Shown piece after piece: positions 1-64,000 of a stretch of 64,000 bases of DNA. Numbering within the stretch: the first letter of the stretch is position 1; each line of letters starts with the position of its first letter. Below the pieces are notes generated by a model. The model was not told the origin of the DNA. It searched no databases and saw only the letters and a list, made by a program, of their open reading frames with translations. A program made the position numbers and the translations under genes. Source of the stretch: Mytilus californianus (lineage: Eukaryota); NCBI RefSeq assembly GCF_021869535.1, contig NW_026262723.1, forward strand, positions 17,546,001 through 17,610,000, written 5' to 3'.

Positions 1-742
1 ACATGGTACACCAAGGGCAGAAATATTGAAAGTCCGATACATGACATTAGATCATATGTACTCCAAACAATCATGTTACATGGTACACCAAGGGCAGAAA
101 TATTGAAAGTCCGATACATGACATTAGATCATATGTACTCCAAACAATCATGTTACATGGTACACCAAGGGCAGAAATATTGAAAGTCCGATACATGACA
201 TTAGATCATATGTACTCCAAACAATCATGTTACATGGTACACCAAGGGCAGAAATATTGAAAGTCCGATACATGACATTAGATCATATGTACTCCAAACA
301 ATCATGTTACATGGTACACCAAGGGCAGAATATTGAAAGTCCGATACATGAGATTAGATCATATGTACTCCAAACAATCATGTTACATGGTACACCAAGG
401 GCAGAAATATTGAAAGTCCGATACATGACATTAGATCATATGTACTCCAAACAATCATGTTACATGGTACACCAAGGGCAGAAATATTGAAAGTCCGATA
501 CATGACATTAGATCATATGTACTCCAAACAATCATGTTACATGGTACACCAAGGGCAGAAATATTGAAAGTCCGATACATGACATTAGATCATATGTACT
601 CCAAACAATCATGTTACATGGTACACCAAGGGCAGAAATATTGAAAGTCCGATACATGACATTAGATCATATGTACTCCAAACAATCATGTTACATGGTA
701 CACCAAGGGCAGAAATATTGAAAGTCCGATATATGACATTAG
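1..742. repeat. 77-bp tandem repeat, about 9.6 copies (truncated by window start)
   Basis: Unit ACATGGTACACCAAGGGCAGAAATATTGAAAGTCCGATACATGACATTAGATCATATGTACTCCAAACAATCATGTT recurs at 1, 78, 155... with few substitutions. Confidence 0.97.
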
Positions 743-1464
743 TAGTGTTAGTATGAAAATAATGAAAATTTCAAAACATGAACTGTACACTGTCTAGTAT
801 GCCCTCTTTTAGAGCGACTGTCAGAATTGGCATTTTGTTATCTATTTACCCTGATTACTTATTTTTGAATGTCAGTATCTCATAATTGTTCAAAAATCAA
901 ATATACAAGATTCTGTCGTTATTTTGACGAATCATACGCACGTATCAGAAATTTGAAGTATCAAAAGTTGAAGATCAATTTACCTAAAATTATGCAAAGA
1001 GACGCTAAAATTACCAAATGAACAACTTTGCAGTATCTGAACACACTACTTATAAACACTGCCTAAACCAGGCAGTGTAATTCCTTTCGGGACTCATTGA
1101 TCACAAGCAATTACATCGACTGAGTGGTATAGTGAGACAAAATTATCAAACCCGCATTATTTGATGCAACGTATATTATGCTCGCATTAAAAAAAAAATT
1201 CTCATAAGTATTGTGCTAGAGATATGGAAATCCAAAGCTCAAAGATCACAAATGTTGAAGAAAAATGAACTGAAGATAACACAAAATGTACCCAAAATAT
1301 CAGCTAACCAAAATGGACTGCCGGGTTACCTGTCCTTTATTTATTAGACTCAGATACCCGTATCTTACAAGGGGGAGAACCAGCTTATTAGCCAAATCAC
1401 GTAAGATATTACTTCCGTTCGCACAACGCATGTTTCACCCCCAGTTTTTGGTGGGGTTCGTGTT

Positions 1465-1758
1465 GCTGTTGTACCCCTATTTGTGACATTTTTACCTATT
1501 GTGTTTGTTTTGTTTACACATCGTTGTCAATATAATGGAATTTGATGCGACTGTCATACAAGTGAGAGGTTTAGTTAGCTTTAAAACCAGGTTCTATACA
1601 CCATTTTCTACATAAGAAAATGCCTGTACCAAGTCAGGAATATGACAGTTGTTATCCATTCGTTTGATGTGTTTGAGCTTTTGATTTTGCCATTTGATTA
1701 GGGAATTTCCTTTTTGAATTTTCCTCGGAGTTCAGTATTTTTGTGATTTTACTTTTTT
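1465..1758 (+). mobile_element. Interspersed repeat matching the 3' end of the Penelope-like element at 13030-14900
   Basis: Reverse complement of 13030-13330 (GTCATACAAGTGAGAGGTTTAG...CCATTTTCTACATAAG...GTACCAAGTCAGGAATATGACAGTTG...CCTCGGAGTTCAG). Confidence 0.8.
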
Positions 1759-1789
1759 CTACTATAACCTTCAGGGGATGATCTCCAGA

Positions 1790-4700
1790 ATCGCACAACG
1801 CATGTTTCTGAAATAACCTTCAGGAGATGACCTCCAGAATCGCACAATGCATGTTTCTGGAATAACATTCATGCAAACCAGAACAAATGTTTTCAAAAGC
1901 AAACAAATAAAATGTTACCGAGATACTAAGTTTTATTCCTATGACACAATTTCATAAAAACTGGAAGATTTCAAACAAAATGTTTCATTTGAATTTTGTC
2001 AATGAATACCTGTGAAGACCATAGAAATTTTTAAAAAATCAACAAGTTTCTTAATGTCATAGAAAAATATTTCCAATAGAAAACAAACTATGTTGGCCAA
2101 TGGTACATTTAGTGGCAGAATATGTTGATACACGAGACGCGTGTTCGAAAATTTGATTCTAGTAACCAATAATTCGAAGTCCGGAATCATCAAATAAACG
2201 GTATTTTAGTTTCTATTAGTTACTGTTAATAATTAGTTGGCAATGTTAACACATCTTTTCGAACTTCTCCCGCGTTTTATTACGTTAAACTTTGCTTATT
2301 TTCAAAACTTAAATACCATGCATATTTATTTTTTTTTCAAAATGTAGAGTTGAAATTATGAAGATAGTCTGCGCAGAAAATTCTTGTACTTTTCATAAAC
2401 GTAGAATAATTTCCTTCGTAGCTGAAAAAAATGCTCACAGATTCATTCAAACATGACATTTTATAACTATAAAATACCATGAATTAATCATATACGATAA
2501 TTTTGATAGTTATTTTATAATCATTCGTCTCTGTATTTTTCTGTTCCATACATTTTATAAATGTTGGCAACTTTCAAGGATTCATATAGTCTTACTAAAT
2601 AAATCGAATATAAGACTATATAAATCCTGGATGGAGGTTAAGGAGCCATGACGTTTTAACTTGAGCTCCGGAGTAAACCTGTATTAAGTTAAAGTCTTCC
2701 TACCCAATCTCTAGTGTTTTTGTTATTGTTTATCCTTTCTTTCCTTTTATTATGGCCTTGTCTTTCTTAGCATTATTATTTACTTTCTCGGCATCTTCAC
2801 TCAACTCCCAAATTAAACTTCAAACATTGACCCATCAGACACTAATTTTGAGTCCATAACATGTGTTTGTTCAAATAGTATGATCGTTATAGCTTTTATT
2901 TATTAAACGAAAATCACATTTTATGAAAAGACATAAAAACGACTTTAGATTTGATTTATTTAATCTATATTTCTATACTATAATTAGTATATATGTTTTA
3001 CCATTTTTTTATTCTTCTAACGTTCAGTTGTGTTCTGTTTAGATATTTGGTTTTTTTTTTGGTTTTTTTTTCGTAGGAGTAGACAAATATCTTTATTAAT
3101 GCAGCTCGCTTTTTTTATTTAGGACCTTTTTAAATCCTTAAATGAAGCATTAAACCTTAACGAGATACAGACGGTTGACCTTTGAAATGATCTCTGAGTA
3201 TATTGACCTCTAAGAAAGATTCCCGTCTGGGTAATTTTATTTACTTGAATGTCCAAGATTATGGTTATTCTCTTAAATCCCATAAGTATTCAAACATTAC
3301 TTACAGTTCGAATCTTAGCCGTTATTAGTGCTCAATTACACTTTTTCAGAAAAAATCAGCGTTTCCAAGATTACGGAGGACAAAAACGGAGTGCAAATGT
3401 ACCACGTTGAATAAGAAGAAAAGGCGTAGGTTTGATGCAGCAAGGGGTCACTAATAACGCTGTCAGCTTCATTTAAATCAGACAACATATAGCGAAGGTT
3501 AGAATTTTAATAAAAACAACATTCATGTTATTAGTTTCAAGTCTATCAAGGTCTTTCATATTCTTCATAATTATAAGATCTTGCGTATGTATTTGTTTTG
3601 TCTAAGGAAATTAATCAAAATAAGCACACTTTCCAGAGCCAGTGAATCATTTAATTGACTAATGGTTTAATAATAATTCATTGTCGTGAGTTGTTACTAT
3701 TTTGTAACTGGTCGAGCATGTAAATTATGTGTTCAGGGTGCTTGTTATTCTTGTAATATAAAACACAACAACAGAATGACACGCTCTCAACATGCTACAT
3801 AATCCTTGGAAAGTACTATCAGGGGTTGTCGCAAATTTCTTCTATCCGAAATATTTTTATCCAGTTGAAGTCCAACAACCACGCTTCATCCCACTTTGGT
3901 CGACCCGATTTGTAGAGCATATATAGTAGATTTATTGTTAAGGTGTCCTCGTCATGAACATGCATGCATGCATCCAATATGTAATTGATGATTATTTGAC
4001 CTCAACTTCATAATTGTTTTTGTCCATTTAGAATATATCACAATCGTTTGTTCAAATTGATGTGCAATGAACACAAATTGATACAAGATACTCCTTCCCT
4101 CCAAATCCGAAGCGAGACAATCCTTGGTCACTGAATATTTATTTACACTAATTTGATAATGAGTAAAAGAATTATTACTCAGACCGATATCAAGTTGAAT
4201 TTAAACAAAAGAAATGGAACTCTTTATTAGAGAAGGTATACATGTTCAGGTTGGTATATTTGAATTGTTTACACCTGTTTCTATGTGCTTTAAAAGTTTA
4301 ATGTCAGTGCATAATTTAGGATTTTTTGCATCTTATATACGTGTGTATAGTTAGATTATAGTATGGAGCTTCGAGATATGTGAAAACTTTTAAATTAAAG
4401 ACAAATTTTAACTAAACCGTCGATTATGGTAGATGCAAATACATGTGGATCTTTTTTGTGCATGATCATAAATTCCGCCGACAAAACTCACAGAAAGATT
4501 ATAAAAAAAATGATCTTTTTAAAGCATTAATTTGCATCTTTACCCCCTGGCAACTTTTTTTTGGGGGGAATCTTTAAAATAGGCAATAATTTCATCGAAA
4601 AGAGAAAGTCGGGTACACATTTTTTTATGTTCAGGCGTGATTGAGTTGACTGTTTTACTCCAAAACGTATAAAGCAAAAATATTTGATACATCATCTTGC

Positions 4701-6780
4701 TTCAGATTCCATTATTTTTATATATTTAGGCTACGTGTTGAATTAAGAGCCTTCAAAAATCACAGTACCAAGAAATAAAGTATATGGGCAAGTAATGAGT
4801 CATAACAACAGAGTAGGTGTGTTTGAATAACACATTGAAATAAATGCTTCATGCTAATACAAATGTTAAAATTTGAGGAGTATTTCTTACTTGTATTCTA
4901 TTTTATTTTCGTTATTTCATTTTTCAATTAAAATTAGTCATAAAATTGTTTTATTCATCAAATGTACTAAAACAAACAAAAGTCGAACAAACAGTGCACT
5001 AACACCCCTTTAATTTTTACTGAAAATCCTTGACGACAGACTTTACAAGTGGATCTTAAAAATGCATTACTTCAAAAAAATTGTGTGTGTATTATCCAAG
5101 GTAATTCGTCTTTAACCTCTGAAAATTTTCAGTCTACACTTTCACGAAATATTAGATTTGAATTTTTTTAATGTTTTTTGAACTTTCGGAACCTTACCCT
5201 GACAACCGATCAGACAATACTTTTAAGTTGACAAAAAGCCTAAAGGTATACTGAATGATGCTTAATAGCTAATAGATACATTTGTCTTTTAAAATACAAT
5301 TGTCATGTAAGAATGGTAATGATGCTATGTGGATAAAATCGGTTTGCAAGAGCTAAATTGTCTGCACGTCATCCCTACAATGGCTTCCAATTTCGCGATT
5401 GAAAAAAATAGGTGGCGCAATGGGGAGATGATTTTGACGAATAAGAATCCTGACTGTTCTATAATTGAAAAGTATGATTTTCAAGAGCACCGTGGTATTA
5501 AAAATGAAACCATGAGGCTTCATTAAACTTTGGAACAAGCATAATTTATGAACAGTATATTCCGGTAGAATTCATGACATATCAAAAGTAATGTCGCGAT
5601 CAGAATGATTTTGGCATCGTCCATTACCGCTGAACTAGTATACATTATTGTTTGGGGACCAGCTGAAGCCAGCTTCCTGATGCGGTTTTTTCTTGTTGTG
5701 TTGAAGACCCATTGGTGATCTTGGGCTGTTTTCTGCTCTTTTGTCTGGTTGTTGTCTTTTTGACACATTCCCCGTTTCCTTTCTCAAATATAAACAATAA
5801 TAGAACAAAACGAAGGACACATGCGATTATAAAAAACGTATAAATATAGATGTGCACAACACGTGTTTCTGATATGACCTTTAACCCTATCTTCTTCCAG
5901 TTTGTTCGACATCAAAAGTTTCGACAGTCAAATACAATTTGGAGAGCACAATGAATAAAAGGCAAAAAAAAAAGATCAGGCAAAATCAATAAAGGTAAAC
6001 TGCTTAAAGTTGAAACCTCAGATGTAGCACAATAGTATAATTTTAAAATGTAAAGTTACAGACAAAACGTATCATTTGAATTATGCCAATAACGAAGCAC
6101 TGGCTACTGGTACCCTAGGATACTGAGATAGTCCACTAGCAGTGATGCCCACCCTTCCCTTTCCCCAAAGATCTAGTAAAACGTTTATTCTCGTTCTAAC
6201 TTGATAATGATCCGCCATAGGTATATTTAGAACCCAGTGAACCAAGTCCTATAGAGATCAATAACTTTATAGTTAGTATCTTTTACCTTACTGTCACCAT
6301 TCCTTAGTTTGAATACTGATTCGTATAAAAGATAACATGAATCACCAAAATTTTTATGACAGTACAACAGATCACATCAACTCCTGCCTCATTTAAAAAG
6401 ATAGATATACAAACCAAGAACAAAACCGAACAACACATGATACACCTATTTTTTTTCCATTATCCATACCTGCCTACTTTTCAAAATCTCCACGCTGTTA
6501 TTACCATAAGTGTTTTTAATCTACTTCTAAATTGTTTGAATGAATATGTGTGTGCTTAATTACCCTTTTAACTCATTTTAATGTCTGTTTTGAGGTGTTC
6601 AAGTTATAAAATAAAGAATTTCAAAATTCAGGTGGAGACCTCTCGTGGGGGATATCCCCCATAAATCGGAATAGTTGGCAGGTCTGATTATCAATCTTAA
6701 TATAGCAGCATATTCGTATAATTTGACTTTTTCCAGATTGTGTCCTATTCCCTAACGTGACATTTCATTTTATTTACTTT
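1790..6780. repeat. Tandem segmental duplication, copy A
   Basis: Colinear blocks shared with 6800-9800, e.g. 1800-2545 vs 6802-7560, 2985-4130 vs 7575-8770, 5480-5620 vs 8815-8945, 6060-6150 vs 9285-9365, 6690-6765 vs 9720-9800. Confidence 0.92.
3480..4000 (-). pseudogene. Possible decayed TIR-like coding remnant, copy A
   Basis: Manual translation across frameshifts: ACMHVHDEDTLTINLLYMLYKSG...IEEICDNP/DSTFQGLCSMLRACHSVVVF.../KHPEHIIYMLD. This resembles the TIR betaA-alphaA-BB-alphaB-betaC pattern (compare PGQDYNNTLQNCLRCISKLVIILS in the 12077 gene). Multiple stops and frameshifts. Confidence 0.3.
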
Positions 6781-6799
6781 TGTTATTCTCTATTTTCAT

Positions 6800-9700
6800 A
6801 GACGCATGTTTCTGGAATAACCTCCAGGAGATGACCTCCAGAATTGCACAACGCATGTTTCTGAAATAACATTCATGCAAACCAGAACAAATGTTTTCAA
6901 AAGCAAACATATAAAACGTTACCGAGATACTAAGTTTTATTCCTATGACACAATTTCATAAAAATTTGAAGATTTCAGACAAAATATTTCATTTGAATTA
7001 TGTCAATGAATACCTGTAAAGACCATAGAATTTTTTTTTAAAAATCAACAAGTTTCTTAGTCATAGAAAAATATTTCCAATAGAAAACAAATTATGTTGG
7101 CCAATGGTACATTTAGTGGCAGCATATATTGATACATGAGACGCGTGTTCGAAAATTAAATTCTAGTAGGTTGTACTTTGAACCAATAATTCGAAGTCCG
7201 GAATCATCAAATAAACGGTATTTTCGTTTCTATTAGTTACTGTTAATAATAAGTTGGCAATGTTAACACATCTTTTCGAACTTCTCCCGCGTTGTATTAC
7301 GTTAAACTTTGCTTATTTTCAAAACTTAAATACCATGCATATTTATTTTTTTTTTTAAAGAGTTGAAATTATGAAGATAGTCTGCGCAGAAAATTCTTGT
7401 ACTTTTCATAAACGTAGAATAATTTCCTTCGTAGCTGAAAAAAATGCTCACAGATTCATTCAAACATGACATTTTATAACTATAAAATACCATGAATTAA
7501 TCATATACGATAATTTTGATAGTTTTTTTTTTTTAATCATTCGTCTCTATATTTTCTGTTCAAAACATTTTATATTTGTATATATGTTTTATCATTTTTT
7601 GATTCTTCTAACGTTCGGTTGTGTTCTGTTTAGATATTTGTTTTATTGGGTTTTTTTTTCGTAGGAGTAGACAAATATCTTTATTAATGCAGCTCGCTTT
7701 TTTATTTAGGACCTTTTCAAATCCTTAAATGAAGCATCAAACCTTAACGAGATACAGACGATTGACCTTTGAAATGATCTCTGAGTATATTGACCTCTCA
7801 GAAAGATTCCCGTCTGGGTAATTTTATTTACTTGAATGTCCAAGATTACGGTTATTCTCTTAAATCCCATAACATTACTTACAGTTCGAATCTTAGCCGT
7901 TATTAATGCTCAATTACACTTTTTCAGAAAAAATCAGCGTTTCCAAGATTACGGAGGACAAAAACGGAGTGCAAATGCACCACGTTGAATAAGAAGAAAA
8001 GGCGTAGGTTTGATACAGCAAGGGGTCACTAATAACGCTGTCAACTTCATTTAAATCAGACAACATATAGCGATGGTTAGAATATAAAAAAAAACAATAT
8101 TCATGTTATTTGTTCCAAGTCCATCAAGGTCTTTCATATTCTTGATAATTACAAGATCTTGGGTATACATTTGTTTTTGTCTAAGTAAATCAATCAAAAT
8201 AAGCAAACTCTCTGGAGCCAGAGAATCATAATAGAACCAAATTGCATAATGGTTTATATACAGGCACTTCATGATAATTCATTGTCGTAAATTATTACTA
8301 TTTTGTAAAGGTCAAGCATGTATATTATGCGTTGAGGATGCTTTAAATTATTTCTTGTAATATAACCCAATCTCGTTTCGATAGAGTGACACGCTCTCAA
8401 AAAGCTACAGAATCCTTGTAAAGCACTTTCAGGGTTCTGTACGCGACTTGGTTGCAAGACCAAATTTCTTCTCCTATCTAACATCTTCTCTTTTTCAAGT
8501 TGAAATTCAAATTTCCTACGCTTCATACCACTTTGTTTGACCCAATTTGTAGAACATGTATATTAGATTTATTGTTAATTTGTTCTCGTCATGAATGAAA
8601 TATATAATCTTTGGATATTTGACCTCAATTCCATATTTTTTTCTATTTCATTTATCATATATCACAATCTTTTGTTCACATTAATGTTCATGAGAACATA
8701 TGTTAACACAAGCTACCCCACCTCTCCCTCAATCCAAAGCGAGACAACCCTTGGACACTGTATAATTACACTAATTTGTATCTGGGTAAAGGAATCATAG
8801 CTATAATTGAACGTGTGATTTTTAAGAGAACCATAGTGTTAATACTGAAATGATAAGGCTTCATTATACATCGGAACAAGCATAGTATCATATAATTCGG
8901 TAGAATGTATGACACGTTATATTTAACGTAATGTCCCGATCGGCATTGCCTCGGCACTTTCCGCCTTCATTCGAGTGTTGTTCGATGGGTCAGGTCAAAT
9001 ATAATATATATATTCTTGAATATAACATTAACTTTCAATACGGTTCGTAAACCTTTTTTTAGCATGGTTAGTTGAGGAAATACAGGCAACAAATAAAGGA
9101 AACATACCGTTGAAAAAATATGATACCCATGTTCACAGCACGTGTTTCTCGATTGACCTTCATCAACAGTCAAACACAAAAAATTGGAAGAGCACAATAA
9201 CAAAAATGCTAAAAAATATTAGGAATAATAAATTAAGGTATACTGGTTAAAAGAGTTAAAACCTCGCATTTAGCCTAATTTTATGAATGTATCATTTGAA
9301 TTATGCCAACGAAACACTGGCAACTGATACCCTAGGGTACTGAGATAGTCCACCAGCAGCGGTGCCTACCCCCACCCCTCAAGTTGTAGTTAAACGTATA
9401 TGATTTTCGTGCGAACGTTACGTGCTTTTTTAAATAACAGTCATTGGGATACAATCCGTCGTAGGTATATTCAGTACCAGTGAACTAAGCCCTTATGGAG
9501 ATCACATTACTTTAGGGTTAGTGTCTTTTACCTTAGTATCACTAATCCTTGACTTAAATACTGATACATAACAAGGATAACAGGAATCACCCAAATGTAT
9601 TGGACAGTAAAACAGACCACTACAACCACTAACACCTGACTCATTCAAACAGATAGACTTACAAAAAAAAAAGAAAAACATCAACGAACAACACATGACC

Positions 9701-9800
9701 CAGCTAGTTTTTTTCCATTATCAGTCTTAATATAGCAGAATAGTCGTATAATCTGAATTTTTTTCTAGATTGTGTCTTACTCCCTAACGTGACACTTTGA
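6800..9800. repeat. Tandem segmental duplication, copy B (shorter; lacks equivalents of about 2550-2980 and 4150-5450 of copy A)
   Basis: Same colinear blocks as copy A. Confidence 0.92.
8051..8660 (-). pseudogene. Possible decayed TIR-like coding remnant, copy B
   Basis: ORF 8269..8526 contains NPESALQGFCSFLRACHS and HPQRIIYMLD; an upstream frame reads KIIYFIHDENKLTINLIYMFYKLG. Homologous to 3480-4000. Confidence 0.3.
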
Positions 9801-10534
9801 AACTGTATTTTCATAGCGGGTGGTACATTAATATAAGGAGACTCTTATCCTGTCGACGCATCTGATCCCTCTCCCTTTGGAGTTCGTTCGAACTTAAGGT
9901 TGTTCACCTTTTTTGTTAATTCACGATTGATTTAGGAAATAAAAACATTCAAAGTTGCCTTTATATAAAGAAACTCTGATATGAACCTCATGCGTTTGTG
10001 TACCATGGGAGAAATATTCACAGTTATTAATAGTCTTTCAAACACGAGTATGTTTCGCGGCTATAGATATATCTCACATGTATATGTCTCCCATTGTGCC
10101 TTTCGGTGAGATTGTAGCTACGCAACACCCTCTCATTTGAAATGCAGTCGATAATCTATAACTAAAAGTATATTTAGCTATAAGTCTGATGTTACTTATT
10201 TTTCAAATCGTTTTATTAAGTCGTTCGGTTACTGTAATTGACATTTATCCCACATAACCTTTTATTTAAGTTTGCATTGCTTCCTGTTATTTTTTCCTAC
10301 TATTTACATTGACAACTACCTAGTTGATTGCTAGAAGCCTTCCGAATGACCCCCATTCCATTCTGATGTACAATAGTGTGGGTTCAACTTATATTAACTA
10401 TAATTATGTTAATAAGTAGATTTGATCTGATATTACTATTTTGATCATGTTTGATATACTTGTAATAAGAGAAGATCAAGTGTGTTGTTCGCCGTTTGTT
10501 TTGCAAGCTACTCTAGCAGTTGTTGTAAACTGTT

Positions 10535-12077
10535 TTATATGTTTTCGTGTTTTCTAATCTCAATTTCCAAATAAGGCTCTATTTCATATGAGACGTCTGC
10601 TCCGCTATCTACAGTATTGTCAACGAAGTTCCTCAAGTAAGAACAATCGGGAGATAATTTCCGATGGAGTTTCATAGGTTGTAAGCAGTTTTGAATGTTT
10701 GCTAAACCGAGGTTACAAGAATGGCATATGACATCTTCTGCTATTCCACAGTAATAAAAACCAGCTTCAGTAAAACGATTGATGACGTCATCATCGATGC
10801 AATAACTTGTTTCTGCGTTTAAAATCTGTTTGAAAGATTGTACTCTACCTTCTATAGTCTTCAAATCCTCATTGCAGATTTTTGTCGAATGTCCGCTTGA
10901 CACGTCCACATTTTTACTGAGAATGAAAGTGCAGTTTTGATAGTATTTTTTTATGAGCAACCATTGGATCTGCATCAGAATTCCAAGATCTAATGCAGCC
11001 GCCACAACTAAAACACTGGACATAATCTGAAGTATGAAGGTTAAAAAATCCGGCTCTAGATAATTTGATACGAAACTCCTTGACCTGAATTGGAAAGTCT
11101 TCAAATGTATCCACACGAGATTGAAAAGTTTTAAACTTGGGAAAACATATAGATTCCCTACCTTCTTCACGTTTTTTCGCGTTATTCTGTTTAAAAGGAT
11201 TTAATGAAAGCTCGCTTGATTCATTGTGTTTAATTCCATTCCGTCTATAATGATACCAACTCTGTTTACAAACATTTTTTCGTAAAATTTCAAAAATTTC
11301 GAACAGATCTGAATTTAGTTGTTTGTTTATTTGTAATCCTTCCAGGTCAAACCTTTTTATATCGCAAATTCTTATGAATCTAAACTGTTTCTGATGAAAT
11401 AGACTATTATACAGATTCAAAAGACAAATCGGTTGTGTATTGCCAATACCCAATAAAGTGTTTATATGAAAGTTTACTTTGTCATCGTGTATATCTAGCC
11501 CCCATCCACGTAAAACATCCATTGCAATCTTGTCTTTTTGTCGCAATTCTTCTTCCATTTCAATTATTCGAAGATGTAAAACTTTTCCAAATACCTGACA
11601 GAACAGTTCTAACCTTGCATTGCCTTTATCTGAAGGGTCAGATTTTCTAAGTGCAAGACGAAGTTTAGACCAGTCATCATCCCATGCCTGGAAAGGGATC
11701 ACAGAACTTAAACAAAATGGCAGATCTACTTCATCTGATGTTATAACTGGTATCATATCAACATGTAAGTTTTTGTTTAAAATAAAGCTAACAGCTGTAT
11801 TCACTACACTCGTGAATTGGTCATCTGAAACGGGAGACAGGATTATTACAAGCTTTGAAATACATCTGAGGCAGTTTTGTAAGGTGTTGTTGTAATCCTG
11901 ACCCGGTAGAAAATCTATGTTTGAATTTATGTTGTAAAATCCATCCCTTTTTAAATTTTTAATGAATATTTTTGTCCATTCTTTGTTCGATGACTTCTCA
12001 CTGCACAGGCAAAAAATAGGTACTTCTTCAGGCTGTAATGTTGCTTTCTGTAGGATTAACTCTAGATCGACATTCAT
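10535..12077 (-). CDS. TIR domain + unassigned middle domain + two BIR domains (IAP/BIRC-family), no RING; 513 aa after removing one A from the A7 run (T7 at 10946-10952 on + strand)
   Basis: ORF 10914..12077 gives TIR (PIFCLCS...DFLPGQ...SKLVIILS, about 11645-12026) and BIR1 (RVDTFEDFP...LSRAGF...DYVQCFSC...W...DPMVAH). ORF 10535..11170 supplies KKYYQNC, completing CX2CX16HX6C, and BIR2 (RVQSF...EAGFYY...VICHSC-x16-HRKLSPDC). Splice-acceptor-like TTTTAATATTGCAG lies 10 nt upstream of the ATG. Confidence 0.9.
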
Positions 12078-12380
12078 CTTTGACCTACTGCAATATTAAA
12101 ATTAGTAACTATTTAAGAAAGACATAAAAAACAACACATAAGAAATTTCGTGCGTCCGCTGTGCATTTACGGATCTGCCTTCACAAGAAACGCTTAAATC
12201 GAAACATATGAGTCTTGTGACCAATAAGCTGTTTGATTATCTATAAAACTTTGACTTGATGACATATAAAGCCCTATCTTTTGCAGTTCATCAAAGATTA
12301 GAATAAGAATGTGTAGAAAAACATGAAACATGCTTCAAATAAACTCATCATAGATACATGTACTAGACTTAAAACTGTGT

Positions 12381-12424
12381 ACGCCAGACGCGCGTTACGT
12401 CTACAAAAGACTCAACAGTGTCAC
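12381..12424 (-). ncRNA. Degenerate minimal type I hammerhead ribozyme within a short Penelope/retrozyme-like repeat (about 12350-12500)
   Basis: Minus strand: CTGTTGA GTC TTTTGTA GAC GTAA CGCGCG TC TGGCGT. Core CUGAUGA is changed to CUGUUGA and GAAA to GUAA. Confidence 0.7.
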
Positions 12425-13029
12425 CCGAATAAAAAAAAATTAAAAAGGTCAAATAAAGTACGAAGTTGATGAGCAATGAGAACCCAAAATTCGGAAAAGT
12501 ATGAAAAGTGAAAGAAAAGTAAACTTATAAAGTTAATAGATTTAAATTTCATTGTCTGTAGGACATTTATCCTCTTACATATTAAAACTTGTAAAATCAC
12601 ATGAAAGATACTGAAATGTACTGTTTCAAATACTTTAACAGTATAAAGCTATTTTTTTCAAGTCATTTATTTTGAAATGTCTAAAATTTCTAATAAACAT
12701 AAGCTTATGTTCAAATCTTAATCCAGAATATTCATTTGAATACTAGAACATTTTTGTTTAGATATGTTCGAGCTGGAAATAATCCGATGTTCACCAATTC
12801 TTTGCCTCTTGTCCTTTTCTTGTTATCATGTTTATCATTTTGATGGCATTTTCTATATTTTCAGGCTTCTTTTTTTATTTATTTTTGGGTGTTAACTGAG
12901 GTTTGATATACTTTCTTGTGGCTGTGATACTTTTCCCCAAAAAGAAACCACAACCGAAATGACTTTTCAGATTTAAATAAAATTAGCTTCTTATTTCGTT
13001 TTGCTACTTATGTAGATATAGGAAGATTT

Positions 13030-14900
13030 TAAAAAGTAAAATAACAAAAAGTCCGAACTCCAAGGAGAATTCAAAATGGAAAGTCCTTTATCAAATGGCA
13101 AAATCAAAAGCTGAAACACATCAAACGAATGGAAAACAACTCTCATATTCCTGACTTAGTACAGGCATTTCCTTATGTAGAAAATGGTGTATTAATCCTG
13201 GTTTTATAGCTAGCTAAACCTCTCACTTGTATGACAGTCGCATAGAATTCCATTATATTGACAACAATGTGTGAGCAAATCAAACAGACATAATAGATAC
13301 AAATGTCAAAAATTGGGGTACAGCAGTCAACATTGTGTTATAATCTTAATCACTATAAAAACAAATAACTATTTCAACAAAGAAAAACAAAATGACATAT
13401 AAACAAAGTACAAAGAAAAAAATGAAAGACAAGACTATAAAAATTTACCATAGCAAAATAACATAATGGTGGGATGTATAAATACCGAGCCACGCCAAAA
13501 GTACATTACCAAAAATGGACTAAACAGTAAAGGTTAAAAATACACAAAGAAAAATATAAAGAACAATATAACACGTAATTAAGATGATAAACAACGTCAG
13601 TACCTAGAATCTATACTTCAAGACGATCATGTGTTATTTGTGAAGTTGATACGGAATATTTTTCAACTAGGTCTTGTTATCTTCCGATGAAATATTTTAG
13701 AAAAAAGAACTAGACGTTCTTTGACATAACCCTGGTTCATCAACTTTCTGATCAGACACTGGTGACGTTTTATAAAGTCTGAGTAGCAGCTGCAAGCTCT
13801 TGAATACCGAATGAGTTTGGAAATGTATATCCCATATGCAGGTGAAGCTAGTATATTGCTGCTAAGGTGGGGGAAAGTTATAATTTTGAAATTAAAATCG
13901 TCTCGCTTGTCATAGATTCTGGTACTGAGATGACCGCTTATGTCAAATTCGAGAGATAAGTCTAAAAATGAGGCGGAGGAAGCCGTGTCTTTTGTTTCTT
14001 TATTTTCTAGTTTAGGGGGACATATTAATGGAACTCAATCAGAAAAGTTTGGATTGTTAATGGAAAGAACATCATCTATAGATCTGAATGTGAAATAAAA
14101 TGATCTGGTTTCTTTGATCTTCTTGTTTTTGACAAGTGTCTGAAGGAACTCCGACTCATATGAAAATAGAAGAGGTCGGCAAGTAGAGGCACATAGTTCG
14201 TTCCCATAGGAATCCCGACAATTTGATGAAAAAGTCTACCTCCAAATTCAACAAATATGTAGTAAATAAGAAACTCCATCATACTGATCACTTGTTCCTC
14301 TGTGTAGAACGTTTTGCCTTTTTCTTCACTATTAACAAAATATGCCGTATGGTATCCCAAAGCAATAGATTTGTAGCGTATGGTACCATTTTGTATATTG
14401 AAAAGCATTGTGGATTATTTCTTTTACACGTTTTTTCAATTTCAAATGAGGAATGGTGGTAAAAAGGGTTGAAAAATGAAAAGGTTTCATAGAATTATTT
14501 TCAGAGAAAGATCGAGATTTAAAATTACCTAGAAGTTCTTTACAGTTTTTTTAGGATCCACATTATGATTAATACCATTACGCGAGTAAACAGTTTCACA
14601 GTATTTCTGAAGAACTTCTTTCACTGCAGACAGAATTTTTGTCAATCCAATAGACAATTCCTTTATAAAACATGCAGATGAGCCGGCAATGTACCGTTGT
14701 GAGGCTTAGGTATATATCCAATGCAAACAAGGTAAATGTAAGTCCTCAGATTTGCTGTTCAATGTAATGTTCATTGCCATGAAGGACTTATGATTCACAA
14801 AAATATCATCATTGTCAAACCATACTGTCGCTTGAATTTAACAAGACATAAACAACTTATTTAGAGTGCATTTATTTCCAATATAAATTTGTTTTCAACG
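13030..14900 (-). mobile_element. Penelope-like retroelement remnant (Naiad/Chlamys-type RT, disrupted) with 3' non-coding end
   Basis: Minus-strand translation across frameshifts: ...YIAGSSAC...STLFTTIPH...QIVGIPMGTNYVPLLADLF...IDDVLSINNP...SASFLDL...IYDKRDDFNF...FPHLSSNI.ASPAYGIYISKLIRYSRACS. The RT ends near 13600 with no C-terminal GIY-YIG; 13030-13600 is the 3' repeat found elsewhere in the window. Confidence 0.85.
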
Positions 14901-15072
14901 ACATTGGCTCGGTATTAAAACTGCAACTATTGTGATGTTTCTTGTAAAGATTTTAACTGCAAAACCTGCCGCGGTGATTTCAGATGGTAAATTGGTCGGA
15001 ACTACAAAACTATAAGTTACTTGTTTTTCTGCTTTGTATCGATATGATGAGTTAATCACTCATCAACTGATT

Positions 15073-15449
15073 TTTATAGTTTGTTCTTATGTTGTACTGT
15101 TACACCACTGTCCCAGGTTAGGGAAGGGTTGGGCACCCGCTTACGTGTTAAACCCCGCCACATGCTCTGTCCCAAGTAAGGAGCCTGTAATTCAGCGGTT
15201 GTCGTTTGTTGCTGTATTCATATTTGTATTTCGTTCATTGTTTTTACATAAATCAGGCCGTTAGTTTTCTCGTTTGAATTGTTTTACATTTGTCATTTCG
15301 GGGTCTTTTATAGATGACTATGCGGTAAGGGTTTTGCTCATAACTATCATTTGCTATACGGTGACCAATAGTTGTTAAATTATATGCCATTTGGTCTCTA
15401 GTGGAGAGTTGTCTCATTGGCAATTATACCACATCTTCTTATTTTTTAT
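15073..15449 (+). mobile_element. Unclassified interspersed repeat with conserved 3' end GGAGAGTTGTCTCATTGGCAAT(C/T)ATACCACATCTTCTT
   Basis: Related copies at 17205-17625 and 35990-36390, an end fragment near 43760-43820, and reverse fragments near 39800-39900. Confidence 0.75.
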
Positions 15450-15462
15450 ATATACGAGTAGA

Positions 15463-16190
15463 AGGACATTTCAGTAATTAGAAAAATATCCGTGTTGAAA
15501 ATATAAAATAACACTTTAACTTTAATAATGCTTTATATATTTGGTGCGTACGAAGTGCTTTTCTTGATTTAACTTCACTAGGAACGCTCAAACACAAAAA
15601 TTAGGAAGAAGAAATAAAAATTTTAAAGTAGAGGATATGTGTTTACCTGTTGTGACTTCCGGCTATACCAGTTCATTGTAAAATGTGTGTATTTTTGACA
15701 TACTTATAGTATCATTGTAAATTGTAGAGAAATGAACAAAACTTTAAGGCATATACCATCATTAATCGAACATAAAAATTATACAAATTGATTATTTAAA
15801 CTTACAAAGCAGCAATAGTATATCGTCATTCACCTGACCACATGAATAATTAATTGTTTTTGACTGATAAAATATTAAGCGAAGGATCATGTTTCATAAT
15901 TGCAGCGTGTGGCAAAGTAAGAATGTTTTATGTGTATAAGTATGAGGTTTCATTGGGCCTATCAATACAGTATAACAATTACATGGTCGACCGCTATGAC
16001 TGCATCTTAATTTATACCTGGACTTTGAGTATTTAAACTTATTTGACATAATACCGCTATATTTATACTGTTATTTCCATCCGACTTTATTGGGCCTTCC
16101 ACAGCAACTATAATGTTTGACTAAAGGGTGCAGAAATATAAGTTCGACCTCTCCCATCTGGCAGTTAAACCATGTTTAAGTGACCCTTTT
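15463..16190. repeat. Local duplication (partner 18607-19205)
   Basis: Colinear from GGACATTTC(A/G)GTAATTAGAAAAATATC to GGCAGT(T/A)AAACCATG. Each copy contains a degenerate hammerhead-type segment (15545-15590, 18680-18728). Confidence 0.85.
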
Positions 16191-16494
16191 AGTTGTCCAT
16201 GATATAAGATAACTTTATTAGTACTAACACATTAACAATAAATGGTTATGGCAACAAAATACAGACAAACTACAATAACATATATGTACTCAGCATATGT
16301 ACAATGAAGGAGTGACAGTGGATAAGTATGAGAAAAATATAAAACATCAAGTATCTTTTGACAACGAGTTTCTTACCAACAAGCATTCATTCAAATAATT
16401 CACAACATTTTTTAGACTGTTGGAGAATTACTATTTCGAATTGATATAACCAAGTTAAATGATAAAGAAAATAATGTGTTGTTCAATAGAAAAA

Positions 16495-16665
16495 AGGTAA
16501 AATCACAAAAATACTGAACTCCGAGGAAAATTCAAAACGGAAAGTCCCTAATCAAATGGCAAAATCAAAAGCTCAAATACACTAAACGAATGGATAACAA
16601 CTGTCATATTCCTGACTTGGTACAGGCATCTTCTTATGTAGAAAATGGTGGATTAAACCTGGTTT
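16495..16665 (-). mobile_element. Fragment of the Penelope-like 3' repeat family
   Basis: AAAATACTGAACTCCGAGGAAAATTC...GTCATATTCCTGACTTGGTACAGGC...GTAGAAAATGGTGG is the reverse complement of 1590-1755. Further copies at about 23290-23620 and 24300-24625. Confidence 0.8.
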
Positions 16666-17204
16666 ATTCAATTTTTTAATGAAGTTGTCTCTCAAATATT
16701 TATAGGTAGAACATTTTAAAAGAAAATGTAGTTCATCTTCAATATCTCCATTGTTGCATCAAAGACATATCCTACTCTGCTTCGTTAAATTTTAAACATC
16801 GCCCTCTTTTAAATAATAAAATATGAGCACTTATCCTTAACTTACATATTGTTGATCTATCATATTGGGATTTGCATTGATCAACATATGAGGGTCTTAT
16901 ATTTGGTTTATACCTTTGATAAGTGTTTAGTATGACGATAAATTTTCACTTTTGTTCTCGTACTAGGAACAACAAAATTATTTATTTTGTAAAAATTATT
17001 TCCGTACTCCATGTATACCTTACAACAAAATTGTTTTTAATTAACTGTGTACGTTATTTTATTTGGCGGCATTTTGTCCAAGGTTTTGGTTGTCTTTATG
17101 GTATTGTTAAACATCTAACCCCCTTGTTTTATTAATTTTGTATTTACATTGTGTCATAGATCAAATTTATTTTTTCAGTGTATGTTACTGGTTTTTCCTT
17201 ATAT

Positions 17205-17625
17205 GTCTTTTGATTGAGTTAAGCCATTTCAATTGATATTTTATAGTGTGTCTTTCTATGTTGTGATGTTACACTATTGTTTCAGGTAGGCTGAAGGTTG
17301 GCGCCTATTAAAACGTTTAAACCCGCTGCATTTGTTGCACCTGTCCTAAGTCAGGAACCGGATGTTCAGTGGTTGTCGTTTGTTGATGTGGTTCATAAGT
17401 GTTGCTCGTTTCTCGTTTTTTATATAGATTAGACCGTTGGTTTTCCTGTTTGAATGGTTTTACACTAGTCATTTTTGAGGCCCTTTATAGCTTGTTGTTC
17501 GGTGTGAGCCAAGGCTCCGTATTGAAGGCCGTACTTTGACCTATAATGGTTTACTTTTACAAATTGTGAATTGGATGGAGAGGTGTCTCATTGGCACTCA
17601 TACCACATCTTCTTATATCTATTAT
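17205..17625 (+). mobile_element. Unclassified interspersed repeat (same family as 15073-15449)
   Basis: Shared TGTTACAC...GTCC(T/C)AAGT...GGAGC/GGAAC...GGTTGTCGTTTGTTG...GTCTCATTGGC...ATACCACATCTTCTT. Confidence 0.75.
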
Positions 17626-17644
17626 ATAGTATATTAAAGAAGTT

Positions 17645-18192
17645 TATATGATTGCGTTGGATAAAAACCGCAATTTTTATACGTGTGCATGCAAAACAAA
17701 TTTCTTGGTAGAGGGGTCTAAATACAGCACAAACAACATTTTCCAAAAGACCAAAAAAGTGAAAAAGTATATTTTAACAAAACGCATTTGACTAACAGGT
17801 CGAACAACGGATGTTCTCAAACCCTGCTGACTGCCATTGGCGATTGCCAAATAAACGGATCACAAGATGTAACAAAATGGATCTTTACTATTAATTTAAT
17901 ACCAAACAGAAAACAATAAACTTGCGGAAAAGATGGTATACCGCAAACATGAGGTGCAAAAATTTGTACACCATATCCGGATTTCGACAATTAATGTCTC
18001 TTCAGTGATGTAAGGAATCGTAAAGAGTCGAAATAGGATGAACGGATCATATAAACCCGAAGGAAAATATAATACAAGCCCAAACGAAAAAATATAAATA
18101 AGTCTAATTTGAAAACAACGTTCAAACCTATGATTGCGTTGGATAAAAAACCGCAATTTTTATACGTGTGCATGCAAAACAAATTTCTTGGT
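17645..18192 (-). mobile_element. Non-autonomous Penelope/retrozyme-like element, about 485-bp unit with about 63-bp terminal direct repeat, carrying one hammerhead
   Basis: TATGATTGCGTTGGATAAAAA(A)CCGCAATTTTTATACGTGTGCATGCAAAACAAATTTCTTGGTA occurs at about 17646-17709 and 18129-18193; the hammerhead lies between. Confidence 0.75.
17969..18010 (-). ncRNA. Minimal type I hammerhead ribozyme with intact catalytic core
   Basis: Minus strand 5'-CAUCA CUGAAGA GAC-AUUAAUU-GUC GAAA UCCGGA UA/ UGGUG-3'. Stem I CAUCA/UGGUG, core CUGANGA + GAAA, stem II GAC/GUC, palindromic loop III UCCGGA, cleavage after AUA. Confidence 0.88.
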
Positions 18193-19511
18193 ATATATAT
18201 ATATATATACGCAGTCAAGATCAGTCGAAATGGATTGTAAATCCGATGCCTCGTGCACGGAAAGTACCACGCTCTCTTTATTATAGAAACCTTGCATGAA
18301 CTCTTTGAGGGTCCGTAAGTGGTTTTTGTAAAGAACAAGAAAGAATGTCTCCTCCTATAGCTAACATATTTTCATTTCTATGTGGCAGTCGGATTTCCCG
18401 ACATTTATCCCGGACGACACACTTAGAAAATCCTTAGTCGTAAATATTTACTTGGTTACGTAACGACAGTAAATCCTCCTTCAGTTGTCCGTATTGTGTG
18501 ACATTGCTTACAGTTGATCCATGGTGGGCGAAGCGAAATTTAATCACAATCCTAAACATGTTACACTGACGTTTACATTCTAAACATCATTTGTACAGTG
18601 TAACCAGGACATTTCGGTAATTAGAAAAATATCGATGTTAAAAATATAAAATAAAATTCTAATAATGCTTTATATATTTGGTGCGTACGAAGTGCTTTTC
18701 TTGATTTAATTTCACTAGGAACGCTCAAACACAAACCTTAGGAAGAAGAGAAAAATTGAAAGTCAAGTAAGTAAAATATGCGTTTACCTATTTGTGACAT
18801 ACTTATTGTCATTGTAAATTATAGAGAAATGACCAAAACTTTAAGGCATATACCCTCATTAATTAGAAATAGAAATAATACAAATCAATTATATAAACTT
18901 ACATAACAGCAATAGTATATAGTCATTCACCTGACCACTTAAATGCTTAATCTTGTTATTGACTGATAAAAGTATGTGTATAAGTATGAGGTTTCATTGG
19001 GGCCTATCAATACAGTATATCAATTACATGGTCGAGCACCGCTATAACCTCATCTTTAAACTTGGACTTTAAGAATTTACATCATACCGCTATATTTATA
19101 TGGTCATTTCCATTCAATTGTATGGGGCCTTGCACAGCAACCAAAATGTATAGAAATATAACCTGGACCTCTGCCACCCGGCAGTAAAACCATGCTTAAG
19201 TGAACCTTTTTTCTTTGTGCAGGATATATAAATACGAAGTCAAATCAAGTCAGAATTGATAGATAATCCGACGCCTCTTGCACGGAGAGTACAACGCTCT
19301 CTATTATAGAATCCTTGCATGAACTCTTTAATGGGTTCGTAAGTGAATTTTGTACGGGAAAAGAAAAATTGTCTTGTATAGCCAACATACTTTCATTTCA
19401 GTGTGGCCGTTGGATTTCCCGCCATTAATCTCGGACGACACACTTAGAAAATGCTTAATCCTTCAATTCATTTTGTTTTTATAAATGCAGTTATGCCCTT
19501 TATATTACGTA

Positions 19512-19922
19512 TATAAACTCGTCATAGATACCAGGATTGCAATTTTGTACATCAGACGCGCGTTTCGTTTACAAAAGACTCATCAATGACGCTCGATTCA
19601 AAAAGTTATAAAAGCCAAATAAAGTACGAAGTTGAAAAGCGCTGAGGACTCAAAATTCCAAAAAAGTTTTACCAAATGCAGCTAAGGTAATCTATTCCTG
19701 GGGTAAAAAATCCTTAGTATTTTGAAAAATTTAAGATTTTGTAAACAGGTATTTTAAAGTTATTACCATATCAGTGATAGTTCATGTCAACACAGAAGTG
19801 CTGACTACTAGGCTAGTGAGACCCTCGGGGAGAAAAACTCCACCAGCAGTGGCATCGACCCAGTGATTGTAAATAAACTAATCATAGATACTAGGATTGA
19901 ATTTTTTTACTCCAGACGCGCG
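19512..19922 (-). mobile_element. Penelope/retrozyme-like element, about 360-bp unit with terminal redundancy; mutated hammerhead at about 19549-19594
   Basis: TAAACT(CG/AA)TCATAGATAC(C/T)AGGATTG...CAGACGCGCG occurs at both ends. Minus strand GAGCGTCA TTGATGA GTC TTTTGTA AAC GAAA CGCGCG TC TGATGT. Confidence 0.75.
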
Positions 19923-21070
19923 ATAGTAAATCCTTCTACATTTGTCCGTATTGTGTGACCTGACTTATAGTTAATCCGTGATGGACGAAGCGGCGAGCTT
20001 CAATTGTATTTTTTCCAATTATATTTTTTCTTGTGATTTCAGACATATAAAAACAATCTAAATAATTGACAAATACTTCAGATAGCGAAATATCTGAAAT
20101 CATAAATTTCTCCACTTCCATGCAAGGATCGATGCTCTCTTACTCTGAAATAAACGGAGCATTTCGAGAAAGCATGGAGAACGTTCGAACCTGCCTCTTG
20201 GTTGAGATTAGGAAAATGAATTGATAAGAAAAATCATGTTCTTCAAGACTACAATGTCAATCAGTAAACCTCCGACGGATATAGTGTGGAGACGTCAGAA
20301 GTAGCCCAGGAAAGGCATGGCTATGCACAATGCCGAAATAAAAGTACCGACAGGGCATAGTTGATAACATGTAGATAACGATATATGTTTAGTTATGCAT
20401 AAAATTATTTAAAAAAATATTAATGTTAGTATCGATACCGACAATATTCAAAGATCATAATACAATGCTAAGTTGATAAACCTTTAGGAATAATTGTATT
20501 CTAATTTAAACTAACGACCTCTTCAAACAACATGATGTAATATCATATTTGTTATAAAATGAAAGCTGCAGTTATCTTCCAAATTAAATCTATGAAAGAA
20601 TTTGGCAAGTGTTTTAAGTAATTTGTGGTCACGAAATCTGTGACTTTATAATTATTCAGTTGTACATATGTTACGATTCATTAAAACATCACTGCATACA
20701 TGGGCATAGCGAACCAGCTAAGTAAACGAAGAGGTCTCGTTTGTCTAAAGTTTTAGTAGATAGTTTCCCCGGTGAAACAGAAATATTAAAAATCATTGCT
20801 GTTACTATTACATTAGTTATAGTTTGATCTTTGTGATAAATTCCGCCGTATAATTATAAAACTCTGTATTACTTATAAAGCAAAAATATCATCAAGGTAG
20901 CTGAATGTGTTATCACTGTTTTTTTTTTTTTAATTTAATTAAGATGGGTCCTTACTGAGTTTAACCATACTACAACCCATCGATTAACTTACTCGGCAAA
21001 ACGCGTACATGTATGCAGTGGAGGAGAAGTTGACGGCTTTGATCAACTCATCACAGTTCCCGATTGTATA

Positions 21071-23211
21071 CACTACAAAAGTCAAAAAGACTGAAAAGAC
21101 CAGTTTGTGTCTGAATTTGCATGAATTTTTACTCGACATTCTTAATTTGTCTGAATAATTTTTAAAAATTCTTGACATAGTATGAATTTGTCTAATAAGG
21201 TTCTTGATTTTTCTTGACAAGTGTCTTGACAGTATGAGCATTGTCTTAAAATTTCTCGACACTTCCTGTATCATCTGATAAGAGTCTGGATTAGTCTCGA
21301 CCAATTCTTGACTGTCTCAAATTTGTCTCGATCTGTCTGGACATATTCTTGACATTCTTAATAATGTCTGAATATGTCTCGACATATTCTTGACATTCTA
21401 AATAATGTTTGAATATGTCTCGACACATTCTTGACAGTCTTAAATATGTCTTGACACTATCTCAACAGTATAAATTTCGCCTGAAATGTGAACAGACTTA
21501 TTCTGTACTGTTTATGACATTCTATTGCTGTTGTATACTCCTTTTTATTATGGCTAAACTAAACTTTGAAGAATCAAGGATTAATTTGGTATAGTAAGAT
21601 ATCCTTTTGGTGCAACTAAGTTGGAATACCCTGAATAATCCCCCATGTAGTTTAATTTTGATTTATTTTTATTAAACATTTAAGTAATTGTTTTCACTTG
21701 GAATATAAGTCGAAGGTATTGACAAACAGCATTTAGATTTTTGCCGTTCGCAAAACTGCCAGTCAAATTTGCTTTACTAAAATAGGTGTCTTGTATCTCT
21801 TTTGGACCCCACAATTCATCTTTTGGGTTTGTGTGGCTAAAAAAAGAGGGGGGGGGGGCTTTCGTTTAGGTCAAAGAATTTGTTCCCATCTTGATTCAAA
21901 CACTTTATTATTTTTTTAGAACTACCCAAAAACATTTTTTATTCAAATTTGAGTGTTGAATTTTAGAATATTTTATCAAAAATAAATATTTGTGATAACT
22001 CCTTCCTGAAAAGAAAAAAATGTTTAGATCTATATTATGCATGTCTGTTTGAGAACCATTTCATAAGACCGATGATTTCTATAGAAATCATTGATTGGAC
22101 CCATTATAAATACATTTTTTTTTATTATTCCTGGAGTAGATAATAATTTTCTTTTAATCTTTGGGAATTATTCAATTTGTTTTTATGTTAAAATAATTAA
22201 CTTCATAATTTTGATGAAGAAAATCCATTTCAATTCAATTTTTTTTCATCAAAATGATGATTTTCATTTTCATCTATCAACAAACTTTTTAAATTGTAGT
22301 GGCATGGTCGGTCAATTGATAAGTTGTATGGCTGATTACAGGTAAAGCAATAATTTCTATTTGACAGTTGCCTGTACTCTGGGGTGTGAAATACCTTAAT
22401 TTTATGGGGAACATCCTGTCCATGTGTAATACTTAATATATTCCAACAGATGACATTACACAAATTTTTCTTCTGTTAAATGAATGATTTGTATATCATC
22501 ATAATTTGCTATTTAAATAAACCACATTTTGGTATAATAATTATTTACCATATCAACATTGAATATTATGAATGTAGAATGAAATATGTCTACAGTATGA
22601 TTGGTTTGAATCATTTAATTTATAAGATTTAGGAATCAAAATTTGTAATTATTTAAAAACCCACATTGAAATTGTTTTATATCAACACACCCACATTTGA
22701 ATTATTTTATACTTTAGATTTCATAGCCATATTTGCATTTGTAAAAATATTTATATACCCAAATTTTCAATTATTTTACATGCCCAACTTTTATTTTTGT
22801 TGTAAAGAAGTGTAACCTGAAACAACAGTATATCATATAAAGAGAAATAAAGATTAAAGTTATATCATGAATATTGGTCATGATTTGTAAAACTCAGAAC
22901 TGTCAAGTAAATTTAAGACACGATTCAAAATGTTCAGAATATGTCAAGCCATACTGAGAAAAAATAAGAATGTCGAGAATATGTCGAGAAATTTCAAGAC
23001 AGTATTCAAATGTCAAGAATTTGTCAAGAAATTTTAAGACCATATTCAGAATGTCGAGAATATGTCGAGTAAATTTCATACAAATTAAATATAAATGAGA
23101 ATTTGTCAAGAAAAATTAAGACACAAGTCATACTTTTGGAGAATTTCGAGTAAAAGTTCATGCAAATTAAGACAAAAACTGGTCTTTTCAGACTTTTAGA
23201 CTTTTGTAGTG
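21071..23211. mobile_element. Non-autonomous CACTA (EnSpm/CMC) DNA transposon, 2141 bp
   Basis: Starts CACTACAAAAGTC, ends GACTTTTGTAGTG; imperfect TIR of about 55 bp; 3-bp TSD ATA at 21068-21070 and 23212-23214; subterminal TCTTGACA/TCTCGACA repeats in opposite orientation at each end; no transposase ORF. Confidence 0.92.
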
Positions 23212-23639
23212 ATAATAGATGATTTCATATAAGTGAAGCAAATAAAGTTGTGATTTCAGATTTTAGAAGCACCATTTTAAAAAAATAAGAAAACTTATAA
23301 TGTATTAACTAAAAACCGAACTCCAAGGTAAATTAAAAAAGGAAAAGTCCATAAAACCTGACAAAAACTATGCTCCGACTATATAAAAAAAGTAAAACAA
23401 AATTATTGAACTCCAAGGTAAATTGAAAAAGGGAAAGTCTATAACAACTGACAAAATCAAACGTAATAAAAAAACGAAAAACAAATGTCATATTCCTGAC
23501 TTGGCGCAGGCATTTTCCGAACAAAATAATGAGTTAAACCTGGTTTTTAAGCTAGCTAAACCTCCGACTATTATGACAGCTGTTTATAGTTCCGTTATGC
23601 TGACATATTTTATTTTTTTAACGTTACAATAATCGAGAT

Positions 23640-24240
23640 CCAGCGGCCCAAATTGTGTAAATATGCAACATAGATATACAACAAGCCTGAATTCAAAAAT
23701 CTAAACATGTAATACTATGTATGCTTTTTTACAAAGTCGTACAAAAATTTCTTTAAAAGTAGTCCGGAAACTTGTTAAAAGATTAGTTGTGGAGCACTTA
23801 CTTTAACATGTAAAAGCCGAGATGAAACGATGTTTTTTAAATTTCGATAACGAATGTTCAGAGGAGGCCTTAAGCTGAGATGTCCTGGTGATATGAATTT
23901 CCACTATTTTACTCTGTGTTAAGCGTACGTCGTTGAATATAGAATAATTCATAATTTCATTATTGATAACGTCCTTGTATTATTTACGTCATACCACCAC
24001 CACATTGCTGGCTGCTTTGTCAACCGGTTTAAACACAAAACGTTTTCCGAGAACTTGAAGTCTATTTCGTATCTTTTGAAACGAACGTATTTTATACATT
24101 CTATTAATTCGTTAATCATAATATTCATACAGTTATTGAAAAAAGAATCACGTGGTTTGTTATTCGATTTCTCTCATTTACACCAATTTTAATTATAAGA
24201 TATATAGCATATTTTATTAGCTGGAAACACTTTTTCGGTC
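23640..24240 (-). mobile_element. Second, more decayed Penelope-like RT fragment (N-terminal RT region)
   Basis: Minus frame RFVFKPVDKAASNVVVV*RK*YKDVINNEI...KHRFISAFTC*SKCSTTNL matches the remembered PLE pattern FVxxPxDKAxNNxxxVCKxYY...YRFIAxSxxCST. Confidence 0.6.
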
Positions 24241-26339
24241 CATTATTTCTTCCAAAAGTTTATAACCTCTCGGTATTGAACGATGTAGAAGTCCCTTGTA
24301 ATAACATGGTCATATAAATAAAGGCAACAGTAGTATACCGCTGTTCAAAATTCATAAACTGATTGAGAGAAAACAAATCCGGGTTACAAACTAAAACCGA
24401 GGACAACACATCAACTACCGTATAAGAGGAAAACAACGGAACAACAGAAACACTGAAGTGCAACAAAAACAAACGCCAATGCAACATACATAGAAACGAA
24501 CTATTTGATAACAACTGCCATATTCCTTACTTGGTACAGGACATTTTAAGAAAAAATGGTGGATTGAGCCTGGTTTTATGGCTAGCCAAACCTCCCGCTT
24601 ATATGGCTATGTTAAAAATACCGTACAAATAAATGCAAGAACACTCAGGGCAGAGAAATACATAAATAAATAAATAATATAATAGTACATTTCGACATGT
24701 AAACCACAGAATAACAATGAACACCTAAAATTAATTTACGACAGTACACAAATACAGCATAATAGAATTATGAACTGTGCGTCACACGAATGTACTAACG
24801 CCACAAAAAGTGACGTCACAGGTAAATTTCTAAAAATTGAATATAAAATCGGGATTAAGTTTGTAATGGTGTTATTTGATGTATTTTCTAACAATTACAA
24901 GAATATTAATATAGAATTGTGTTAGTAATGGTGTTATTAATTGTATTTTCTAACCAAGTCGGTTTTCCTTCTAAATCAAACTGTGTTAAAAACAAATAAA
25001 TCATGTGCAAGAATTATTTTGTATTGATTGAAACACAAAGCAAGAATTCAAACTTGTGGCACGAGTTAGATTAGTTACTAAGCGGTTTGACAGACTATAC
25101 TGATACTCTGTTTTAATCTGATGAATTAATAGTGTAATAGATTACAGTTTTTACCTAAAACTAAGGATCCGACTTTATCTTTTTTAGAGGTTCTTCGCGG
25201 CTCATGCTATTAGAAGTCTAATACACTTTTTGCTTGAAAATGTATGTTCTTCCATATTTTAAAAATGTTGTTATAGGCACTTCTGAAAAAGAAAAAAAAA
25301 CAGCTGATGATTTAAAACAGAAAATATTTAGTATGTGAGATATTAATTTTCCCATTTTTATATTTTGCTATATTCTTGAGGTATTGTAAAATTTGGTAAT
25401 ACCCTTGGCTTTCCTGGTAATATTTTATGTTCCAGATGTGTTAATTTCAATAATGGAATTCGTTTTTGCAGTTAAATCTTTGATCTATTGTACTTGGTAT
25501 GTTTTAGCTATTATTTAAGGTGTTTAACTCGTGTCTCACGTTAAACCTCATTAGTTGCCGTTATCCCAGGAGAAGGTTCTCCACACCTTTCTTCGTTAAG
25601 AGTGAAAAAATAATCAACGAATTGCTTGAAAAGCTAAAATAGTATGGTGTTGTTTAACTACAGCTTTTAAATCAAATGTATCTATTCCTCACGTTTCGGA
25701 ATCTTTGCAAAAATGGTTAAATATGATGTCAAATTCCTATGTTTTCGTTTCATTCACGAAGTAGAAATTAATGGAAATTTACGATTAAATACTCTAATCG
25801 ATATCATAAAAGAGAGGCGAAAGATACCAAAGAGACATTTAAACTGATAAGTCGAAAATAAACTGACAACGCCATGGCTAAAAAATAAAAGGACAAAAAC
25901 ATCAACAACCGTATACAAAACACAACATAGAAAAATAAAGACTGAGCAACACGAACCCCACCAAAATCGGGGGTGACATTAGGTACTCAAGAAGGGTAAG
26001 CAGATCCTAGAGGGATTTCTCAACATTTCACAAGTACCAATACAAACCAAAGTATGATTTAGACCTACAAATTGTTGTCGACACTTGTGATAGAATATTG
26101 CAAACTGTATATGCCTTGTCGTTAAATTTTGCATAGAAGGACACCCATTTCAAAAAATAAAATAATCAGTATCTTAAAGATATTTCACATTTTGAATTCA
26201 ATTTTGTAAAAGTGTATCAATTATTTTAAAATGTTGAATTGCAAAAGACACGATTTAAAGATAGGTTCACGAGGTGAACACACGTAAATCCCTCTCGTAT
26301 GAATATGTTATAGGAATTTGTAAAATCAAGGATTTTCTA

Positions 26340-26990
26340 CGCGGGACGTTTGCACTTTTTGATAGGACATATGCGGCTTTTTAAATACACATGTGCGCTT
26401 TAATTGTTAGGACATATGTGTCTATTCAAAAAGAATATTTGGGCTTTTGCTATTGAACATTTGTGCTTTATCAACATAACATTTGAGTTAGCGTGGTGAA
26501 ACTTTTACGAATTGGTTAATATATATAACACGGCATGCGCCAATACTCATCGCGGGACGTTTGCGTTTTTATAGGACAGTTGCGCTTTTTATAATGGACA
26601 TTTGCGCATTTTATAAAGAACATTTGCCCCTTAATTTTTAGGACATTTGCGCTTTATCAACATAAAATTGGAGTTATCATGATGATGAATCTTTTGAGAA
26701 TTGTTTAAAACCCAAACACGGCAAATTCATATATCTATATATAAAGCTTAATGTTGTTCTTTTCCTTTGGTAGTTGTTTGGTTACTTCCCTCAATTACCA
26801 ATACTCAACAGAATTCCTTCTTTTATTTTTTATTTTTGGGGGGGAGGGGGGATAGTTTTAATAATTCCATGAGAATTTGGTTAAGATTACAGGTAAACTT
26901 TTATAGGTTAAAAGTGCAAATGTCCATAATGTTTGGAGCGCAAATGTCCTTTCGTGTTACAATTAAAAAAGCGCAAACGTCATGCGCCCG
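26340..26990. mobile_element. MITE-like element with subterminal GGACATTTGCGC repeats; left end apparently duplicated (about 26342 and 26553)
   Basis: CGCGGGACGTTTGC(A/G) at the left; inverted GCGCAAATGTCC / GCGCAAACGTCATGCGCCCG at 26915-26990. Confidence 0.55.
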
Positions 26991-27039
26991 GGATTTTGTC
27001 AAATCCCAATATTTTTCAAAATTGAAAACAAAATGTTAT

Positions 27040-27402
27040 AAATATTATGCGTCTAAAGCGCTTTTCTGGATTTACTTTCATCAGGAACGCTCAAATCCGA
27101 ATATTTGAAAGTCAACGATATATAAGAACCGAAACGGCTGAAGAGCTTTATGAACAAAAAAGACATAAAAATAGCCAAATCCATCTAAGGTCAACTTTGC
27201 CTGATGGAGTTGACACCTTAGTTTCTTTATAATTTCAAAATTTATAAACGGACAATTTTAGAAATGTTTGATATAAATCTTACTACTGACTACTGAGTTG
27301 ATGATACCCTCGGGGACTGATAGTCCACCAGCAGAGGTATCGAACAAGCGCTGTAAAAAAATGGAATTAACGCGTTATTTATGCGTCCGAAGCGCTTTTC
27401 TG
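27040..27402 (-). mobile_element. Penelope/retrozyme-like element, about 335-bp unit with terminal redundancy; hammerhead-like motif 27049-27090
   Basis: TTATGCGTC(TA/CG)AAGCGCTTTTCTG at about 27045 and 27379. Minus strand GCGTTC CTGATGA AAGTAAATCCA GAAA AGCGCT TT AGACGC, with palindromic loop AGCGCU and a weak stem II. Confidence 0.72.
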
Positions 27403-29409
27403 TTTAAAATATATACCTCTTATTTCGTTATGCTCAGATGAGCACGCGAGTTGCGATAGATCTTAATTTTAATCAGATTTGACAAATCCCAGTTATGAGA
27501 TTTTAAAAAAACTAGCAGTTTCATTAATTTTGTTGAATCCCTGAAAATGTAAGGAATTTTATAAAAATCACTGAAAATATTCCTATAGGGATTTTGTATG
27601 ATTTCAAATTACCTGTTTTAACCATATAAATGTCATAGAAATATATTTTTTCTAATATACAATAACATGTGTGAACTGTCTTTGATAACATACATTACCG
27701 GATAAAACTCTGGATTAAAACTTTTTTAAAACAGTGATGAGGAATAGCAAGCATGGTTACAGTTGCAAAATATCATACATAAACTAATGTTATTGTAATA
27801 TCCTATGGATAGAAGCAAGAACACATTAATAAGTAATAATAAGTTAAAATAGTAAAGAAAATCTAATCAAAGAAAATAAAAACACCCCAAAAAAAAAATA
27901 AAAGTCCATGACCTAAGCACCTGTGGTCTCTTGGAAAATCAGAATAGTGGGCATCATATATAAACTTCTGTTATTGTTATATCCTTAGCTTGTCTATTTT
28001 GAAGAAGTCTTATTCCTTTGATGAACACAAAGTAATTAATACTACTTACTGTGTAAGCTATTAGTAAAGCAAGTCAGTTATTTTGCGTTTCTATCAATTT
28101 GTTATATCTTTTGTTTAAAATGGTCAAATGTCATAGAAAAAAGACAAATTTGGGCACCAAATGCAAAAGTTTTGGTAAATTTTGTCAACAATGATATCTC
28201 CGACTACGATTTCTTTGTGGCAGTTTAAATTTCACCAGACTTAATATTTCTAACGATATCTCGATGGTCAAAGTTGCACTGTTAAACTCAGTATTTAGTA
28301 ATTGTAAATTTAGTAGTAATATTTCTAAACTTTGCTGTTTTTACCAGATTTGATAGCCATAGTAATCCTCATACATGCAGTATTGGACATTAACTAATTT
28401 GGTGCATATATAATATCACTGATATCTATGCAACAAAAAAATGGCACATTGGAGCACACCGACCTTTTGCCAACTACGATAGTTAGCAATGAAAGAAAGA
28501 TAACTTGGTTTAAATCTAGAAAAGCTGTCAAGTAAGTTGGTTACGATTTGAGTCTATCATGCTTAAACATGTTAAACATAATGAAACTGAAACCAAACGT
28601 GTCAAGAGATGTAAGTGAAGCAGCCAGAATACAAATTACATCTTGGATTTACTTTTCAATTTTCTGTTTAATTTGTATAAATTTTTATTCCTCATCAAAG
28701 GCCTAGCTATAGGATTAAATACCTAAGAAATAATATCACCTGATTGAACTGTCTAAATATAATTAATTTGATGATTGACCAGTTTCAGATTTTGGCTGAT
28801 TTAAAGGGGTCATATTTTTAAATTTTTGTTTCGGCTCCCCGATGTATATGTTTACTCACAAAGTACAGAAGTTCCTAGGCCGCTGTCAGAATTTTGGGGT
28901 CGTCTTCGCGGTCCGCGTTACAGTTACGTTGATTTCTAAAAATCAATAACAACGTTTTGGAATTAGAAATTAAATCAACCCCTTTTAAAAAGCGTCAACG
29001 TGAAATTGCAGGATAAAATATAGTTGAACATTGTCGGAAAATAAAACATTGAATTGAAGCAGGAAGAAAAGTGATCTTGTCCAGTTTCTAAATTAAGCTC
29101 ATAAGAAATACTATTTTTTTTATATTTTCCTTGAACTTGTACATACAGTGTATATTGTTTTATCCTGCAATATGATTTAAACTGTTTCACGTTTAGTTTG
29201 TTTTTTTTTTTTGTTTTTTTTTTCTAAATTCTTAACCGTTGTCGTTGAATTTCAAAGAAATTGACAAGGCTAAAACGCCGTCTGCGAAGAGAACCTCAAA
29301 TGTATTGTGACGTAAACAACTACGTTTTAACATTGCCGTTCTCTCAAGAATAGAAGCAGACAAACTTGCAGGATACTTTATTTGTGTAAATTATAAATAA
29401 ACCCAAAAA

Positions 29410-29955
29410 TTGTTGTGTATATCTGTTATTTGTACAATAGTTGGCATATTGCAGGATGGTATGATTTATTTGTTGTGTATATCTGTTATTTGTACAATAG
29501 TTGGCATATTGCAGGATGGTATGATTTACTTGTTGTGTATATCTGTTATTTGTACAATAGTTGGCATATTGCAGGATGGTATGATTCATTTGTTGTGTAT
29601 ATCTGTCATTTGTACAATAGTTGGCATATTGCAGGATGGTATGATTTATTTGTTGTGTATATCTGTTATTTGTACAATAGTTGTTATATTGCAGGATGGT
29701 ATGATTTATTTGTTGTGTATATCTGTTATTTGTACAATAGTTGGCATATTGCAGGATGGTATGATTCATTTGTTGTGTATATCTGTTATTTGTACAATAG
29801 TTGGCATATTGCAGGATGGTATGATTCATTTGTTGTGTATATCTGTTATTTGTACAATAGTTGGCATATTGCAGGATGGTATGATTCATTTGTTGTGTAT
29901 ATCTGTCATTTGTACAATAGTTGGCATATTGCAGGATGGTATGATTCATTTGTTG
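29410..29955. repeat. 60-bp tandem repeat, about 9 copies
   Basis: Unit TTGTTGTGTATATCTGTTATTTGTACAATAGTTGGCATATTGCAGGATGGTATGATT(T/C)AT is aligned in register on consecutive 60-nt lines. Confidence 0.97.
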
Positions 29956-32477
29956 GTATGCGTAAGCTTGTAGCTCAAATTAAACTCTTTAAAAAAAAAT
30001 CGGTGACATATATACTTTTAAATGGAAATAGCATGATACGATGTGGAAATTTCCCATGACGTCCCTTTACAAAACATATATTTATTTTTGTGGTACAAAG
30101 AAAGATAAATGTTGATAGACTTGCACGCAAGACTTGAGATATATATATAAATATAATTCGACAAAAACACAAGATCCTTCAAAAAACTCTTTCACGGAGT
30201 AAATGTTTGAAAATTAATCAAATATATTGCAAATGAATATTAAAGAGTCTTAATACTACATAATATTTAAAGTATTTTGAAACAATTTACTGGCACATCT
30301 AAAAAAATGTAATATATCGCTATATATTGCTGTTGAAGAGAATTCGAGAAAATATTGCAACTTTTATAGGAAATCCTTAACCAAAAACAATTAATTTGTA
30401 CGTTGACTACAATTAAAAAAACAATACTTTACTTCTGAACGAATTTTGATTTTAGCTAGGAATTTCCATCTTGTTCATTGTTCGATTTAATACTCGAAAT
30501 TGAACGAAATATAAAAATTGAAGTTTTTGGTCATATTTCATTAGGCATTATGATGAAGATATAAGTTCAGAATGACGACATTATCATGTTGAAACTTTAA
30601 AATACACATATTTGAACCTATGATAATGAAATTTTAATAAGATTGATCTGTCTCTTTATCACAAAAGTCCTCAAGATGTACAAAAGAAAAGAGTTTCATT
30701 TGACAAGCATGTCACCCCATCCCCAAATAAAAATAAGCGAAGAAAAGAAATCCGCTTGTATTGTTGTATATGTTTAGCTATCACAAAGTAATGGTGACAA
30801 AATAAAGAATTCAAAAGAGAAAAAAAATGGCCGGATTTATACTAAAACAATAAACGAAAACAAATATGACAGAGTATCAATGAACCAAGGACACCCGACT
30901 TGGGATAGGCAAATAAGAACGCGGCGACATGAAACAGACAAAAACAACATAAACACAAAAACTTAAAGTTCATATATTAAGACTACTCAGTCGCGATTAC
31001 TGAAAGCTAGTTCACATGTGCCCTGTAATCTCAATGTAAAATATAAAATCAATGTATATTTTTTTGATTGAATTGTTTCACATTTAATCATGCATGGGCC
31101 TTTTATCGCTGACTATAAGATATGGGTTTTGCTCCTTGTTGAAGGCCGTACGGTAAAATATACGCCAGTCATTTGGACTCCATGGCAATCAAACCACACC
31201 TCCTTGTAGTGTGTCATATATATCAGTACTTTTTTCAATATTGTCTTACATACTAGTATTTGGTTTATCATTTAGACCTCTTGCAAACTGAGGGGGGGGG
31301 GGGGGGGGGGGGGGAAACTCGGCAGATTGCGGTACCCTACATCATCAATTGTCAATATAATACTTCCAGGGTCCGGGTATTATCATATTCTAATTACCAC
31401 ACACTAAAAGTGTTAATTACTGGTAATTTTATATTAAATATTTCAATTTTGAAATGTTTGTGATATCAAAGTGACGTCGCAGGTGACATTATGGCATAAA
31501 AGTGACTAGACCTATTTTCTTGTTTGTCTATCAATAAATTAACACAACTTTGGAAAAAAATCAACATAAACGGAAAAGAATTGAGCCAATGGTGATGTGT
31601 ATTTCGATTTCATTGTTTTCAACAGAGAAACTATCGTGAGAGTGATGACCATGTTCATCCGTCCATCCACACTTTGTATCCGTATATCTTTCTTTAATAT
31701 TAAAGATAATAGATAGTACCTAATGGCATTGTGCATCACCTGTTTATCCGAATGAATTTTTGTTCTTTGATTTTTTTTTTTTGTGGGGGGGGGGATTCCC
31801 ATAGCATTAAGAAATGGTGGTGGGCATTTTGTATCCACAACTTCACTTAACAAGTAACAAGGTTTTCAGATAAGGGAAGAGGAATGGGGCATGGAATTTA
31901 TGAGCAATGTAAAAAAAAAAAAATCATTTCATCGGAGTTAATACTGGGATTTGAGAATAGAGAATTAGAGGCAAATACGTGAAAATCAATTCCTCTGGAA
32001 CTTGCTAAATCGATCTCTGGAAAGATGGAGAACCTCACAACTTGTAAGATGTGATTATTTGACTAATCTGTTCTTTTTCTTAACACCTGGCAACAAATGG
32101 ATTGATTGTTTCACTATGTAATATTTACTGAAGGAACATAAAGCTTTTATTTACTCATCTTATTTGTGTTCAATCATAAAGTAGCATATGTTTAGCGGGG
32201 ATACCTAATTTATTTAATATTACCACAACGTGAAATGAGTTATTCCCCTTTGTTCTACTGGTTCATAAAATAGTTACAATAATCATCGTACGTGTATTAT
32301 TTCACGTTTCGTCTAACATCTACACATTTAATCATATAATTCCCTAAAATTAAAATATTTTAGAACAGACAAATTTTCATAAGTAAATAACCAAACAAAT
32401 TTTGCGTTTGAGGGATTTGAAAAGTTATGACAAATATTGTTTATCTCTTTGAAAAGTATCTCTCTCTAACACTTACT

Positions 32478-32942
32478 TGGTTACAAGAGCGCAGTTATTT
32501 GTTTATATTTTACCTGCAAGTTTTTTACCCCGAGATGGTACTCAGAATAGAATCCTGTACGGCTTCTGATTGGATGATACAGAATTGGAATTACTTTTAA
32601 TCGAAAGCTTAACCAATTAGGTTTTAAAAATCCAGAAAATCAAATTCACATTTTGCAAAGTATAGAAAATATCTTCCATTTCTGCACGTCAGGGCCATTA
32701 AAAATATGCCTTTTTCATTAAGCGAAAAAAATAGACGATCTTTTTCAACTGCATTTTAAGTCAATTTTTGCCGCATGCATGACCATATATATTTTTTTGG
32801 TTGTAATGCAACACTGGCATTTCTAGTAACAGGAACTGCTACCCGTTTTTCCCTAGTTTGTGTAGTCTTCAAGAAAAAAAATACGGAACACCACTGGTAC
32901 CCTATGGAAAATGCATTACGAATAATTGCGCTCTTGTAACCA
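32478..32942. mobile_element. MITE with 22-bp terminal inverted repeats
   Basis: TGGTTACAAGAGCGCAGTTATT (32478-32499) / AATAATTGCGCTCTTGTAACCA (32921-32942), one mismatch; ACTTAC is present at both flanks. Confidence 0.75.
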
Positions 32943-33489
32943 CTTACAAAGCCTCGGATCTCTTTTTATATATGAAGTTTTATATATGTCTCTTTCTGTT
33001 TTGAGATCATGGTCACTGATTATGATTTTACATATGGCACTTCTCAATCGAACTTGTTTAATGATAAATGAGTTTCTTTAGAAAAACAAGCTTTTATTTT
33101 GAAATAAGTATCTAATTTACTACCTTTTGTATCTGTTCTTTTTGTGTTCCAAAATCCCATATGATCATAGGTTGTCAATTTAGGGTCATATAACAGTCGT
33201 CTAAATATTCCTAGATTCAATACTTCCGTTACGATATGTTGCTTTTAGGAACACCTATTTTTTTAAGAATTATAGTGTTTTCTTTTTTAAAGATCTCGAT
33301 CCAAAGTTTTTACTTGAAAATATATATAATAGAAACTAACATATGCCACATCTACATCTATACATCTATACTATTGATCTGCAGTGGAAATCCATAACAC
33401 AGATACTGCTGTGCAAACGTCAACCTGCGTGCTCAGTATTACAAGTGCAATCAAAATTGGATAAAAACGGGTGGTTTCTGTTTACAGCT

Positions 33490-34100
33490 GCAGTCTCCGA
33501 AGTTGCTCCTTGGAGCATTCCAGGGATGTAGCTTGGAAGGCTTCGAGAGGCAGGCTGTCCCAGTCGGTGATGGTGCGTGGTATATGGCTGTACTTGTAGG
33601 CATCTGTGGAGGTACTGATCTGAGTGAATTTTTCTGGATGGTATTGTCTTGTTGAGGTAGATGGTCTCCTCACGTATGATGGTATGGTGACTGCCGCCTT
33701 TCCATGTGGCTTTGTAGAACATGCTCAATCTACTGGATTTCCGTCTAGATTCTAGTGTCTGTCATTCTAGGGTTTTCAGGATGTTTGTAACTGTCCCTGG
33801 TTTTCGACTGTATGTTGATGTCGCAAATCTGGCAGGTCTTCTTTGGACAATTTTCTAGGGAGTCAATGTGATGTTTTCGATATGGATCCCATACTGCAGA
33901 GGCGTACTCAAGATGTGGGCGCACTAGCGATGTATAGGTCTGCGCTTTGATGTCTTAAGGACATTTCCAGATGTTGCATCTTAGGAATCCTAGTACTCGG
34001 TTTGATTTTGTGATTACTTTCTTGATATGTGGATCCAAATTGAGATCTTCTGATAATTCTACTCCGAGGTATGGATATTGGTGGATTGCCACATCACAAT
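33490..34100 (-). mobile_element. CR1/L2-clade LINE 3' fragment (RT C-terminus), disrupted
   Basis: YLGVIISEDL...KSNRVLGFLRCNI...YTSLVRPHLEYASAVWDP...RRKSSRLSMFYK...YKYSHIPRTITDWDSLP. A small related fragment on + at about 38190-38380 (KLERIQCQAAKSITRDYKS). Confidence 0.85.
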
Positions 34101-34506
34101 AACATCAATAAAACATAAAGAATTGACAAAGTCTTTCTGTGCTTTTAATTAGTTCCTTGATTACAATTAAAAACCTAATTATAAAGTTTTGAAATAAAAA
34201 AAATGAAATAATGGAATTAATTTTTTTTGGAATGTAAAACATTATTTGAATGTTTTAGCTCAATATCGTTCTTTTGATCGTCATTTAAATTCGGTTGAAA
34301 ATTGTGTCGATTTTCTACACTTGACTTCCTTCCACACAATCCTATCAAACAGAAGTGCTACAACTGGTACAAAACTTTCTTCTGTAATAAGTAAAAATGC
34401 TAGATACCCTTACTGATGAATTGAGTAAAGCTGCTATTTTTCTCTTTCACAATATCTATATAAAAATATAAATCAACTGTTTTAAAAACAATTGTTAAAC
34501 GGTCTT

Positions 34507-34636
34507 NNNNNNNNNNNNNNNNNNNNNNNNNNNNNNNNNNNNNNNNNNNNNNNNNNNNNNNNNNNNNNNNNNNNNNNNNNNNNNNNNNNNNNNNNNNNNN
34601 NNNNNNNNNNNNNNNNNNNNNNNNNNNNNNNNNNNN
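34507..34636. other. Assembly gap (130 N)
   Basis: Run of N. Confidence 1.
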
Positions 34637-35129
34637 TCTCTATGCGAGGCATCGGACTTGACGTTCATATTCTGACGAGGCTGCGTACTTGTATATCCAG
34701 CACTCCCAAACGGAAAGCTTCAGGATTTCCTAATAAATAAAAATCCTAACATCTTCTTTTTTTTCTAATTTTCTCTATTTGCTACGAGAACATGGTTTCT
34801 TTTATGTGTTGTGTGTACATTTTGTTTCAACTTGTAGGAAGAAAAAAAATGAGTAACATTTTGTCTTGGAAGTTTCACTTTCCATATTTGGATATGGATC
34901 TCGAATGTTTTATTCTAATTTTAGGTCCGCGCGCGTGATGATGTTTTGAAGTCACGTGACGCTCGAATATATATGTCTGGAGTTGCAGGAATAAATTAAG
35001 ATAAGATGCATGTATACATCATGATAGCTGCAAAGTTTGAGGCTATAATTAGTTCATTTTGTTCATTTTACTATTTCAGTGGCATGGAACCCCTAAAACA
35101 ATGACGCGTACCATTTTGACAAAAACTTT

Positions 35130-35542
35130 CCAGTTATATCATGTCGCGACTAACATTTTGGTAAAGGCAGATAACTCCTTTAAGATCTCACTGGATCGCT
35201 TCGATCCAAATTAGGCAAAAATTCCTGAGGATGTAACACAATTTAGAAAAAGAATTTTGTCGATATCTTTTTTTGTTACGAAGGAGATGTACACAGATGA
35301 TAAACAGTAAATAGGGAGATAACTCTTACAAAGAAAATGGTTCGGCTTAGCAGGGTGAAATTTAAAAGCGCATAAACTATACGATACAATATGGGAAATA
35401 TCTAAGCGACATATTGCGAAACAAATATTTATCGCAAGAACAAAATTTGGCGGAAGAAAAAAAAATAATAATAATAATAATAACAATAATAATCAGAACA
35501 AATACAATAGGTCTTTCCACCGAAAAGTGGAAAGACCTAATA
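35130..35542 (+). mobile_element. Helentron-associated (HINE-like) non-autonomous element
   Basis: (AAT)n microsatellite followed by 3' hairpin TAGGTCTTTCCAC-CGAAAA-GTGGAAAGACCTA (35508-35539). The 5' boundary is approximate. Confidence 0.6.
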
Positions 35543-35989
35543 AGGGAATGTGGAATGAATGTCAATTAGACAAATATCCAACAGAGTCCAAATAAAGCGG
35601 ATTTAAGCAACTATATATAGCTCACCAAACGGCTTTCAACAATGAACAAAACCTGTATTGGATAGTCAGCTGTAAAAGGACCTGTCAAGACAAAGTGTGA
35701 ACCATCCTGGCCGGTGCTTATATTTTGGCATCGCACGAGGTCATGTTTTCCTTAGGCTGTTTGTGAAATCTAAATCTATTGGATATGTACTGATTGAAAT
35801 TTAGTATGGAAATTCATGATTTATTCAATAGTAGGGATTGCCTTTGCGCTAGCTTTCATATTTGATAGTACTCTTAGAGAGGTATCTTGTGTTTTTGTCA
35901 CGGTTTTGTGTTGTGGTTTTTATGTGTTAGCAGTGCCATTCTAGAAAAAAATCAAGCCTGATTTTTAGAGTTTGTCCAATGTTAAGGGT

Positions 35990-36390
35990 AGTGTTAGGTC
36001 CACTCAAAATGTTTTACCCCACCACATTATGTATGTGCCTGTCCCAAGACAGGAGCCAGTAATACATTGGTTGTCAGTTGGTTGCTGTCTGTCTTATTCG
36101 TTTTTCGTTTATTGTTACATAAACCAGACCGTTAGTTTTTTCTTTTAAATTGTTTTACATTTTGTCAATCCTATAATCGTCCTGAACATGCGTGAAATAT
36201 TTGCCACTGTACGTTAAGCAACCAACAATCAACCGATCAATTCTACCAAATTGGACCTTTTAAAGCTTACTATATGGTAAAGTTTCTCTCATTGTTATAA
36301 GCCGGACAGTGCCTTATAACAGTTAACATCGTCGTCCTTTGGTCCCTATTGGAGATTTGTCTCATTTGCAATCATACCACATCTTATTGT
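35990..36390 (+). mobile_element. Unclassified interspersed repeat (same family as 15073-15449)
   Basis: GTCCCAAGACAGGAGCC...GGTTGTC...GTCTCATTTGCAATCATACCACATCTT. Confidence 0.7.
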
Positions 36391-38435
36391 TATAAGACAA
36401 CCACTAACGAGGTTTCTGGCTTGGAGCATGCGCATGTGAACATATTGAATGGGTTATTAAATAAAACCTTTTTGTTAATTCGGATTGCTTATCTGTTTTC
36501 TTATCTTTCTATTTACTCATAACTATTTAGTGATATTCCATATCGGACCTCAAATGAGCATAATGATTATGTTTTCAATAGAAACATTGGATAACCCTGT
36601 CATATATTTATTAACTTCAAAACATGGCTTAATGCACTTTCACAGCTATCGTTGCTTGTGGACAATTATCAAGCCATACAGAAAGCAATTATAATCTTTT
36701 TCAGTAGAACCTACTTTGTAGCCTTACAATATACTGACAATTTTTCATTAGCCTCTATGGTTTTACTAAAAATAACTTAACAAAAGATATTGTTTTCACT
36801 CGATTTTTGTTAAGTACCACTTTGTTCTTATTTATTGTCTCCTCTGACGTCAATAGAGACTAAATCTGATTATATCTGGTTCCTAAGACTGTTCAGGAAT
36901 AGAGTCGATTGGGGCTCCAAACGAAACTGAAAAAAAAAAATGCTCAGTGTAACAATACTTTTTATTCTGCAATGTCATTTCACAACACAAATAAAATTTT
37001 GCAATATTTATATAGACCGCAATATGCGTCACCTGGGAACAGTATATCTAACATATATGTTCCTGGCGAAAAAAATCAGAAGGTCTCTGGAAAGGTATAC
37101 AAATATCCCCTTCTTACATCCTTACTCATTTCTTGTTTGCGTCCACTTTGAGGTCCGCGTCCAAGCAATGTCCATTCCAATAATCAAAGAGCTGAAAGCT
37201 CTGAGGAAAAATGACGCCACTGTCTCTAATATTGTGATATTTTTTATGCAAGTCTTGATTTTCACATACCGTAATAAGTTTATTGCAACATGTCTCGTAT
37301 ATATAATTGATATTCGTATATGTGTCTGTTTTTTCAGTACAAATGAATAGGTCAAGACTACCGGAATGATCTACAATATCCAATGACTACTGGCTGTTCT
37401 TTTGTACTAATAAAAAGGTCAAGACTATTTGAATGATCTACAATATCCAATGACTACTGGCTGTTCTTTTGTACATATAAATAAAGACTACCTGAATGAT
37501 CTAAAGTATTTTAAGTAATGTGATTTTTTTCTTGCAATTACATTTTTCTAAATCAAGAATATAGACTACTAGTATCCTTTTCAAACCAAATTATTATGAA
37601 GAGCCTGTTGTTATCAAGCTCTTATACCCCACATACTCATTAAATAAGTTACTAGTGACCTAGTTATTTCTGTTACTTGAAGCAAATTATATTTCTGTAT
37701 ATTTAGACAATAGTATAATATTGTTTTACTAGTTTTATTTCACCTTGAAGATTAGACAAATAGGGATACTCCTCAGTTCGATTTTTAATTTCATGTCAGT
37801 CAGGTCGCTTTATATGAAACTTGAAACCACTTCTCTGCCATATTGTTATTTTATAACAACTCTGCCCTTGACCGTGTTGACCCATGTAATTGATATTCAT
37901 TCTTTAACCATATATCATAGTCAGTTAGTTTTTGATTTTGCACTCCCACACCACCTTTCATGTCTTTCAGGTCAAATGTCTGTCTCCATTTAAGTTAATG
38001 ACACTGAACAATCATGGTATTAAACACAATTTCAATAGTGATAATGCTGTTCTCGTGGGTCACCATATATTCAACTAGGGTAGCATTCCAGTTATTGAAA
38101 TTTGTGTCAGATTAGAACAATGATCTAGATCTTTAGGAATGGATCTTATAATTTAATATGGAGCCATAGTATGGGACCGCTACACGGTAACAAAAAAAAA
38201 AACAAGCTTGAAAGGATACAATGTCAAGCGGCAAAATCTATCACCAGAGATTACAAGTCAAAAGAGGATGGACGGGATACGTCTCTAAAATGCTTGCTGA
38301 ACTGGAACTACAGCAAGATCTCCAGACAAGACGAACAAAGCGTTGAAGCCAGAAGTTAATATTTATGTAAAAAGTAGTTGAGGGGCTGATTCCCGCTATT
38401 GAACCATACTGTCATTCTATAATATCATTGCGTAA

Positions 38436-38549
38436 GTATTTCTGTATTGGCCTTGTTATTGGTCCATGTCTTGGGTGTATTGGTCTGAGGCAAAGCGGAA
38501 GGCCAATACTGCTGGCCGAGGACCAATAATAAGGCCAATACAGAAATAC
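38436..38549. mobile_element. Palindromic (foldback) MITE-like element
   Basis: GTATTTCTGTATTGGCCTTGTTATTGGTCC / GGACCAATAATAAGGCCAATACAGAAATAC, with inner stem GTATTGGTCT/AGGCCAATAC. Confidence 0.8.
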
Positions 38550-39740
38550 ACGTACAAAAATGTAATAGTATCTTTATTAATTAACTACAGTGTTACAATA
38601 TTTTTTTTATTTCATTTCACAAGAGATAAACATTTTTACCTTGAAGTGGAACTATCCAAATCTCAGTTTCTTTTTATAAGATGCAATATCTAATGATTCG
38701 GTGCTGTTTGAAGTATCTTCAGCCTTTTCTCATCTGATGAATTTTTCTACCCTTTCCAGTCACTATAAAGTGTTACAACTTTAATTTAGACACAACACAT
38801 AAATAGTAATTGGAAATGTGCTGCCATTGCATGTGTAATGCAAATATATTTTAAAAAAAAAATAATGTAAGAGTTGAAATTGATACAACTATCCATAAGC
38901 CAATTGACCAAAGAACGAAGATTTGCACAATTACAGAATGCATATGCCTGGTTCGGGTTTAAAAATAAACGACTGTTTAAATACAAAACATGAGAAGCGA
39001 CAGTAAACAGTAAAAATCGATTTGTACCATCGACATGATGAAATTATGAGGTCGTCAAGAAATGAACTTTGTGATAATTTACTCGTTCCCCAAACCTGAA
39101 ATAATCCCATCGTCAACTTTCAAAATGCTTTTTAAATGAATGGGACCGTCTTTAACCTAAAATATATGCCATACTGAACGTTTCAGCTTGTTTATGGTGA
39201 GTAAACCTGCGTCTTACAAACAACTGTTTACTTTCAGTTTGAGTTTATAGTGACTTACGATCTAAAAACTAGAGACGTTCCGAAATCCTATTTTGTAAAC
39301 AAAGATTCATACGCACCGCGTGGGTATAACCGTATTACTAATTTCCGATTTTTAAAATCTCCGTAAATCTGGATAAAGACCAGTTTCTATCCAATGGATA
39401 TCAAAATGATTCCGATTTTCACCTTTTTTTAATGATTGTAAAGTTGAAATGGCATGAAAGGCTGACATTATTTAGGAGAAATATTTTGTCTAGCGATTGC
39501 TGATCATTGGAGGGTAAAAAGTCCAACACCATAACAAAACGGATCTATTTATCATGAATACATACCGATTGTTTACGATTGTAAGACATGTGCATAAAAG
39601 TGAAAGCTCAAATAAATATGAAAAATATAACAAAGGGATAGCGTCATTTTCCAACAACAAATATAAAAGAGTTCCGTGGAACCCTGTGTCTCGCCTGCGA
39701 CTGCTGCTGACAGTGTCAAAGTGTAATGTTGACTGACAAA

Positions 39741-39779
39741 TCATGGAAGTATTATATAGTCAATATAATACTTCCATGG
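39741..39779. repeat. Perfect hairpin; probable collapsed transposon ends
   Basis: CATGGAAGTATTATAT-AGTCA-ATATAATACTTCCATG. One arm (CAATATAATACTTCCA) also occurs at about 31353-31368. Confidence 0.7.
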
Positions 39780-40157
39780 ACAAATCAAATATAAGATAGG
39801 AAATTTGGGGACAATTGATAAGTGTCAACGAGACAACTCTCCGCCAGACACCAAAGGACGAAGTCAACTACAGGTCACAATACTGACTTATACAACGAGA
39901 ATATAAATTGACAAATGCCTTTGACTACTAGTAAATCATGTTTTAGTGGAACAGAAATGATAGGGTTCATCAGTTACTGTTGTCTCTAAATATAGTATTC
40001 GATGAATCATTTTCATTGTCAGTTTGTTCCTCAACCCCATGTTCACGGAAATGACGGTGGTTGTACAGTATAATTTACAACGAAATTATTAAATAAGCTA
40101 TAACAGGTTCTGGCATAGACTTATTTATGCTTAAAACAGTCATACACTGAGATCAAC

Positions 40158-43100
40158 ACAAGAGTGCACACGCTGAAATGTCTCGCCTTCTTTATTAATC
40201 ATTGATATTATGTTGATAGTCCTAAATATAAAGCTTTATTACAACTGTCACATAAACTTAACATTAACCAAAAAACTAAACATTGACCAATGAACCATGA
40301 AAATGAGGTCAAGGTCAGATGAACCATGCCAGGCAGACATGGACAGCTAACAATTCTTCCATACAGCAAATATAGTTGACCTATTGCTTATAGTTTAAGA
40401 AAAACAGACCATAACACAAAAACTTAACACTGAGCAATGAACCGTGAAAATGAGGTCAAGGTCAAATAAAACCTGTGCGACCGACATATAGATCATAAAA
40501 TATTTCCATATACCAAATATAGTTGACCTATTGCATATAGTATTAGAAAAAAAGACCAAAACTCAAAAACTTAACTTTGACCACTGAACCATGAAAATTA
40601 GGTCAAGGTCAAATGAAACCTGCCAGCTAGACATGTACACCTTACAATCATTCCATACACCAAATATAGTAGACCTATTGCGTACAGTATAAGAAAAACA
40701 GACCAAAACACAATAAAATGCTCCGCAGGGCGCAGCTTCATACGACCGCATCGGTCGAACCCTGAACAGTTGGGGCAAGTATGGACACAACATTCAAGCT
40801 TGATACAGCTTTGCATTTGGATTGTGATTAAATATTTGACACATCATAGGTTTCTGACACAGAATGAATGTGGTCTAAGAACTTAAAAATTTTAAATTGG
40901 ACATTCACCTATTATGGTCCAATATCCAAAATCTAAATACATGGTTAGATTCAGCATATCAAAGAACCCCAAGAATTCAATTTTTGATGAAATCAAACAA
41001 AGTTTAATTTTGGACCCTTTTGACCTCAATGTGGACAAAGTTGATAAGGGGGCCCAAAAATCAAAAATCTAAATACATGGTTAGATTCAGCATATCAAAG
41101 AACCCCAAGAATTCAATTTTTGATGAAATCAAACAAAGTTTAATTTTTGACCCTTTTGACCTCAATGTGGACAAAGTTGATAACGGGGCCCAAAAATCAA
41201 AAGTCTAAATACATGTTTAGATTCAGCATATCAAAGAACCCTAAGAATTCAATTTTTGTTAAAATCAAACTAAGTTTAATTTTGGACCCTTTGGACCTTA
41301 ATGTAGACCAATTTGAAAACGGAACCAAAAATTAAGAATCTAAATACACGGTTAGATTCGGCATATCAAAGAACCCCAATAATTCAATTTTTGATGAAAT
41401 CAAACAAAGTTTAATTTTGGACCCTTTGGACCTCAATGTGGACCAATTTAAAAACGGGGCCCAAAATCCAAAAACTGAATACACGGTACGATTCAGCATA
41501 TTAAAAAACCCCAAGAATTCAAGAATAAAACCCCATTGAAATTGGTCAAGAAATAATCAATTTATACGAAGTATCTTCTCTTGCACAATACTGTGCAATT
41601 AAATATTTCTTGCTATTGCGCAATACTGTACAATTGACAATTTCTTGCTATTGCGCAATATTGTGCTATTGGATATTTCTTGCTATTGCGCAATACTGTG
41701 CAATTGAAGATTTCTTGCTATTGTGCAATACTGTGCAATTGAAGATTTCTTGCTATTGTGCAATACTGTGCAATTGAAAATTTCTTGCTATTGCACAATA
41801 CTTATTATATAATAATTTACACATCCTGTTTGGTGTGTATCTCCTACCATATCATTATTATTTGCTTTTAAATATAAATCAGAAATAACCAACTTAAAAT
41901 GGAAAATTTTAAAAGAATAAAAAAAGGAAAAAAAGAAAAAAAAAGGAAAAAAAAAAATCCCCCCCCCCCAAATTTTTTGAACCCCCTTATGATTCATCAC
42001 CCCCAAACTCAATCCCAGCCTTCCCTTTGTGGTATGGTACCTTGCAGTACAATTTCAGAGAGATCCATACACTTGAACACAAGTTATTGTCTGGAAACTA
42101 GAAAAATATGTTTTTTGGCCCCTTTTTGGCCCCAAATTCCTAAACGTTTAGGGCAATTACCCCCAAACTCAAACCCAGCTTTCCCTTTGTGATATGGAAC
42201 CTTGTAGTACAATTTCAGAAAGATCCATACACTTACACACAAGTTATTGTCCTGAAACTAGAAAAATGCTTGTTTTTTGCCCCTTTTTGGCCCCTAATTC
42301 CTAAAATTTTGAGGCAATTACCCCCATCATCAATCCCAGCCTTCCCTTTGTGGTATGGTACCTTGCAGTACAATTTCAGAGAGATCCATACACTTGAACA
42401 CAAGTTATTGTCTGGAAACTAGAAAAATGTGTTTTTTGGCCCCTTTTTGGCCCCCAATTCCTAAACGTTTCGGCAATTACCCCCAAACTCAATTCCAGCT
42501 TTCCCTTTGTGATATGGAACCTTGTAGTAAAATTTCAGAAAGATCCATACACTTACACACAAGTTATTGTCATGAAACTAGAAAAATGCTTGTTTTTTGC
42601 CCCTTTTTTGGCCCCTAATTCCTAAAATTTTGAGGCAATTACCCCCAAAATCAATCCCAGCATTCCTTTTGTGATATGGAACCTTGTGGTACAATGTCAG
42701 AGAGATCCATACACTAACACACAAGTTATGTCTGGAAGTTACAAAAATGCTTATTTTTGGCCCCTAATTCCTTTACTGTTGGTACCATAACCCCCAAAAT
42801 CAATCCCAACCTTCCTTTTGTGGTATTGAACCTTGTGGTAAAATTTCATAGAGATCCATTCACTTAAACTAAAGTTAGAGTGCGAAAACCAATGTGTCTT
42901 CGGACGACGCCGGACGACGACGACGACGACGCCAACGTCATACCAATATACGACCACAAAAATTTTTTTGCGGTCGTATAAAAACTTAACTATAACCACT
43001 TAACCATGAAAATGAGGTTAAGATCAGATGACACCTGCCAGTTGGACATGTACACCTTGCAGTCCTTCCATACACCAAATATACTAGACCTATTGCTTAA

Positions 43101-43366
43101 AGTATCTGCGATATGGACTTGACCACCAAAACTTAACCTTGTTCACTGATCCATGAAATGAGGTCAAGGTCAAGTGAAAACTGTCTGACGGGCATGTGGA
43201 CCTTGCAAGGTACGCACATACTAAATATAGTTATCCTATTACTCATAATAAGAAAGAAATTAACATTACAAAAAATGCTTTTAAATTGTTAGCTAACGCC
43301 GCCGCCGCCGGATCACTATCCCTATGTTGAGCTTTCTGCGACAAAAGTCGCAGACTCGACAAAAAA
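40158..43366 (+). mobile_element. HINE/Helentron-type element (outer) with internal tandem units of about 130 bp, interrupted by a nested element
   Basis: Starts ACAAGAG; repeated CCATGAAAATGAGGTCAAGGTCA units on both sides of the insertion; (GCC)n microsatellite and 3' hairpin CTGCGAC-AAAA-GTCGCAG followed by an A-run. Confidence 0.75.
40712..42984 (+). mobile_element. Nested HINE/Helentron-type element (inner) carrying tandem arrays of about 134, 31 and 160 bp
   Basis: 5' ATACGACCGCA, inverted to 3' GCGGTCGTAT (subterminal IR); (GAC)n microsatellite; 3' hairpin TATACGACC...GGTCGTATA; inserted in an A-run of the host unit (ACAC-AA...AAAACTTAAC). Near-complete second copy at 50331-52083. Confidence 0.85.
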
Positions 43367-46300
43367 TGATATTTTGGTCATATATAATATGGTGGTCAAT
43401 AATGTTCTGGCCAGGAAGATGCACATAGATCAATATCAGCGACACAGGCTCTTTAGAGCCTTAAGTTCCATTTTTTTTTTCTATTTTTATTAACAGTGAC
43501 CATAAACTTTGATCTATTGACACAAAAATCAATAAGCATCTTCCACTAAACCATATATCTTCCATCAGTACAAGTGTCATTCCAATCAAGGGAAACTCAA
43601 CTTACCATCCATCAACCATTAGTCCATTTTTCCCAATTTTTTGAAATAGTAGCCTTGAACTTTGACATATTAGCCTCAATATTATTGTTTCTGCCCCTTC
43701 TCTATATCCTCCATATGTATAGTTTAAAATTCAACCAAATGATTTTTGCTAACTCGTCATTTGGTCTCTTGTTCAAATTTATTTCATTTGCAATCATACC
43801 ACAACTTCTTATTTTTATAAAGGAAAACTAAAGTTATCACCCAGAAACTATTTGTTTCAGACATACCGATGGATAAACAGACAGATTAGAGATCAAAGCA
43901 ATGACTATAATATTCTATGAGACAGGATCTACAAAGAGGGTGGTAAAGGGTTATTTTTGTGCAACGTGTTTTGCCATTTTTATTTCACGTGCAGCCGTGA
44001 AAAAGGTTCGTTATTCACTGTGTTTCATAAAATTGGTAAAAAGATCAACGTGCAAGAAATTTTTAATTGTTCGTTCATCGTGAAATGGCAATTTTATTTC
44101 GCGTTCTTCCGTGCAGATAACTTCCCTTTACGCCCCTCTAAAAAGTTGGTCAACCAAAACAGTAGGTCAGAATTTTGCATGTTGAATTTTGACTGCATAT
44201 TGAAAATATGTTGGATAGGGGAAGAAATTTTGCATTGGGACACCCCGTTAATGGACCCCTCAGAATAATGCCTCATAGTTGTTGCAAGCAGTCTTCAAGT
44301 GCAGAGAGCATGTCACTCTCTCTAAAGAAGACATTGAATTATAAATTTCCAATCAAGGCTGAGTATTTATAGATCCAACACAGCCAAACAGATGCTCCTC
44401 TTTAGCATGACTTTTACTGCCAGATGGAAAAAGTCAAGGGAAGACCATATTTCTATACTCTTGTATAACACTGAAGCTTGAAATATTTTTATGAAAATGT
44501 TTTGACTCAAACATACCAGTGATTTGAAAGAGTTGTGTCCCTTACTCTAGATTTAATTATCATAACAAAAACAGATTTTTAAACTTTTATTTCCACAGTG
44601 ATCTCATGTAGAGTATAAACACACTGCTTAGCACTGAGCTTATCATTTTGGCAGGCAAAATCACTATAGTTATATAATTAACAAATAAATAAATAATAAC
44701 AATGATGAAAACAATTGCAAAATTGCACAATTTGAAAGTAATGCTTGATTTATAATTTGAGAAACAAATGACCTATTGATAAAAACAAGAATGGTAAAGA
44801 TATTCAAACAGGCATTATTAATTTAGTCATATGCAAGTTCTTGCATAAATACATAATTTTTTAAAAGTACTATTTTTTTACTTTGCACCTGATCTATGTT
44901 TTTCCTAAAAATTCAAATACATTAAGATTTAAAAAAAACACAGAAGAGAAATGGTTTCTAAGCCTAACATTTTGTCCTGTGTCTTTGATCTCTTGTTCAT
45001 ATCAACTTTAAAAAAAATTATAACATTTTTACATACTGCATATTACATTACACCAAAGAATATAAACAGAATAGACCTGACGGTCATACAATTTTAATAT
45101 CCTTACATTGTAAACTATAAAATAAAACTGTTAAGTTTTACTCCCCTGGACACAATATTAAAATTTTGAAAACTCTACGTCAAATCTTATCACATCAGAA
45201 TTAATGAGACTGTGCATAAGTAAAAGCTTGATTTTAAAACTTGTCCCATATATTTATATAAATCATTTTGGGTATTATTTAAATGTTGCATTCATTTGCA
45301 TAATTTGACAACCCTGCATACCAAGGTATTCACTTCAGGGACTCAATCGAAATGATTCACACAGGCATTGGTTCACCAGATGGAGTTTAATTCATTATTT
45401 ACTTGTGAATATTAAACTAAAGAATAAACTAATCTTTTCTATTTGCTTCTGAATTTTATAACTGAAAACAGAAATTCTAATGAAAATTAATTAATGCTAA
45501 ATTTTTATGAATTTATTGTTAATGTATTCATATTAATGGGACTAAAAATACCTGAAATTTCATTTCACTTCAGCAGTTGGATATTCCAACCAGAAGCAAA
45601 TTGGAAATTCGATTCAAGTTAGCTATTTCTACATTATTTTCTCTTCGATAGAAATGACAATTTGACAATTTTATTATATTACATTTAATGAAAATATTGT
45701 TATTTTTGTAAGAACTATTTTCCATAATGAGTCCATTTGTGTTACAATACTTATTCTTTCTCAAAATGATGTTGACATTTTTTATTAAATTCTTGTATAA
45801 TCAAATGTGTATTACAGGGGCTTATATGTCGTTTTTTTACAAAAATAGATTAAATAATGCAACTGTTAAAATAAAGATCTTACATTTTATTTAATTTTTT
45901 TAAATTCAATCTGAATAAAATACAAATCCTGTGTCTCCCGTTTACTTACGAGTATCTTACAATTTCTGTTCTGATATTCAAGTCAACCAATGAAATTTCT
46001 GCCTCAAATATTTGAACATTTGTATCATTATCATAAAATCTGAGGATGCCCATAAAGGTCATCAAAATAGAAAGTTAAACAGAGCAGCCTCAGATCCTTT
46101 ACTGGAAATCACAGAAGTTCCTGTAAAATTTTGAGTTCACAAGAGAAAAAGTGATTGTTGTATGACGTCAATAGTTCAAGTGTCGCAAATTCTGGGTTTA
46201 AATGGCGCAGATCCCCAAATAGCGATAAGGTCTATAGTGGACACAGGAGCTGTATTTCAGTCCGATTTTTTTAAATTGTGTCATAATGAAGATGACTATT

Positions 46301-47786
46301 GCTTTCCATTGCAAAATCATTTGCTATGTAAGATTGACAGGTCAAATTATAATGAGGATTTTATGATCTGTCTGGACACTCAGTTTTATGCACTTATACA
46401 CAAACTGATGTCAGACTTACATTTTATATACTGGTCAGTAGGCAATTACAATTTTCTTTTGAAAATTCAAGTTTGTTAGCAGATGAATGATCTGACCTTT
46501 GTTGAGTAAGTAAGTGCTAAGAATGTTTTTAGTAATATCAAATGCGAGAGTAATCCTAATGCAAAATAGCTTCTTTAGTCATAAGGGACTGTAATATCAA
46601 ATTGAGGTTTTAAGGGTTTTTTTTGTGTCAAGGATGGGCTAAAAATATAATATGATATATATATGTTTCCTGATATATAGGATAAAAATTGAGGTTCATT
46701 GATTATTAAGTTTTCATTTGTAACTTTTTTTACATCAAAAAAGAAATATAAAATCATTAATCTTGACTTAAGACAGTGTTAATCTATGATTACCTGTACC
46801 TCAACTAGTTGAGGGTCACCTTTACAGTAAATAAGGACGAGTAGCCTCAGAAGACATATTTTTGTTTATTTGGCCTTATTGATGAAAAGTAAAAATTTCT
46901 GTGACTTTCAAGTTGGTTTGTAATGGAAACAATACAACAGATGACAATTTATTCCCTAAGAAAAAGACTATGTATCAAAATATTCTATAAAAATACCATC
47001 ACTAAAGCTATCCGCCTGCGAAAAAAGCCAGCAGACGGTAAAAATTATATGAAACATGATGCATGAATGTCTCGAGAATTGACTAGAATATTTCATAAAT
47101 ACAATTATGACATATAAAGGTATCATTATGTACAAATAAAGTCACAGTTACAAATTACTACAAAGATTCTCTTATAGAAATCAATAGTATAATCTGACAC
47201 AGAATGACACACCAGGGATAATGCTCAACCATACTGAAGTAATAAACAATAAAAACACAACCATCAACACTAGAAGCTTTTACCTAATTCTTTTTTTACA
47301 TTATTTGAAGAGTAGATGCAAGAAACGTTCTTTTATAACTTATAACAATCGTTTCATTTTTTTATTGCATTTGAAAGGTTATTGTTTATAATGATAAACC
47401 AAAAATCTTTCTAACTGAATTTTCTAAAATCTAAATCACATTTGGAAACCTCTAGCACGACATGAAATGACATGACATGCCAAAATGCAAGTAAAAACTC
47501 ATGCCGTGATTTTTGGCTCTTAAAATCATACAATTTAAATTCACTTAAATTACTAGGAAATAACAGATTGATGAAAGCTTTCATTGATGTTAATCAAATA
47601 TTTAATGGAAAATCTTCAACAGTAATCTGTAAGACCTGTTCTAGTAAAAAATATCTGGGAGTCTTATAAAAGACACTTGCAGATAGATTTTTATGGTTGG
47701 TTGTGTCTTGAATATATTTTAGCATTAAGATTAGAGGGGGCTATTATTTGATGTGCAAATACGTTAATATCTTTCCATTTGCTTAA

Positions 47787-48062
47787 GGTGGTACATAACA
47801 ATACAGGGAGATAACTCTGTTAAAAATCAGATGAACGTTTTAATCACGTTCTATTGTTAAGGAAATATTAGGCTTCTCAAAGATCAAAATTAGTGTTTGT
47901 CAAACTGCTATATATATCCAATGAAATTTTTTCAATAATGCGTGTGGTTCAAGTTATTTGAAATTTTATATTTTTGTAAAAGGGTCAAAGTAAATATTTT
48001 GTCAAAATTTTATGAAAATTAAACGAGCCAAATTAATTTTAGTCAAGGTGTTTGGTACCACC
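47787..48062. mobile_element. MITE with TTAA target-site duplication (Kolobok-like termini)
   Basis: TTAA|GGTGGTAC...GTACCACC|TTAA (TTAA at 47783-47786 and 48063-48066). Confidence 0.8.
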
Positions 48063-50330
48063 TTAACTCGTCACAAAGATTCAGCAGGTGAAAAATTTCC
48101 AGTAATATGTCTTTCAAACCTCTATGTTGAAACAACCACAATACAAGAACTCCTCTATGGCAATTACTATTTTTGTTCCGTCTAAAAAAAATTCACTGAT
48201 AAAACTTTTCAGGTGTGGAGGTCAAAATGTTTGAATTTAGGTATATCTTGTGTAAAATCACCTCGTATATGCCTCACATATGGAATGGTAATTTCAATAG
48301 TAGCTGTAGTAGTTCTGAATCAAACCATCTCATTTGAGCAATACTGAGATAAACATTTTACATTGTAAAGGTGAATAAGGAGTCTAAATTGCAAATGAAC
48401 AGTCTATGTTTTTACTGATATTAGCAAATAAAAATGTTCATGGATATGAAATTTTAAATCTTTGTTATATCAGGGGAGATAATGCATATAATTTACTTTT
48501 ATGAAGGAATCTACAGTAAATTTACTTATTTTGTTATGAAGCAAGAAAAAGAATATGCTGATCCCAATTTTTCTTTTTCTTTATTGGAAAGTACTTTATA
48601 AGAGCTATCTTCTCATATTTCATTTTAATATAACATCGTGTAGTTTTCTTTTCTATTCACAAAAAAATGCTTTTTTCCATGTATAATCTTTACTAATGAA
48701 ATAGTAACTTATGGTAAAATAATCATATAAATAGGCACTTATTTGACATAATGGAGAAATATTATCAAAGAATGCTTACAAATCAAATACCAAGAGTAAA
48801 ACTATGATGTAGTCTACTTATAAAAAGTCTAGCTGGTCTTTAACAAAACTGGCCATCATTAAAATAAACCAGCACTTTCTATCATGTATTATAAAATTTA
48901 CTGTAACACTTTTGACAAGTTACTTTTGTTTATTTTGTGTTTCATCAATTTGGATTTTTGGGGAAATAAAATTTTCTGACTGAGTATTACTAAGTTAGAT
49001 GTCACTCGGCTGAAATAGACCCCAAAAAACAGGCTGTTGTACTTCAGAGCAATCTAGGATTTCCATATCCAACAGCCTCAACCAGTCCATATGACACCAC
49101 AGCAATGAATCTCTTACTCAAACAGCTCCTCACAGCAATGAATCTCTGACTCAAACAGCTCCAACCCGTCCATATGACAACTCAGCAATGAATCTCTTGA
49201 CTCAAACAACTTCAACCAGTCCCCAAAACACTATTAAACCTATAGAAGATAGAGTTTGCACACGTCTCCTTATTATGGACAGGTATTTTGAAATTTATCA
49301 TAAAAAAAATTGTTCCCAAATCCTACATAAACATAATAAATATGATGTATATATTTTTAAGCTTCTACATCTTGGCAGTGATACATTCTTGCATGAATTA
49401 CATATCAAGTACATTATGCGGTGCTATTTTAGACAGATTTCCTTGTGCTATTTATAGCTGGTCATAAATCAAAAGCTAATTACAAGACACATACCAATGT
49501 ATATAGATTAATAAGCTGACAACAATAAGTTTATAATTTTCATAGTATTACATTTTTAATAATATACATGTTCTTGTTTTGGACCAATGTCAATAGAATC
49601 TGATATACATTCAAATTTAAAAAAGACTACAATTGTTCTTTTTACAATTAATGAATATTATTTTGAACCACTATAGCCTTAGCATGAATACCTATCGTTT
49701 TTGTTTTTTCAATTCAAAAACATTGTAATTGTTTGACCTTGAAAAACTGTCACTTAAATTGAAGGGCTGATAATTTTAACAAGATCAATAAACTTTTTCA
49801 AGTATTTAGCTTTGTACAGGGAGAAAGTAAAAAAACATTAATAATTGAAAATAGATGTATAATGAGACAGAATCCCAACAATAAAAGTTCACCAAAAAAA
49901 GAGAAAAATATTCTGTTCATAAAATCATAATCATATAGACTAACATGGTGATAACAGCTTCATTCTGACATTGGGATAAATATGATTTTAAATACATGAA
50001 CAAGTATGTATATTCATCATAAATTATGATTTAACACTTTATACTTTGAACAAAAAATATATATAGCACTTTGTGATTGGATATGATTCTGTACAAGTGA
50101 TTTCTCTTTCAATAATATGGGTACATCTTATACATACTGTGGATTCATTTATTTCCATGGGTTTCAATTTTCATTGACTGATGAAACATTTAACTTTCGC
50201 AGATACTTGACTTCATGGTTTTGACAAATTCTGCATGAAACAACCAATCAGAATTCTGTATTTTGTTGAACTCTAAAACTTCATATTTCACATATACTCT
50301 GAAAATCCATGAAAATTAGAACCAAAAGCA

Positions 50331-52083
50331 AATAAAATGCTACGCAGGGCGCAGCTTGATACAACCGCAGAGGTCGAACCCTGAACAGTTGGGGCAAGTA
50401 TGGACACAACATTCAAGCTTGATACAGCTTTGCATTTGGATTGTGATTAAATATTTGACACAGCATAGGTTTCTGACACAGAATGAATGTGGTCTAAGAA
50501 CTTAAAAATTTTAAATTGGACATTCACCTATTATGGTCCAATATCCAAAATCTAAATACATGGTTAGATTCAGCATATCAAAGAACCCCATATATTCAAT
50601 TTTTGTTGAAATCAAACAAATTTTAATTTTGGACCCCGATTTGGACCAACTTGAAAACTGAGCCCATAATCAAAAATCTAAATACATGTTTAGATTCAGC
50701 ATATCAAAGAACCCTAAGAATTCAATTTTTGTTAAAATCAAACTAAGTTTAATTTTGGACCCTTTGGACCTTAATGAAGACCAATTTGAAAACGGAACCA
50801 AAAATTAAGAATCTAAATACACGGTTAGATTCGGCATATCAAAGAACCCCAATAATTCAATTTTTGATGAAATCAAACAAAGTTTAATTTTGGACCCTTT
50901 AGACCTCAATGTGGACCAATTTAAAAACTAGCCCAAAATCCAAAAACTAAATACATGGTTAGATTCAGCATATTAAAGAACCCCAAGAATTCAAGAATAA
51001 AACCCCATTGAAATTGGTCAAGAAATAAGCAATTTATACAAAGTATCTTCATTTGCACAATACTGTGCAATTAAATATTTCTTGCTATTGCGCAATACTG
51101 TACAATTGACAATTTCTTGCTATTGCGCAATATTGTGCTATTGGATATTTCTTGCTATTGCGCAATACTGTGCAATTGAAGATTTCTTGCTATTGTGCAG
51201 TACTGTGCAATTGAAAATTTCTTGCTATTGCACAATACTTATTATATAATAATTTACACATCCTGTTTGGTGTGTATCTCCTACCATATCATTATTTTTT
51301 GCTTTTAAATATAAATCAGAAATAACCAACTTAAAATGGAAAATTTTAAAAGAAAAAATAGGAAAAAAAAAAAAATCCCCCCCCCCCCCAAATTTTTTGA
51401 ACCCCCTTATGATTCATCACACCCAAACTCAATCCCAGCCTTCCCTTTGTGGTATGGTACCTTGCAGTACAATTTCAGAGAGATCCATACACTTGAACAC
51501 AAGTTATTGTCTGGAAACTAGAAAAATGCTTATTTTTGGCCCCTTTTTGGCCCCCCATTCCTAAACGTTTCGGCAATTACCCCCAAACTCAATTCCAGCT
51601 TTCCCTTTGTGATATGGAACCTTGTAGTACAATTTCATAAAGATCCATACACTTACACACAAGTTATTGTCATGAAACTAGAAAAATGCTTGTTTTTTGC
51701 CCCTTTTTTGGCCCCTATTTCCTAAAATTTTGAGGCAATTACCCCCAAAATCAATCCCAGCATTCCTTTTGTGATATGGAACCTTGTGGTACAATGTCAG
51801 AGAGATCCATACACTAACACACAAGTTATGTCTGGAAGTTACAAAAATGCTTATTTTTGGCCCCTTTTTGGCCCCTAATTCCTTTACTGTTGGTTATATA
51901 ACCCCCAAAATCAATCCCAACCTTCCTTTTGTGGTATTGAACCTTGTGGTAAAATTTCATAGAGATCCATTCACATAAACTAAAGTTAGAGTGCGAAAAC
52001 CAATGTGTCTTCGGACGACACCGGACGACGACGACGACATACCAATAAAGGACCACAAAAACTTTTTCGAGGTCGTATAAAAA
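50331..52083 (+). mobile_element. Second copy of the inner HINE family (fewer internal tandem units)
   Basis: Colinear with 40712-42984 from AATAAAATGCT(A/C)CGCAGGGCGCAGC to GGTCGTATAAAAA. Confidence 0.88.
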
Positions 52084-54492
52084 TGACCCCCCCCACAGTA
52101 CTATTCATGTAATTACGTTGATTTATGCACAAAATGATCAGAAATGTAGCTTCATGTGAATCACAATCAAAATGCAAATAATTACAAGTCATTTGCAAAT
52201 TCAGGATCCTTAAATTTTGAGAGTTTTAATATTTTAGCTGAACAGTTATACAAAAATTCTTGTTTACAAATCATGTGTATGATGAATACTTTCAATATTG
52301 CAAGAAATGTTTAGTAATACACCAAGAAATATTGCATCACTTTTCAGTCGAATTAATAAATGTTTAATAACAAAAGAAAAGGAAATATCGAATGTGCAAA
52401 TGCAAGGATCAACATTAAAGGATGATGACATCATAAGATTTAAATCTTTAAAATCAATTTTAATAGTAATAAATATATTTTTGATAACCATAGTCCTGCA
52501 CATTGTAAGATGGACAAAAATTAACAATATTCTTGTAAAATTCCATATATCTCTGCAATATCGTTTTAAAATAAACTTGTCATTTGTCATAAATGAAAAT
52601 GCAGATCAACAGTAAAATCAAAGGGATTTAAAATTACTCTTTAAACTTTTAACATTTTCTCCTTAAAAATTAGACAAAAAACCATCCTACAGTAACATTC
52701 AAACTGCTTATATCGCATCAATTTTTCTTTCATTCTAAAATTTACAATCATATAACATATTTAACAATAGAACAATCACAAAGAAACATATTTCAGTTTC
52801 AAATTTTGATCAAAGCACTAACAGTACTGTAGGCCTAGCACATGATTTCACAACAGAGACAGCACCAGATAGCACAATTAACATAAAACATTACTTTTAG
52901 CATATCCTTTTCACACACAATAAATATGAATATCATATATATATATATACAATATACTCAACAAACATTCAATATATGCTTTACAATATTCTTTTGAATT
53001 AACAGCCTAGCCTATGTATGTATAAATTATTTTCTTGCAAATGGTGACTGGTCATTTCTATTTTAATTTCATCAAGGGCTTCCTACATGTTAAATCTTTC
53101 ATGTGTTGAATCCAATTTCCTCATATAGAAAAAATGTTTGTAATTTAGATCAATTCTATGGTAACTTATCATAAAATTGAATTAGAAATGAAACATTTGC
53201 AAGAGAACTTGTTATCACATCTATAGTTTTTGCTGTAACATATAAGTGACATCACACAGATACCATGTACATAGCAGTCACACTGTTGCTTATCACATTA
53301 CACACATGTAGTTTACTACAAGGATCACAGCTTACATGACTAGTCAGATTGAAGAAGCAATCATTAGATTTAAAAAGGGGCTTTCAACTGACCTTTTTTT
53401 TATTACCTAGTTTTGAGGAAGAGACACAAAATTGGATTGAATGGTGCAAAAAACAATTTTACAAGGCTGTTAAATAGTCATTTTTTTAGCACAAGCATTA
53501 AGGTCAAAACAACCATTACTTTCTCGCTATTTTGGACTGCTTATTTTTCAATAACAAAACTCTATTTGGTTGGTAAAAACTTACTGAATGAGTCTTGTGG
53601 ACAATTTTAATGAGATCATGTTACTTAAACTGACTTGATGTTAAAATTTAAAAAAATATTTTGTGATCTAGTTTTTGTCTTTTCTATATTTTTTGTCTTT
53701 TTTCCTCGTGTTAATTGTCAAATATTGTTCTTCTTTAACAAATTTTACCCCTTTGTAGCTACTGAATTTCCCCATTAAATTCGATATTTTTATATCAATA
53801 ATTAATATAAATTATAGTAAAAATATCCAAAAGTGTCAATGAAAAGTAAATAACTAAAATATTTTAAGTTAAGTTTTTTTTTCAATCTTCTTTATTTTTC
53901 TCAAGTGAAATTACCAAATAATCATGATCAAATCAATTCATTATCACCTGGTAATATTGAACATATCACAATTGCACTTGCAAATTTTTTTTTAGTTTTT
54001 GCCGAATCATTCTTTCCACTGTCTGTTCTATAGGCAACAGGCAAATAACAGGAACATAACAAAAACAGCAGGTCATGAAACTATAATATGGAAATTATTA
54101 TAAAGTGCTTCTTTCCTTACTAATATCAACAGCTAAATCCTTTGATTGTCAAATCTTCCTGTTTACATTTCTGGTTGGTAAAATTTGAAATACAAACCAA
54201 CGTAACCCGGTATGATATTTCACAAAATAATTGTGTGGATAAGTATACTTTAGAATATCTTTATCACATAATATCCTTTTAAATCTTATATATACTGTTA
54301 AGTTAATTTTTATTTGGGGGTCAGAAATATTCTAAAGTATGCAGGCACATTTTTTTTTTATAATTTCTAACCAGTACTGGCCCAGTGATCACATTTTTTA
54401 CTAGCTACTGGCCACAGTGACCTCAAATGAATTTTTACTGACCATAGCCATGATTATAAGAATTCCTCAATTTGAAAATAATCTAAATGAGT

Positions 54493-55449
54493 CTATGCAA
54501 ATTCTGGCTGAAACTGAAGGTACTGAATCAGTCTGTTTGGCAATGGCAACCGCTGTATTATATCAGGGTACTGGAACTGTTGCAATATCCGGATACGACA
54601 TCGGTTCTGCAGACTGCCAGCCGTGGGTAGTTTGTAAATCTGTAAATGGTCATATTGTGTTTCTTTGTCATTTAAAACTATTGCCATTCTACTACCACAG
54701 TTTGAAAATATTGGAAGGTAATTGACGGGACAAGAATGTATTGCACAAATGAAGCGATTGTACTGGATACAATGAAGAGTTTGTGTTGTGTCAGCATTGA
54801 ATATATAAACACAAACATCAACTGGCTGCATGCGTCGTGCTCTTTTTTCACGACAACAACAACCTGCTCCACTCGAAACCATAATGGCAAAGATAAGATA
54901 GCCATCTTTGGCAAAGAATATATCTTTTAAATGTGGATTTAGACTAGAATGCATATCATCAACTCGTGGATTTGTACGCAGCACCGACCACGAATCTGTC
55001 TGCACCAAACTTAAACTGTTATCCTCTCCTCGTAGAAAACTTGTGGCAGCTATTCTAGATGAACTGAATCTTGGATCAAATGCAAATAAACTATGATGAA
55101 ATGGCAGAGTGACCTCCCTTATCAGCTCTCGCTTCTTGAGACAAAATAACTGGAAGACAAATGCACTGTTATTGTCTGATTTTATGCTTGGAATTTTAAT
55201 CAGGCACACGGTTCCATCAGGACTTATCTCCCCTCGCAAGGCCTCATTCACAAATTCAACATTCTTTTTACCAAACACGCCTAGGAATTTGTTTGTTTCC
55301 AAGTCAATAACACCAAATTGTGTCATCATGTTTCTGACTAGATGAAGAACGACTGTTGACTCATGATAGCATAAAACACTTTTGACATGAAAGTTTTGAA
55401 TAGATGAGAGTTGTGCAGGAATATGATTGTACTCAAAATGTTCCGCCAT
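54493..55449 (-). CDS. SOCS-box protein with beta-rich, propeller-like N-terminal region (putative Elongin BC-Cullin5 substrate receptor), 318 aa from MAEHF
   Basis: C-terminal SLQNRCRIRILQQF...IIQRLPLPNRLIQYLQF fits the BC-box (SLQxLCRxxI) and Cul5-box (LPLP). Repeated blade-like motifs (GEISPDGT, FAFDPRF, FFAKDGYL, IFSNCGSRMAI). Acceptor TTTCCGTAG at 55469-55477 then AAGATGG, so the first 42 codons of the 360-aa ORF are probably intronic. Confidence 0.85.
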   Translation of the reverse strand: MAEHFEYNHIPAQLSSIQNFHVKSVLCYHESTVVLHLVRNMMTQFGVIDLETNKFLGVFGKKNVEFVNEALRGEISPDGTVCLIKIPSIKSDNNSAFVFQLFCLKKRELIREVTLPFHHSLFAFDPRFSSSRIAATSFLRGEDNSLSLVQTDSWSVLRTNPRVDDMHSSLNPHLKDIFFAKDGYLIFAIMVSSGAGCCCREKRARRMQPVDVCVYIFNADTTQTLHCIQYNRFICAIHSCPVNYLPIFSNCGSRMAIVLNDKETQYDHLQIYKLPTAGSLQNRCRIRILQQFQYPDIIQRLPLPNRLIQYLQFQPEFA

Positions 55450-57625
55450 CTTGGTGAACTTGTTGCGTCTACGGAAACTGAACAGTGAATGAGATTTGTT
55501 AAGATTGATGATACCCTGGCGGCTAATACAAAACGTAGGACTACAGTCTTTGAACACAACTCCATTGCATGACATTGTGGTCTCTGAAAATCCAGCAGCC
55601 TCTGAAACAGAACGATATTCACTGAATTATATTGAAAAAGAAGTAAGTACACATAAAAATGTACATTGTGTTATGTCAGCTCTAAAACGCAAAAATATAC
55701 ACAAAATATTTTTTTGAAAAACATGTGGACGCATAGAAATGTACAATGTGTTATTGACTGAATAAAATAGTCTTTTAATAGCTAACAGCTTCTAAAATAG
55801 AAAGGTAATCACTGCAGACTACATATGATTTAAATGCAAAACACAAGTGAGGACACATAGAAATGTAAAGTGAATCATGACTTAAGTACAAGTCGCCAAT
55901 AGCAAACAGCTTCTTAAACATACACTGAATGAAAATCACTGCAGATTACATATAGTTTAAATGCAAAACAAGTATGGACACATAGAAATATACGCTTTGC
56001 TATTTGCAGAATAAAATGTCTCTGAAAAGCCAACAGCTTCTGAAACAGAAATTAAGACTTGATCTGAATGAGTATTCATAACAAGTTTGGACAAAATGAA
56101 TATACCTACTCTGAAAATCCATAAACTTCTATAACAGAGATATATATTACTAATTAGAGTATATAGAGCCTGATAAACGTCCTGCTCCTGAGTGCAACTC
56201 TTGCCTAATTATTTTAGCCTAAGATTAATAAGTAATTTGTTTCCAATATTAACAAAATTTTATTTACAATTTCTTGTGTCAAATCATCCTGCAAACCAAA
56301 TAATGTCATGAACAGTTGGGATGACAAATTATTGTTCCTTTTCCCATTGCATAAACCCAAAAAATTTAGTTTTTTAAAATAATTTGGGACAGAAAATTTT
56401 TTTTCATCTGCTTTCAATAAGAGTGGCCTCTCTTGGAAATTTTTATGGTTTTAGTTAAGCAGCAATCTACTAATCAATTTATTATTTTAGAGAAAAAAAA
56501 ATTCATTTACTTAAAACTGTTTAGTCATTTTTATTTTAAAGTTTATAGCCTTTAAAGATTTAGATAAATATATATCATTTCCTGTACAATAGGATAACAG
56601 ATTGTGGCCTTGACTTACTTGATATGCAATCATTTATCTTTATGAAATTTCAAAATGAAATAAAACATATTTATGTAAATGAAACAATCCATATGCACAT
56701 GCCTCCTGGTAATTGTATGTTAAATGACAATTATGACAAAAACAGTTATATAGCACTCCTTACTTTTTCTAGAAACACAATTTATCAAAAAGGTCGAGCA
56801 ATTAATCAGTAAAAACTAGTTTACTTTACACCTGTGTATTGGTTTAATTTCTACAGAACAATGTTATAAACAAGCAGTTAAATCTTAAACCTTTATTCTA
56901 TATAGAATTAATAAAGAATGTAAATCACTATAATTCTGATAAAAATTAAGAAAATTGATATTAACAGTAAAATGGGTCTGTCTTTCATAATTGGACTTAT
57001 TTTTTTCGTGGTTTTCATTTTGGCCTTGGACAGTTTTGATAATCTGATTTTGTCATTTTAGACTAAAATGCGATTTTAATTTTTGCGATATTGAGAAAAA
57101 TCCTGTTTAATTCATATAAAAAAAAAATTAAATGCGAGTTTAAATTATTGCGATTATAACCCTGTCGCATTTTTCGCAATAATAAAAAGATCGTAATAAT
57201 TTCTGAATTTACAGTAACATCATCCTTAATTAAACAGTACATATATATAGGACCCATTATAGCATCCTTCAGATCACCCTAACACAAACCTCCCATCATT
57301 ATCATCTACAGTTAAAAATGAAAATTGTGTTTGAAGAGTTGATATCATGAAAGATTAGTTCTTCAGGTCTCTATCACGTGTCACTTCACATTTTTCAAGT
57401 ATGAATGATGAACTCTTCACAACAAAATACATTTATCATTGATCTACTTAAATCATTCAGTTGGTTATCACATTATAAAATTTATAGTTTCATTGTTTTC
57501 TCATTGATAATTTGATGACAATTTGATTTTTTCAACTTCCTTAAAAATTTTCATTTACACAACTTTTACAGTCATTTCAATCAATCATAACTCACTTCAC
57601 ATAAACATGATAAATATTATCTTAA

Positions 57626-59872
57626 ATGTGTGCAGAACCAACTTTCAGTAACTTCATGGATGTGTGCAAACCAACTTTCAGTAACTTTATGAATGTGTGC
57701 AAGACCAACTTAAAGTAATTTCCTGGATGTGTGCAAAACCAACTTTCAGTAACTCCATGGATGTGTGCAAAACCAACTTTCAGTAACTCCATGGATGTGT
57801 GCAAAACCAACTTTCAGTAACTCCATGGATGTGTGCAAAACCAACTTTCAGTAACTTCATGGATGTGTGCAAAACCAACTTTCAGTAACTTCATAGATGT
57901 GTGCAAAACCAACTTTCAGTAACATCATGGATGTGTGCAAGACCAACTTTCAGTAACATCATGGATGTGTGCAAAACCAACTTTCAGTAACTTCATGGAT
58001 GTGTGCAAAACCAACTTCACGTAACTCCATGAATGTGTGCAAAACCAACTTTCAGTAACTCCATGGATGTGTGCAAAACCAACTTAAAGTAATTTCATGG
58101 ATGTGTGCAAAACCAACTTTCAGTAACTCCATGGATGTGTGCAAAACCAACTTTCAGTAACTTCATAGATGTGTGCAAAACCAACTTTCAGTAACTTCAT
58201 GAATGTGTGCAAGACCAACTTAAAGTAATTTCATGGATGTGTGCAAGACCCACTTGGAGTCATTTCATGGATGTGTGCAAAACCAACTTTCAGTTACTTC
58301 ATTGATGTGTGCAAAACCAACTTAAAGTAATTTCATGGATGTGTGCAAGACCAACTTGGAGTAATTTCATGGATGTGTGCAAAACCAACTTTCAGTAACT
58401 TCATAGATGTGTGCAAAACCAAGTTTCAGTAAATTCATGGATGTGTGCAAAACCAACTTTCAGTAACTTCATTGATGTGTGCAAAACCAACTTAAAGTAA
58501 TTTCATGGATGTGTGCAAGACCAACTTGGAGTAATTTCATGGATGTGTGCAAAACCAACTTTCAGTAACTTCATAGATGTGTGCAAAACCAACTTTCAGT
58601 AACTTCATGAATGTGTGCAAACCAACTTTCAGTAACTTTATAAATGTGTGCAAGAGTAGACCAACTTAAAGTAATTGCATGGATGTGTGCAAAACCAACT
58701 TTCAGTAACTTCATGGATGTGTGCAAAACCAACTTTCAGTAACTTCATGGATGTGTGCAAAACCAACTTTCAGTAACTTCACTGATGTGTGCAAGACCAA
58801 CTTAAAGTAATTTCATGGATGTGTGCAAAACCAACTTTCAGTAACTTCATGGATGTGTGCAAAACCAACTTTCAGTAACTTCATGGATGTGTGCAATACC
58901 AACTTTTAGTAACTTTATGGATGTGTAATACCAACTTTCAGTAACTTCATGGATGTGTGCAAAACCAACTTTCAGTAACTTAATGAATGTGTGCAAGACC
59001 AACTTAAAGTAATTTCATTGATGTGTGCAAAACCAACTTTCAGTAACTCCATGGATGTGTGCAAGACCAACTTTCAGTAACTTCATAGATGTGTACAAAA
59101 CCAACTTTCAGTAACTTCATGGATGTGTGCAAAACCAACTTTCAGTAACTTCAAAGATGTGTGCAAAACCAACTTTCAGTAACATCATGGATGTGTGCAA
59201 AACCAACTTTCAGTAACTTCATGGATGTGTGCAAAACCAACTTCCAGTAACTCCATGAATGTGTGCAAAACCAACTTTCAGTAACTCCATGGATGTGTGC
59301 AAGACCAACTTAAAGTAATTTCATGGATGTGTGCAAGACCAACTTGGAGTCATTTCATGGATGTGTGCAAAACCAACTTTCAGTTACTTCATTGATGTGT
59401 GCAAAACCAACTTAAAGTAATTTCATGGATGTGTGCAAGACCAACTTGGAGTAATTTCATGGATGTGTGCAAAACCAACTTTCAGTAACTTCAAAGATGT
59501 GTGCAAAACCAAGTTTCAGTAACTTCATGGATGTGTGCAAAACCAACTTTCAGTAACTTCATGAATGTGTGCAAACCAACTTTCAGTAACTTTATGAACG
59601 TGTGCAAGACCAACTTAAAGTAATTTCATGGATGTGTGCAAAACCAACTTTCAGTAACTTCATGGATGTGTGCAAAACCAACTTTCAGTAACTTCATGGA
59701 TGTGTGCAAAACCAACTTTCAGTAACTTCATTGATGTGTGCAAAACCAACTTAAAGTAATTTCATGGATGTGTGCAAAACCAACTTTCAGTAATTTCATG
59801 GATGTGTGCAAAACCAATTTCAGTAACTTCATGGATGTGTGCAAAACCAACTTTCAGTAACTTCATAGATGT
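57626..59872. repeat. 34-bp minisatellite, about 66 copies, several sequence variants
   Basis: Unit AAAACCAACTTTCAGTAACTTCATGGATGTGTGC; variants TTAAAGTAATTTC and TTGGAGTAATTTC. Confidence 0.97.
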
Positions 59873-60079
59873 TTGACAGTAACAGAGACCCTTAAAACTG
59901 GCATTTGATTAAAGAGCAAATTCTATTGGCTTTAATTTCATCTTAAAGTGATTTTTTTTTAAATTTTGGTATCATCCCCCAATTTCAATAAATTAGAAAG
60001 AGAAACAGTATTAAAAGATTTTTTATAGTCTGTTTAATTTAGACATAGGGGCGATATAGAGCTTGATAAAGTTTATAGA

Positions 60080-61594
60080 CACTTGTCTATTGTCCATGTC
60101 CACAGGCACTCGTCTATTGTCCATGTCCACAGGCACTCGTCTATTGTCCATGTCCACAGGCACTCGTCTATTGTCCATGGACACAGGCACTCGTCTATTG
60201 TCCATGGACACAGGCACTCGTCTATTGTCCATGGACACAGGCACTCGTCTATTGTCCATGTCCACAGGCACTCGTCTATTGTCCATGTCCACAGGCACTC
60301 GTCTATTGTCCATGGACACAGGCACTCGTCTATTGTCCATGGACACAGGCACTCGTCTATTGTCCATGGACACAGGCACTCGTCTATTGTCCATGGACAC
60401 AGGCACTCGTCTATTGTCCATGGACACAGGCACTCGTCTATTGTCCATGGACACAGGCACTCGTCTATTGTCCATGTCCACAGGCACTCGTCTATTGTCC
60501 ATGGACACAGGCACTCGTCTATTGTCCATGGACACAGGCACTCGTCTATTGTCCATGGACACAGGCACTCGTCTATTGTCCATGGACACAGGCACTCGTC
60601 TATTGTCCATGTCCACAGGCACTCGTCTATTGTCCATGTCCACAGGCACTCGTCTATTGTCCATGTCCACAGGCACTCGTCTATTGTCCATGGACACAGG
60701 CACTCGTCTATTGTCCATGGACACAGGCACTCGTCTATTGTCCATGGACACAGGCACTCGTCTATTGTCCATGGACACAGGCACTCGTCTATTGTCCATG
60801 TCCACAGGCACTCGTCTATTGTCCATGGACACAGGCACTCGTCTATTGTCCATGGACACAGGCACTCGTCTATTGTCCATGGACACAGGCACTCGTCTAT
60901 TGTCCATGTCCACAGGCACTCGTCTATTGTCCATGGACACAGGCACTCGTCTATTGTCCATGTCCACAGGCACTCGTCTATTGTCCATGTCCACAGGCAC
61001 TCGTCTATTGTCCATGGACACAGGCACTCGTCTATTGTCCATGGACACAGGCACTCGTCTATTGTCCATGGACACAGGCACTCGTCTATTGTCCATGGAC
61101 ACAGGCACTCGTCTATTGTCCATGGACACAGGCACTCGTCTATTGTCCATGTCCACAGGCACTCGTCTATTGTCCATGTCCACAGGCACTCGTCTATTGT
61201 CCATGGACACAGGCACTCGTCTATTGTCCATGGACACAGGCACTCGTCTATTGTCCATGGACACAGGCACTCGTCTATTGTCCATGGACACAGGCACTCG
61301 TCTATTGTCCATGGACACAGGCACTCGTCTATTGTCCATGTCCACAGGCACTCGTCTATTGTCCATGGACACAGGCACTCGTCTATTGTCCATGGACACA
61401 GGCACTCGTCTATTGTCCATGGACACAGGCACTCGTCTATTGTCCATGTCCACAGGCACTCGTCTATTGTCCATGGACACAGGCACTCGTCTATTGTCCA
61501 TGGACACAGGCACTCGTCTATTGTCCATGGACACAGGCACTCGTCTATTGTCCATGGACACAGGCACTCGTCTATTGTCCATGGACACAGGCAC
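60080..61594. repeat. 27-bp minisatellite, 56 copies, two variants
   Basis: Unit CACTCGTCTATTGTCCATG(TC/GA)CACAGG; 17 TC-type and 39 GA-type units, counted from the ORF translation (S vs D). Confidence 0.98.
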
Positions 61595-61692
61595 ATGTCT
61601 CAGAAAAATGTTTTCCTGTATACCTTTATATATTACATGTTATATAAAGGTATATAGGAAATTTTTTTCTGAGATGAATGCCTGTGTCCATG
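61580..61692. repeat. Imperfect foldback whose left arm is the last minisatellite unit
   Basis: CATGGACACAGGCAC-ATGTCTCAGAAAAA..TTTCCTGTATACCTTTATATA / TATATAAAGGTATATAGGAAA..TTTTTCTGAGATGAATGCCTGTGTCCATG. Confidence 0.85.
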
Positions 61693-62287
61693 TCCTTTGA
61701 TTTTCTGTGTTGATAGGTTGCTGCATCATTGACATATACCAACACATCCCTTTCTATTCATATTATAAACTTCCACCCTCATTGATTTCTGCTTTAAATG
61801 CTAAATATAGCTGACTACATCCGCTGTAGGTTCCGATTAACGTAAATCTCCATTGATTATAGTTTTAAGTTCAAATTGAAAGTGTATCAAATAGTATGGA
61901 TTGTTTTTTATCATGTAAAGTTTGTACGTCAGTCATTTATCTCAAAACACTTCAAATTTGTTAAGTATGTTTGATGGAAGTCTCTCAACAACTAAATTCA
62001 GTTAGCATTGATCTATATCACAAATGTTGTCATTATCAAATATTATTTTGTTTTGTATTCAAATTGATTTTGAGGACAATATTTTAAAGAACATCAGGCT
62101 CCCTTTAATCACAACTTCCTTGAATATTGAGATTTAAAATTTTTTACAATGGTTTTAATGAATGGTTTTTAGTTAACAATAAAAAGAAACATTTTCTGCT
62201 TGAAAAATTTTACAAAACTATTTTGTAGATTATTTGAGTAACTGTTTTAAAGCTGTCACTTGTTTAATATTTACTTGCAACACTATA

Positions 62288-62428
62288 TAAATAACACATA
62301 GCTGAGAGAGTGATAGAGCCGATTGTTACCACAAGAAAACATTGTCAACCGCCGCGAAGCCAAGGTTGACAATGTCTTTTCGAGGGGTAACAATCTGATC
62401 TATCACCCTCTCAGCTATGTGTTATTTA
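62288..62428. mobile_element. Palindromic MITE-like element (141-bp hairpin)
   Basis: TAAATAACACATAGCTGAGAG..GTGATAGA...GATTGTTACC...ACATTGTCAACC / GGTTGACAATGT...GGTAACAATC...TCTATCAC.CTCTCAGCTATGTGTTATTTA, with central GCCGCGAAGCCAA. Confidence 0.82.
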
Positions 62429-62984
62429 CTTTATTATACTGAATGTTCAGTTATTACTGTCTATTAAATTTCAAAGTAATAAACTATGACGTCCCAGTAA
62501 AGCGCACATTTGATCAAGCGTCTCCTTGAAAGGTAATAGAGTCTTTGCCATGGGATAGAGTAAATTGTCTACCTCGTATTAACCCATCAGAATCCTGCAT
62601 TTTCACATGAAGTATAATAAAAATATATGTCTGTAGGATTCACAATGCCCCACTCTCAGTTTCATATTTCCATGGTCAGTCAACTGTGAAAATCATTAGG
62701 TCAAAACCCTTACTTGGCATATATTTTTTTTAAGTTAAAAACATAATGAGGAAGTTTACTAAGTTTTAAGTTGATGACTGACCACAACATCATGGTACAC
62801 TACCATAAATGAAAACTTGACCTTAAGACCGATGGACGGACTAATGGACTGTCAAATGAACATACTGGAGAACATAATACCCCCTACTATTGTAAGCAGG
62901 CCATAACAATAAATATTCAAGGTCATATATTTTGTAATTCACTGGTATTCAGGTAAATGTCAATGAGAAAAAAGGTTAATCAAA

Positions 62985-63200
62985 GATACCTGGCATGCAG
63001 GCTTCTAAATTTGTATGCCAGACGCATGTTTCATCCACAAAAGACTTATCAAAGATACCAGGTTTCTAAACTTGTATGCCAGACGCATGTTTCATCCACA
63101 AAAAACTCATCAGTACAGATGCTCTAATCAAGAAAGTTAAAAGGCCAAATCAAGTACAAAGTGGAAGTGCACTGAGGAACCAAATTTCAAAAAATTAGAC
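62985..63200 (-). mobile_element. Degenerate hammerhead-bearing repeat (family of 12350-12500 and 19512-19922), with local duplication of about 60 bp
   Basis: Minus strand CTGATGA GTT TTTTGTG GAT GAAA CATGCG TC TGGCAT at about 63076-63115, followed on + by AAAAGGCCAAAT.AAGTAC.AAGT.GAAG.GCA.TGAGGA.CCAAA.TTC. Confidence 0.65.
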
Positions 63201-64000
63201 AACTTATTCCTGTCTATCGATGAACCTGGTTGCTTGGCTCTCTCGTCTGCCATCTGTGTAACTTTTTACCCATGATACATCTATTTATGTGAAGGATAGG
63301 TAAACAGTGAAGTCTAAGAATCAGACAATATTGCAAAAGCGTGATTGGAAAAATATGTGCATGGATGAATACAGAATCAGATCTGATTCATAATTAGTCA
63401 TAGTTTCAAAAACAGTATTGATTTTAATTTCTTATGATAAATTCAGAATTATTGGATTCACAAAAATAAAAACTTGCATTTCAAATTGTGATATATTCCT
63501 TGAATAATTAATCTTTGTAATTTTGTCATTTTTGTTCAACAATCACAATTATAAATGTACATCAAAATTTCTGTAAATATTTGATCTGATGCCTGACGAT
63601 ATAAAATTTAAAGAATGCACTGCAATTTGACAATTATATAAGAGGGAACTCAATAAACATAAAATTTACTTAATCTTTAAGGATATATGTTCTACCAGGC
63701 CTACATAACTAAAGCACTAAGGTAACTATCTCAGAACTGGTACAAAACATGCATAATATTAGAAGTTTGACATGCAAAGGTGGCAAAAGTAATTAGGTCT
63801 CCTCTGAGCTGTGATGAAGGTGATTTTTTAAATGTGACATTATGACACTGATGTAACAGAACCTAATTGATGACAATATTTCAGGGTGTAGAAATATCCC
63901 CTTGCATTGCATAAGTCTATGCATAATTAACCATGTATGTAGCTCTATAAAAGGGGGCCGAGGCCCCTCTAAATCTTCCACTGATTAAATAACAAAACCA

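Follow-up and report, generated by a model that had tools for sequence, protein, structure and literature searches.

Two major systems of innate immunity and cell death rely on TIR and BIR domains as their core docking modules. BIRs with CX2CX16HX6C zinc ligands are typical of the IAP family (XIAP, cIAP1/2 and DIAP1/2), and in NAIP (BIRC1) three RING-less BIRs are fused to an oligomerising innate-immune module, NACHT-LRR. Scaffold-type TIRs with a D..PG BB-loop are present in the cytosolic adaptors MyD88, TIRAP/MAL, TRAM and TRIF, where the effector is a death domain, RHIM or lipid-binding motif, and, in the IL-1 receptor family, a cytosolic TIR completes a type I layout of signal peptide, Ig-like ectodomain and transmembrane (TM) helix. 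A bivalve TIR fused to an immune module is also known, i.e. oyster TIR-STING (PDB 6wt7), in which the partner is STING, a cyclic-dinucleotide sensor. The occurrence of TIR and BIR in one polypeptide is apparently unreported within the literature searched; no description of TIR-BIR or TIR-IAP proteins was found there, the search having a scope that did not extend to the survey of Gerdol et al. 2017 (Dev Comp Immunol), the key one for bivalve TIR proteins. Two bivalve IAP surveys (PMC7831173 and PMC8917759) each give many architectures, with TIR not among the IAP domains, and the TIR-containing IAPs that a preliminary description of the locus had ascribed to oyster surveys are absent from both.

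Our analyses of a 64,000-nucleotide stretch of Mytilus californianus DNA (the window) reveal a gene with a single coding exon on the minus strand (10535-12077, with the ATG at 12077 and a TAA stop codon at 10535-10537), which, once one homopolymer is corrected, encodes 513 codons comprising an N-terminal TIR, a conserved middle domain, two BIRs and a short C-terminal tail. We consider it reasonably probable that the locus is a real gene, intact in the population, and that its product is a cytosolic TIR-mid-BIR-BIR protein of a Mytilus-restricted family, for which we propose a role as a scaffold or competitive regulator. Like the IAPs, the window protein has two BIRs that pass the Pfam cut-off and retain the zinc ligands, but it differs from them in its N-terminal TIR and orphan domain and in the absence of RING, UBA and CARD domains; Pfam returned no match to any of these three, or to a death domain, in the window protein. 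Its most hydrophobic 19-residue segment has a Kyte-Doolittle mean of just 1.20, i.e. there is no candidate TM segment, in agreement with the preliminary description, the proposed TIR-X-BIR-BIR architecture and cytosolic, RING-less nature of which are thus supported. NAIP likewise joins RING-less BIRs to an innate-immune module, but the window protein has a TIR in place of NACHT-LRR and two BIRs rather than three, with the order of BIR types reversed. With the TIR adaptors it has in common a cytosolic, apparently scaffold-type TIR with the D..PG BB-loop (structural Z 12-14), although sequence identity is 12-17% and the effector is a BIR pair; MyD88, moreover, has its death domain N-terminal to the TIR, whereas in the window protein, which has no death-fold match, the TIR is itself N-terminal. 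Oyster TIR-STING differs in its partner module, BIR taking the place of STING in the window protein. The window protein is not an orthologue of MyD88, cIAP, XIAP or NAIP; every sequence test places it among the BIR-containing proteins, and its place in the TIR superfamily follows from profile and fold evidence, not from the Pfam cut-off.

In the assembly the coding sequence is divided between two minus-strand open reading frames (ORFs) that overlap but differ in frame, 10914-12077 (387 aa) and 10535-11170, with the switch at a run of seven A (A7, 10946-10952) immediately past the BIR1 histidine codon. When this run is read as A6, the frame continues H-KKYYQN-C and the two ORFs fuse into one of 513 codons, which bears out the 'repaired 513-aa protein' of the preliminary description; database searches were made with the two separate pieces, A (10953-12077, minus strand, 375 aa) and B (10538-10951, minus strand, 138 aa). 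Four public sequencing runs were compared with 9700-15600. Two DNA runs from different studies, X1 and X2, yielded contigs of 2,435 nt and 3,660 nt, respectively, each covering the entire gene and each differing from the window across it by one gap, i.e. one A fewer at 10946, with the A6 reading supported at depths of 7.02/7.02 (X1) and 14.8/14.8 (X2). Of the four coding substitutions listed for X2, two are synonymous and two change the protein (N298K and Y379H); no stop arises from any of them. The M. coruscus orthologue (P0002; UniProt A0A6J8EE96, named 'BIRC2_3') is uninterrupted across the A-run site. The M. coruscus genomic locus (L020), which is 96% identical to the window gene at the DNA level, has as its sole disruption another homopolymer, a T run near codon 21, as a result of which the public M. 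coruscus model begins at an internal Met and is without half of the TIR. The presence of breaks at two different homopolymers in two assemblies, and of neither in the two short-read sets, indicates assembly miscalls. The frameshift is thus a homopolymer miscall in the assembly or a private null allele, rather than a sign of gene decay.

Comparison of the window gene with that of M. coruscus over 493 codons gave dS 0.050, dN 0.021 and dN/dS 0.41, an estimate based on just 38 substitutions; by region, dN/dS was 0.25 for the TIR, 0.35 for BIR1, 0.34 for BIR2 plus the tail and 0.79 for the middle domain. The synonymous excess is significant at about p 0.01 by a rough binomial estimate, showing purifying selection on the window gene. 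It is possible to propose that the window copy is a decaying pseudogene in which the frameshift is real and fixed, as the splitting of BIR1 by A7, the disrupted paralogues elsewhere in the assembly and the very low RNA depth might suggest; this appears unlikely, however, given that A6 is found at full depth in two different studies as the only gap in the gene, that the orthologue is intact at the site and broken only at a different homopolymer, and that the dN/dS value is accompanied by no stops.

BIR1 (about aa 315-385; 10922-11135, minus strand), which spans the frameshift, and BIR2 (aa 411-481; 10634-10846, minus strand) match Pfam BIR (PF00653) over aa 321-375 and aa 411-481, with 45.6 and 42.9 bits (E=1e-11 and 7e-11) against a cut-off of 22.9. 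The zinc ligands are C355-x2-C358-x16-H375-x6-C382 in BIR1, where C382 lies past the frameshift such that the pattern needs A6, and C451-x2-C454-x16-H471-x6-C478 in BIR2, which is read directly from the assembly; the exact CX2CX16HX6C spacing claimed for both is therefore confirmed. In Foldseek structure alignments BIR1 is 36-39% identical to DIAP1 BIR2, XIAP BIR3 and cIAP1 BIR3, and the best solved sequence relatives of the BIR pair are NAIP proteins (E 2e-28), with BIR1 aligning with NAIP BIR2/3 and BIR2 having NAIP BIR1 as its best solved match.

Both BIRs depart from canonical type II BIRs, the second Trp and acidic cluster of BIR1 being replaced and the conserved Trp of BIR2 being absent. 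Compared with NAIP BIR2, BIR1 retains the first Trp, the W, E and W of the NAIP domain being replaced by M, A and Y, and its E-E-G-D by S-S-D-A. BIR2, as had been noted from the sequence for the conserved Trp, is entirely without Trp, and NAIP BIR1 likewise lacks the conserved Trp. The replaced positions in both BIRs are those ascribed to the IBM groove in the XIAP-Smac literature. Judged by these residues, classical caspase/Smac binding by either BIR is doubtful, and we infer that neither would be a textbook binder of the Smac or caspase-9 type.

The preliminary description had the gene as intronless, which holds for the coding sequence, whereas the 5' leader is probably spliced. A probable 3' splice acceptor (cag; 12088-12090, minus strand) lies 10 nt upstream of the ATG; a 520-nt contig of run X11 (record 12) corresponds to 11760-12089 and then, past 12089, adds 190 non-colinear letters, and the RNA depth of X21 falls from 3.71 to 0.09 at about 12090. 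X11, which is RNA by our guess, covers exon parts only (10529-10770, 10947-11202, 11484-11658 and 11760-12089), and has no coverage of the unique flanking sequence that is present in the DNA runs. In a stranded RNA-seq run, sampled at 6%, there were few exon reads, in all of which the first mate is on the plus strand, as is expected of minus-strand RNA. The RNA records are few reads and low-depth contigs, none of which alone connects the TIR part with the BIR part; a single mRNA for the two would follow from the continuous ORF. Two candidate poly(A)-signal hexamers, identified by pattern scan, lie about 270-320 nt downstream of the stop (10212-10266, minus strand). In every paralogue with an examinable coding sequence, including a receptor form described below, the cytosolic part is in one exon, and no multi-exon parent from which the window gene might derive as a retrogene was found among the paralogues examined.

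Word-index searches reveal that the gene is one member of a family, the organism-labelled matches all being from Mytilus. Named members come from M. coruscus, M. trossulus and M. edulis and are annotated as 'BIRC2_3', 'uncharacterized protein' or 'BIRC4/XIAP'; since the members from Logan, JGI and ENA are without an organism label, it is among labelled members that the TIR-mid-BIR-BIR family would appear to be restricted to Mytilus. At least five well-supported clades emerge from a maximum-likelihood tree, i.e. that of the window gene with P0002 and P0003; P0004, P0019, L003, P0012 and P0016; P0005, P0011 and P0022; P0013, P0014 and P0015; and P0006, P0008, P0009 and L005; together with one distant clade (P0024 and L025). 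Most clades are represented by a copy in the M. californianus genome (1.65 Gb), in each of which the TIR-to-BIR part occupies a single frame; some of these copies are disrupted in the assembly, by a TGA, by a frameshift or by several stops, one (L007) being a clear pseudogene. The stops and shifts of several paralogues in the same assembly count against the reading of the window gene as intact in the population, real null alleles being conceivable.

Two members of the family, P0008 (M. coruscus) and P0009 (M. trossulus LOC134718217), have a signal-like N terminus, an Ig V-like ectodomain and a TM helix ahead of the TIR-mid-BIR-BIR part. Their TM helices are strongly hydrophobic (19-residue Kyte-Doolittle means of 2.73 and 3.43), and the Ig similarity is weak, with antibody VL matches at E 5e-5 to 1e-2 and Pfam Ig_3 below its cut-off. 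In M. californianus, contig C35 carries an Ig exon (84% identity), a TM exon and a cytosolic exon, ordered on one strand; this, along with the annotation in two other species, implies that the receptor architecture is not a single mis-prediction. These receptors have the type I layout of the IL-1 receptor family, from which they differ in having a single V-like Ig and in carrying the orphan domain and a BIR pair after the TIR. The window gene is thus shown to represent one clade of a multi-clade family that includes Ig-TM-TIR-mid-BIR-BIR receptors.

Unlike these receptor paralogues, the window gene has no Ig or TM exons; tblastn with the receptor paralogues against the 64-kb window gave only noise (E>0.3). 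This result bears on the proposal that upstream coding exons for a signal peptide, ectodomain and TM helix exist, and that the window protein is a membrane receptor rather than cytosolic, for which the position of the acceptor 10 nt before the ATG, the lack of an in-frame stop in the interval, the 190 nt by which the RNA contig runs past the acceptor and the occurrence of exactly such a gene layout in the receptor clade may all be cited. In addition to the tblastn result, the stretch between acceptor and ATG has a 1-nt indel relative to the clade-A relative L001, as expected of untranslated sequence, whereas the ATG and first two codons are conserved in L001; a receptor encoded at this locus is accordingly unlikely.

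For the assignment of the N-terminal domain (aa 17-148; 11634-12029, minus strand) as a TIR, an HMM match over aa 18-144 had been named as the check, the outcome of which was formally borderline. The Pfam part of that check fell short, TIR_2 scoring 21.2 bits against a cut-off of 28 (E=4.3e-4), albeit over nearly the whole profile (aa 29-135), and the majority of the relatives score equal to or below the window protein; profile and fold evidence outweigh this shortfall. A profile made from the N-terminal domains of five members has as its top PDB matches Hydra TRR-2 (E 1.4e-3), TLR15/2, oyster TIR-STING and TLR1; its PDB matches are TIRs, at E 1.4e-3 to 0.07, with the box 2 D..PG aligned. Searching 1.84 billion representative proteins with a profile of the TIR plus middle domain returned 16 family members at E<=1e-30 and weaker matches (E 4e-16 to 1e-3) restricted to the TIR portion, with those to TIR proteins at E 4e-16 to 1e-5. 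All 10 of the weaker matches that were scanned exceed the TIR_2 cut-off (28-230 bits), nine being TIR-only or multi-TIR proteins (38-230 bits) and the tenth, P0024 (28.4 bits), having a BIR as well and belonging to the distant TIR-BIR clade. P0024 is one of three relatives that pass the TIR_2 cut-off and carry a BIR, along with P0015 (46.4 bits) and the M. californianus copy L025 (28.3 bits); a further relative, P0017, is also above the cut-off at 30.1 bits.

The AlphaFold (AF2) model of aa 17-148 has a pLDDT of 72-91, and in an exhaustive VIA structure alignment against 48,161 solved chains the top 14 are all TIR or SEFIR domains. The highest Z values are for TRIF (14.0; 129 aa, rmsd 2.9), TRAM (12.8), IL-1RAcPb (12.3) and MyD88 (12.2), the alignments to TRIF, TRAM and MyD88 spanning 126-130 residues, with IL-18Rbeta, ThsB, oyster TIR-STING (Z 12.2) and Hydra TRR-2 among the further top ranks. 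The BB-loop (box 2) motif DFLPG (aa 55-59; 11901-11915, minus strand) is in the loop following strand B of the model, aligns with the D..PG of the Hydra TRR-2 TIR and is kept in most family members, such that the TIR with an intact BB-loop seen in the preliminary description is upheld. The N-terminal domain is a genuine, but cryptic and divergent, TIR, with both homology and fold established.

TIRs of the NADase class depend on a conserved catalytic Glu, and none of the invariant or near-invariant positions in the family TIR alignment is a Glu, making membership of that class unlikely. This observation is relevant to the possibility that the TIR is an NAD+-cleaving enzyme of the SARM1 or ThsB kind, with the BIR pair sensing or restraining it, which would make the protein an executioner of cell death and not an adaptor. 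SPARTA TIR-APAZ, ThsB, SARM1 and C. elegans TIR-1 are indeed among the Foldseek/VIA matches, and many TIRs across life are NADases; nonetheless, with the highest Z values being to the scaffold TIRs TRIF, TRAM, IL-1RAcPb and MyD88, a box 2 of the TLR/MyD88 type and the lack of the Glu, an enzymatic role is improbable, and the family TIR looks like one of the scaffold type. That the domain has another flavodoxin-like fold (SEFIR, nucleoside 2-deoxyribosyltransferase-like or receiver-like) is scarcely credible, because, despite the sub-cut-off TIR_2 scores of the window protein and most members and the presence of SEFIR, deoxyribosyltransferase and receiver domains at Z 9-11, the sequence-profile links all lead to TIR, the top structural ranks are TIRs and three BIR-carrying relatives pass the TIR_2 cut-off.

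A cytosolic protein with a scaffold-type TIR could, via this N-terminal domain, dock onto activated TIR assemblies, for example of the TLR/MyD88 type or formed by the Ig-TM-TIR-BIR receptors of this family. Self-association may be contributed by the orphan domain with its long helix, and the BIR pair would bring, hold or sequester partners in cell-death or NF-kB control. With no RING or other E3 ligase domain, the protein would not be expected to ubiquitinate, and a role in scaffolding or competitive regulation would follow. A more far-reaching proposal, which we regard as speculative and rather unlikely, is that mussels have a self-contained TIR-BIR system, in which surface receptors and soluble forms such as the window protein would co-assemble via their TIR/orphan domains, so linking extracellular recognition without intermediates to BIR-held caspases or IBM proteins and bypassing the MyD88 death-domain route.

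If the proposed role is correct, the family would provide a direct physical link from sensing of the Toll/IL-1R type to control of the IAP type, in both soluble and membrane-receptor forms; mussels are known for their unusual disease tolerance. The results also point to a blind spot in annotation, with the labels of the public records ('BIRC2_3', 'BIRC4/XIAP' or 'uncharacterized') giving no sign of the TIR; as the family TIR is sub-cut-off in Pfam, surveys of IAPs or of TIR proteins that rely on domain counts would overlook the fusion. The chief interest of the locus lies in the receptor forms, the cryptic TIR overlooked by annotation and the orphan domain.

The last of these, the family-specific middle domain (aa 149-312; 11142-11633, minus strand), is a conserved orphan domain of about 165 aa that can be aligned throughout the family, W-G being invariant and WYHYRRNG nearly so; the 'X' of the TIR-X-BIR-BIR architecture is a domain rather than a linker. 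Modelled alone from 17 sequences, it has a pLDDT of 72.6 and combines one long helix with a small alpha/beta unit, a helix of about 40 residues leading into a beta-hairpin, a pair of helices, one strand and a last helix. A wide VIA search against solved chains gave none at Z >= 5, the best being a weak STAS/BCH-like match at Z 4.4; Foldseek gave no match in the PDB below E 1, and comparisons with the ESM Atlas gave TM <= 0.40 for structures and no usable match for features. A homodimer prediction with two copies of the TIR plus middle domain scored 0.00 and gave no verdict, being evidence neither for nor against self-association. At the other end of the protein, the C-terminal tail (10538-10579, minus strand) has the motif PYLE[ILV]E..H, which was considered as a TRAF2 or TRAF6 site and rejected, its spacing being mismatched to the consensus. 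The tail is conserved and acidic-aromatic, and its motif is present in nearly all of the full-length members.

In the M. californianus genome itself (G000), the receptor-form paralogue, in which an Ig-like ectodomain and a transmembrane (TM) segment precede the TIR-mid-BIR-BIR arrangement (mid being the orphan middle domain), occupies a locus on contig C35 (G000:C35:26523037-26543988, (-) strand; L005, L006 and L014), where three exons, one Ig-like, one for the TM segment and one for TIR-mid-BIR-BIR, are spread across about 21 kb. Genome-wide, the family to which the first of these belongs has >40 matches. The distant TIR-BIR clade is represented in the same genome by L025 (G000:C99:51387530-51389167, (-) strand), an intact single-exon gene of 547 aa that scores above the Pfam cut-offs, with 28.3 bits for TIR_2 and 60 bits for BIR.

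At the locus of the M. coruscus orthologue (L020 on CACVKT020008931.1), about 5680-5740, a difference in T-run length shifts the frame of the first ~20 codons. The public gene model, A0A6J8EE96, consequently begins at an internal Met, and half of the TIR domain is missing from the annotated protein.

Immediately upstream of the TIR-BIR gene, window positions 12261-15600 are occupied by very high-copy repeats, over which the summed contig depth in DNA runs reaches 1e4-1e6, compared with about 8-20 over the gene, and which are plentiful in RNA runs too. At 17553-17624 (+), a 24-aa stretch matches the N-terminal extension of P0006, a family protein from the clade of the receptor forms, with 58% identity (tblastn, E 0.006). 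This extension is intron-derived, and the match is probably a repeat fragment common to both.

Elsewhere in the window, a single-exon ORF of 360 aa (54493-55575, (-) strand) carries a C-terminal SOCS_box that passes the Pfam cut-off (28.4 bits versus 23.5), with no match in the Pfam scan outside this domain. Two long minisatellites adjoin each other, one at 57626-59872 (period 34, 66 copies) and the other at 60080-61594 (period 27, 56 copies, 97% match), the latter being GC-rich with several frames open. Further tandem arrays lie at 1-742 (period 77, 9.6 copies, 99% match), truncated by the window start, and at 29410-29959 (period 60, 9.2 copies).
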